A stretch of DNA of 64,000 nt. Source: Lytechinus pictus. Taxonomy: Eukaryota. Position numbers and translations under genes: made by a program. The first letter of the stretch is position 1, and each line of letters begins with the position of its first letter. The notes below the pieces were generated by a model. The model was not told the origin of the DNA. It was given only the letters and a program-made list of their open reading frames with translations, and searched no databases. The stretch spans positions 26,908,001-26,972,000 of the forward strand of contig NC_087255.1 in the NCBI RefSeq assembly GCF_037042905.1, given 5' to 3'. Positions 1 to 64,000 of the stretch are shown here, in pieces.

Positions 1-829
1 TCTTTTTGCTTATCTCTTCTTTTCCTTCTAGGTCAGACCATTTACTGAACTTCTATATTGTTAGCCATTGTAGTCGTTACCTCATTTTGATAATGTGCAT
101 TGTATGTTTTGTGTGTGTCTAAACAGGACCGTGATGTAAAACAGCCTCGGCTGATCATGTTTCATCTTTATCCTAAATAAATACGTTACAATAAAATAAG
201 ATAAAATAATTGCATATTTTTTCAGGTTATTTTTTCAGGTTACATTATTGTTGGGTCATCAGCACTTTTCCTTTTTCATCATTCATGTATTTAATAGGCC
301 TCTAAGGTCAACTAGTTTAATGCTAAATATTCAATAGAGATACTCAGTATGGAAAATGATTGTGTTTGATACGCATGGGTTTTCCTTTTTATGGCGATTG
401 AAGAAACGTTTGCGATGCAGTCACACCGAATCCAAACCGACTATTGTGATTCTTCATTGGGAACAAGGCAATTACTTCGGATCGGTCTGTGACCTTGGTT
501 AATTTGTGTGACTGCGTAGTATTATAGTGTTGGATGGCCCCGGTAGATGGCCAAATACAATACTCCGCATAGGTATAGGCCGAGCTAATCTGAAATCAGC
601 TCAGTGCCACGTTTTAAACATGTACGCCCGGCATGTAAGGTACTTTTGTAAAAATACAAATGTTTCATTCTTATATAATTATATAGGGCCTATACAAACA
701 AATACAGAGAACTGTAGAACAAATTTGCCATACATCATGCTGGAGTGTCACTTGTCTTTTGTGATCAAGAAATTACGTTTAATCTTATTACAGCTACATT
801 TATACACTTTAGTAAAAGAAAGCACTTAC

Positions 830-881
830 CAGTGGTATGTATTGCAGCAGCAAACATGAGAGAGAACAGAATGGAATCCAT
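830..881 (-). CDS. Probable first coding exon (signal peptide) of a secreted or membrane protein gene continuing off the left edge
   Basis: Minus strand ATG GAT TCC ATT CTG TTC...ACC ACT G|gtaagt = MDSILFSLMFAAAIHTT(G); hydrophobic, phase-1, perfect donor. Confidence 0.55.
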
Positions 882-1228
882 ATTGGTGATATTATAGTGC
901 CTCTATCAATATTATGGTTGATTTTAGCAGACATCATAATTAGATCAATATAGTGTTGACATCTTAATAGGACGTGGTTATCCAAACTAAATGATCAGCT
1001 TCACTTGTTTGGGTACAAACTCCAGCTGCATTACAAATAACTCATTTGTTCACTGAACCCCGACGAGGAAAGCAAAGAGCTATACAGTCACGAGTTACTA
1101 TTTAATGTGACACCCTCAGATATGTAAATTGTTGAGATAGGAAAGTATATAACAACTTTCATTATCCAAACGTTCAAGCTCGGTGAATTCCAAACTAAGG
1201 GTTCGATTGACATGATTGGGGAGTTTGG

Positions 1229-1800
1229 GTAGTAAAGTAAAACATAGTAAAGTGAAGTGAAATAAGTAGGGTGTATGATATGACGTTTCGTGAAGTGAAT
1301 TAAATTAAGTAGTAAAGTTAAGTCAAGTGAAATGAGATGACATGAATTACAGTATAGAAGTAAATTGAAGTGAGATGAAATGAAGTGAATTAAGTGAATT
1401 AAAAATGAGGTTAAGTAAATTTAAGTGAAATTAAGCATAGTATAGTAAGGTTAAGTCAAGTAAAATGAAGTTGAATGAATTACAGTAGCCATTGTAGTAA
1501 AAAAATTGAAGTGACATGAAGTGACGAGACCTAAAATGAAGTGAAGTGAAGTAAGTTAAGTGATAAAGTAAAGAGAAGTGAGGTGAAATGAAGTTATGTG
1601 ACGTGAAATGAAGTAAATTAAATTAAAATAAAATGAAGTAAAGATAAGTGAAATGACGGGGAAAGAAGAAACTTAAAGTGACGTGAAATAAAACGTAATG
1701 ATGTGACATAAAGTAAATAGTGAGGTAACGAAAAGTAGAGCAAATTAGGCTAAAGTAAAAGAGTAAATCAAACTGTAGTATGGTAAAACAAAGTAACAAA
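1229..1800. repeat. Degenerate pentamer satellite (AAGTG/AAATG/AAGTA)n
   Basis: About 570 bp of aagtg/aaatg/aagta units. Confidence 0.85.
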
Positions 1801-3170
1801 AATACACCAAATGAAAAATATCGGCCTTTATGTTACTGGAATTTATTTGTTCTTGTCAAATTCTCAAGGTGGCTAATGTTGGTTTTTTTCTTTTTCCATG
1901 TTTAACTGTGTTTGTCGACGACAATCAGCCTTTTTATTGACAATTTGATCCCTCTCAAAAATCATGTACTGGCTTCAAGCTGAATGTGATTTTCATATTT
2001 GGATAGACCAAACTGTTTTTGTTTAATTCCCAACCTTTTTTTTCGACAAATTTTCCAGGAGTTTAAAATCTTTCTATTTGATAGATGGTCATGAGGTTTT
2101 CTATTTTTATAGATTACGCCTTTATTGTTTATCTTTACAAGATTTTAGATATCTATTGATTTCATTTTCTTTCTCATTTTCAACCAATACCATAATATGA
2201 AGTACAATCATTGACCAATAATGATACTGAATATCAATTACAACATTCAAAGAAAATTGAACCACTTACATAAAACCAGGGGTAGTAATAAGTGGTGACA
2301 GTGTGACTAAAGGTAGCGTCATATTCTTCTCTATTGAACAATAGGGGTATTTTAGAAAAAGGAACTACCCAAGAATCCCTTTCGTCTTTATTAATCCTTC
2401 TCCCTCTTCAGTTTTCTTCTTTTTACTCATCCTTTTCCCCCACTAATTTAAAAATAATAGAGGACGATCGGCCCTGCAAGACTGTCACCGCCCCTGCATG
2501 TAATTGAAAATGAAATCGGAATCAGCCAGGAAGCGGAGGGAGGTTGTTGAAGGCCTCGATCATTGATAATCCCTTATGTCATTATTTTTTTACATCACTT
2601 TCGAACAGTATCCATTTAGTATATGATGCAATTTTTAAATAAACAATTAACATCTAGAAATTTCTTGCGTCCATTCATGTATCTACAATTAGTTGCATAT
2701 ATGAGGGGGGGGGGGTGCAGAAAATGCAGTATAGGGCAAAGTTGCGAGGCTGCCCATTTTCCTTAAAAATCATACTTTGTTATAGATTTTGATAAAATAT
2801 TCTAAAAATTAATTAATATTTAATCTTTTCTATCTTTCCATTCTTTGTTGTTATTGGCCGTGGATCATTATTATTATCATTTTCCCCCCTATTTTTTTTT
2901 TTTTTTGGGGGGGGGGGCAGGTGCCCCATCCCCATTAACACGACATAAAATCATAATTATGCATCAAATCTAGGCGGCAAGATTTTGTTGGAATTCATGG
3001 TATTGGTAGATTTAATAATAATAATGGGTTGTATATTCTTATAATCAAACTTATTTAAATATTTATGTATTCTATAAAATTCATATTTTTATATTTTAAT
3101 ATTATTGCCATTTCACGATTCAATTAATTTTTGACAACTTTATGAGATAAGAATCATAAGGAAAAGAGTA

Positions 3171-3429
3171 CACTGTAAAATATTGGGTAAAATTTTTACT
3201 ACCACGAGGGTAATTATTATGTCCAACAAATTTGGGGCAGTATTTTACCCAATGCGGGAAACATATTGTCCAGTAAGGTTTAAAAAATAAGCCAGCAATT
3301 ACTTTTGAATGGGCAAAATTTTCATCACACTGGATGAATGAAAATGCCCAAAAGAAATGCCCAATGTTGGTTGGACACATAATTACCCTTATGGACGATG
3401 GAGCACTTTTAACCAATATTTTTAGAGTG
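3171..3429. mobile_element. Non-autonomous CAC...GTG (EnSpm/CMC-like) MITE
   Basis: Termini CACTGTAAAA...TTTTAGAGTG, flanked by TA on both sides. Confidence 0.6.
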
Positions 3430-4925
3430 TAATTTTTAATTGGTGAAGAATGGCACTCCATTTAAAAGTATGTTAAAGTTAATCCAGGTTGAACTTAACT
3501 ATGGCTATTAGACTACCACCCAATTTGGTTAGCTTCTATTTTATAGGTGATTAGTGGGAGCGGACGTAGGAGAGAAACAACTTTAATCGTAATAATGATA
3601 AATACAGCAGGGATGACACCACCGAAGGTAAGGGCGACTGCTCCCTATGATTTTCAAATAGTGAAAGGAGAAAAGAAGAGAAAATGGGAAAAGATGGAGA
3701 AAGGGAAAGAAGAATGAATAAGTATATTAAGCAGGAGAAGTCAGGGCAGTATAATATCCATATTAATTCAATTGAGAATAATATGACACAACATTAGTTC
3801 TGTCCTTCCCCCTATCAACATTTTCTGACGCAGCCCATGAATATATATGTGGTCGCATGTCATAAGGTGGTCCAATTTCGCGAACAGGGTAAAAATTGTC
3901 AAAAAATTTATTCTTTGATATGTTATAGTTATTACCATTCTCTAAAGAATGAGAAAGTTTTAAGTCTCGAATACCTTTATTTTTCCTTAAAATGACTAAT
4001 TAACAGCTAATTATTACATAGACGTCAATGTAAATGTGAATTTTGAAATGTGTTTTTCTCAAATTGGACCTGCTGCACATAAAATGGTGTCAAAAGTTAA
4101 TGCAACATTGGATCACCCTAGTATTTTGCAGTTATAATCTTGAAATATTAACAATTAAATCTGTACCAAAAATCGAATAATCATCTATTATTTCATGCAT
4201 ATTAATTATACTAATTAATCAACAGTATTTAATTTCACATTTTTGCCCCCAAAATACCTGTCACTGCATTTATATGCTTGGCAAAATGACAACATCATGG
4301 GTAGAAATGTTTGTTGCAATGATACACAACATTTGTACTAAAAATTAAGATTACAAAGTAGATAATTAACCAAATCTCTCCGGTTTACTAATTGATAAGG
4401 TTGCAGATCAGAGCTGACATACACATGTATTCCATTGCTGCATATTTTCAAAATTGTCAAATTTTTATGACATTTAGTTGTTCCCTGCTTTAAAACACCC
4501 AGAAATATGAGGATAACAGTCATATTACATATTATAGTAAGTTGTTAATTAGGTTTAATTAATATTTTATCATTTACCGCATCCACCGGCTCCGCCAAAC
4601 CTGTTACTTCAAACTTAATGTGCTATAGTTTTTGTTCCTGATATTGTATTGATCTAATTCATAGTAATATATTTAGCCTATAGTTCTAGCTTCAAAATAA
4701 GATATTACTCAATAAATTTGGTCAAGATGCTGTGATGTAGCAACAATTTATCCATGGCACCGTGTGGAAAATTGTTCATACGCCACCCTTTTTGCATACC
4801 CAACTTATGAAATGCGACCCTATCATACTCGAATTTTAGGCCTGTATACAAATAATATTCAACGAATAGTTCATTCATTACAAATTGTTTTATTCATTTT
4901 CCTTTTCAATGAATGTCGATACAAT

Positions 4926-6534
4926 CATGGGTGTCGATCGGTATTCTTGGTTGGGGGGGATGATTGACACAAATGTTCTTGTGGATGGGGATCTTTCAAC
5001 ATTACCCCAACTAAAATCACAAGTTAGGACATTTGGGAGTGGTTGATCTGCATGGTGTTCTTGCAGTGGCGTACCGTGAGTCACGGCATTGGGGGGGCAC
5101 CAGCAAATTTTTTGAGTCACTTAGCAAGCGCGCGAAGCGCGCTCAGTTGCCAGGTATACTGACCTAATATAGGGACATTTTAAGGACAGTGCCATTAAAC
5201 GGATATGTATCTCACTGCTCAAATAATGCGAGCGCAAAGCGCGAGCTGAAAATTTTTGATATGCAGACCAAAAAAGGACATTATAAGCAAATTTTTGTAA
5301 TCATGATACATACCTGTCTTGCTAAACAAACAATGCGAGCGCGAAGCGCGAGCTGAAATTTTTGTAAATATTGACCCCAATGCCCCCCCGTAGTTACGCC
5401 ACTGTGTTCTTGGAAATTCTTTCATTGTTGCAGTGTACTGTACTTATATAATTTAAAATTCAATTTGTGTTACAAGTAAGCCTATTCTAAACTCATACGA
5501 AAGAAAAAATGACAAAAATTGTCTGGACCATGTACAAAGTGATCTGTTTATTGAACATGATGTATACAACTTCTCTTTTAAATCTAACCCGACTGGCATT
5601 ATCTTTTTTCTTCTTAATGCATGATGATAAAATGCAGATTCGGACAAATTAAGACTAGCACAGATTACAAACTGTGTGGCTTCTCGTGCGCCATCGGGCC
5701 CCGCATCGGGCTTACCGTCATTCCTTAGACGATTTTAACCATGGATTTTAACATGTTTTAAATGCTTTATAAGTGCATGAAACAAAAACAAACATAAAAA
5801 CAATCAAAACTCAACTGTCATGTTATGATATTTCTCCCAACATTTTCTTGAACCATCAGTGTGTAATATCAGCTAATATATGTGTTAAAATGAAATTTAC
5901 GTACCGCATGAGTGTGCTCATATAGAATGCAAAACTGTCATCCCTTTCCAAACTCAAAACAGATTTCTTTTTGCCAAAATAAGAAAAAATCAATCAAGTT
6001 TAGTTATTCAAGTCCATAACAATAACAAGAATAACATGGAAAAAAAACATCCGATGTTCATATCCGAAGATACGCTTTAGAGAGAAATGAATGATTATTC
6101 TTTCTGAAACCATTAATTGATTTCACTTATTAAAAAATTGTAAAAATATGATCATATTACCACTGGTGGGATGGAACACCCTATAAACAAAAGTTGTTTT
6201 TCGTCAGGGTCCTTTTATGTCATGTGTTAAAAAATATCATATACATAAACATTTCATTCTTTTTCATCTTGAACCTCCACCCATCTGTTTAAAAGTCCTG
6301 GAAAATAATGTTTTTATTTAATAACAATATACACAAATTGCGAGGGAAACAAACTGATTGATGGCATACTATAATCATCACTATAATCATCATGATCAAA
6401 CTTTTCATTTTTTCATCATCATTATTATAAATTTTCTACCCTAAATTATCGGGGGGATGATAATACAGGCCATCCCCCCCACTTGAAATATTGGGGGGAT
6501 ATATCCCCCCATCCCCCCGTGATCGACACCCATG
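4926..6534. mobile_element. Non-autonomous hAT-type DNA transposon, 1.6 kb
   Basis: TIR CATGGGTGTCGATC / GATCGACACCCATG; 8-bp TSD GATACAAT at 4918-4925 and 6535-6542. Confidence 0.85.
5064..5404. mobile_element. hAT-type MITE nested in the 4926-6534 element
   Basis: TIR CAGTGGCGTA / TACGCCACTG; 8-bp TSD TGTTCTTG at 5056-5063 and 5405-5412; internal GCGAGCGCGAAGCGCGAGC repeats. Confidence 0.85.
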
Positions 6535-7743
6535 GATACAATGTACACAAACAAATTTGCGAGTATGATTTTTAAATCAGAGTAGAAACACTACCCGATC
6601 ACCAATAGTCTACATTTAAGACAAAATATAGAAATATCAGAGCATGTTTATTTGGATCTGCTGATAATGTTGATCACACTGTGAAATTAATATGACACAT
6701 CACGAAATTATTCAGGCTATATAAAAATAAGTCTTATCAACCAGATATAATGTTGTTTTAAGTTTAATGGGAATGTCCACTCCGGCACCAATTTTATTTC
6801 AATAAAAAGAGAATAATAAACAAGCATGGTACGATTTTTTTGCGGGGGCCAGACATTGCGTATTGGGCGAATTTTTTGAAAAGCTATACAAGCGATCAAA
6901 TATTTTGATTTTTCTCAATACACGAAACCAAATTTTGTGGTAGATTTTGACCGTAGTTTTAAAGAAAATGATACATCATTTTTAACCCTTTCCCCTTTCC
7001 TTTTTTTTCTCCCCCTTTCCATTGAAATGGCCCCAGTTTAAATCGCTACTCCCTTCCATTCACCAGTGCAGCGAATGAAGGCGGTGATAATGTTACCATT
7101 ATCTTTCTTTTTAAATTTCAAATTACATTCGAAATCGGCACTATTAGAACTATGGAGTGATTTAGTCATTCAAGAGAGCTTCTTATCAATAATATATATA
7201 ATTTCATTTTCGTTTCATAAATACAAAATAAATGGTAAATCACTGAAAGTGTGCTGGCATCAGCTTTCTAATTTGCATAATGATAAATAATAATAATAAT
7301 CACACTTTGTATAACCGTTTCGTGAAACTAAGAAACACTAAAATGTCATTATTTTGTTACGAGGTTACAAATGATTTTCATCTTATTTATTATGCTAGCT
7401 AAATGTGTTTGGTTTAATTTATTCATATTAATTTGATAACAAGAGCCCCTGTGGCCCAGGCTGTATCCGTGCCTGAAATATCAACTCTTTTCTTAACGTC
7501 GTTTATAAACCCATATCATTTTATTTTGTCTTGTATACTTTTTCAGTGTTCACAAAGAGAAAGATAGAGGATGGTGCATCCTTCAGAGCAACGGCACTAA
7601 CTGTAACCCTCAGTCACCTTTTCTCAGTGAAAAAGGGTTCACGACATTATTTAGAGGTTGGTTTGCAGGGTGCGTATGTGTATTATCTATTTTTTTGCAT
7701 AATTACAATGTATCATCAAAATATACAATATAAGTTTGATTAA

Positions 7744-8606
7744 TCCTAAAAGGACTGGGCTATTTGAGATGTATTGAGGACGGGGTGGGGGGCATGATGC
7801 CCCCTCTGATGTCGGCCGCCGTTCGCGCGATTGCGTCAAAATTTGGCACGCACATTCTTTACCACATAAACTACAAGCCAGTATTAAAAAAAAAAAAACC
7901 AAGAAATATATATTTTTTATTAATTATGAATGAAATATGCAAATTTAGTTGTGAAAAACATTATTCGCATACTAGTATTTACTATTTATTAGTACATACT
8001 AGAATTTTTATCACCCAATTTCACTTAAACTTTTCACCATTTCCCATACGTCATCTATGTAATCTTATTTAAAGGTTTCCACAAAGAAAAATTGTGAAGG
8101 CCAAATTTTTTCTTATATATTTCTTTGTATTAAAAAATTTTATGTATTAACTTATGTAATATCTAAATCAAACCCTAAATTCATTCAGCAGACCAATTAG
8201 AAAGAAAAATAATCACCTTTTCATGAATTTTATCTCCCATAGACTTTGTACACAAAGTGTAAAAAATAGCCATTTCGGCATCACATTAGCTCATTAAAAG
8301 TCACGTGGCGTCGCGATACTTACCCGTATGTCACGAATCTGGGTTCCGTTTCATAAACACTTAATTATTATAGTAACAAATGCACGATTTCTTTAACAAA
8401 ATTCAATCAACCAATCAGATTGAAGGATTTCAGTAGCTTTAAACTGTTATTGCAAAACTGTTATTATAACAAGTTTTATGAAACGGGCAACAGGTCTCAA
8501 AAGTTGCGTGAGACTTGAAAGAAAAAAGTCATAATATTTTTTTTGCGTTTCCGAAATATATTACGAACCGTTGGGAGGGGGCATCATGCCCCCAGTCCTT
8601 TTAGGG
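7744..8606. mobile_element. piggyBac-like MITE (TTAA target)
   Basis: TTAA|(t)CCTAAAAGGACTGGG ... CCCAGTCCTTTTAGGG|TTAA; related to copies at 36361, 37182 and 40748. Confidence 0.75.
8342..8490. mobile_element. CWG-target MITE (PIF/Harbinger-like) nested in the piggyBac-like MITE
   Basis: CTG|GGTTCCGTTTCATAAA ... TTTATGAAACGGGCAA|CAG; the relative at 37801 is uninterrupted at this point. Confidence 0.6.
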
Positions 8607-8739
8607 TTAAAGGGCCACAACACATTTTTTCAATGACATGTATACAAATAGGGCAATATAATAGAATAAAACTTTCAGATATATACAATCTTTATAACTA
8701 ACATAAAGCTAATATTTTCTAAACTGCTGTTTTGGGGCG

Positions 8740-9532
8740 CTACATATTCGAGTATGGAGACTTTACAGGCTTGTTTAAATCGTCCTTCACGTTGTTTACT
8801 TTGCCAAGTTCGTGTGACTTCACAGCCTTCACATTCTTGCGACCATCAGATACACCACCGACAAGCGAAGTACCTTCATCCTCGAGACTCCTTTGCTTGG
8901 ACATGTTGGACAAAAGTTTGCTTTTATCATTATGCATCATCACGCCGCCATTTGCAGACGACGCAGTCCCATCTGCGCGCGTAGTTTTACTCGGTGCAGG
9001 CGTTGTCGGTATCGGTGGTGGCGGGAACTTGAAAAGTGGCTTGCTGCGTTGCTCGTTGTTTTGCTTCTTGGGGCGGGCGGGGGCAACAGGCTGCTTCGTC
9101 GCGGAAGAGTTGGAAGACGATCTCGTCACTGCCGGCTTCGTTACCGGCTTATTACACATTCCCGTGCTAGGCTTTTCATTCGTGTTGACAGTCTGCTTCT
9201 CGCTCTGCTTCGCGGCCTGGTTGTCGACCTCCTTGTCGGTTTGTCTTTCATACTGAGACTCTGGTTCTTGATTTCCATTGGTCGTTGGAAACGGAAGTGA
9301 CGTCGTGATGGACAAAGGAGACCGTGCGATCTCTGTTGGGGTTGGTGGAAGCGCCATATTGGCTCTGGAGGCTTTGATGAGATGATCCGTGCTGAGGACA
9401 GAACTGGACCGTCGTGGTGATGGCATGGGAGAAGGGCCACCGGTCATTGTAAGGTATGCTGACGGAACTGTCTCCAAGCGAGATAAGTTTGAGATTTCAT
9501 AGAGACTCTCAACCCGATGCTGTCTCTTGTAC
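8740..9532 (-). CDS. Receptor last exon: Pro/Ser/Thr-rich cytoplasmic tail
   Basis: tag|G TAC AAG AGA...; RYKRQHR stop-transfer cluster; ends KSPYSNM*. Confidence 0.85.
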
Positions 9533-12500
9533 CTATTCCATATCAAGAAGAGTGAGAGAAAAAACAAAGATTATTCAAACCCCACTTCAGAGCTTTGGAA
9601 ATGATGATGCCATTTCTGCAATGTCAAATAATATCACTTAATTTTTAGGCCAAAAGGCTTGAGTTTGAAGGATTCATTCTTATAACGCAAAATGAACTTT
9701 AAATATCTGTGTTATTGTTGATTTGAGAAATTAAAGACACCCGACATATTTTGAAAGGCCTATTAAAATGTTCAACTTGCATTTAAGAATGTTCTTACTG
9801 TATGTAAAATCAACGTTAATTATTATGATTCAATGTTACTTTTTCATTAATCAATAATCGCCTAGATTATCAGTTCGATCTTTTTGCATCAACTGTATTT
9901 TTTTAGAGTGTCTATCATAATAAGTTCTATTGGTGTAGGTACACGGTTACACACTACTAGGTTCTTTATACTTATGTACTACTTAGTAAAATGAATATTC
10001 TATCCTTTGGAAATGTACCAACATGAATTGGATTTCGAAATATTCGTCACTTTGGACATGAGTTGTGCTTTCAAGTATACGTTAACGTATGCTTACCGTA
10101 TCAATATGTATATTGCAAAGATGAAGACAGCTACACCAATAACGACAAGAGCAGACCCGATTCCGATGACGGTGTATGAATGTGTATTAGCCGAGCGATA
10201 GGCACCTTCAATGAAAGGGGTGAAAACAAATCTTACGTGACGATGTAACAATAAAGAGTTACTATTATTGATCTACGTTAGATGTTGAAGGGTTGGTCAG
10301 GCCTAGGGAGCGTTTCATGAAATGACTCGTCGGACGCATTATCCGACAGTTGCCATAGGAACTGAGCGTCCCAGCCAATCAAAAGCAAGGAAAGTTGTCA
10401 GATCAGACAACTTGTCGGATGAAAATGTTGATAAAAGGCTCCCCTGATCTCCAGACGGAAAATACACATCAATTTTGAAATAGGATTTGAAGTAGAATAT
10501 TTCACCTTAAAACAATAAAGGTGTTAAATTCAGCACTTGCATGGGAGCTCGTATATTTACTGCAAATCATGGTCCTGATTTTCAGCTTTTCGATGCTGAA
10601 ACATCACGTGACATGCTACATGTCGTGCTAAAAATCAGCACCCCTAATTGCAGTTACTATGGCAGGGGGGGGGGATGAGGTCGTATAGTAACTTCAGTAA
10701 ATGTTGATAATAATTTTCGTTCAATGAATTTGATATTGACCCTAAACTAGCAGTTTTCAGCGTCCTTTGATCTCAATGTATCCTAGTCATTTCATTTTCT
10801 AACGTCATTTTCCAATTTTTTTGCACCCTTAAACTGTCTCTTAAGAATAGTAGCCGTCCCTACAAAATCTATAACAAAATGATGATGTTTCTTACCTGTA
10901 AGCGAAGCACAAGGTATATAATGGGAGTCCCATTGGCCATACTGGTTGCAGGTCCATGAAGTCGACCCTGGCCCGTCCGTACAGGACACGATCACCACTT
11001 CGTTATACGAGTAAGAAGAATGAGGGGAGACGAAATGGGCACCTGGGGGCAGATTGTCTGGTAGTGTGCAGTTCACCTCTTCAAACAGAAAAAAGGGCAG
11101 ATTGAAACATTTTGACACCAGTTCCTGTTTTCTAATCACAATCAAATAGAAGCCCTGCTGATACACATTATGATGAAGTTATGAATAGTGATAGAACAGA
11201 TTGTATACCGGTTATTATAATCATAAACGAAATTTATCAGCGGTGGAACCAAGATTTCAAAGAAGAGGGACAACCATAGCAACAGGAATATCTGAAAATT
11301 GTTGTTTAGGTAGGCCGATCCCTTTATTTAAACTCAAACTAACTTTGTCCAAAAAAAAAATTCGTTGCTTTTTCAGAAATTGTAAGAAGAAGACTTGATT
11401 ACTCTGACCCTAAGTTGGGGCTTTAAGAGGAGAATATGTTCAAAATATGTTCACAATCAACAACACCATTCACTCGTATCCAACACGAAACTCTGACAAA
11501 TTTCATCTCACAAATCCAAAACTAATAATAGCACACAAATCAATTAGACATTACGGTGCAGATTTATGGAACAATTTATCACCTGAAATTAAGTTATGCT
11601 CTACACTTTATTCATTCAAGGCTGTTTTGAAGAGAAATACACTGTTAAAATATGATACCTAAAATTTCTGTGTGTTACGTACCAACCGATATTACAATCC
11701 CCCCCCCTCCCCTGCACTTGCACTCTCGCACACTTTAACTTTTATCAACATGATTATAACTTCCTCATTTTACATTTTCTTTCCCTATCTACTTTTTTGG
11801 TAATATTTCTATTTTGTGCAATAAAAGATAAGTCTCTTTTATTGCACTATTTGTCTGATTTTCCTTCCCCTTTCCTTTTGAGGCCTTTATCAATTTCAAG
11901 CTCTAAGCTTAAGATGAAGGTCTCCCACATTTCAAAATGTATTAATGTTGATATATGTATATATACATTTTTTTTCTGCTATTTTTTTTTTAACACTAAA
12001 AAAAGAAGAAATTTATCAGGTATAAGTATGTTTCAATTAGATTGTATATTATGCATATGTTATTAATTATATCATTTGCTTATTATGTTATGCTAAGAAA
12101 AAAAATGATTACACTTGTATATGCTTTTTTTTGGAATGTGGAAATAAATAAATCAAATCAAATCAAGGTATGGCTGTGTGCCCCTCTCCCGATCAATGTG
12201 CGTCTAAACCCATATTATATCCTCTTAAACCATCATCAATAATTTATTGTCTATGCTAATTTGTTATATTTTATCACTGAGTGACACGGTTTTGGGACAC
12301 CAGCATCAGGGTTATTATAGCCTCAGACCATTCTTATAATAAACTATTCAATTGATGATTATTATGATTCATTTTTGTTAAATTTAGAGTTGATCTCGAC
12401 GGCATACCTTGGTCGCAGAGCTTGCCCATAAAACCTGGTGTGCATATGCAGTGGAAGGACTCTCCTGAATCGACGCAGGTTCCTTTATCACATGGATCAG

Positions 12501-15500
12501 TCAAACAAAGAACTATGAAAAGAAAGAGAAATAGCCCGGGAAGAAAAGTCTTTAGTATCTGTATTCCGATTTATTTTCTAATCATTATCACAAAAGTCCA
12601 AATTGAAGATCCTGATATAACGAGCAGCGTGAACCCAGCGTATTTTCTTATTAAATTAATTATCACTAAATTCTCTTTTTCTAAAGGTGCGTCCAAATGG
12701 ACTTTTTAAGACTACTGAAGATTCGCTACATATGCACTCGACTAACCCTTTATTTAGGTAAGTTCGTCTCCCCAAAACGGAGTTATCAATATTTGTGTAA
12801 TAACTAGACAGGGAAGAATGAGAGCAGATTTCGCAAAATATTATTAAATGCAGGGTAACGTCTCGTCGTGCAGTGTCCAACCCAATGGTTGGTGAAAAAC
12901 GCAGAGGGCGCTAGACTTACCTGGAGGTGAACAGGCAACACCGGCATCCTCAAAGTGCGTGCAATCATGAACACCAATCCCAGAATGTGAGCAGTTTAGA
13001 ATGTTAGACTCGGTTCCCTTACAGTCCAGATTATCAAGCAGTATAGGTCCTGGTCCAGGTCCGAAGTGGGCCGTGCTGGCGATCTGGAGAGGACTACCGA
13101 ATCCCAGCTCCTTGCAGATCACCCAGGCATCTCGTCTAGTACGAAGAGACAATGGTTTATTTTCACTGTACCTACAGTTGGTCTACTTATCGGATAGTCT
13201 CATACCACATGGGCTAAGCCCATTTAGTCTTTTATCAATTTGGTCAAAATCCTGTTTTGTCTACACGATCATTGGTATAATAGTCTAATTCTCATTTAAC
13301 TTAATGTCCAGGTTGTATAATTTCCACTTCGCACACCCGTATTCTATTTTACTTTGTCCAATGAAAATTTGGTTCATAATTGCAACGATGTAGAGGAAGT
13401 GATGTAAAGACATTTTATAAACATATAGACAAGGGGATGCACTCTAACTAAATGAGAGGTAAGACATTTCAAAATATTATAAAATAGATAATAAAAGGGG
13501 GAATGTCGGGTATAGGGAAGATGATGAGGGAGGGGGTATGCTTAGTTGTTTGAATGCCCACCTGTCCCACTGATCATCACATATTGTACCCCATGTGTTA
13601 TTCCAGAAGACTTCTACCCTCCCTTCGTATTGGTTGAATCCTCCAACAAGTCGAACGTTTCTATGTGGTTCTGTTGAAAAACAAAAAGCAATACCGTCGT
13701 ATAAAAACGAAACACAAAACTTTAAGATCCTTAAGTTATTAGGCCTATATATTGGTTTTAACTTCCTTAAAATTATAATTCCAAGCTGCTATAGTGCCAT
13801 ATCCTCAGTGCAGATGACTTGAGGGGAATGTTGGGAGTTTATTGCTCAGTGCTTTGATTCTTTGTTATTTGTCTGTATATCAAAATGTACAAAACCAATT
13901 GTAACGTTGGAAATTAAAATAAAAGAAATGATATGTAGAGCTAAGTACGTTGCAAAAGGGGTTAGGTCCATTTTTGATTTTTTTTTTGGTTAATGTATAT
14001 ATTTTTAGTAGCTCTATAAGATGATACCAAAGAAAAGTTGAAATTCCCATTAAAACGTGAACAAAAATAGCAAAGAAAATCAGTTAATTTTTCAAAAGGG
14101 GGTAGTTCCATTTCAGTTTGGTTGCAAAAGGGGTTAGGTCCACAATGATAATTTTTGAAAAAAATTGAAGACAGATTTTTTTAATACCCAATTTTATGTT
14201 CACATGATAGAGTAGTACATCATGACTATTTAGTTTCTCATAAGAATTTTGCAGTAAGTGAGAATAAAAAACATGATTTTTCTTGTAATGGTCCAAAGGG
14301 GACCTAACCCCTTTTGCAACCAAACTCTTCATATGAAAATGAAATATTAATTATTTGCTTTTGTGTAATTTGGAAAGTTTCTTGTTCATGTTTCTGTCTT
14401 GAAATCACTCGAAAAGTGATATGAATATGCATGTAATTGTCAATATCTTGGGATTACAAGAATAGCTTATATTCATGAACTGTAGGTAATATGTGAAATG
14501 GAATTCAACTTGATAATATGAAAAGTATAAAAAGATAATTCTGAATTAAAATAACAGAAAAGGGTAAAAAAGATGATAGAAACCATGATTATCAGCACTT
14601 TAAAAAGTGCAATCAATCTTTAAACTGTTTTAAAAGATTTTGTTCATAGTTGCCAATGTGTCTGCACCACGCAGAGATAACATTGACGTTGCTATGTGTA
14701 TTTCATTTTGTTTAGGCATAATTATGTCTAAAAATGAAATTTCTTCGAAATATTAACCGCTGAATATAAAAGCATAATAGGAATCGCGTCATTGTCATGT
14801 TTATTAGTTGACCTTAGAAAACCACGTACTTGACGTATGACAGACCGGATGGCAGATAAAAATCAATTCATATTCGGAAGTATTTTTTTAGAACATGCAT
14901 AATGTTCTTCTCATTATTTCTGTTGACCGACCACTATCAACTATAGTTGATATTTAACTATCTTAAAATTGCCGAAACTTCATTCGTTTTAAACAGCGCA
15001 TATTAAAATTGATATGTCTAAAAACCGCTGAATACAAAAGCATAAAAAGGAATCACGTCATTGTCATGTTTATTAGTTGACCTTAGACAGTTAGAAAACC
15101 ACGTACTTGACTTATGACAGACGGATTGCAGATAAAAATTATTCATATTCGGAAGTATTTTTTTTAGAAAATACGTAATGTTCTTCTCATTCTCCCTGTT
15201 GACCCCACTATCAACTAAAGTTGGTTCTTAACTAGCTTAAAATTGCCGAAACTTCATTGTTTTAAAAAGTTTATCAGATCAATTCGGATTTTAATCACTT
15301 TTAACCAATCAAAGGAACGTGTCTTTGGATTAATCTTCACTTGTATCTTGGATTTTTTTAAACAAATGTCTTAGAAGGTGATTTTTATCAAATCGAAGGG
15401 AAGCAAATATTAGTGATCCTTCATTGGAATTAGATCTTTTTTTCTTTAAATCATGATATCATATTAACATAATCAGACTGATTTATTTCAATTCATTTCC

Positions 15501-17658
15501 ACTTTAAAAAAATTAATAACAGACAATATACATGCACAGATCAATAATAATATCGGGATCATAAGAAGTACAAAAATGACTTGTTTAAAATTATCCCTGG
15601 CAGAAAATAGTATGCATGTACATGTATAATGTACATGAATATTAAAGCAAAAAATATATATAAAAAATAAAAACAATAGAAAATTAAAGAAAGAAAGAGA
15701 GAAAAAAACATATAGACCAATTTAAATTAAATCAGCATTAATGTTTTGATTGTACGATCGTTAAATAGTTTTACTGTCTCACCATTTCTTAATTCAAGTG
15801 CGAGGTTGTCCAAACATTGGCCTCGTTAAAAGAAATTTTCTATTAATGTGCGAATCAGAGGTAGGTGAATATTTCGAGCAACATGAATTATAAAGTTTTC
15901 TCTAGAGCTCTCTAAACTGCTTAATTCATAATCATAATTCGTTAAAAAATATTGGGATGAGATTATCAGTCAGAGTAAACATACAAATTGCTCTTTCTGG
16001 AGACATTAATACATTTGAAGGTAGTAATGAAAAAAGAATGATGTGCAATTTTTTAAAGCATTTTTTTTCTCAAAACATGTCTATGTAAAAGGGCTTAGCT
16101 TTTATTAGAGAATAGCTCTCATTTAAAACGTACACGTTTAAATCAAGTTCACTGTGATTTTGTGAAGCATAATGATGTAGTATGATATTGAAGCTGAGGG
16201 ATGAATGTGCGACATTTTAATTCATGTTATACACGTTATAGCGACACAAGAATAATTGTGTAATTCTAAGGTCGAAAATTTTGTTGAGGTGTTCTGTTTT
16301 TGAAAATTGCATTCACAACATTTGTATGGGGGGAGGTATGTAACCGAATATGCCCCTGACATAATGATAATGACCCCCTTTTTTTAGTTGACAGAAAATT
16401 GTTGCCCCTATTGCCGCAGCGCATGTCTATATGGACACCACAATTCAACTGCTCCGTTACCATATACTATACGACACAAATTCGTATGTTCTCTTAATAT
16501 AAATAATAATACATTTATGATTTATATAGCGTTTTTTCCAAAAATTCTCAATATACATGTACAATGAATAAATAGGAATTTGAATGTACAATGTGTTTCT
16601 TTAATACGTTATCACGGTTTATAGGTAGGCCTAAGATCTTCAATATAGCTTTCACATACTATCTGTTGAATGGATTAAATGAAACAGGTCAACGGTCATT
16701 ATTTACCCGCTGGTTTCACTTCCAATACTAAATATTTTTGGTGCCTGCGATGATCTTTTTTGATGATGAGTCATCACTTAGTTTAGATTTCCGGTAACCA
16801 GAGTTGGTTGCCTAACGGTGTCCCCAACACTCTTTTTTGTGATAAGAATTAATAGGCCTATATACAGTTTGATATAATGCATGTTGGTTGGGTGAAAAGA
16901 TACCCAATATTTCAAATTTTACGCAATGTTGCGTTGGAATAGACCATTATGGGGTAAAACAAAATACACAGCAAACATGCATGTTCCCTTTCTACCCAAT
17001 ATTGGGTCAAATTTTACTATTTAGATTATTATTAGCTACTTTTCTTCGCTCACTCGCAATATATCCCCCAAATAGTGGCTCCATTGCTATGGGAAGCAGG
17101 GGTGTTTTTGCTAGTCATTTATTTTCAAAACCAGCACCCCTTTTCAAAAATCGTTCCCAGGCCCCTGCACAGATCCAAATTCGTCAGCCCCTCAAAGATT
17201 TTTCCTCGTTACGTACGTCAGAAGGCAAATCTACCATAATACATAATGATATGATCATAATAATATGTATAGAGTGCAGTTACTATAATTGCATATACTC
17301 TAGCTACTGCGCTTGATACTTGGTATCATATCATTACCCCGGCTGAGTCGCCATATATATAGGCGCTAAAGCATTCAAGGAATATATCCTACCGGGTACC
17401 CATTCACCTAGCTTGGGTCGGGTGCAGCACAATGTGGGTAAATTTCTTGCTGAAGGAAACATGCCATGGCTGGGCTTCGAACCCACGTCCCTCGGATTGA
17501 AAGACGTGAGTCTTAACCCCTAGACCACGACGCCCCCACGTGAAGGCAATGAAAGAGAAATTAAAATTTCAAAGTGGCAAGAAAAAATACATACCAGAAC
17601 AAATAATAGGTTGTATGTATGCGATCATCGAATACACTGCAATAATCCACGGCGTCAT
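8740..17658 (-). CDS. Type I membrane scavenger-receptor-like protein: SP-SRCR(group A)-EGF-CCP/Sushi-TM-cytoplasmic tail, 525 aa
   Basis: complement join(17595-17658,13562-13670,12921-13135,12408-12512,10896-11078,10097-10205,8740-9532) = 1578 nt; all GT-AG with compatible phases (1,2,1,1,1,2). Confidence 0.88.
10097..10205 (-). CDS. Receptor transmembrane exon
   Basis: [37 protein letters not shown]; aag acceptor, gtaagc donor. Confidence 0.88.
10305..10443. mobile_element. CWG-type MITE remnant
   Basis: AGGGAGCGTTTCATGAAA ... TTGATAAAAGGCTCCC|CTG imperfect TIRs. Confidence 0.5.
10896..11078 (-). CDS. Receptor CCP/Sushi exon
   Basis: [16 protein letters not shown]...[24 protein letters not shown]; 4 Cys plus Trp; phase 1-1. 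Confidence 0.9.
11447..12166 (+). mobile_element. 5'-truncated CR1/L2-type LINE 3' end
   Basis: ORF2 C-terminal signature HSYPTR...[24 protein letters not shown]; 3' UTR ending AATAAA(TCAAA)n. Confidence 0.7.
12408..12512 (-). CDS. Receptor EGF-like exon
   Basis: [35 protein letters not shown]; 6-Cys EGF; phase 1-1. Confidence 0.9.
12921..13135 (-). CDS. Receptor SRCR domain, second half
   Basis: [11 protein letters not shown]...[28 protein letters not shown]...[11 protein letters not shown]. Confidence 0.95.
13562..13670 (-). CDS. Receptor SRCR domain, first half
   Basis: [31 protein letters not shown]. Confidence 0.95.
13935..14330. mobile_element. MITE with 4-bp ATAT TSD (Sola-like, unclassified)
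   Basis: GTTGCAAAAGGGGTTAGGTCC near the left end, again internally at about 14120, and inverted at the right end; ATAT flanks. Confidence 0.6.
14757..15267. repeat. Local tandem duplication, about 240-bp copies at about 268-bp spacing
   Basis: CCGCTGAATA.AAAAGCATA...AAAATTGCCGAAACTTCATT at about 14757-14993 and 15025-15267. Confidence 0.85.
17302..17538 (-). mobile_element. tRNA-derived SINE
   Basis: Head GGGGGCGTCGTGGTCTAGGGG (A box) and GGTTCGAAGCCC (B box); truncated copy at 24164-24260. Confidence 0.7.
17595..17658 (-). CDS. Receptor start exon (signal peptide)
   Basis: gccATG; [21 protein letters not shown](G)|gtatgt; an upstream acceptor at 17672 implies a non-coding exon. Confidence 0.75.
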
Positions 17659-18549
17659 GGCTAGTATATTTCTATTTGAAAAAGGGAAATATTTTGAAAT
17701 ATCGATTACCATAAAATTTGCTCACCAAAGAAAAACATTCAACAATATTAAAATTACAAAAGTAGGCATTCATGTAGGCCAATAATCCAATTTGGATATG
17801 GAAACTTATATCTTTTACATAATAAAGTAAAACTACACACAGATGGGGTCAGGCAAATAAAAAAAAACTCCGTTGGTTTATTGAAATAAGAAAAGATCGT
17901 GGGTTTAGATATTTCCAGTGTTTGAGTATAGGCCTAAACTTTGTGATCAATTCCAATCAGTGATATTTCAGATGTAATTTGACCTATTTTAGGCAGTGCC
18001 ATATTTGTTCTATGAGTAACATAATAAAACAAGATATGTTTAAAAGTGAAGAATGAACTGACATTTATTTATATGACGAATCATATAAATATACATATTG
18101 AAGGATTGCATATATTTCCATTGCTAGAAAAACACTGAATAATTATTTTGAGCTCTCAAAGAGAGTGTCATCTTCGGCCTATATATAACTCTACATCATG
18201 AGTAACATAGAAGAGTAAAATTATCGAAGATTTCTGTACTTACCCAAATTATAAATATATATCCTCAAAGCTTGCTGATAAAATGATTCAAGCATACATT
18301 AGATATAACAAAAAGGTGACTTATAACTTCAACCGCTGGGTATAAAGATATCAGATTCCATTCTTTTATACCCAAAACATTATCCCACCAGTGTACACGT
18401 ACAATGTGGATGATGTTATGACATGTAGCAACTGTACGATGTTTGAGAGCTATATAACCTTCGTGCGCAACTATAAAACCATAACATTTAACGGAAGATG
18501 TTGGAGTGGTGCTTGACAAAGCAAAACAGAATGACAATATTTGTCATTT

Positions 18550-18800
18550 ATTCTTTCAATTGTTCATTAGTCTATCCATTTATTGAATTATTTATTTATT
18601 TGTTTGTTTGTCTATTTATTCAATTATTTATTCATTATGTCATTTATTTATCTGGTTATTTGGTTATTTATTTGTTTATTTATCTATATATCTTTTTACT
18701 CATTTATTGATTGATTGATTGATTTATCTATCTATTTATTTATTTATTATGTCATTTATTTACCTAGTAATTCATTTATTATATATTTGTTTATTAATTT
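18550..18800. repeat. (ATTT/ATCT)n degenerate microsatellite
   Basis: Direct inspection. Confidence 0.7.
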
Positions 18801-18820
18801 ATCCATGAATTCATTCATAC

Positions 18821-19040
18821 CGGGCATGTTGTCTCTGTGGTAGAGATCCCGCCTCGTGAACTGGAGGTCGTGGGTTCGATCCCCTTTTGAGTCATACCAA
18901 AGACTTTAAAAATGGTACATTCTGCCTTCTTGTCAGGGGCTCGACTTTTGAGAATGAAGAAGGGTAATATTAATATTTTGTGCAGGGCTACTTAAAAATC
19001 AGCTAATTGTTTAAGTGGCTAAACTTGGTAAATAAAAGTT
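18821..19040 (+). mobile_element. tRNA-derived SINE (second family)
   Basis: TGGTAGAG...GGGTTCGATCCCC head, then CATACCAAAGACTTTAAAAATGG; same family reversed at 26305-26535. Confidence 0.65.
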
Positions 19041-19911
19041 ATTATTTTTTATTATTTATCAGTTTATTTATTGATAAATTTATCTATTTCTATTCATCTA
19101 TATTTTTATTCATTTATTTGGGACAGCCCCAAACAAAGTTTGAATGGTTTGATAGATTTGTATACACTTTCTCTCAGGATATAACCATTGTGAATTAAGC
19201 TATAGGTGTTTTGAAATGACCATAATCTCGTCTCTACCAGGATTGTATTTCCGCTCCGAGTTCCGTCTGAAGTTAAGGACAATGAGAGACTATTTACCTC
19301 AACATGATTATAGATAACATGTCTTCAAATATAAAAATATTACTGCGAGTTGGAGATATGGCCGCGCAAGATGAGCAGCGTCAAGATATTTTGATAGGGC
19401 GGGAGGGGGGGGGAGATGTGACCCCTTTTTCTCTCATTTGAATTAAGTGGGTTATATATAAAGTCGCGCGACATGTACTTGTCATTTTGTAATGACATTT
19501 CTTTCTTCTCCATGTATTCCCGTTTCTGCATTCGCCCCCCCCCTTCTTGAAATATATGGGCAGTCGTCCCTGCACCGCGAGGCGCATCGTGTTACTGTTT
19601 TTTTTCTTTAAGTCATACTTTTTGTAATATTGAGACCTTATAAATAGATTGACAGATGGATTGATGGATGGATAGATAGATATATAGACAGAGAGAGACA
19701 CAGAGAGAGAGAGGGGGGGGGGCGAGAGAGGGGGGGCGAGAGGTAGATAGATAGATGGATGGATAGATATTGATGAATTCATATATTGATAGACATATTT
19801 AAAAATAAAGAATATAGGTTTTGACTAGGATATTAAGCGAAATAATCATATGTAAGTTCATTAAATACACCATAGTCATACACAGGTCAAATGAACCGCC
19901 CCCTCTATTAA

Positions 19912-20847
19912 GGACGTTCCACAGTTATGTTTGTGCGCATTATGATCTGCGCATAGTTTACACTCTGCGCGCTGACGTCACAATGGATGAACAGGTGATT
20001 AATTAGCTGCGGGTATGAGCTGATTTTTCTCATCTTCTGCACTTTGACTGCAGATCCGATGCGTTATTTCATGAAGCTAAAAAATTGAATTATTCCATGG
20101 ACCATTCAAAAAAATATTCTCTACAATTTCAAAATACTTGACTCTGCAGTGCTGCCAAGAATCACGAATATTACCCCGAGTTTGAATAAATGGTAGAGTG
20201 GTTTTGATTTATTCTTCACATAGATACTAAGCATTCGGCGCATTTTTGGTGTTTTAACAAGCACATTTGCTCTAATAAAAATGCTGATAGTTTAAAAACA
20301 AGCACATGAACCCCTATTTTTTAATGTTTGTACCTCTTAGGTATACCTTCCTCTACAACTCTGCAAAGTTTGGTGAAAATGACATGGATTTTGAATAAAG
20401 TGCAGCATTTATTGTACGTTTGTAGTTTGTTACTGACATTTTACATTTTTTAGATTGGGATTTTGTTATCTTTTACGCCATTTTTAAGAACTGACAGTGC
20501 TGTTAAACTAAAAATTGCAAACAAATAACACTCTAAATAGATTCTCCATTCTAACGATACAATTATTAACTCTCTTGCGAAATTTGATGACTTTTTCATG
20601 TATTTTGACTGAGTAATAGAGGTTTAACCTCATTGTAGTAATCTTGGGCGGTCTAAAAATGCCAAATTCTTTTGAATGCGCAATTCTTAAGAACATCATT
20701 TTGGGTGAACTTTGAAGCTCTATAGCAAAAAATCAAGCACATGGACCTATGTTAATTTTTGCATATTTCGAATACTAAGGTTCTAAAGTATCTATGTGCA
20801 AAGTTTGGTGAAAATGACATGGATTTCACTTTTACTGTGGAACGTCC
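19912..20847. mobile_element. Kolobok-like non-autonomous element
   Basis: TTAA|GGACGTTCCACAGT ... ACTGTGGAACGTCC|TTAA; internal direct repeat of about 90 bp (GCAAAGTTTGGTGAAAATGACATGGATTT). Confidence 0.75.
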
Positions 20848-21819
20848 TTAATACACCCCTATAATCCTTTACTTTTTATCTCTCATTCTCTCCCCTTTCA
20901 ATATCACTTTGTCTCTTTGCTTTGCTGCCCTCCCATCTCTCCAAACATCATCTTTCATTTGCTTGCAGACTTCTTTTCCAGAAATATTTCTACTCAGGGA
21001 AGGTGCTACATACGCAGGGACAGGGGCGGCAAACCTTTGAGTTTTAAAATAGTGAAGGAGAAACTTGAAGAATAAACAAGAAAGGGGCAGGGAATATAGG
21101 AAAGAAAAAAGAATGAAGGAAAAATAGGAGAGAAAAGAGAAAGGTACTCCAACTGAGAGCAAAAAATAGGTCGTCTTGGTCCTCGTCCCACCCCATCAAA
21201 ATACACTGACGCCAACCCTGTTTCGATACACAAAAGGCAACATGATTCTGCATCTGTTCGCTTCCATCTTAATGGAATAAAAGTTAAAATTAGCACAAGT
21301 GCGCGGTCCTGGACTGTGGTTCTTTCTCTTTCTTTAAATAATGGCCCGGAATATCAGTGGAAACAGACTACTTTATATTTGAATCATATGCCGATTCGAG
21401 GTATGTTTACCAATTGTACATTTGGCTCTTGCAGGATCACAGTTGTTTAGATTAATGCGGAAATGAGTAAGATAAAGCTAAACCTTGAAGGGATATGTGA
21501 AGCTTAGTCGGGTTTACAATATGTGTTGTTTTATGATAGTCAGTTTCCAAGTGGAGGTATTGATATTCATCGTGTGAATTTTTATGTTCACAATGAAGAA
21601 TTCAACACTAGAGAGACTTCCTACGAGATCGCACAATGCTGAACAAATTCCTGTGAAATTTGTTTAAAAAATACATGTAGTTTTTGTTTACTCCGAGGTA
21701 GATCTTTATTCTCATTTACCTCTCTACTAAGACTTACTCCCCACCATCCTCCTCCTCATCATCATCTTGTCATCACCATCACAACCTCCATCAACATAAT
21801 CATCATCGTATCATCTTAA

Positions 21820-22023
21820 NNNNNNNNNNNNNNNNNNNNNNNNNNNNNNNNNNNNNNNNNNNNNNNNNNNNNNNNNNNNNNNNNNNNNNNNNNNNNNNNN
21901 NNNNNNNNNNNNNNNNNNNNNNNNNNNNNNNNNNNNNNNNNNNNNNNNNNNNNNNNNNNNNNNNNNNNNNNNNNNNNNNNNNNNNNNNNNNNNNNNNNNN
22001 NNNNNNNNNNNNNNNNNNNNNNN
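21820..22023. other. Assembly gap (N run) next to a (CAT)n tract
   Basis: Ns in the sequence. Confidence 0.99.
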
Positions 22024-23860
22024 ATCCCCACTCATCATTCTCTTTCTACCCCACCCCTATACCTCTCCATCTCCCTTTGCTGTTTTCTTCACCTTTTTAT
22101 CTTCCCATTTTCATCCTCTTAAATTGATCCTCGAAGGGCTATGAAACTTATCAAAGATGAAACAAGACTCAAGACTGCAAAATCTCTCAATATTCCCACT
22201 CACAAATATCTCATTTCGGTGTAATCTCCATTTCCTCATTTCCTCACGATCAGCCAAAAGACAGCCATCGATATTCTATATAAGTTTTTTATGTTAAAAC
22301 TGTCAATCAACAGTTTACTTTAATAAAAACCTGAAATGCATACATGTACAATATGTATAGAGTAAAATATATCATTGATTTAGCAACAAGATCAAAATTT
22401 ATATAAGTTGATCAACTAAGGATAATTCTCACTGGAAAATCAAAGATTTTTTGTTGTTATCTTTCTTCCTCCCTTCATTCATTTATTGATTTATCTTTAT
22501 TTACCGAACAAACTACATGTGATATAGCTCCAGATGATATATTTATATTTGATTTCTTCAGAAATTTGTTGAAGATTCTGGATATTACTCAATAAATTTG
22601 ATACAATATTAAGTGGGCCTAGTAACAAATAACAATCATACAAATGATTTAACTGTAAATCTATTGTAAACCCCGTACTGATATTGCATTCAAATGTAAG
22701 TATGTATTCTAATATCTTACATTTCATGCCACAGCCATGAGTATTCACAATTAGATCAAGAACTGGATTGAAAACAATGTATTTTTTTTCTGCTTAAATT
22801 CAACATGATTTTTAAAGGAAAAAAAAACCGAGGATAATGATTATGAAAATTTAATCAAATTTCTCATTTTTTTACTGACTGAGTACATGATTAGCATTTT
22901 AAATCAAATACTTTTTTCACTGTGTCTTTTGGGACATACATCCAAACTGCTCTCATTCTGTCAAAACCTTTCCATGAACGACTAGTCTCCATCCATGGCA
23001 AAGAACAGAAACTGACCTTCTTCCCAAAACCATATCAAACAGCTTCATCTCTAGGAGACATTCTTCATGTTTATACCTAAAATCCCAATTCAAGCATTTT
23101 CTGGCAAATACTGGCAGATTCTTGATGCCAGCGGAACTTTCAACTTTTCTTTCTTCGCAGACAGAGTTTACACTTTGATAAGCAGCCATTTCCTTCTGAA
23201 GGTAGAGCATGGAAATATAGCAGACTCTGTGTAAGTAAACCTTCCATAACTCGAAACATTACTTTGGGCCAGAATATGCAAACGTGTCTATTCTTCATCT
23301 TCTTCATAAAGTCAAATAGATGTCTATGGTTCCAAGAGATTTTACATAGGTAAGGTCACCTGTTTATAGGAACCTCACCAATCAATTAGCATCTGGATTC
23401 TCTGGCCCATATTCTGAACTTGGGTTTAAAGTTGGGGTTTAACTATGGAGAGCCAATTGTAGCACAAATCACTTTTGGTAAATATTTAATTGATCAAATC
23501 ATTGCCATTCAAATCATTGATAAATGTCTGAGAATGATAACTGAAGTATTTTTTTTTGTTCATCATGAAAGCAAGGGGGAGCAAAATAGTAAGCACAAGA
23601 AATACACGTTATGAAAAGAATCTATGATTTTTTGGTTTTCCATAATTTTAGCATAGAGTTAGACTGTGGTGATTTTAAACTGGCGTTCAGACATACAGGC
23701 ATTTATGAATACACAAAAGATATGTCACGTTCATGCTGGCTGATTCCTATTCAGAGCATATACATTGATATCCAGAGTTGTCCGCGTGACTTGGATGGAA
23801 ACATCTCTGGTCCTAAGGTCCATCGTTCAACAAAAAGAGTTCTCAGACCAATGCCATGGA

Positions 23861-24010
23861 TCATATCTTAGCACTCTTCAAGTACTTGACAAGACAGAGG
23901 CTTTGGTCAAAATGGCGCTGGATGCGTAACCATGATGACTCCTGTACTTCCGCTAGTGAGGAGAGCTCTTCAGCTAAGTCTGGATCTCTTGCTATTGAGG
24001 CACCATGAAG
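23861..24010 (-). CDS. WDR36: WDR36 last exon
   Basis: LHGASIARDP...FDQSLCLVKYLKSAKI*. Confidence 0.92.
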   Translation of the reverse strand, partial: LHGASIARDPDLAEELSSLAEVQESSWLRIQRHFDQSLCLVKYLKSAKI

Positions 24011-27000
24011 CTAAAAGGGAAAAGAATTAGGAACAAACCGAAAGGGAAATATGTAAGCAGGTTTTCATATTTTGGCACCATATTGGGATTCAATGCAGAA
24101 CATATATGATTCAATGAATATCAAAATTCTTAAAAGATGACATCTTGATGAGTTTACTATTCAATTTCTTGCCAAAGGAAAGTATGCCATGGCTGGGATT
24201 TGAACCCATGGCCCTTTGTTTCAGAGACAGGAGACTTATCCACTGGGCCACAACACTTCACTTAAACAAACTTGAATCAGATTCCATAAACGAAATCAAA
24301 TCCAATAAAATCAGTTTTTAATTATGATAATGTAGTAAAATAAATGTTGAAGACTGAAACATTTACCTTGAGGAAGAGAGCTAGATATGCCTGTATGAGT
24401 TCATAATCTCTACCAGTTGTCAAGCGATGATGAAGGAAAGAGATAAATTGCCTCATAGCCAGCAACGACCCACCCCCAATAGGATCCAATGACCTCAGCT
24501 CCATGTCAATCTGAGATGGAGACAAGGACTTGAGGAACTTCAAGACTGCATCATCTGGGATATAAAAAAAAGGGAAACCACAATTAGATAGTCTATATTA
24601 TTTGTTGAATATTAACATTTACCCTAATATCACGGTATGGGTAAAGAAACTCTACTTTTTGGAGATGATGAGAATTGGCTGGGTAGATTACATAATTCTG
24701 ACTTACTTTTGTCTACACATAAAAATACTGCAGTATTCAGAGTTGTGCATGAACAGGGATTTAGAATGTGATTTGCATTGGTAATCTTACAGTAATACTG
24801 CAGTATTGGTGTATATGGACATGGTATCTAAGTTTTGAGAATTAATAATTTTGTACTCACAGTGCTCTGGGGTAGTCCCTTTCTCCAGAAGATTACAAAG
24901 GTCAGATTTCATCTCCATACTGGATAGATTCAAGACTTGGGAAGATGGCTAAATGCAGGATGAGAAAGGGGCACAAACTAAATAATTAAAAGTCGATAAC
25001 ACAAAGTGTACTATAAAAAGAATTTGAAATATTATGCAGTATTGATTTGTGTTCTAAATAGCATCTGTTTTGAGATGCGGAGTCATACACAAAGGAACAT
25101 CATCTCTTTTAGAACATACACTTTACATACTAAGAAAAATGGATCATAACAACAATAATTACAACATTAAACCTGTAAAATCACATAACTAATAAAAAGA
25201 CTCCATGTATCTGGATATCAGATCCAATCTGATGATTTGCGGTAAGAACAACTCCATGCATATCTGTTTTAACAACATACATTCTTCAATGTACACAAAC
25301 ACTGAATTATAATATAAAGGATAAAGGAGGGAGAGCTATGGAATCTCAAACAACATAGCAGTCCTCAAGAAGATTCATCCTGACACCTTATATCCAGTCG
25401 GACCATGACGATCATGAACAGCTTTTTTACAAAGGTAACTTACTTGATAACATAACAGAAATGTGGAGATAATGGTTGGACTAAAACCCATAAACAAAAC
25501 ATCAATACGCCACTACACAATTGCACAGTGGAATTGCGAAGCTGTGTTCAAGAAGCATTTCTTACCTTATCTGTCTCACCATCAGTGCTTGCAACAAACT
25601 TTGGTGTCAGACCCGCTACAGTAGGGAGGAAGAAGGGAGCTGCCTTGGGCGCCTTTGGAGGTTCTTTTGGCTTATTCCTTTTCTATTTATAAATGACAAT
25701 GGATAGGAAAAAAAAATCATTCAATCCAAGATATGAAACAATATGCAAGTGTTCAACTGAGCCCTGAAACAGAAGATTTAACAATTAATCGTGAGGCTGA
25801 TATTCACAATTGATCACACACAATAGTAAATGCAATCAATAATAGAAGCCAGCCCCATGATCTTGATCCCATGATAGCTAAACTTCATGTTGGAGATGCT
25901 TTGGTCAGTGTGTTTGAATGGAAATTGGGTGATCACCTTGAATACTAACAAAACAGAGACAAACTGAAGATTGGCAAAGCAGATAAGCACATGTGTAGGT
26001 GAGGATCCGGGGGGGGGGGGGGGGGGAGTGCAAGGTGCGGGCCCAACCCGTAAAATACGAAAATATAATTGTGCACCACAAAGAATACCTTCATTGCACA
26101 GTAAAATGAATGATGTTCAGGCTCTGGATCCGCACCTGATGTGGGACAGTCTATTATAATTGCTTGAAAAAAAGACCTTAACCGAGGCGGGAGAGCAACA
26201 ATATTTTGCTCATTCTTCAGTTATGGCAGATTTTCTACAAGAATAATTTGAGTTTGCCACTTATTCTTCAGTTATACATAGGTACACTTGGGTTATTATT
26301 CTAATAATAATAACACTTATTTACCCAGGGTAGCCACTCTCAGCTGTAAGCTGTTCTTCCAGCGGGCCCTGCATAACATAATATGTTAATATTACCCTTC
26401 TCCATTCTCATACGTTGAGTGCCTGACAAAAAGGCAGAAGGTCCCATTTTCAAAGTCTTTGGTATGTTTCAGCCGGGGATCGAACCCATGACCTCCCGTC
26501 CTTGAGGCGGGTACTCTACCACTGAGCCACCATGTCTATCAGATTACATTTGAACCTTTATGTATTTCAGGACTTAAACTTTGATAGACAAATGCTATAG
26601 GGTTTATTTCTATATTACAGCACAAGAAAAAAGGGGAAAAATCTCGCAAGGCCAATGAGATGGGCATTGAGATCAGCCATTCTGGCATCCACGGCCATAG
26701 CCTAAATCCCTCATCCTAACCTTACCTTGATAAGATCTAGGTGTGTAAGACTCTGCCATCTTGAGTTAGGAAGCAGTGAAAGGGTAATCAATTCTTCTCC
26801 AAGCTGGTCAGGTGATTTAAACTCTGTCAATTCCTCCCCTTCCTCCTCTTCTTCATCTTCCTCCATCTCTTCATCTCCATCCTCAACATCCACACCACTG
26901 GCTTGACCTTCATTCCGTTAGAATGGGGAAACATATGAAAATACCTAAATTAACCCAGAAGAGTACAGTGTTTTTGCAGTTTCTTGAATGCTAGCAAGCA

Positions 27001-30000
27001 TACATTTAATATGATAATAAAAAAATGTACTGAAACAGTTGATTCCAATTTCATTGGAGTATGGTGGTACTATTTATGAATAAAAGCCATTTAACTTTAG
27101 TAAATCTTTACACAAGGCAACAAATTTGGCAATGCAACAAATTTATATATCAATGAATGTAATAAACTTTTTGACCTTTATCCTAATTTTCTCTCCCGTG
27201 TGCATAAGTTGAACCCTAAAACAGTTATTCAGCTATTGCAAGAACAAGATACTTCAATATATGTAATGACCTCTCATCTCTGTCCTTTAATCTCATTCTT
27301 TAGTGACTGAAAGAAAAAAATATGGGCAGATAGACAACTAAAAAATATGCCTCCAGCAACCACATAGAATGAGTTGAGGCATACAAATTTATTTTCCTTG
27401 TGACTCCTCGAAGTTAAGTACTTTGTCTTGTCTAGGTATGATTCTAAACTGCCATTTAAACATCCATCATGGGAAAATAGAAAAGAATGAAAGTAACCCA
27501 GGGGAACATTTCATGAAAACGTATTCAGTAATTTGCACTGAAAACTGTTACAAGCTACTGAAATCCTTGCATCTGATTGGTTAAGAATGAATCAGTCAGT
27601 GAAAATCACTGACTATTTGCTTCATGAAACACAACTCACCCCTTTCTGCACTTGTTCCAGGTAGACTGATAAGAGTTGGTACATAATCCTCCGGTAGAGA
27701 TCTCATGCTAACATGGCTGTACAAAGTCTTGTTGGACCTGGGGGGTGTTTCACAAAGATATAAGTATGACTTAGGCCGCACTTAAGTGCCGACACGTACA
27801 TGATATGCAACGCGCAATCTTATTGATAAATACGCAGTAGTGCGCGTCTTCATGACACGATCTGCCCAATGTGGTCAAGCCTTTCATACCGTATGCAACT
27901 CGGTATTTAAGTACGACTCTGAGTCATACTTAAATCTTTGTGAAACATCCCCCTGATTTAGAAAGAATAGGCATTTTAATAAGCAATCAACAGGGGTGTG
28001 AATGATCACAAATAAAAAGAGCTGAAAAAAAGCTGAAATTGAAAGAGCTTCCATACTTTTGTAGAGATATAAAGCCAAAATAAGCTGAAATTAAGCTAAA
28101 ATCAAAAGAAAAAATAGCTGAAGTCAGCTAAAAAGCTGAACTCTCATACCTGGTACAATCATTGAAACAATCCTTTTGGATCAGATATTCTTATGATTAT
28201 TTTCAATTAGCATCTGTGCATATTTGTTTGCAATGCTATATGTTGAAGAGCTACTCATTAATCCTATCTAGCCCCAGCTGCTTTCCAGGGCCCCCGTCTT
28301 ACAAAGAGTTACGATTGATCCGATCAACCACAACTATGGATGGCCAGCAACGTCAACATCTAAAATGCATGTTTGTTCAAATTATTTTCTAGTTATGTTG
28401 TTAAGTCATACATCCATTGTTTTCTTGAAAATTCAGTGTGCTTTTCTTTGCATACAAAGGACGTTGTGCAAATTTCCTGGAGAAAAATTAAGATATGTTG
28501 GATTTCCGTATAGTTGATGTTGATCGGATCAATCGTAACTCTTGGTAAGACGGCCCTGATCTCTCAACCAAACTCTGAAATATGATTTACAACGTCTTCT
28601 TGGTGGGGAATCTTATCAGTGTGAAATCTATTTCTATAGCGATTCCATGAAGTATGAACATCTGACCCCTATGAGTGTGACCTTCCTGATTTAATCTGTC
28701 TCTGTATTTCCAGGTCATATATACTCAAAAGCTCTCCAACTATCATGGCTGGAACAGATCATGAAGTGAAGTAAGAATGGAGGAAAAAAAATGAGGATGA
28801 GACATACAAAACATTGATACTTTCATGCTATATTGCCCTCTAGAGAGCAAATGTGGATAGGTCTTACCATAGATAAATTCCCAGATCGTCAACATGTGAG
28901 GTAGCCAGGAAGTCATTGGTAGGAGAGAGAGTGAGGCTGGTAACAGCTGCATCTACAAGGAAACAATCTATTAACCTGTAGGAGACGATATTACATAGAG
29001 ATTGAGAGTTAAAGTACCACTAAACAGAAACACCTGTTATACAAGTATTTCACCAACCAACACTACTTCTACCACCTCCATCACCAACACTGCTACTTCA
29101 TTAAGCAAGGTGTAGGTTTGCTCTGTATAAATCATGCATACAAAATACATTGTGTGTCGAGGGCTCCGGCAGAGTAAGATTTCCAGAGCTTGTTTCACAA
29201 GGAGGTAGCATAACTGCATATTTGGTAACATTTCATTTCAAGCAAATTACCTTAGCACAATGATTTCTAAAACAGACTTCAGTGTTCCAAAAACAAGTTT
29301 TCTTTCTTAGCTTGTCATTTTGTTACTGTTGTTGCAATAGGTACCTGAACCATCCTCAATCTCTAATTGCATTTTGCCAAACATTCGAGTAGTAAATATA
29401 TTGGTAAACAATATCCTTTTGTATCTTGTAGATTAGTATATCCTATGTTTTATGTTAATAATCATAAGTATTCCAAGGCCCTACTCACAAGCTTTACTTT
29501 TAAAGGGGTCCTAAAACCAATTCGTCTATGCTATAATCTAATTGATGTATGTTTATGTACTCATTTACGTTGTATGTACATCTATTTTTATTATGATGTG
29601 ATGTTTTTGAATAAATAGACTTGAAAATTGATAATTATCAGCGGAAATGCATTCAAATCAATTGATTGTTTGACGTTTACTCCCTGGCCAAACCACTGGC
29701 ATTTACCATCACCACTACTACTACTTCCGTAAGAGAAATATTGGAAGAAGAAAGATAAAAAGGGAGGGGGAATAAAATGAGGAAAAGGAGATGAAAATAC
29801 AGCATGAGAATCTCTATGACTGCTGAAGTTAACATGGTTTCTTTATACAAATTTTCCTGCCGTAAAAAGCTACCAACAAATGAAATGAACTTTCTTCTTC
29901 GCATAACTTACTTAGCAGTAGGAAGGTCCCATGTTCTCACTGTACAGTCCATGGATGCGGTGATTAACCATCTAGCATCTTGGCTGAATGCCTGAGAATA

Positions 30001-33000
30001 GAAGCAAAAAAAAAATAAATAGATTTCGTCAGATTGGCTCTGATTCACAATGGTGATTGTGAATCTATGGATTTGATTCAGATTTTGGTAGCATGTGCTC
30101 ACATACTAGGCCATCACATTAGGCTCAGTCACACATATATAATCAGTTGGAATGAAAAAAAAAAAAACGTAATTTTTTTTAACACATTGGGAGAGCTGAA
30201 TAGCGGGGGTAAACTTAACCAGCAGGTGGACGAAGAACAGTTATTTCATTTCAGCCGATACTGCTTCATTCTGAATAAGTGTGACAGACCTTTAGCAAAA
30301 ATACAAATAATGCAAAGGATAATCAATGTTTTCCTATGTTAATTCATGAAAATGAGGAAAGTATCATTAAAAGCAAAAAGCAAAATCGCTGAGTGGCACG
30401 CCTAACTTTGGTGATTTAAGCACACATCATATCTGCAGCAGAAGTGTGCATTAATAAGCCCTTTGTGTATTTCACCTCATTCATTTACCACGTTCAATGA
30501 AATAATATTGTGATGTCACTTTACAGTGCAACTGTACATTTTGATTGTACGTATGGAAGATGCACAGTCAACATCCTGATTTCTTACATGTATGTACAAC
30601 AAGCTAACTAGGCATTGTACAATTTGCATTTAAGGGCGCTTAAAAAAAACCCCAAGGTATTTTGCACAAACTTTTAGTATTAAATTTTGTGTGTGAAAAC
30701 AACCGTACCAAGTCTGTTATCCTGTTGTGATGTCCTGAGAACCTTCTAACTATCCTCTTCAGATCAGCATCTACAACATGTACCGTGAAGTCATCCGTCA
30801 CAACGGCCAACATGGAACTGGGTAGTAAGGAGGATAGCATGAGTTTAATAAAATTAGAACTAGATAGATTCTCGACTGCATACAGTCAAACGTTATGCCT
30901 CCGCCATTGACAGATCAGGAGAATGTTACACACCAAACTTTTGGTCATTAATGATGCCAGCGACCGTGTGCCCCCTTAATTATCTGTCATAATGGCGAAC
31001 ACAGAACTAAAGGCAGGTGAGCATGAATTCGATTAAAACATAAGACACAAGTAGAAAATGAGAAACACTGATAGATGGCTCATTACATAAAGCAATCAAT
31101 ATTTTTGTCATCTAACTCCCATTTTTTTCCATTTCTCTGTTTACCTTGATATTACATTGTTATGCTTATGCATTTTGACTTTCCTTTATATACACTTTAA
31201 CTATATGCATTTATATGATGTATTTATAATTGGATGTATTTTTAAAGGAAAAGAATAAATGAATTGATACTGAAGAAAACTAATTAAATTGAAAAAAAAA
31301 TCAATAAGTTTTATGTCAATGTTTTTTTTTGCTATGACAAGTGAACTTTCTCTGTAATATGTTTGAACCAACCTTTCTCTATGCAGTAGCATCTGGTTGA
31401 TAGGAACACTGAACTCCAGATCGTGGAGAAGGTGCTTCTTTTTGAAATGCCAGAATTTAAGATGACGATCCGCAGACCCTGTGATAACAACCTGGTTGAG
31501 ACCATTGATTACCAGACCCCGAATCGCTCCATCATGCGCTATGAGCCAAAGAAATATAATTAACATTACAACAATATTCTAAAATTTATCCATAAAATAT
31601 CATAGAAAATGTTTATTTGTTTCATTCAAGAGCTAACACTTCACTTGGTTACTCCACAGCAGCAGAGTATCTAGGAGTTGCAAACAGACGGAACAAAATG
31701 ATTGCATCCATGCAACAGGATAATAACCTTACAAGCCGATAAATTCAAGCAAGAAAATGTAGAAATTCTGTTCAGTAGTCTATTTCCATAGTTCTACTTG
31801 ATTGATAATATACAAAACAAATTTATATGAAACTTTATCAAAAGAAATACACTTGAAAGGAGAAAATAACTTTTTTCTGAGCTTTGGATGAATATAAACA
31901 TGGCAAAGTTTAGAAAGCAGAAGAATGCAGAATTTGGAGTTTACACAGCAGAAGACATTTTTTAAAACATTTAGAGTGCAGAAATCTTTGGGCCCTGATT
32001 GAGGCATTGACAATAACATAAATGTATCTATAATGAAAACATAAACATTTAAATGAAAGAAAAAACAAAATAAAAAAGTTTCAGTAATAACCATCTGATA
32101 AGAACAGATGAAGGCTACAGGAAAATCTCACCTTTAGGATCACCATAGGGTCCTCTATGAATACCTGATTGTATGTTATACAGATCAGCATCACCCGTGC
32201 TCCAGCCAACGGCTACAAAGTTTCCACATGATGATATATCAACAGCCTATACAAGACAGATATGAAATGAACTATGTTTACACAAAGACGGGAAACTTGA
32301 GTATCAACGTGATGACGTCACAATTTTTGTCATTGTTATTTAACTAATTATCTAGAAGGAGCATAATATAAATCATCAAGAGCCTCAATTAGGTAGAAAT
32401 TAGTTTGACAGGGCCCAAGATATGCTCAGGAATAGGCCTGAGTCTTTACATTTATTTTGAAACATGTTTAAACACTATTAATAAACAGGTGTTTAGGGTT
32501 AACCAGCGGGGGTAGAAAAAAACACCATAAGTTGCTGAAATTTCACATTTTGCACCTTGCATCCATGAAATGGCCATCTACTTTCCATACTTCCTTGCAT
32601 TGTTTTGATTTAGTTGGAAAATATTAACACAATGACAAGTATCCACTTCTTTCTTGACTTTGAAAGATCATTTTATGTTACACTCGGTCAACACCATGAA
32701 AGTCTACATGTGGGACTACATTATTGGCATTGTTGTGGTCCTGTGTCCTGGTATTACATCTAGGAAATGTTGTAGAATCCCTCACCATCGCCTGGACACC
32801 CGGAACTCCTTTGAAGCGATCATGTTTGATTTTATGCTTGCCCATATTGCTCTTCTGGTAGTTCCATGTTGTCACCATAGGGGTGCCCCGATGACAGGCG
32901 GCAATACCATCCCAGTCACTCTCACGACTTGTTTCTGAAGAAAATGAAAGGTTAAAGAGTACCAAAATGATGATGAACTGAAAAACTGTTTATTGCATTT

Positions 33001-36000
33001 CAGCATGTTCGATACCATATTTTGGTAGAGCAAAATTTTGTGGGAATCAGTAGATTGGGGCCCGAGATATGACCTCATGAATACATAATTAGCCTGATTA
33101 AAGTCAATGTAGTGTTGGTCTGGTACATAACATTTAGAACCAGGCCAATCATACACTGAGTTTGATTGGGCATATGAATTCATGGGGCAACATATACCAA
33201 ACCTGGGTTGTGGGGGAATTTCTTCATGCTTTACTGAAATATGGTATAAAACATGCTGTCATGCAAACTTGGAAAATTAATGAAGTCACACTTCAGTGGC
33301 CCTGGTAGTTGTAGAAACGTTGGCAAAAAAGTGATGAAAAGTGCTCTCTTATTGTCTAACTTCAAAGGGAACATCTATGCAAGTCATTTTCATGAGGATG
33401 AATACTAGGAAAAAGAAACTATTTTTGGTGTCATATCAAAGAGTCAGTGATCCTCGCCCTGTGGAAAGTGGAAACAGGGACCTAATGTCCACGCTGTAAT
33501 AAATTTGACCTTACCTGCAGCAAAGCATGTGATAGCTCTCATTTGTTTCCATCCTTTCTTACTGTCTTTCTTCTTCCCTGGTGCCTTGTCATAGGCCGCT
33601 ACACCAAGGTCTTTGTTATGCTTGTCGTGGACCGTAGAAAAGGATTTCAGTGTACCGTCTTGACCTGATAAATTAAAATAATAAGAATAATGATTACATT
33701 TATAAAGCACTTTATACATTATGTGATTATTATCACCCCAGACATCGTATCCTGGCATGCCCCCACACAATATATGCATTGCTCCACTCCTGGAGAGCAT
33801 TCCAACAAGAGTTCTAAGACTCACATGCTTGGCAAACTACATAGGATTTTGCATCCTACTGGGTACTCATTTAACACCTGGGTGAGAGTGGCAAAGTGTG
33901 GATAAATGCCTTGCCAAAGGATGCTAGGCTGCGGTGAGGATTCGAAAAACACGACCCTCTGATTATAAAGCGAGTCAGAACTGCTACATTACAACGCTTC
34001 CACATAAAAATAATGATACATATGATTTATGTAGTGCACTCTAATTGGATGATCAATGCGCTTCAGAGCAAATTAACAACAAATATAAAAGAAAAGTTCA
34101 TGAGGGGTGGTAGTTATGTACAAAAAACTTATTGCAACTAAGGGAATTTCCACTCACAAATTGACATTATATTCTATTACCAGAGCTGCCAATATTCATT
34201 TCCTCACTTAAAGCAGAATCCATCCAGATATCATGAAGATAGTAAAAATAAGAAAAAAACAAACATTGAAAATCTGTATTTTTCTGGCTAAATTCATCCA
34301 ACTTTCAGGAAGGTCTTCTGAGAAAAAAGATCGTAGATGATTTCAGCCTGCTTGAGCTGATCTCACGTAACAAAATTTCAACCTACCTGCACTCAGAATG
34401 GTTTTGCCCATTTTGCCATAATACTTGATGCTGGTTGGTGGAGCACTGTGACCTTTCCTCAATCTCAGGATTCTTCCACTTCCATCAGGTTGGTCAAATA
34501 TCCATACCTTCATGTAGTAGGATAAGAAAAAGTACCATCATCATCATCATCATCATCATCATCTTCATCATCATCATCAGAGTAGTGAAATAATCCTCAC
34601 CCCAATTATCATTTCTATCATTATCATGATCAATATCAACATCATTATCTTTTAATTTGTAATTCTCATTATCATCATCGTTTTTTGTAATCATCCCCTT
34701 CCTACCCATTCTCCTCCTCATCATCATCATTATCATCCTCATGATCATGTATGATGTCACATGAACTAACAGAAAGTCTATCCAAAGTTTTATCCTATCA
34801 GAAGCTTTAGAAACCAACCTTGAGAGTATTGTCCCCACCATTGGTGACTAGAATAGGCTCGGATGTGAGGAATGAGACAGCAGCTACAGCCCCAGAATGA
34901 ACATGCCTCATCTGGGCCTGTAGGCGGCGCTCTTCAAGATTCCAGACTGCAAGATGACCTGCCGTACTCCCAGTCACCATAATTGGATTGCCGTCTGGAG
35001 AAAGATATGCGATATGTATCATAATGGAAGAAAAAAAAAAGGGGGTAAACCTTCCCAGAACATTTTTTATCATTCTGGTACATTCCTTCAGCAACACATA
35101 CTTTCTTAGCTCTGAAATGACTATGAATTGAGATCTTGTTCCTAATGGATCACTGATGTAAAATAAAGAAAAGAAATAAATTAAGTCTTTAAATAGGGCA
35201 TATTTAACTAATACTTGTCAATTACTCATAATTAGAGTAAAAGAAGCAATTAATTATCACATTACATACTTTTTGCAGTAATTTTTGTTCTTTTTGCAAC
35301 CCCTCTATTAAAATAACCACAAGTTTTTCTTGTTTTTGCTCTTTCTTTAATATCCTTTTTTACCAAATGGGAAGCCACTAAGCAAGCAAGTGAACTGTTT
35401 CATGTCCTCAGATAGAATGAAGACAGTATTTCATTTCATTATGTGCATGAATGTATGTATGTACAAAATGAGAGATTGAAAACAAAATTAAATGTAAACT
35501 AAAATCCCATTAGGTGTACATCCACTTTGACTACTTCCATTGGGTCTCATCATAGATGATCTAAAATCATTTTGTTTACGACCAGTTGATCTACTTAACC
35601 ATTTGGTCTAATTGCCACAGAACCTATTTACCATTTTGACTAATTTCCATTTGGGCTCCACCCATTTTTCTATAACCCGCATAGTCTTAACGGTAAGACA
35701 GTAGTTGCACTACACAATTATTTCATGAGAAAAGTCTTTAAAATCAAGGTAAATTGCCACCATATTATCATGGATCTAGTTCTTGTACAAAATTACCTTT
35801 ATGAAATCATGAAATCTTAGCTCAAACCGTTCATTCTGATAGCTAACACAAAAAGGCATGAGGGACAGCACATTAATATTGTTCGGAAAAATACCCAACG
35901 TTTTATGGAATTCCGTGCTTATTTTGCTCATTTCTCAGCAATTACACATTTTCTTCCAGAGTCATTTGGCACATATTTTTTATTCATACATATACAAACA

Positions 36001-39000
36001 CTTAGGTGGTCATTTTATTGGATTGGGTTCAAACTCTTTTTGAGATTGTTACAACAACTGGTATTTATCTTTAACAAAACTCTGTCATTAGTAGATGAAT
36101 TATTCATGAACTAAATTTTCATTTGACAAAAAGTGAAAAAATAAGTAGAGGAAGTGGAAATATATGATTATATTGTTATTGTTCGTTTTACATGTATTAA
36201 TATGTTTTATTCCTACAATGAGGCCAATTTATACAAGCTGTTGTGCTTTCTTTGACCCCTCCACATGTAATATATCTCTAAATGTCAATGATTTGTATAT
36301 GTGTACATTTTTAACTGTGGAATAAAATTTGAATTAAGACCTTTAGGGTAATAGAATTAACCCTAAACAGGCCGGGGGGGGGGGTTGAATCAAACCCCTC
36401 TCAACATTTTCTGCGATCATTCCGCCGCGCAAATTTTTTTGACCATGCCACTCGCAGAGTTTATACTTTTAAGTCTCGCACATCTTTTGAGACCAAATTT
36501 ACGACGCAACATTTTGTAAGTGCATGTCAGACCAAAAATTGTTCCAAAACGTGATTTTGTGTACAAAGTCAATGCAAATTGAGTTTTCTCATCTTATTCA
36601 TTAAGATATGATTATTTTTACTTTAAACAGCTAAAATCAATTGATATTAGCATAATTATGCTTCAAAAAGGTTGTGCAATAAATCTGGTGAAAAAAACAA
36701 AGAAAACAAAAGGTTGAAAAACAATGAAATACATAAGAAATTCATAAAACAATAAAATACATAAGAAATTGATTTCTAAACCGAAGTTTTTTTCAATTGC
36801 GATTGTTAAGAATGCTACAAAGAATATTTTGACCAAAAATTAGCATTCTAGGAGCTTTATTTAGTGAATTAGAGCAAAAAGTATGATTTATGCATAAATT
36901 AGCATAATTAACTCATATAAAATAAAATCTCATTATTTTTTAAAATTTTACCATATAGCCTTGTAGATTACATCGCACACTACCAGCGTGCAAATTTTTG
37001 CGGCGCTCGCGTGATCGGCGGCCAAGATCTCAGGGGGGGGGGGGGGTTGATCAACCCCCCCCCCCCGGCCACAGAACAGCCAAAAAAGCCCGGCCTAGTT
37101 AGGGTTAATGTCAAATAGCCGAAGTGAGTATTAGACCAAGTAGTAATCAGACAAAATGGATACCTAGACCAAATGGCTTAACCCTAAATAGACTGGGCTG
37201 TTTTGATGCCTAAGAAGACTGGGGGGGGGAGGGGGGGGGGGCTGATTCAGCCCCCCCCTATGATCTCGGCCGTCGACCGCGCTATCGCGACGAAAATTGG
37301 CACGTGCGTTACCTATGGCATAATCTTCAACACTGTAGGATCAAATTTTCCGAAAAATCTCATAATTCATTAATTATGCTAATTTATGCGTAAAATCAAA
37401 GATTTGCTCTAATTAACTAAATAAGGCCTCTAAACTGCTAATTTTTTATTCACAGACTCTTTGTAGGATTCTGATCAAATCTACTTTAAAAAAAAATTCA
37501 ATATCACAATTCTTTTCTTATGTATTTTATTGTTTTTAAAATCTCTTATGTATTTCTCTGTTTTTCGACTTTTTGTTTTTTATTGTTTTTTCAATGTAAA
37601 TCGTTCGCTACTTTATTCTGACCATAAACAAGATGAAATTAATAGAGTTTTATTAGTAAAATTGAAAATAATGATACATTTATGAATATTTGCTAAAAAC
37701 ACAATTTGCATTGGATTTGTACACAAATTCACGTTTTTGAGCAATTTCGGGTCGACATGCACTTACAAAATGTTGCGTAATTTGGGAACCACGTACCCGG
37801 GCGTCGCAAATTTGGTCTCAAAAGTTGCGCAAGACTTGAAAAAAAAAAGTCAAGGAATGGCACGGCGCCAGCTTTTTGCGTTACAGATTTATCGCAAAAA
37901 ATGTGGAGGGGGGGGCTGAATCAGCCCCCCCCAGTCTAGGGACAGTGATTTTCCGTTTCTAAAAATTGCCTTTTCCGTTTCAGAAAATCTCAAATTCCGT
38001 GTCAGCATGTCTGAAAACGGAAATTCCGTTTCCCCATAGACTTTGTGTACATGAAAAAGTGACAATTCCGTTTACATAGAAAACCAATAAGCAATGAGTA
38101 GCGCGATGTCAAAATGCTAGCGCTGGTCAAAATTTGCATCCACCAATGTACTTAAATCGCTTTAAAATCCATTTTAATCGAAGAGATTCGAGCTCAAAAA
38201 CTATTTAGAGAAACATAATCAACATTAATATGTCCTCACCTTTCATATTATTAGCATTATTTTATGGTTACATGGGATTTTATTGCTGATTTGGGGACTT
38301 TTCGGACATCGTTTTGAGCAGTCGACGACTTCCGCTTTTCCGCCATGTTGGATATGTTGAATCACCGTGATCATTGTATTATGACCGAACGCAGAGGGCA
38401 GCAACACACGGCCGTATTCTGCCTTGTATGCGGACGTCAGTGTAAACTAATTTAGATACGATCGAGTGATTGAGGGGCTAGAGTGTAGTTACGATGTGTT
38501 GATTGTCATGATTGTTGTTGCAAAGTGAGATCGTGTTTTTTTCAGTTGATATTCGTATTTTGTTGAGGATTTGGGATTAATTTCTGTTGATATTTTGTGC
38601 ATTTTGAGAAAAAACAAGGTTTCCGTGATTTTCCGTTTGAAAAGCCACTTTCCGTTTCAAAAGGCCGATTCCGTGAATTCCGTCCGTTTTCCGCGATCGC
38701 GGAAAATCACTGTCCCTACCAGTCTTTTTTAGGGTTAAGCCTATGCAATTTTAGACAATATGAGAAGTAAACCACCTGTGGATAAACGGTATATAAAGAG
38801 GGTATAAACCAACAGGAAAGACATACCTGTGCGAAAGGCGATGTCCGTTACGGGCCCCCAGTCTTGGGTGAACGTGACGATGGTCTCATCATACTTGATG
38901 TTGTGAAGGATGATCTTACCATTGGCAAGACCAATAGCTACTACATCAACAGCTGGAGACTGTTACCATGGAGATGGAATAAAAAACATGTCAGACAAGC

Positions 39001-42000
39001 ACTGATATCATTGAATGTCACTTGAATCACTAATTACTGAATTCTGCAATTCCGGTAGACAATGACTTGTTTCATAATTTAAGACATTCTAATTTATCAA
39101 CATCAACAGACTTTAAAAGAAAAATACATGTACTGTCACTATCATTTTATTGTAATTTTCACAAAAACTATGGATCAATTGTTTAATATCTAATATTATC
39201 ATCTATATAGAGTGTTCTAGCGATGCATTAAAAACACGTATTTTGGTCTGCATCAACTGCCTGTGCAGTATCAGACCGAAATCTGATGAATATCCCATAG
39301 GCTACTGTACAAAGTTTGCTATTGAATATGAGAGCATATTCAACAGTTTAATGCGGTTGCGCAAAAGCGTGAAATATATAACGCGTAAAACAATGAAAGC
39401 AATGTGATGCGCAGCATAGATCTCAATTACGCTTGATGACGTCATAATGAGCTACATGCAAGTAGCATGTCGACGACCAAAATTGATCCTATGAAGTGAT
39501 GATGGCATAATGTGATAAGTGATCTCTGACTTGTTCCATCAAATTGCTCCCTCTATTTTTTTGGGGGGTGGGATAGATGATAATTATATTGGATGGCTTT
39601 ATTTCATGAAATACCAGAAATATTCCACTTGTTAGGGCCAATATTCCACTCGTCTTCGATTCGTGGAATATTTTCCTGAACTCTTCAAAAATATTTCTGG
39701 TATTCCATTCTGAGCCTTCCAATATAATATAATCATCAAGACTATAGATTATTACTTCACAACAATCAATACACCTCAAATTATATGTAAAAACATAGGA
39801 GCTGGTTCGTTCGGATTAAACAAAAGAAATAAGGATTTATCGTCAGCACACAACACTCGTCCCTTTAATCCTTACTCTGGTCAGAATATTCTGGCATTAC
39901 TGTAACTGGGAGACCACTCAAGAAAACTTACATAATGATCTATTCTTTGGATTTGTAACATTTTGTGCATCTCTTTTCTATCTTTTCATACAATAAATTA
40001 ATGCCCACATGTTATGAAGATGTTGAATATGCAATAAAAATTATGTCCCCTTCAAACTTGCATTGAAGGCAAACCTTTTTCAAGTTCTATAAATGTATGT
40101 AAAGAACATGTAGCATGGATTATTATTTGCACAAACATAACGAATGAATGTTCTTACAAAAAGCACTAAATTCATTAACAATTTACATGACAGAAAAAGT
40201 AATATTCACCTGCTTGATAACTGTTATTGGAGAATCCAAGTTCTGAAAGGTATAAAGTAACTTACTGCAAAAACAATAGAGAAATGGGTATGTTTATTTG
40301 TACACATTTGATTAAAGCATGTAAAGAATCATACTGTACATCCACTATCAATTGTTGCAGGAGAAACTGTTGGGTCATGGAAGTAGCAGCAAATTTCATA
40401 CACTCTTAGAACAAGTTGCATAAGATAATACAACTTAAAAATATTTGTTTAAAGGTTGAAGTCCACCATAGAAAAATGTTCATTTGAATAAACAGAGAAA
40501 AATCAAACTAGCATAACGCTGAAAATTTCATCAAAATCGGATGTAAAATAATAAAGTTATGAAACTTTTAAGTTTCGCCTATTTTTTCACAAATGTGATA
40601 TGCACAACTCAGTGACATGCAAAGAAGACAGTCGACGATGTCCCTCACTCACTATTTCTTTTGTTTTTTATTGTTTGAATTATACATCATTTCATTTTTT
40701 ACAAATTTGACAATAGGGACCAACTTGACTCAAGTATATAGTATTAACCCTAAAATGGCCGGGGGGGGGGGGGGTTGAATCAACCCCCCCCTCAACATTT
40801 TCTGCCATCATTCCGCTGCGCGAAATTTTTTGACCGCGCCACTGGCAGAGTTTATACTTTTAAGTCTCGCGCATCTTTTGAGACCAAATTTACGACGCCC
40901 GGGTACGCGGTTCCAAAATTACGCAACATTTTGTAACTGCATGTCAGACCTAAAATTGCTCCAAAACGTGATTTTGTGTACAAAGTCAATGCAAATTGAG
41001 TTTTCTCATCTTATTCATAAAGATATGATTATTTTTACTTTAAACGGCTGAAAGCAATTGATTTTAGCACAATTATGCTTCAAAAATGCTGTGCAATAAA
41101 TCTGGTGAAAAAAACAAAGAAAAACAAAAGGTTGAAAAACAAAGAAATACATAAGAAATTCATAAAACAATAAAATACATAAGAAATTGATTTCCAAACC
41201 GAAGTTTTTTTCAATTGCCATTGTTAAGAATGCTACAAAGAATATTTTTACCAAAAATTAGCATTCTAGGAGCTTTATTTAGTGAATTAGAGCAAAAAGT
41301 ATGATTTATGCATAAATTAGCATAATTAATTCATATAAAATAAAATCTCATTATTTTGGAAAATTTCACCATACAGCCTTGTAGATTACATTGCACACTA
41401 CCAGCATGCACATTTTTGCGGCCATCGCGCGATCGGCAGCCGAGATCTCAGGGGGGGGGGGTTGAATCAACCCCCCCCTCCCCCCGGCCACAGAACAGCC
41501 AAAAAAGCCAGGCCTAGTTAGGGTTAAGCAATGCTAATTCCACATGTTCAGGGAGGAATTAATCGTTGTTTCACTTGACAATGAGGAGAAAATTAGAATA
41601 TTTCATATTCCATATTAAAATACAAAAGAAATAGTGAGTGGATGACGTCATCAGTCTCCTCACTTGCATACTGACCAGGATGTGCATATAACTGTTTTGT
41701 GAAATTAAGCGAAACTTTAAAAAGTCATAACTTTCTTATTCCGATTTTGATGAAATTTCAGTGTTCTGCTTGTTGGATTTTTCTCTTTTTATTCAAATTA
41801 ACTTTTTGTTGGGGTGGACTTGTCCTTTAATAGTCGGAGAAGTGGAGCTTTGTATGTGACTACCTAGTACAGTGTGTCCAGGTAGAATGAATATGACAGC
41901 ATACAGTATGAGGTTTTCTCATATAATACAAACATATGTTGGGGGATAAAAGGTTCAGAAATGGCTAAAATATCACATTTTAAGGAGGTTGTAAATTGGC

Positions 42001-45000
42001 ACTTGTAGCCATGCTGCCAGTCAATATTTATGTGTATAAAATAATAATAAATAATGAAATGTTATCATTATATAAAATTCAGTATGTGAACAAAAAAATT
42101 CTTACTTAGATTTGATATTCCAAAGTTGCATGCCACCTTGATGACTTCCAAGCAATATCTTGTTGAGGTATGTTGCTGGGTGCATCAGGGCCGATATTCT
42201 GAAGACACCGTTATCAAACGGCAGGTCTAAATAGAGCTCTAGGATGAAACAGTTGAAACAAAATTAGCAGCAATATCTTATTGGAGTGTGTTACCAAGGC
42301 CTCGTTACATAATGCTTAGTAATTGATCGTTTTTTATGCTTGAATACATTGGTCATTATGAATAATCAAGAATACAAATCAACTGCACGATTAATCACTA
42401 AGCTTTATGCAATGTTATGTGACAGAATCCAATAAAATGACCACCAAGTGTTTGTATGAATGAATGAATGAATGAATAAAAAATAAGTGCCAAGTGGATC
42501 TGGAGGAAAGTGTTAAATTGCTGAGAAATAGATAAAACATGGCATTCCAGCAAGGTGTAGGGTCCTCTTTTGAGCATTGATAAGTAATGTCCAACGAGTG
42601 CTTATCCGTGTTTGTGATCTTAAGGGTGATTATTTTCCGGCTTAGTTTTGTGATTTTAGAGGTAGGTTTATGCAAAGGAATCAGGTGGGTGTTTCATAAA
42701 GCTGTTCGTCGTAAGTTTAGAGTGACTTTACGCTCAACTGGTGAACCTTTCTTATGCTCTAAATAATCACCAGTGAAAATTTAATGGTGAATATCAGTTG
42801 CCATAAGAAAGGATCACCAGTCGTTCTTAAAGTCGCTCTAAACTTACAAACAGCTTTATGAAACAGCCCCCAGATCTAGATCTCTGTTGATAATGTGACA
42901 ATTAGCATTGACTTTAAAGACTCCATCATGAAATAATTGTTTGCTGCAACTACAATTAACTTTTAACTTGTTGCCTCCCGTTGGGGCTTTCATAAAGCTG
43001 TTCATAAGTTACAAGCGACTTCACGGATGACTGGTGATCCTTTCTTGATATAAATTATTCGCACCAAATTTTCATTGGTGAGGATTTAGCTTAGAAAGGA
43101 TCACCTGTCATTCATAAAGTCGCTCGTAACTTACGAACAACTTTATGAACAAGTGGAACGCCTCTGGCAGTCTCGCCTGCATTAAATATATATGATTTAA
43201 TATAGCAGCAGTGCTAACTTTGAAATTTACTGTAAGATAATCATTCACACAAACACCATTCATATAATGACATACCACGTTCATTGACCATAGATGACAT
43301 TTGAACGGTGACTTACATGTAAGACTTGTCAACTACACCCATGTCCACATTTCATTCACTCTATCCATAAACTTTCAAAGTTATGATGGCAATTCAACAA
43401 TTACCCCAACATGGCCTAAGTTTAATGACCTTAACTGACCTTTGACCTTGGTTTTGTGACCTGAAACTCACAGGGGATGTTCAGTGATACTTGATTACTC
43501 TTATATCCCAAGTTTTATGAAATAGATCCATAAACTTCAGAGTTAGAATGGTAATTCAACAAATACCCCAAACACCGCCAAAGTTCATTGACCTTAAATG
43601 ACCTTTGACCATGGTCATGTGACCTGAAACTCGTACAGGATGTTCAGTGTGACGACCCCAAGTCTGGATGTAGACTAGGAGTAATAAAAGAGTTCGCGGC
43701 TAGAGATCAAATACACAAACACGGCTTCCCTGTCTTTAAAAGATGTGTCATCGATTGTGAGGATTTGGGGTGACTTGAGAGTTGGAGAAGTTTAGGTTCT
43801 TGTGTGCTGAGATGTAGAGTTGGTCCTGGCCACGTAACATATTTGGGACCTTGTCCAGGAGTCGGAAAACAAGCCAGTTTTCTTGTCGAGGTAGTTCGTT
43901 TTCGTATTCCGTATACCGGTTATTACGTACAGTACATATGTATAATGCGCGAACGCTAGCACTGCGTGTAGTTATGTGCCTGTTCTATGCATGTGTGTGT
44001 ATGCACGTTTTGTGTGTGGAGCGTTTCGTTGGGCTCGTTTAGGCAACGGGTCACGCTCAATTTTTCTCGGATTTAGCCTTCGTTCAAGGCGCAGTGGATT
44101 TCTGGTATTTTAATTTGCTGCTAGGTTTCCTTTGCATTTTTGTGCTTGCTCACTGCATGTTTTGGATCAGTCTGTCTTGTTTACTAGCTGTTGTGCTGGT
44201 TTTGTCTCCTTAGTGGAGTTTGGTATATATTATAGACTGGTTGTTTGGTTTTGTGGTCTGAGCATAGTTTTATCTCAATGGCTGAGGATAGAGTGCGAAG
44301 TTTTGTTGATGGTCCCACACCAGAGCTGTTGGGGCAGTTGACAAAGGCTGAGTTAGTGGAAGCTGCTCGTCTTTTAGACGTTTCGGTTCGTCCTTCATTT
44401 AGAAAGGATGAGGTTAAGGACTGCATTCGTCAGTTTTTGGTCCAAACGGACATTTGGTCAGCGGATGTTGATTCTGAGGAGGAGGGGGATGATTCTGCGT
44501 CTTCTATTGGATCTCGTGATTCTGAGTTAAATCTAAAAACTCTGGAAGCACAGTTGAAATTGAAAGAGCTTGAACTTCGTACAAAAGAGGTTGAGCTACA
44601 GATGAAGAGCCTAGATTTGAAATCTAAGGAATTGAATGTGAGGAGTGGAGATTCCTCTGGCAAGTTTGATGCTTGTAAGTATGTTAGGTTGGTTCCTAAG
44701 TTTGATGAGAGTAAGGTAGAAGAGTTCTTTCAGCATTTTGAGAAGGTAGCTGTCAATTTAGGCTGGGAGAGATCTGTCTGGCCAACTTTGGTACAGAGTG
44801 TGCTCATCGGTAGGGCCCAGGAGGTTTATGCCTCATTGTCTGTTGAAGAGGGGGGTTGCTACGAGCAACTGAAGTCTTCTGTCTTGAGGGCTTATGAATT
44901 AGTGCCTGAGGCACATCGGCAAGCATTTCGCAATGCTAAAAAGGGCGAACGGGGCACTTATGTGGACCTGGTTCGTAAGAAGGTTGTTCATTTTGAACGA

Positions 45001-48000
45001 TGGTTGTCCTCAACTGGTGTTAATAGCTTTGATAGTTTGAAGGAGCTTATGTTGAGTGAGGAGTTGAAACGTTCGGTTACACATGAGTTAAGGCAGTACT
45101 TAGAGGAGCGTGAGGTGGTGAACGTTCATAGGGCAGCAGTACTCTTGGATGAATATGTCTTAACACATAAGGTAGTTGAGAGGAGTAAACCTCAAGGGAA
45201 GGTTAATCAGTTTGTTGGTAAGAAAGATTCTTCATGGAAGGATGAGAGTCAAGGTAGTAACAATACTGTCAAGAGTGGTAATAGGCAAAAACTTGTTCCT
45301 GGTCCTTGTTATTACTGTAAGCAAGAAGGACATAGAATGTCTGAGTGTAGTAAGCTGAAGAAAAAGAGAGAGAAAGAGGGTTTTGGTGAGAGGAAAGTAG
45401 TTCATAATGCATTAGTTAGTGTCAAGAGGGAGAATAGAGCAGTGTCTGTAGGGTACAAACCGTTTATGACTGAAGGTTTTGTAGGTTTGTCAGGTAGTAG
45501 TGAGGAGGTTCCTGTGCGTATTCTTCGGGATACTGGGGCTACCCAGACTCTTCTCTTAGCTAATGTTTTGCCTTTTTCTGAAGACTCGGCTGTTCATTCA
45601 GATGTGTTTGTAAAAGGTATAGGTGGTGTAATTCAGGTGCCTTTACATAGCGTGAATTTGAAGTCTGACATTGTGTCAGGTCAGGTGGTTGTTGCAGTTT
45701 CTCCTGCCTTACCGGTAGAAGGAGTATCGTTGCTGTTAGGTAATGATCTTGCAGGTGATAAGGTTTTGCCACACCCAGTTAAATCAAACATTCCTGTGAC
45801 TGATGAGGAAACTGAAAGTTTGGTAAAAGAGATGCCAGACGTGTTTTCCTCCTGTGTATTGACTAGGTCTATGGCTGCTAAGGCAAAACAGGAAAGGGAA
45901 AATTCAGAGCAGGGTTTGAAAGAGACTAGTCCGGATACTGTTGATTTGGGAGATAGTTTTCTTGGTCATTTGGATGATAACAGTGTGTTCTGTCAGGTAG
46001 ATGATAGCAAATCTGCTGAAGATGGTAGTGGAGTTTATCAGGATGGTGAAACTGATATAGGACTTAATAGGTTGTCTTTGATCGATGCTCAAGGCAAAGA
46101 TCCTGAGTTGGTTGAAAGTATCAATGGCGCTCTGTCTGAGGAGGAAGCTGTAAATGAAAGCACATGCTTTTACATGAAGGATGATATTCTCATGAGGAGA
46201 TGGAGACCTCCAGATGCAAGTCTTGATGAAGATTGGAGGGTTATTCATCAGGTTGTGGTGCCTAAGGTCTTTCGTAGGCAGATTTTGAAAGTTTCACATG
46301 AAACTGGTCTTGGTGGACACCTTGGTGTCAATAAGACTGTTAACAGAATTCTGAAACATTTCTTTTGGCCAGGGCTGCGGAGTGATGTTAGTGAGTTTTG
46401 TAGGGCATGTCATGCTTGCCAAGTTGTTGGCAAACCCAACCAGAAGATCCCGCCGGCACCCTTACGGCCCATCCCTGCATTTGATGAGCCATTTTCAACA
46501 ATAATTGTTGATTGTGTTGGCCCACTGCCTAAGACTAAGGCTGGACATGAGTATCTCTTGACTATGATGTGTGCAGCAACCAGATTTCCCGAGGCAGTGC
46601 CACTTCGTAGAATAACGGCTCAGAATGTTTGCAAAGCACTGGTGAAGTTCTTTTCGTTGGTAGGATTACCAAGGATTATTCAGAGTGATCAAGGCTCTAA
46701 TTTCACTTCCAAGTTGTTCAGACAGGTGATGTCGCAGTTGGGAATTCGATGCGTGAATTCGAGTGCCTATCATCCTGAGAGCCAAGGAGCATTGGAAAGG
46801 TTTCATCAAACCTTGAAAAACATGATGAGAACTTATTGTTTTCAGTGTGAGAAAGAGTGGGACGAGGGACTGCCCTTACTCTTGTTTGCAGTTAAGGAGT
46901 CTGTTCAAGACTCATTAGGATTTAGTCCATTTGACTTGGTATTTGGCCACACTGTTCGTGGGCCTTTATTGGTGTTGAAAGAGAAGATGCTTGAATCGGA
47001 TGAGAAGTGTGGATTACTGGATTATGTATCTAGGTTCCGAGAAAGGTTGTCTTATTCAAGAGAACTTGCTATGCAGCACATGAAGACTGCTCAGGCTGAC
47101 ATGAAGAAAGTGTTTGATCGCAAAGCTAGGGAGAGAAGCTTTGATCCTGGTTCTAAGGTGTTAGTGCTGTTGCCAATTCCGGGTAATTGCTTGCAGGCTC
47201 GGTACTCTGGTCCATACGTTGTGGAGAAGAAAGTGAGTGAGGTGAACTATGTAATTCGCACTCCGGATAAGAGAAAACAGAAACGTCTTTGTCACATTAA
47301 CATGTTGAAAGAGTATGTAGAGAGCAATGAGGATTGTGCAGCAAAGTCGGTTGCGAGTGTTGGTGTTGCTTGTGGTAGGAGTGATGATGTTGACGTTGAG
47401 GAACAAAAGGAAGTTGGTCTTTCCTTGCCTGAAGTTAAGCTTGATAATTCAGAAGTTCTGGAGAATCTTTGTGAAAGGTTGAATTATCTTCCAGTGAGTA
47501 AGAGAGAGTCGTTGCAGGAGTTGATTTCCGAATACAGTCACTTGTTTGGTGATATTCCCAGTAGAACCACTCTCGTAGAACATGATGTTGATCTCGGGGA
47601 GTGTACTCCAATTAAGCAACATCCGTATAGGTTGAATCCGTCAAAGTTGGAAATTCTCAGGAAGGAAGTTAACTACATGATTGTCAATGACATTATTGAA
47701 CCAAGTAGTAGTCAATGGAGTTCTCCTTGTGTCTTAGTACCAAAGAAGGATGGTAGTTATAGGTTCTGTACAGACTATAGGTTGTTGAATTCCAAGTCCA
47801 AATCAGACTCGTACCCCATACCTCGCATTGACGACCTGATTGACAAGATAGGGAGTGCCAAGTTTGTGTCAAAGCTAGATCTCTTAAAAGGATACTGGCA
47901 GGTGCCCCTGTCACCAAGGGCACAAGAGCTGTCTGCATTTGTTACACCAGATGGTCTCTACCAATACAAAGTCATGCCGTTCGGAATGAAGAACAGCCCT

Positions 48001-51000
48001 GCCACTTTCCAACGGTTGATGAATGCAGTGATCGCTGGTCTCGAAGGATGTCAGGCATACCTGGATGACATTGTGGTATATAGCAACACCTGGGAAGAGC
48101 ATCTGCATCGCCTGAAGTCTCTCTTCGATCGTCTCTCCAAGGCAAACTTGACTGTGAATCTGAAGAAGTCGGACTTTGCTCATGCACAGGTATCGTTCCT
48201 TGGCCATGTGGTTGGGCTTGGGACAGTAAGTCCAATCAGTGCAAAGGTAGGAGCCATTGTGGACTTCCCGGTTCCAGAGGATAAGCGAGCCCTACGTCGC
48301 TTTCTGGGGATGTCCGGATTCTATCGGAAATTCTGCAAGAACTTTGCTTCTGTTTCTGCACCTCTGACAAACCTACTGAAGAAAGATGTGCCATATACTT
48401 GGACACCGTCATGTCAGATCGCTTTTGAACGCTTGAAGGCAACTCTTGCTAGTGAGCCTGTCTTGGCAGCACCGGACTTCAGCAAGACGTTCGTGCTGGA
48501 AGTTGATGCTAGTGGTCTTGGAGTCGGAGGGGTTCTTCTTCAAAAAGATTGTGATGGGATAGAGCGACCAGTGTGCTACATGTCAAAGAAACTAAATAGC
48601 CATCAAGTTAAGTATAGCACTATTGAGAAGGAGACTCTCGCACTGATTCTTGGCCTTCAACACTTTGATGTCTACACATCGAACAATCCATTGGTGGTCA
48701 GAACAGACCACAATCCCTTGACCTTCCTCAACAGAATGAAGAACAAGAACGCTAGGCTGATGAGGTGGTCCTTGATGCTTCAGGAATACAATCTTACCAT
48801 AGAACACATACCCGGAAAGGACAATGTGATCGCGGATACCCTGTCTCGTGGATTTGCCGAGTAATATTGTATTGTAACCTAAACTGAGTAATGGTGAATT
48901 TGAATCCAACGGATGTTCTGGATCTTGATATTGATAATGATGAATCGGAACTTTGACAGATATACTTCAATTTGAACTGATCTTGGAAACTGGAAGTTGA
49001 ACAATCACAAACTGAACACTAACTGAAGTGCGAACTGATACTTCATCAAAATGAACACAAAGTGAACTTTAACTTCCATCATTGATCTTATTTTTGGCAA
49101 ACTGTTTGTTATTTTGTATCAAGATATACATGTACATTTATGCTCAGTCTTTGTCACTGGGGGCTTGTAAGCTTTATGGATGCAAACATTAAACAAAACA
49201 CAAAGAAATTGTACCTAAAATAAGTAATTGGGGCTGCGTTTTCATGGCATTGATTTCTGCTGATATTTTCTTCACAAAGTATATAGTTATCAGCTTAACC
49301 AATTTTATATTGGTGGTGTTTTTGATTAGTGATTTAAAAAAAAAAAATTGTGTGACAAAAATGAATGAGCATGATGTACAACTGTATTGCATTTTTCATA
49401 CAATGATGTTTTCACTTGTTGTTGTCGGTGGTTTTTGAGGATACTCAAATTCAAAACAAAAACCCTTATTTGGATGTGAAAGTATATTTTACTCAATCAC
49501 TCAATGAGTACATTTTTCATGTATTTGATTATTTGGATACTAACGTTCTCGAAAGGAATGTTATCTAATTAAACAAATTATTGAGTGTATTTTTAAACCA
49601 AGGTATTGATATCGGAAAGAGTTTAACAAATGCACGCACAAAAGGTTTTAGAATCAAAATTTCCATAAATCTGGAACTTTTATTCCTCAATAACCACATT
49701 TATTATTGATTATGTACTATTTTTGTCACGAAAGTTCTGTTATAACTTTCGTTCTTAGGGGTGGAGGTGTGACGACCCCAAGTCTGGATGTAGACTAGGA
49801 GTAATAAAAGAGTTCGCGGCTAGAGATCAAATACACAAACACGGCTTCCCTGTCTTTAAAAGATGTGTCATCGATTGTGAGGATTTGGGGTGACTTGAGA
49901 GTTGGAGAAGTTTAGGTTCTTGTGTGCTGAGATGTAGAGTTGGTCCTGGCCACGTAACATTCAGTGATACTCGATTACTCTTATGTCCAAGTTTTATGAA
50001 CTAGATCCATAAACCTTCAGAGTTAGGATGGTAATTTAACAAATACCCCCAACTTGGCCAAAGTTCATTGACCCTAAATGACCATTGACCTTGGTCATGT
50101 GACCTGAAACTCAGGAAGGATGTTCACTAATACTTGATTAACCTTATGTCCAAGTTTCATGTACTAGATCCATAAATTTTCAAAGTTATGATAATAATTC
50201 AACAAATACCCCCAACTTGACCAAAGTTCATTGACCCTAAATGACCTTTGACCTTGGTCATGTGACCTGAAACTCGAGCAGGATCTTCAGTAATACTTGA
50301 TTAACCTTATGTCCAAGTTTCATGAACTAGGTCCATATACTAAGTTATGATGTCATTTCAAAAACTTAACCTTGGGTTAAGATTTGATGTTGACGCCGCC
50401 GCCGCCGTCGGAAAAGCGGCGCCTATAGTCTCGCTCTGCTATGCAGGCGAGACAAAAACCCACCTGGAATAAGATTGTGCGTTTACAAAGCCTTTGGAAA
50501 GTAAATAAACTTGGTCCTTAAGTGGTTAAAACAATACTTCTATTTTAAACAAAGACTAACCTTCAGACTGAATATCCCATATCTTTAGATTACTGTCTGC
50601 ATCAATACTAACAAGGTGATCACCGAAAGGCAGCAAAAGATGAACATCAGAGTCGTGACCTGTGTACGTGTGAACGACCTAGATGAATGAATTAAAGAAA
50701 CAATGAGAAACTGATGCAGCATTCACACTAATAATTTTACCTGGAATAGTCTAGAAACTGGGTTGAAGTTACCTATTGAGGCAATATTCATACAATAATT
50801 TAGCCCAGAATAGTCTAGTTGCCTCGTTGAAAACACAAAATAATACATGCGTAAGCAGCATTAATATAGGTTAGTCTAGTACCAAGGCAACACTTTATAG
50901 TCAAATGAGCTCATAAATTGAACCTGTTCTGTTACAACTTTTGTTTGACATATGTCTATCCATAGTTAAAAACCATCACTTTAGAACAAATTTTTAATTG

Positions 51001-52978
51001 AACCCAAATGCAGAATGAAGGCGTTGAAATTTAACTGATTTAAGTCCATATCTATCAAGAATCTTTTGTCTGTTAAAGGACAAGTCAACCTCAACAAAAA
51101 GTTGATTTGAAAAAGAGGAGAAAAATCCAACTAGCAAAACACTGAAAATTTCATCAAAATCGGATGTCAAATAAGAAAGTTATGACATTTTAAAGTTTCG
51201 CTTAATTTCACAAAACAGTTATATGCACATCCTGGTCGGTATGCAAATTGGCAGACTGATGACGTCACCCACTCACTATTTCTTTTGTATTTTATTATAT
51301 GAAATATGAAATATTCTAATTTTCTCCTCCTTTTCAAATGAAACAAACTTTTATTTTTCCCTGAACATGTGGAATTACCATTATTTTAACAGTTTATGGT
51401 TAAGTTAAGTTGGTGCTTATTGTCAAATCTGTAAAAATTGAAAAATTGTATTATTCAAACAATAAAAAACAAAAGAAATAGTGAGTGATGGACATCATCG
51501 ACTCTCTCATTTGCATATCGCTGAGTTGTGTATTTAACCGTTTTGTGAAAAATAAGCGAAACTTAAAAATGTCATAACTTTCTTATTTTACATCCGATTT
51601 TTGAATTTGCAGCGTTATGTTTGTTTGATTTTTCTTTATCGATTCAAATCAACAATTTTCTTGAGTGGACTTGACCTTTAAGATTGCAACATCTCTCAAC
51701 ACCAGTCTTACTCCTCCCATTCTGATGCACTGCTGCAGATACAGTTGGCTCATATACTAATGAATACTTTTCTCATAATATATAGAAACACACCAATCTT
51801 TCATTTATATTGTAAGTCCTATTTCCAGTAAGATTAAACTGTAAAAATTCCATTACCAAACCCCAGTCTTTCAATTCCTTTTAAAACCAAACTCGTCTGC
51901 AACATTTTTTCAATCCTGAATCTGTGATGCGAAAGGCATTTCCACTTCTATACAGAACTATAGAACCTACCTTCTGTCCGAGTGTAAACGCCCTTACAAC
52001 ATTCTTGCAGGCGGTGTAGGCTAGAAAGGCATCGGCAACGAGGCAAGTGATATCATCTGGATGGGTGTCACCTAAAAATATGGGGGAATCATACGTTAGA
52101 TTTCATCCAAGCTTTGTGAAAATTATTGACATAAATGCTTGATAGTATGACTGCAACAATGGAAAAAGGTTCAGTGACATTTGCTCAGACAATTGCTTGT
52201 GAAAAAATAGGCCCCCCCCCCCAAAAAAAAAAATAAAACCCTCCTCCGCCACAGTTCTAACCCTTATCACAACATATATCCTTGCATTATTCTGAGAAAA
52301 AAACCCTCACCCATCAGGCATCACTTTGTATTCAGTGAAATAAGGAGGGGCATTTTTGTCACAGGATGAAATGTTCTTTAGGTCACCTAAAAGACAAGGC
52401 CTTTGTGACCTGACATATACCAATATCAAAATGGGATTAATAACGGTTTTATGACATTTGCTCCGGCGACAATTGCTTCGATAAAAAAATCTGCATGTTA
52501 AGCCAAACATAAAACATAACCTCCTAAACTAAATAAATCCTACTCCTTTTCTTTTACATTATTCTGAACCAAAAACTCTATTATGATCCTATGCCCTCTA
52601 AGACATTAAGACCGGAACAAATGTAAACCTTAATTACATCACATTTTTTTTTCAAATAGGCAGATAATGTTTATTTATCATTGCAACATTAAGCAAGTCA
52701 AAAAAACTTCTTCTAAATGCAGTACAGATTCATATGTGTTGATTTTGGAATTATATTTTGTCATAGAAATAACATTTTTTTAATTAAAAGTTGTTGATTG
52801 AAAATGAACTACTAGCCCAAGCCGAATATGGATCAATTAAGATATTAAAGCTAGTTTTACAAGCCCTGAAGTTGTTGGAACATAATAACAGATACATCTC
52901 ACATTCCCCAAACACACATACACAAGAAAACAAACCATCTCAATACTTACTAACAGCTACAATCCCCAACTTTGAAAC
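23861..52978 (-). CDS. WDR36: WD repeat-containing protein 36 (UTP21, SSU processome); exons 2 to last, exon 1 not in window
   Basis: 21 GT-AG exons, 2565 nt, 854 aa plus stop; motifs HPATYLNKILLGS, SPAVDVVAIG, RESDWDGIAACH, YNIQSGIHRG, KPKEPPKAPKAAPFFLPT match WDR36. Confidence 0.97.
24367..24554 (-). CDS. WDR36: WDR36 exon
   Basis: SLSPSQIDMELRSLDP...DYELIQAYLALFLK. Confidence 0.95.
24861..24948 (-). CDS. WDR36: WDR36 exon
   Basis: PSSQVLNLSSMEMKSDLCNLLEKG. Confidence 0.85.
25566..25682 (-). CDS. WDR36: WDR36 exon
   Basis: KRNKPKEPPKAPKAAPFFLPT. Confidence 0.95.
26305..26535 (-). mobile_element. tRNA-derived SINE
   Basis: Reverse copy of the 18821 family; B box GGGTTCGATCCCC. Confidence 0.65.
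26726..26907 (-). CDS. WDR36: WDR36 exon (acidic linker)
   Basis: ...EFKSPDQLGEELITLSLLPNSRWQSLTHLDLIK; aag acceptor. Confidence 0.9.
27502..27632. mobile_element. CWG-type MITE abutting a WDR36 donor site
   Basis: CAG|GGGAACATTTCATGAA ... TTCATGAAACAC. Confidence 0.55.
27640..27737 (-). CDS. WDR36: WDR36 exon
   Basis: SNKTLYSHVSMRSLPEDYVPTLISLPGT. Confidence 0.92.
27741..27952. mobile_element. CWG-target MITE inserted in a WDR36 splice acceptor
   Basis: CTG|GGGGGTGTTTCACAAAGAT ... ATCTTTGTGAAACATCCCC|CTG. Confidence 0.8.
28289..28555. mobile_element. CWG-type MITE
   Basis: CCGTCTTACAAAGAGTTACGATTGATCCG / CGGATCAATCGTAACTCTTGGTAAGACGG; CAG and CTG flanks. Confidence 0.7.
28868..28975 (-). 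CDS. WDR36: WDR36 exon
   Basis: LIDCFLVDAAVTSLTLSPTNDFLATSHVDDLGIYLW. Confidence 0.95.
29912..29991 (-). CDS. WDR36: WDR36 exon
   Basis: AFSQDARWLITASMDCTVRTWDLPTA. Confidence 0.95.
30709..30817 (-). CDS. WDR36: WDR36 exon
   Basis: SMLAVVTDDFTVHVVD...RRFSGHHNRITDL. Confidence 0.95.
31373..31538 (-). CDS. WDR36: WDR36 exon
   Basis: AHDGAIRGLVINGLNQVVITGSADRHLKFWHFK...MLLHRE. Confidence 0.95.
32132..32246 (-). CDS. WDR36: WDR36 exon
   Basis: AVDISSCGNFVAVGWSTGDADLYNIQSGIHRG. Confidence 0.95.
32786..32934 (-). CDS. WDR36: WDR36 exon
   Basis: ETSRESDWDGIAACHRG..TTWNYQKS. Confidence 0.95.
33515..33664 (-). CDS. WDR36: WDR36 exon
   Basis: GQDGTLKSFSTVHDKHNKDLG...ITCFAA. Confidence 0.95.
33718..33985 (-). 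mobile_element. SINE remnant
   Basis: TGGGTACTCATTTAACACCTGGGTGAGAG core and a degenerate tRNA-like head, similar to the 17302 SINE. Confidence 0.5.
34387..34507 (-). CDS. WDR36: WDR36 exon
   Basis: VWIFDQPDGSGRILRLRKGHSAPPTSIKYYG. Confidence 0.95.
34535..34745. repeat. (CAT)n microsatellite
   Basis: Direct inspection. Confidence 0.8.
34819..34994 (-). CDS. WDR36: WDR36 exon
   Basis: DGNPIMVTGSTAGHLAVWNLE...EPILVTNGGDNTLK. Confidence 0.95.
36361..37104. mobile_element. piggyBac-like MITE
   Basis: TTAA|CCCTAAACAGGCCGG ... CCGGCCTAGTTAGGG|TTAA; near-identical to 40748-41523. Confidence 0.85.
37182..38734. mobile_element. piggyBac-like MITE (opposite orientation) interrupted by a nested element
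   Basis: TTAA|CCCTAAATAGACTGG ... CCAGTCTTTTTTAGGG|TTAA. Confidence 0.8.
37937..38718. mobile_element. Non-autonomous TAG...CTA element with 6-bp TSD (hAT6-like)
   Basis: 19-bp TIR TAGGGACAGTGATTTTCCG; TSD CCAGTC at 37931-37936 and 38719-38724; many subterminal TTCCGT motifs. Confidence 0.8.
38827..38959 (-). CDS. WDR36: WDR36 exon
   Basis: SPAVDVVAIGLANGKIILHNIKYDET..FTQDWGPVTDIAFRT. Confidence 0.95.
40210..40264 (-). CDS. WDR36: WDR36 exon
   Basis: NKLLYTFQNLDSPITVIKQ. Confidence 0.9.
40453..41826. mobile_element. Kolobok-like MITE interrupted by a piggyBac-like MITE
   Basis: TTAA|AGGTTGAAGTCCACC ... GGTGGACTTGTCCT|TTAA; uninterrupted relative at 51077-51677. Confidence 0.8.
40748..41523. 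mobile_element. piggyBac-like MITE (nested)
   Basis: TTAA|CCCTAAAATGGCCGG ... GGCCTAGTTAGGG|TTAA. Confidence 0.85.
42106..42238 (-). CDS. WDR36: WDR36 exon
   Basis: ELYLDLPFDNGVFRISALMHPATYLNKILLGSHQGGMQLWNIKS. Confidence 0.97.
42685..42870. mobile_element. CWG-target MITE with introner-like ends
   Basis: CAG|GTGGGTGTTTCATAAAGCTG ... CAGCTTTATGAAACAGCCCC|CAG. Confidence 0.8.
43648..43839 (+). repeat. 5' LTR (192 bp)
   Basis: TGTGACGACC...CACGTAACA; identical by eye to the 3' LTR. Confidence 0.97.
43844..43861 (+). promoter_or_regulatory. Primer-binding site, degenerate tRNA-Pro type
   Basis: TGGGACCTTGTCCAGGAG versus canonical TGGGGGCTCGTCCGGGAT (13/18). Confidence 0.6.
44278..48864 (+). 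CDS. Gag-Pol polyprotein (Gag-CCHC-PR-INT-RT-RNaseH), 1528 aa from the first ATG
   Basis: CYYCKQEGHRMSEC; LRDTGAT; HHCC plus IVDCVGP/QSDQGSNF/GALERFH; YLDD; EVDASG/IEKE/RTDHNPL/IADTLSR; no stops. Confidence 0.97.
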   Translation: MAEDRVRSFVDGPTPELLGQLTKAELVEAARLLDVSVRPSFRKDEVKDCIRQFLVQTDIWSADVDSEEEGDDSASSIGSRDSELNLKTLEAQLKLKELELRTKEVELQMKSLDLKSKELNVRSGDSSGKFDACKYVRLVPKFDESKVEEFFQHFEKVAVNLGWERSVWPTLVQSVLIGRAQEVYASLSVEEGGCYEQLKSSVLRAYELVPEAHRQAFRNAKKGERGTYVDLVRKKVVHFERWLSSTGVNSFDSLKELMLSEELKRSVTHELRQYLEEREVVNVHRAAVLLDEYVLTHKVVERSKPQGKVNQFVGKKDSSWKDESQGSNNTVKSGNRQKLVPGPCYYCKQEGHRMSECSKLKKKREKEGFGERKVVHNALVSVKRENRAVSVGYKPFMTEGFVGLSGSSEEVPVRILRDTGATQTLLLANVLPFSEDSAVHSDVFVKGIGGVIQVPLHSVNLKSDIVSGQVVVAVSPALPVEGVSLLLGNDLAGDKVLPHPVKSNIPVTDEETESLVKEMPDVFSSCVLTRSMAAKAKQERENSEQGLKETSPDTVDLGDSFLGHLDDNSVFCQVDDSKSAEDGSGVYQDGETDIGLNRLSLIDAQGKDPELVESINGALSEEEAVNESTCFYMKDDILMRRWRPPDASLDEDWRVIHQVVVPKVFRRQILKVSHETGLGGHLGVNKTVNRILKHFFWPGLRSDVSEFCRACHACQVVGKPNQKIPPAPLRPIPAFDEPFSTIIVDCVGPLPKTKAGHEYLLTMMCAATRFPEAVPLRRITAQNVCKALVKFFSLVGLPRIIQSDQGSNFTSKLFRQVMSQLGIRCVNSSAYHPESQGALERFHQTLKNMMRTYCFQCEKEWDEGLPLLLFAVKESVQDSLGFSPFDLVFGHTVRGPLLVLKEKMLESDEKCGLLDYVSRFRERLSYSRELAMQHMKTAQADMKKVFDRKARERSFDPGSKVLVLLPIPGNCLQARYSGPYVVEKKVSEVNYVIRTPDKRKQKRLCHINMLKEYVESNEDCAAKSVASVGVACGRSDDVDVEEQKEVGLSLPEVKLDNSEVLENLCERLNYLPVSKRESLQELISEYSHLFGDIPSRTTLVEHDVDLGECTPIKQHPYRLNPSKLEILRKEVNYMIVNDIIEPSSSQWSSPCVLVPKKDGSYRFCTDYRLLNSKSKSDSYPIPRIDDLIDKIGSAKFVSKLDLLKGYWQVPLSPRAQELSAFVTPDGLYQYKVMPFGMKNSPATFQRLMNAVIAGLEGCQAYLDDIVVYSNTWEEHLHRLKSLFDRLSKANLTVNLKKSDFAHAQVSFLGHVVGLGTVSPISAKVGAIVDFPVPEDKRALRRFLGMSGFYRKFCKNFASVSAPLTNLLKKDVPYTWTPSCQIAFERLKATLASEPVLAAPDFSKTFVLEVDASGLGVGGVLLQKDCDGIERPVCYMSKKLNSHQVKYSTIEKETLALILGLQHFDVYTSNNPLVVRTDHNPLTFLNRMKNKNARLMRWSLMLQEYNLTIEHIPGKDNVIADTLSRGFAE
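49768..49959 (+). repeat. 3' LTR (192 bp)
   Basis: Preceded by the PPT at 49757-49767 and followed by TSD TTCAG. Confidence 0.97.
50561..50678 (-). CDS. WDR36: WDR36 exon
   Basis: VVHTYTGHDSDVHLLLPFGDHLVSIDADSNLKIWDIQSE. Confidence 0.95.
51077..51677. mobile_element. Kolobok-like MITE
   Basis: TTAA|AGGACAAGTCAACC ... GTGGACTTGACCT|TTAA; long imperfect TIRs. Confidence 0.8.
51971..52071 (-). CDS. WDR36: WDR36 exon 3
   Basis: SDTHPDDITCLVADAFLAYTACKNVVRAF. Confidence 0.9.
52951..52978 (-). CDS. WDR36: WDR36 exon 2 (28-nt microexon)
   Basis: cag|GTT TCA AAG TTG GGG ATT GTA GCT GTT A|gtaagt = VSKLGIVAV(S), matching human VQKLSLVAVS as recalled. Confidence 0.88.
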
Positions 52979-53267
52979 CTGAAACACAAAGTGAGATAAT
53001 AGTATGAGACAAATACTTGTCTTCTCAAAGAAAAAACAGAATCAGATTAATTTTTTCTTAAACAATTAAAATAGGTGAATAATGATTTTTTGCAAGAGCG
53101 ATCTTCAATTACAAGTAAGCTTGTATAAGATCTTATCAGATTCTGTCCCATTTCCATTTCTATCCTTTAAATTTTTCAGCAAGCCAGACAATTGAAACCA
53201 TGTTGTCTTGTCTTTCCATTAATGCCCACAATCATTATATTGATTATTATGGCAATTGTACATCAAG

Positions 53268-53614
53268 AATGACTTGACCTGAAGATTTTTGCCGGGACCA
53301 ACATGTGCAATACACCGGGTGAACACCCTACTCTTTGACCAATAATGTATTTGGTTTTAACGTTCACTGGTTGTGACTCTCCTATATACACACGAGTGAC
53401 GCGACCAAGATTTGCGTCCTTTCCGATGGACGGAGTGTTTTCCAACTGCATTCATACCTGCACTAAATACAGTGGTGAGGCATGCTTACACACAAAGCTA
53501 TACCATCAGATTTTGTTAGACGCGTTTCGGCATGAGCGGGTTTCGAATCCCTCACCGAGATCTACGATCTTATCCGAAACAGGTGCTCTAACCGACTGAG
53601 CTACGCTGCCTCCC
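53268..53614 (-). mobile_element. tRNA-derived SINE
   Basis: Head GGCAGCGTAGCTCAGTCGGTTAGAGC (A box) and GGATTCGAAACCC (B box), followed by non-tRNA body. Confidence 0.65.
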
Positions 53615-54759
53615 AGGCACTGCAGCAGGCTGAATTTTTAAGCTGAATTCATTTCAGATTCGATTTTCCATTCCTCTATGTCGCAAGACTTAGCCATTTT
53701 AAAATATGGAGGTGGGAGGTTGGGCTTCCCCGGGCCATCTGGCTTGGATTTTCATGAAATTGCCCCACGATTGAGTGCATGTGAGCCAGCAGGATATGCG
53801 CAAGTCGATGGGACCCACATGTATGACAATTGTCGTGTAGTTTCCATTGAAAACGGAGGAATATTGTTTGCAAAGGGTTTGGTAATTTGGTGAATGTATA
53901 TATTAGAAAATTGTCTTTGAAGGCCACAGAATTGTGCCTTTTACAAATAAAAATTGCAAAACAAATGAAATCTGTTGCATGCCCCATAATCTTTGATCTA
54001 CCAGTGAGGATAGATTCAATTAAAATACTAGATTGAGATACAGTTTTTAACTTTTTACCATGAACTTCTCATATTTGTATTTTATTTATTTTTGTAGATG
54101 AATTTGGGACACAGGTTTTTTGAGGAACATTGAATGGAGCAGTCATCTTGATCTTACCAATGACATCAACCTACCAATCAGAACCGCTGCTATTCTATCT
54201 GCAGTTTCAACAGGGCCCTGTCCACGGAGGATTATATTGTTACAATAGATATCCTCTATGGCCAGGTCTATGAGTTTCCAGGCTACTTGGTTGTACCTGC
54301 CTGTACCATCCATGGCAATATCCTGGCCTGTGACCTGGTTGCGATGCGATGTGTTAACACATTGCAAGATCAAGTGCAGTGTTTACTGCAAATTAGTACC
54401 AAAATTCCAAGAAAGAATCAAATTGGTTAACTCTTTATTGTTGGTGAAAGAGAATAAGAGATGGTAGAGAAAGGTTATCAAAGATATCATGTTTGATGCA
54501 GCTGTTAGTAGAAGTGGTTTCTAATTTTTTTTAATTTTTTTTTTATGATGATGCCTGCAAGCGAAGTGTGGTTGTGTGAAATGCAAATTATGGTTTGAGA
54601 GTTTCATCTTTATTTGTATCTTTTTTTATTCATTTGTTTATTTTATGTACGTTTTAAGTTGTTATTTTTACAATTTATGATTTGAAGGTTCATGTACCAC
54701 TTCATCACACCTTTTAGTTTGCTAATACACATCATAAAAACTATCAAGGTGTTCTAGGA

Positions 54760-56830
54760 CAATGAATACTTCATATTCAACAGGACAATGGAAGGTTTCA
54801 TTGGTTTCAAGTGTGCAGAGGCAGGCCTCACAACGACTAACATCTCTTCAAAAATAAACAAAATAACTCTGACGAATGGGATGGTTGCAGAACTTGCCCC
54901 ATTCATTAACAGTGACCTAATAAAATGTAATCCTGTATCACTCAATTCAGCAATGGGGAGGGTGAAGGAGAAGTGTTCCAAACTGAAGAAGAATGCAACA
55001 ACTGCTGGGAAGAAAGCCCATAAAGAGTATTTAGCGCAGTATTCAACACAGAGACTAAGCAGAAGATGGAACCGTGTAAGGCAGTGTAAAAATTGCATAG
55101 GTCTTGTCAGGAGCTTGAAAACATTTGAAAAGAAAAAAAGAAGAGAGTGTGCGTCGTCTGCAAAAAAAAGTTGGAGGAGTGTGAGAGGAAAAGATTAGAG
55201 GATAGAAGTGCTTCCAAGGAAATAAAAGCTTTGTATTCCATCATTGGAAAAGATGGAGAAAGATGTCATTCAGAACTTTAAGAGACTTGGAACCAGCCGG
55301 TCTATGTGGCGATGTACATGTAAATTTCAGGCCTTGAATTCCACCTACACTCGAGTCAAGTCACTGCATCGCAGAGCAATAAACAGATGTAAACTGTATA
55401 AATCGAAGTCTAAGAAGAGCAAAGAACCCTGACGTAAACAGGCCCAGCAAAGACCGCCGGCTAATCTTGGACAAGTAGATTATATAGATGATCTTCATAG
55501 AAATATTGATGAGTTAGAAGAACAAGTAGAAAATTTCACCAAACCTCTTTGTGCGAAGGAAGGAAAAGAATATTCAAGCAGTATCAGACAAGTCTCGTAC
55601 TTCCTTCAGGTCAGTATATTCTGTTGTCTAACAATCAACAAAAACAAAATTGACTGCTTAACAATTACATATGAAATATACTAAACAGGGTTTCTGCAAG
55701 TGGAAGCATATCATCACACAACACAGAAATTTTCGAGGTTTTCTAAGTACCCGTATTAAAAAAAGTGGTAATAATGCAAAGAAGTGAAAATCATATTTCG
55801 ATAAACAATTCAATGAAAATGTGTAGTTATATGTCTTACATATAAGGGCAGAATCTATGCGTTACTTCTGAAATGAAGACCTAATCAAGAGAACAGGTAA
55901 AAGAGGGAGTAGAAGGTGAACATAGCCTAACCCTGAAATATGATGGAACAACAAAAGGCCGCCTGGGACACCTGGCAGAGATAGGTGTCAATAAGATCAG
56001 CAACCTTCCTGACAGGTGTCCAGCAGCAACCAGGGGGCACAGCAGCTGACTACGTGAATTCCATAAAGGTGTCATGTGAAGAAGTTGAGGAAGATCTTCT
56101 CAGAAAAGTCAAGAACACTATGACTGATCGATGTACAACAAACTCAGCAGTTGACAAGGAATTGGAGGAGTCTGGGAGTTGTATCAACTCCTTCCGTTTT
56201 GCAATGCACCCGTTGGATTATTTGGCCCAACAAGTTAATAGCATCCTTTGTACCGAAGACAAGAAGAAGGCCTCTGCTTCGGGATCTACATGTATGCCAT
56301 TCCAGAAATCTGGAGAGGGCAGAATCCAGGCACCTCTTAGAGCGGCTGACAAGATATTGAACAATGCTGCAAGCGGGGACAACGTTGGAATAAAGACATA
56401 CCTTCGTGACAAGGGGTTGCCCTCCACTCTTCCACGCTGGGTGGGAAACAGGTTTAATATATTGTTTGGTAATTCTGTCGTTCTGTTCAGGTGCGGTGGT
56501 GGAATACTAGAGTATTTCACCAAGCAAGGGCAAGGTGCAGCGGCCTCAGAACGATCTTCAAAGAGCGTTTATTAATGCATGGACCTCCTTTTCAAAAGCT
56601 GAATTGAGATGTCTTGGTGTTCTTCAGTGTACGGTGATGGAACCCTGGAAATGCATGGCTGGGAGGGACTTTCCGATCCTGGAGATGAACAACTTGTTTC
56701 TTCAAGCGCGTAACACCCTTTCAAGACTGGGACTCTGGGAGCAACAGCCTCTAGAGCAAAGTCTTTGAGGGTATATCCATCTTCGGACATGACATCGATG
56801 ACGAATCGTGGGCTTCACTAAGCCAAGTGC
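54760..56830 (+). pseudogene. Frameshifted DDE transposase relic, superfamily uncertain
   Basis: LTLKYDGTTK (about 55930), frameshift, GGTAADY...KNTMTDRCTTN...F(for C)AMHPL...VGNRFNILF; upstream basic coiled-coil fragments with stops. Confidence 0.6.
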
Positions 56831-58936
56831 CCCCTGAAAAGAACGAAGATGTTCAGGCGTGCGTCGCGTAACGTTGGGGAAGAACAATACTCCAGGAAAC
56901 GAGATGGCGGCGTAAACATCGGGCAAGTATCCTCCGTCTTTTCATATTTTTCTCATTTTTTAATGAATTCTTGTTTAAAAATAAAAATCGATAGCGTAGA
57001 AATGTTGGAAATTAAGTTGTATCCCATTTACATGATTTAGGGCTAGATCTTAGACAATGTTAGAAGGAAAGTCATGAAAGTAGAAATCTCGGGGCAAGGT
57101 GTCTGGTTTTTGCCACTTGTTCACTGCAACCACCCTGCCTGTGGGGAATCTACAGGTAGGACTATGGCATGCCAATGCTGTACAGAGCACACACTTTAAA
57201 AAATCATTAAAAATCATTTTTGTTACCAAAATTACTAATTTCCATACAGTTGCAATTTATTTTTCATAAGTAACTTGGGAATAATTTTTGTATTCACTAG
57301 AGCGCTCAAAAACTTGAATTTTTGGCATATTTTTGTGTACGCCCTCTATTGATGGAAAATAATATGGCAAGAAAATTTTCATTTTTTAATCTCTATTTTT
57401 AATGAAGAAAAAATTATTTAAAGAATCAAATTTACTTAACATTAAGGGCCAAGTTGTATGACGAATAGGTGAAATGGAAACTTTCATTGTAAAAAAATCA
57501 AGCATTTGTCCCAAAGAAAAAGAGAAAATAAGCCAAACATTGCCATCCTTATTTTGCCACACATGGAGATATAACTGAGAACAAGGTTTTATCCACTCTA
57601 AGCACCAAGGCTATTAATTCCTGTGTTAAAAAAGTGAGTGCACGCGAATTAAATGTTGGACTTAAATTACTAGATCTTACCATGGAGCTCCATGACGAAA
57701 TATGTTCTTAAATTAGACTCTAGATATTACTAAATTGAAAAAATGTATAAATAGTACTCGCCTGGTCTTTTCTTGGGGTATTGAAGCCTTTTTGTCCAGA
57801 ACTTGCTCAACTTTTGCGGCAAATTTTGTCGCCATAGGGTTGTGCACATTCTCGTTTAATACTGGTTGTCACGTGACACGGCAATGTCGTTAGGCTGTTT
57901 GGCCTGTATTCAAGGCGTTCTATCCGTTATGATTTTATATTGAATGAAGCTAATTCCATCAGGTATAGGCCCCTATAAAGTCAAAATCGATACAGGGATC
58001 GAGAGGGGGGGGGGGGGGGTGGAGCCAAAAATTTCCCAGTCACATGGTATGAAAATGATATTTTTTATGATTGTCCACGATCATTAGGGCAAACCCGTGT
58101 GTGGCAGTACGGTAGCGTAATGAGTAAAAATTTGAGATAGATATCTTAACTTACACTTTTCCTTTTCTTTTCATTAATTCCCTTCATTTCTTTTTTATCT
58201 TGGTTGTAGAACTTTCGGGGGCCCCTAGGCCTAACCCTTCCATCGTGTACCCCCAGTAATGTTGTAACCCGCAAGTGAAAACCCGAACCGTACCGTCCCG
58301 TATAATCCAATAATTTGCAAGCGGGACCCGCTGACCCGTCGGGTTTTAACCCGCAAGTCAATTTATCTTTGAAAAATATTATTCCTGCAATCCCCACACT
58401 AAACAGGCTCAAATCAGGAAAATATATGCCAACTACTAACCTAGCCTAGAGTGAATTTACTTACAATTTGCAAATTCGCCTTTTATTCCGGAGAGAAAAT
58501 GTTTTTTGGGGTGACTTTGTAGAAGTTTGTACCACGAAATGGGTGGTCCGCTCTGATCTCGAAATTGAAAGCATTACGCAATTAACTCCTCTGATCGATT
58601 GGAGCCGCAGCTCCGCGCGCGCTAGCTAGCACAGGCTGCCCAGCAAAGATCGGCAATGTTGCTTTTTTAGTTTTCAGTCCAGGTCGGTCGACACGGCGAC
58701 TCACAACATTCATAATTACAATATTCAATTCTATGGGACCTCGTCTATTAAGTAATCAAAATTGAAATAAATACCAGGATAATGATACAGTCAATTTTTT
58801 CTTGTATATCTCCATATTATTTCCTTCTGTTTTTGTATTTCTTCCAATTCTTTGCAAACTAATACAAACGTGCACGAGGGCGCCCATGAACTTACCGGTA
58901 CGTAAACACTAAACAGCTCGTGTTACTAGTGCTTAG

Positions 58937-59124
58937 CTAGCTAATACCTTGGTCACATTTGCTCTACGGCGGCCGTACGGCGAGTCGAAAACAGCCGTTT
59001 TATTAATTTTAATTCAAACTAATTCAAACCACCTATATGTAGTTGGACAAATAAATGTTAAAACGGCTGTTTTCGACTCGCCGTACGGCCGCCGTAGAGC
59101 AAATGTGACCAAGGTATTAGCTAG
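58937..59124. mobile_element. Foldback MITE / long perfect inverted repeat
   Basis: 66-bp perfect arms at 58937-59002 and 59059-59124, 56-bp spacer; probable TA target. Confidence 0.85.
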
Positions 59125-59623
59125 GCTTTTATTTATTTTTATCTCGATCGATCAGTCAAGAGAGAGGTATTTGCAAGAAACTTGCAATCCATTGCAATCC
59201 AATTTTACATCTTCAGAAATCTTGAAGACTTTCAATCAATTGTACATCGGAAAAATTAAGAGATCTGGGCATTCAGAGTGCGGGGGCTTCAGTTTTCATC
59301 GGAAAATGTATGAAATAACGAAAAGGAGGGTTAGTTAGCCACTAGACCATCTTAGCATGTCTTCAAAAAAGGGCAGCTAACACTCTGACCTGACGGCACG
59401 CTCTATCAGGTCATGACCTAATTTGGTAATCCAATAAGCAAACAACTGTCTCACTGCCGTTCACCGCAAATCCCTCGCCGAGCTCAAACAGCGAGCGTTG
59501 CCGTGGAAACAGGCTCGACTCGCCCCACTCCAAGTCATATAGCATTCCTTTCTCTGCCACATGGCATTACACGTGGCCCGTCACTCGCTCCTTGCCAGAC
59601 ATGATTACGCAATGTATTCTGGC

Positions 59624-59939
59624 TTCTGTTTACATTCTCCGAACACATCCCCCCTCTCTGTCTCTCAGTTTCACTGGCCTTTCTTATCAATGATTCTGTT
59701 TACATTCTCCGAACACATCCCCCCTCTCTGTCTCTCAGTTACACTGGCCTTTCTTATCAATGATTCTGTTTATATTTTCCAAACACATCCCCTCTCACTG
59801 TCTGTCAATTTCACTGGCCTTTCTTATCAATGATTCTGTTTATATTCTCCAAACACATCCCCTCTCACTGTCTGTCAATTTCACTGGCCTTTCTTATCAA
59901 TGATTCTGTTTATATTTTCCAAACATCCCTTCTCACTGC
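59624..59939. repeat. 70-bp minisatellite, about 4.5 copies
   Basis: TTCTGTTTACATTCTCCGAACACATCCCC...TCACTGGCCTTTCTTATCAATGA repeated every 70 bp. Confidence 0.9.
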
Positions 59940-59952
59940 ACATTTTAACTTT

Positions 59953-60277
59953 AAAATGTTATAAAATGAAATAGCTTAACTTAGGAGAACATGAAAAAAA
60001 AACTTCAAAATGTTACAACTTGAAAAATAAGCTTCGTTGTGTTGTGTCCAATCATTTTTATATACAACAAAGTTACACAGCGCACTAGCGGCTAGCGCAG
60101 ACAAAATGTTTGAACTAATAACTCGAAAATGTTATAACATGAAATAACTTGACTAAGAAGGACATAATATTAGAAGGACATGTAAAAAAATAAACTTCAA
60201 AATGTTACAACTTGAAAAATGAGCTTCGTCATGTCCAATCATTTTTTGAAGATACAATAATACAACAAAGTTACACA
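59953..60277. repeat. Imperfect direct duplication of about 130-150 bp
   Basis: AACTTCAAAATGTTACAACTTGAAAAAT.AGCTTCGT...ATACAACAAAGTTACACA occurs twice. Confidence 0.7.
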
Positions 60278-60937
60278 TCGGAGAATAGTAACACATCGCA
60301 ATACAGCATGTATCTGGATGCAGAACAAGTCGGACTTTATTTACTTTCCGTCGATTGCAGTGCTGTATTCATGATGAAGACCGAGTCACAAAAATTTGAT
60401 GGATTTTAATTTCTAAGCATATGAAATTTTATGAATGGTATTTTTAAAAATATTTTCACTCTTGAGTTTTCGTTAAGATCTTATTAAATTTCATTCATTT
60501 GTATTTTGTTTTTGTTGCTGGTTTGTATAGTTAATAATAACAAAGGAATTGCATTATAGATTTTTTGAAATTCTGTTACTTAAAAGTACTCCAGGCTGAA
60601 AATGATTATAATCATCTAAATAAAGTGAATAAATCAAATCATATTATTTTCAGCCCGAAGTACCCCCTTTAAGTTTAACTGTTATATATCTAGAATCTAG
60701 AGACCCCGTTCATACCTGAAGAAATCATTCATAGTTGCTCTGATTTCCATAGAAAAATGATAATATCCTAGCTCTTTCGATAATAATCAAAGTTTAACAA
60801 AATCCATAAATTATCAGACCCTTCCCCCTACCGTACAATGAAATAGGCACACACGTCTTAGGTCTTACAACGTTAAATGTACATGTATGTCACAGATTGA
60901 TATAAATGATAACCAGGTAGTGTTCACATTTTATTTC

Positions 60938-63900
60938 TCAGTCAGCGAGATAGAGTTTATTCACTTTAATCATCGTCAGCATCTCAAGATTTTTGGGTTT
61001 CAGCGCACATCTCTTCTTAGTAAGAACGTCCCCCGCAACACTGAACATGCGCTCACTTGTGACGCTTGATGGTGGACTAGCCAGCATAGCTGCGGCGACA
61101 GGCGCAAGGTGTGGGAACGTGCCACGATGATGTGACCAATATTCCAGCGGATCGTCTGTTGGCTGTATCCGTGGCTGAGAAAGATAGAGGTCCAATTCAT
61201 TCTCAAAGGCAACGACATACGCTGGTCTTCGTGGAACCGCGGCCATCTGATCATCTGAATCGTCTGATGATGAGGAAACCATTGCTCGTGCGATAGCAGA
61301 TGACAGGCTCAGTGGAGGTGGAGGAGCCTGAGCAGGAGCTGCTCCAGGATGTTCACGCATGGGAACGTTGGGTTCATCATCCTCGTGCTCATTGTGGTTG
61401 TCGTTCGAATCCATCGGTGACGGAACTGTAATGAGGTCTCCAGCGATCTCGAGGAGTTGTGTCTTGATGGCCTCTTTCGCTCCATCCCTCCTTGGGGCAA
61501 ACTTAGCTTTATACCTGAAAAATAGCATGTAAAACAAAAATCAAATGTAAGTTTATTTATTTTAATATAATCTTTGATTGAATCACATCAATAAAAAGCT
61601 GGAACAATAATTGCCGACTTGTAAATAAAACAGTGAGATTTTTGGCCTGAAACAAATGTAAGAATTATTATTTACTCAATTAAAGGAGTGGTTTGTTTTA
61701 AAAAAAAATAAATGGCTTAGGTTTCTTCACAAAATAGAATTAAAATTAAATCGAATTGATAGGAATGTTTTAACGAATTACGAATCCATCAATATTATGT
61801 CATTGATATACTATATTTATGAAATAAAAATCAGATAATGAATTCAGTTCAACTTCATACAAATTTTATGCTTGTATAGTTTTATTATTTTATGTTACCT
61901 TGGATTCATGAATGTTGAAGCGTGGAAAGTGCGGTAGACGATGTTTGGATCTGCAACAATGTCTGGGCATGATTCTGGATCTAAAATCCACTTCATTCTC
62001 TTCTTCATTCCGTCATGAAGATCACGAAGGATGCTCCCCACACCCCTTACTCGATCACCGTCCGTTTCGAGAGCCTCAAGTTGCCTCAACATCCCCTTCA
62101 CCAACGGGACGTACGAAGACAAGTCAGCATTTGCCGATGACACTGCCAGTGTTACATCCAAGGAAGGCTGAAGCACATTTATCAGATTGGATAGCACATC
62201 AAGGGCTTCAGACCAGTGCTGGAAAAGCATCGGGCGACGGAAATCTGGATAATTCCTCATTATTCTGTCATTTGCCAGCGCTTCTACTGCGTCCCTCTGA
62301 ACGATAATGGACTTCAACATATCCAGTGTTGAATTCCAGCGTGTCTCAACATCTCTGTGTAGAGTGATAAAACGACGTTCATCTCCGATGATTTCTTTGA
62401 AACGCCTCCTCACTGGTGCAGCGTTATTGACCTTGCTGACTAGGGTGCGTAAGGCGGCAATCGTATCCTTCACTGCTCTCTGTGTCTGGAGAGCCTTTTG
62501 AGTCTCTAGATTGATGCAGTGGGCCAAGCAGGGGACCCATCCCCTGCACAGCGGTTCCAAATCGGCTCCTCCCATCAGACACTTCCGAATGTTAGCCCCG
62601 TTGTCACTAACTGCAAACATGACATTTCGGATGGGAGTGTACTCTTGAATTACTGCCTCGATGTGTGTGCGGAGGTTGACGGCCGTTGTCGCATCCTCGA
62701 AGTCGCTCAGACTAACTAGTGCTTGGCGTCTCTTGTACTAGAGTTGCGGGAGAATAAGATTAAAAAAAATGGAAATAAAATCTGAACCTGACCCGCTGAC
62801 CGACTTTATTTCAGAACATCAGAGATCAATCTTTACATTAAAAAGATACAATGTAGAAATGAAAAAAAGGGGGGGGGTAATTTTCTTTGCCCGACATAAT
62901 GCATTGAACATTATTTAGTTTACTATTATTTTGTCAATCATATATATAACGCAAACATGCAAAGAGTAAGAATAAATGACTACAACATGAAATGATCAAG
63001 TATGTCTGCCAATCGACATGATCGAGTTCAGAATTTCACATTGCACCACTTTAAAAAGGGAAAACAAAGACTGTAAACGAACGTAAAATGAAGAATTCAG
63101 TTGGGAAGTGTGTTAACATTTTCTACAGAAGGCTTCATATCATGATAATTGTAATGATGTTTAAAATGAAAATACTTCTACTAGTACTAATAAAATATAA
63201 CAATCATTGTCATTATGCCTAACATAAAGCAAATGCGCTTTGTTTGAACTCTGAACCTCTTATGGCAATTTTAGATATAATGCAAAATTTCGAATAGATC
63301 ATATTTACTTAACAGAGAACCTGGCAAATTTAATTCAAATATGTATCATTCAATATTTACTTACGGAGTTTTCATGCAGCTCCATCCAGTGGAAAGTGAC
63401 ACACATATACTCAATGCTCTGATGAGATCTCCACAAGTCTGTCGTTAGGGAGATACTTCCAGGGATCGAATTTCGTATGTCAAAGACGAGTTTCTCCCTC
63501 ATCTCATTGTAGAGGCCAGGCACCACAGTTTGGGAGAAATACGGACGAGATGGGATGTTATATCGCGGATCCAGCTTCCCAAGAAGCTGCTTGAACCCGT
63601 CGTTTTCGACTATACTGAAGGGTCTAAGATCAAAACCCATCATTTTTCCGATGGCTCTGTCTATTTCCTGCGATCTGACGCTGTCCCTCCTGTATTTCGC
63701 CCTTCTGGCGATGTTTTCCGCCAAAGTTTCTTGCACATGGCCATCTCGTGGACGAGGCCGAGGGGCCACTGGATCACGTTCACGATTGGGTGCTGCTGGT
63801 GCTACCCCGGGGTTTGCTGCTGCTTCGGCGTCGCCGGCAGCTTGTGGAACAGCAGCTTCATTACGACGTCGATGACGAGCGTAAGCGAGGCAATCCATTA

Positions 63901-64000
63901 GATGACGACGCAGGTTACTCGTCCCTCTATTTCGGCCTTCTCCGGCCTTCCTCCTAGCATTGCAATAATTGCAGTGTGTATATGCCCTATCTGCCTCGTC
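60938..64000 (-). CDS. hAT transposase with N-terminal BED zinc finger (ZBED/Ac-like), 5'-partial, 3 exons
   Basis: complement join(63365->64000,61899-62737,60938-61514); CNYC...GTSNLRRHLMDC, SLTTDLW, VSDNGAN, CLAH, TRWNS, SVTSERMFS; phases 0 and 2 consistent, no stops. Confidence 0.92.

What the first reader, a model, noticed from the sequence alone, without database searches (positions are those of the whole stretch)
27640..27970. A MITE sits exactly in the CAG splice acceptor of a WDR36 exon and rebuilt it by target duplication
Seen: on the minus strand the sequence reads CTATTCTTTCTAAATCAG | GGGGATGTTTCACAAAGAT...ATCTTTGTGAAACACCCCC | CAG | exon (GTCCAACAAG). The 3-bp TSD is the acceptor CAG itself. 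The native pyrimidine tract with its CAG is now 215 nt upstream, and the exon's acceptor depends on the MITE's terminal C-run. Known: WDR36/UTP21 is a conserved ribosome-biogenesis factor, essential in yeast. Inference: two acceptors compete. Using the old one would add 215 nt and shift the frame (likely NMD), so the MITE either supplies a working 3' splice site (perhaps helped by its TIR hairpin looping out) or acts as a poison-exon extension.
Basis: partly seen in the sequence, partly recalled or inferred. Interest (0 to 1): 0.72.

Follow-up and report, generated by a model that had tools for sequence, protein, structure and literature searches.

The report
Transposon sitting on a splice acceptor
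A 212-base miniature transposon landed exactly on the CAG that ends an intron of the sea-urchin ribosome-assembly gene WDR36, and its 3-base target duplication rebuilt that splice signal next to the exon; this follows from where this transposon type lands, and which of the two CAGs the cell uses could not be measured.

Summary
On the minus strand a 212-nt MITE (27741-27952) has GGGG-starting inverted ends and CAG on both sides. It lies between the native pyrimidine tract with its CAG (27953-27955) and the exon that starts at 27737. Splicing 28868 to 27737 gives a peptide that aligns without a gap to human WDR36 663-720.

Strongylocentrotus purpuratus and Diadema setosum have the same intron position, one CAG (…cag|GTCCAACAAG) and no MITE, so these are orthologous empty sites.

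A CWG duplication with GGG-starting ends defines the NuwaI group of PIF/Harbinger-like transposons. A second such MITE (42682-42873, CAG/CAG) lies in the same gene. Reads show the family is highly repeated.

A DNA contig of a related species runs from the exon 23 nt into the MITE end. The insertion is therefore probably old and fixed.

Using the old CAG would add 215 nt and hit a stop after 15 codons, so the downstream CAG must be the productive acceptor. That is inferred: the RNA runs I laid barely covered WDR36, so junction use was not measured. Competition between the two sites, or a poison-exon role, is neither supported nor excluded.

The scan has already noted similar MITEs on splice donors elsewhere in this genome. 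Verdict: a tidy, tolerated splice-site replacement. It is a new member of a known kind and of modest interest.

The parts
27741..27952 (-). 212-nt non-coding MITE of NuwaI / PIF-Harbinger type, inserted at the intron-exon boundary
   Evidence: Inverted ends and CAG flanks. Absent from the orthologous site in S. purpuratus and Diadema. Highly repeated in reads.
27919..27952 (-). 5' terminal inverted repeat (in the gene's direction), GGGGATGTTTCACAAAGAT...
   Evidence: the repeat finder pair I1; motif search.
27741..27774 (-). 3' terminal inverted repeat, ...ATCTTTGTGAAACACCCCC; it supplies the C-run in front of the acceptor now next to the exon
27953..27955 (-). Upstream copy of the 3-bp target duplication, the old acceptor CAG, still behind its native pyrimidine tract
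   Evidence: The tract is homologous to the S. purpuratus acceptor tract. Crude PWM score 6.95 bits.
27738..27740 (-). Downstream copy of the target duplication, the CAG acceptor that abuts the exon; the productive site by inference
   Evidence: PWM score 8.46 bits, 38th percentile of 52 WDR36 acceptors.
27956..27985 (-). Native polypyrimidine tract and a branch-point-like GCTTATT of the pre-insertion acceptor
   Evidence: read from the sequence; the branch point is inferred.
27760..27764 (-). CTTAT, a branch-point-like motif inside the MITE, with its A 24 nt upstream of the exon
   Evidence: Read from the sequence; inferred, not tested.
27640..27737 (-). 98-nt WDR36 exon (SNKTLYSHVSMRSLPEDYVPTLISLPGTSAER), donor GGG|gtgagt
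   Evidence: Same length as the S. purpuratus exon.
28868..28975 (-). Upstream WDR36 exon; donor TG|gtaaga after 28868

Best explanation
A non-autonomous PIF/Harbinger-like transposon of the NuwaI type inserted in the Lytechinus lineage. This type has an obligate CWG target and ends that start GGG. It landed in the CAG that was the 3' splice site of a conserved WDR36 intron. Staggered cutting and repair duplicated the CAG. One copy stayed with the native branch point and pyrimidine tract, 215 nt upstream. The other copy now abuts the exon and is preceded by the element's own end (...CTTATATCTTTGTGAAACACCCCC). Because both ends are GGG.../...CCC, either orientation would leave CCCC-CAG| in front of the exon, so an acceptor-like signal is rebuilt automatically. 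The exon-proximal CAG must be the productive acceptor, because the old one gives a frameshift and an early stop in a conserved gene. The insertion is a tolerated by-product of target preference that simply lengthened the intron, not a control device. Shown: the anatomy, the empty orthologous sites, the family features and the high repeat number. Inferred: that the downstream CAG is used, that the insertion is fixed and old, and how the 3' site is recognised. On that last point I lean slightly (about 55:45) to the element's own CTTAT and C-run over a looped-out hairpin that reuses the native branch point. I put the chance that the old CAG is used in 10% or more of transcripts at about one in three.
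For: Exact anatomy with a CAG duplication and 15/16 matching ends. The spliced peptide is gap-free against human WDR36 and colinear with the Diadema and S. purpuratus proteins. Both outgroups have ...cag|GTCCAACAAG with one CAG and no MITE, and the L. pictus upstream flank is homologous to the S. purpuratus tract. NuwaI is defined by a CWG duplication and GGG-starting ends of 12-61 bp (PMC4482050). A second related MITE with CAG/CAG flanks lies at 42682-42873. Loose ends at a third MITE read ...CAGGG or ...CTGGGG. Read depth over the MITE is hundreds-fold in RNA, and about 2-4 x 10^5 summed word depth against about 15-25 in unique flanks in a related species' DNA. That species has a single-copy-depth contig (record 5, 208 nt, 95% alike) running from the exon through CAG and 23 nt into the MITE end. 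The new acceptor scores within the range of real WDR36 acceptors (8.46 bits against a median of 9.5), and the old one is lower in its present context (6.95). The old acceptor gives a stop after 15 codons. All 20 WDR36 exons in the window keep an open frame.
Against: No RNA junction was seen. Runs X21-X23 gave depth 0-3 on the WDR36 exons, and the listed joints were all repeat noise at 85% likeness. The old acceptor keeps an intact tract, a CAG and a G at +1, so by sequence it should still be recognisable. The predicted hairpin (-95.7 kcal/mol) would pair the MITE's 3' end and could hide the proposed internal branch point and C-run. The related-species contig reaches only 23-26 letters beyond the junction, below the tool's own 31-letter bar for bridging. 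No DNA run of the same species was available, so polymorphism was not tested. The PWM rests on only 52 sites.
Confidence: 0.78

Rival explanations
1. The two CAGs compete to a meaningful degree. A sizeable share of transcripts uses the old acceptor, gains 215 nt with an early stop and is degraded. On this reading the MITE lowers or tunes WDR36 output as a poison-exon extension.
For: The native tract, a branch-point-like GCTTATT and CAG|G remain intact 215 nt upstream. The old site still scores 6.95 bits, inside the range of real acceptors (1.3-15.9). The stop comes after 15 codons, with three exon junctions downstream in the laid stretch, which fits NMD rules. The hairpin puts both CAGs at the stem base in equivalent positions.
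Against: No read shows the 28868->27952 junction, though coverage was too thin to count as absence. Nothing points to regulation. The same kind of insertion is expected by chance from CWG targeting. Earlier follow-ups on look-alike acceptor or donor cases in this genome reported only the productive site in use (notes seen; not checked here).
Confidence: 0.15
2. The MITE is a young insertion polymorphism, or specific to the reference haplotype. The working mRNA comes mainly from MITE-free alleles, and the inserted allele may be impaired.
For: Sea-urchin populations are highly polymorphic (general knowledge). An earlier follow-up in this genome reported a young MITE inside a coding exon as a probable null allele (note s1-323374; not checked here). 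The terminal repeats are still 15/16 identical and the old CAG and tract are undecayed. No same-species DNA run was available.
Against: A contig of a related species (about 95% identical, single-copy depth) continues from the exon into the MITE end (record 5), which places the insertion before the species split. The inner arms have diverged to 81% over 48 nt.
Confidence: 0.07

Closest known systems
NuwaI group of the PHIS (PIF/Harbinger-ISL2EU-Spy) transposon superfamily (Han et al. 2015, Mob DNA 6:12, PMC4482050)
   Same: 3-bp CWG target duplication, inverted ends that begin GGG with length within 12-61 bp, and an animal host.
   Different: That paper lists fish, a beetle, a crustacean, a mollusc and an anthozoan, but no echinoderm. 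This is a 212-nt non-coding derivative, and its transposase partner was not looked for here.
Introner elements: MITE-like transposons that create introns and take one splice site from their target duplication (Micromonas, Symbiodinium and others; bioRxiv 10.1101/2022.06.06.494994; review PMC11282704)
   Same: A TIR element whose target duplication provides the AG of a 3' splice site, so the insertion is spliced out without harm.
   Different: No intron was created. The intron position is shared with S. purpuratus and Diadema, and the element only lengthened an existing intron from its 3' end.
Harbinger-type MITEs on splice donors noted earlier by this scan in the same genome (s1-311593, s1-324885)
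   Same: Same genome, the same CWG-targeting kind of element, landed exactly on an exon-intron boundary, with the splice signal replaced.
   Different: Those are donor sites where the element's own GT serves. Here it is the acceptor, and the duplicated CAG plus the terminal C-run serve. Those notes were not re-checked here.
Hairpins between branch point and 3' splice site that hide or bring near AG dinucleotides (yeast 3' splice-site selection; recalled from memory, not looked up)
   Same: A predicted stable stem (-95.7 kcal/mol, z -7.65) puts the native tract and the distal CAG close together.
   Different: The structure is only predicted. Both CAGs sit symmetrically at the stem base, so the model does not say which one is chosen.

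Membership tests
NuwaI-type PIF/Harbinger-like MITE | 3-bp target site duplication of sequence CWG | tested here: met
   CAG at 27953-27955 and 27738-27740 (minus strand). The outgroup empty sites have a single CAG.
NuwaI-type PIF/Harbinger-like MITE | Terminal inverted repeats of 12-61 bp whose first three bases are usually GGG | tested here: met
   GGGGATGTTTCACAAAGAT / GGGGGTGTTTCACAAAGAT, 15/16 at the tips and 81% over 48 nt; criterion from PMC4482050.
NuwaI-type PIF/Harbinger-like MITE | Many copies in the genome, with variable flanks outside the CWG | tested here: inconclusive
   Read depth is hundreds- to ten-thousand-fold above the unique flanks, and one related copy lies in the window. 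Individual copies of this exact family with their flanks were not obtained. A metagenome scan gave only 18-19-nt chance hits.
NuwaI-type PIF/Harbinger-like MITE | An autonomous partner with a DDE transposase and a Myb/SANT protein that shares the ends | not tested
None in this window.
MITE (general) | Short, non-coding, with an empty site showing precise insertion | tested here: met
   212 nt with no ORF of note. Orthologous empty sites in two urchins.
Introner (intron-creating transposon) | The element makes up a new intron at a position that lacks an intron in relatives | tested here: not met
   The intron is present at the identical codon position in S. purpuratus (458 nt) and Diadema (889 nt).
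Poison exon / regulated unproductive splicing | A measurable stop-containing isoform, raised when NMD is blocked, and conserved use | tested here: inconclusive
   RNA coverage of WDR36 was near zero in the runs laid. Only the predicted stop was shown.

The most novel reading that the evidence does not exclude
Sea-urchin NuwaI-type MITEs are pre-adapted to be invisible to splicing. A CWG duplication plus GGG.../...CCC ends always yields CCC-CAG| acceptors, and sub-families whose end starts GT (such as 42682, CAG|GTGGGT) yield donors. On this reading they can land on, replace, and perhaps create splice sites and introns in an animal genome. The WDR36 copy would then be a natural case in which a transposon hairpin decides between two equivalent acceptors.
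Probability: 0.1. Interest if true: 0.7.

Novelty: new member of a known kind. Interest (0 to 1): 0.33.

Why it matters
It is a clean, datable natural experiment on 3' splice-site choice. Two identical CAGs lie 215 nt apart. One keeps the native branch point and pyrimidine tract, and the other has only transposon sequence in front of it. Both sit in a conserved gene with known empty sites in two relatives. It also shows why CWG-targeting transposons with GGG/CCC ends can land on splice sites without destroying them, which helps explain their density in urchin genes. On present evidence it does not reveal a new mechanism or a function.

Tried and rejected
Repeat-derived reads swamped the tables, WDR36 exons had depth 0-3 in three rRNA-depleted RNA runs, and no WDR36 junction was listed. 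Acceptor usage therefore stays unmeasured.

2. I looked for cDNA-derived proteins of this species in three searches: the 61-aa junction peptide, Diadema WDR36 region 560-760 and S. purpuratus residues 570-770. No Lytechinus protein or fragment was present. P0155, a Logan transcript, is another urchin and less similar than S. purpuratus.

3. A metagenome scan for the end motif gave five 18-19-nt matches with no further homology. These are chance hits or unrelated.

4. The end motif is absent from the S. purpuratus and Diadema WDR36 loci.

5. Rfam found nothing in the MITE or its intron; the best hit had E 0.92.

6. Chance hairpin rather than transposon: rejected. The end motif is enriched (4 found against 0.06 expected), the flanks are CAG/CAG, the orthologous sites are empty and read depth is massive.

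7. Introner reading: rejected, because the intron pre-exists in both outgroups.

8. I did not hand in the full spliced L. pictus protein, because it has no reference and would have had to be typed.

Full report
**What is there**

The minus strand of 27500-28100 reads: native tract ...gcctattctttctaaatCAG (CAG = 27955-27953), then GGGGATGTTTCACAAAGATTTAAGTATGACTC ... GTCATACTTATATCTTTGTGAAACACCCCC (27952-27741, 212 nt), then CAG (27740-27738), then the exon GTCCAACAAG... from 27737.
- The two ends are inverted repeats. The repeat finder gives 48-nt arms at 81% complementarity, and the terminal 16 nt match 15/16.
- The 18-nt end motif, allowing up to 3 mismatches, occurs four times in the 64-kb window against 0.06 expected.
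- Two of those matches are this element. The other two are the ends of a second element at 42682-42873.

**The gene**

The window carries WDR36/UTP21 on the minus strand, from about 52,000 to 23,864.
- tblastn with the Diadema setosum and S. purpuratus proteins finds 20 colinear exons, and a small splice mapper placed their borders.
- The upstream exon is 28975-28868, with donor TG|gtaaga.
- The exon behind the MITE is 27737-27640 (98 nt, donor GGG|gtgagt).
- Joining 28868 to 27737 gives ...HVDDLGIYLW|SNKTLYSHVSMRSLPEDYVPTLISLPGT. This aligns without a gap to human WDR36 residues 663-720 in the SSU processome structure 7MQ8 (E 3e-20).

**Empty sites**

I fetched the genomic loci of S. purpuratus WDR36 (L001) and Diadema setosum WDR36 (L002).
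- Both have an intron at the identical position, of 458 and 889 nt against 1130 nt here.
- Both have a single acceptor: Sp ...attcttattttcctcaatgtcag|GTCCAACAAGAC and Ds ...cattattatctgtccag|GTCCAACAAGAC.
- Removing the MITE and one CAG from this window gives ...gcctattctttctaaatcag|GTCCAACAAGAC. Its tract is recognisably homologous to that of S. purpuratus.
- The end motif is absent from both outgroup loci.
- This is a textbook insertion with a 3-bp duplication of the acceptor CAG, derived in the Lytechinus lineage.

**What kind of element**

A CWG duplication with ends that start GGG is the published signature of the NuwaI group of the PIF/Harbinger-like PHIS superfamily. Its ends are 12-61 bp and it is known only from animals (PMC4482050).
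- The second copy in the window (42682-42873) has related ends (GTGGGTGTTTCATAAAGCTG / GGGGCTGTTTCATAAAGCTG) and CAG on both sides.
- A third MITE in the same intron (28289-28558, 44-nt arms at 93%) is flanked by CAG and CTG.
- Thousands of reads from other copies of that third family end at its border, with loose-end consensus ...GATCAGGG...AATCAGGGG or ...ACCTGGGG. That is CWG with a variable middle base.
- In a blind scan of the window for CWG...CWG pairs bracketing 13/16 or better inverted ends, the only two hits with identical duplications were these two GGGnTGTTTCA elements.

**Copy number**

Over 27756-28003 the RNA runs show depth 300-580 on both strands. Unique intron nearby shows about 0-2. 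The related species' DNA contigs sum to 2-4 x 10^5 against 15-25 in the flanks. The tool warns that this is not a copy number, but the family is clearly highly repeated in both species.

**Age**

The runs found fall into two species labels.
- Organism A has RNA only and holds 12-15% of the words, about the exon share. Earlier notes of this scan name the window's species as Lytechinus pictus. I did not verify that, beyond 85-95% protein identity to S. purpuratus.
- Organism B has DNA and holds 10-11% of the words, which implies roughly 93% identity, so it is a close relative.
- In B's run X10 a 208-nt contig at single-copy depth (18.7) aligns end to end to 27557-27763 with 10 mismatches and 1 gap (record 5). 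It covers the exon, the CAG and 23 nt of the MITE end.
- That is below the tool's 31-letter bar for bridging, so I count it as probable, not proven. If B lacked the MITE, the contig should have continued into ATTTAGAAAG instead.
- On this basis the insertion predates the split of the two species.

**Consequences for splicing**

If the old CAG were used, the exon would gain 215 nt and the frame would read ...GIYLW GMFHKDLSMTQSRT*, a stop after 15 codons. The productive mRNA must therefore use the CAG at 27740-27738.

I built a crude weight matrix from 52 WDR36 acceptors of the three urchins.

| Site | Score (bits) | Percentile among the 52 |
|---|---|---|
| New site tatctttgtgaaacaccccccag\|GTC | 8.46 | 38th |
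| Old site in its present context (...taaatcag\|GGG) | 6.95 | 19th |
| Rebuilt pre-insertion site | 9.82 | 56th |

- The new site is an ordinary acceptor by sequence, and the old one is somewhat weakened but not dead.
- The element carries a branch-point-like CTTAT with its A at -24.
- Because both ends are GGG.../...CCC, either orientation would have put CCCC-CAG in front of the exon. This element type rebuilds an acceptor automatically when it lands on one.
- As RNA, the MITE with its flanks folds into one long hairpin (-95.7 kcal/mol; shuffles average -58; z -7.65). The two CAGs face each other at the base of the stem.
It could equally hide the element's own branch point. The model does not discriminate.

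**What could not be shown**

- The single read-laying run gave depth 0-3 on the WDR36 exons in three rRNA-depleted RNA runs. At 85% likeness the joint tables were filled by repeat noise, and no WDR36 junction was listed.
- The RNA contig runs X1-X8 hold a share of words (0.12-0.15) slightly above what the four exons alone would give (about 0.10 by my count). This fits an expressed, spliced mRNA but says nothing on the junction.
- Three protein searches found no Lytechinus WDR36 product.
- The use of the downstream CAG rests on the open frame across all exons, the conservation of the gene and the probable age of the insertion.
- The share of transcripts lost to the old CAG is unknown. I estimate about one chance in three that it is 10% or more.

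**Is the placement surprising?**

Not very.
- The element can only insert at CWG, and CAG is the consensus acceptor.
- CWG makes up about 2.5% of positions in this window (1603 in 64 kb).
- With a family this abundant, hits on acceptor CAGs and on CAG|GT donors are expected. Those that rebuild a working signal are the ones that survive.
- The flanks seen here (AAATCAG|...|CAGGTCC, GGAATCAG|...|CAGATCT, TTTCCAG|...|CTGATCT, plus the loose-end consensus) suggest a wider ATCWGRTC-like preference. That is also compatible with ...CAG|GT.
- Earlier follow-ups of this scan describe Harbinger-type MITEs sitting on splice donors in this same genome, with the same conclusion. I did not re-test them.

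**Comparison with known systems**

- It works like the splice-site co-option of Introner elements, where the target duplication supplies the AG.
- It is not an introner, because the intron pre-exists in both outgroups.
- It fits NuwaI-type MITEs on every feature I could test. The transposase partner was not sought.

**Verdict**

The element is a NuwaI-type MITE that replaced the 3' end of an existing intron. The insertion is probably old and neutral. The competition or poison-exon idea remains open and is easy to test. Interest is modest.

Noticed in passing
window 27502-27638: Another inverted-repeat element (GGGGAACATTTCATGAAAACG... / ...CTTCATGAAACACAACTCACCCC) fills the start of the next intron. 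It ends within a few bases of the donor of the same exon (GGG|gtgagttgtgtttcatgaag), so its outer end may contribute the GTGAGT. It has CAG on its far side (27499-27501) but no clean CWG on the exon side. It is highly repeated in reads and also present in the related species' contigs (records 4 and 5). The 98-nt exon is thus sandwiched between two MITEs.
   Followed up: partly
window 28289-28558: A third MITE in the same intron. It has 44-nt arms at 93% (GGCCCCCGTCTTACAAAGAGTTACG...) and flanks CAG on the left and CTG on the right. It has the highest read depth of the stretch (RNA about 2500 on each strand), and the loose-end consensus is ...CAGGG or ...CTGGGG.
   Followed up: partly
window 42682-42873: A related MITE with a CAG/CAG duplication in an upstream WDR36 intron. 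One end reads CAG|GTGGGT, which looks like a splice donor.
   Followed up: partly
window 27990-28130: A short TTTCAGCTT / TTTAGCTTAA-rich stretch in the intron holds decoy acceptors that score higher than the real one in my crude matrix (11.4 bits at 28021, 9.9 at 28095). It shows strand-biased RNA depth (about 76-79 against 4-10).
   Followed up: no
window 26300-26536 (minus strand): A tRNA-derived SINE sits in the next intron. Rfam tRNA matches at 29.7 bits, E 3e-4, at 26465-26536. RNA depth is strongly strand-specific (up to about 900), and many molecules end at 26531, as expected for Pol III transcripts of a SINE family.
   Followed up: partly
window 60941-64000 (minus strand): Long open frames resemble a hAT/ZBED-type transposase, with a BED-like N-terminus and a C-terminal dimerisation-like stretch. 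They were not examined.
   Followed up: no
   Followed up: no
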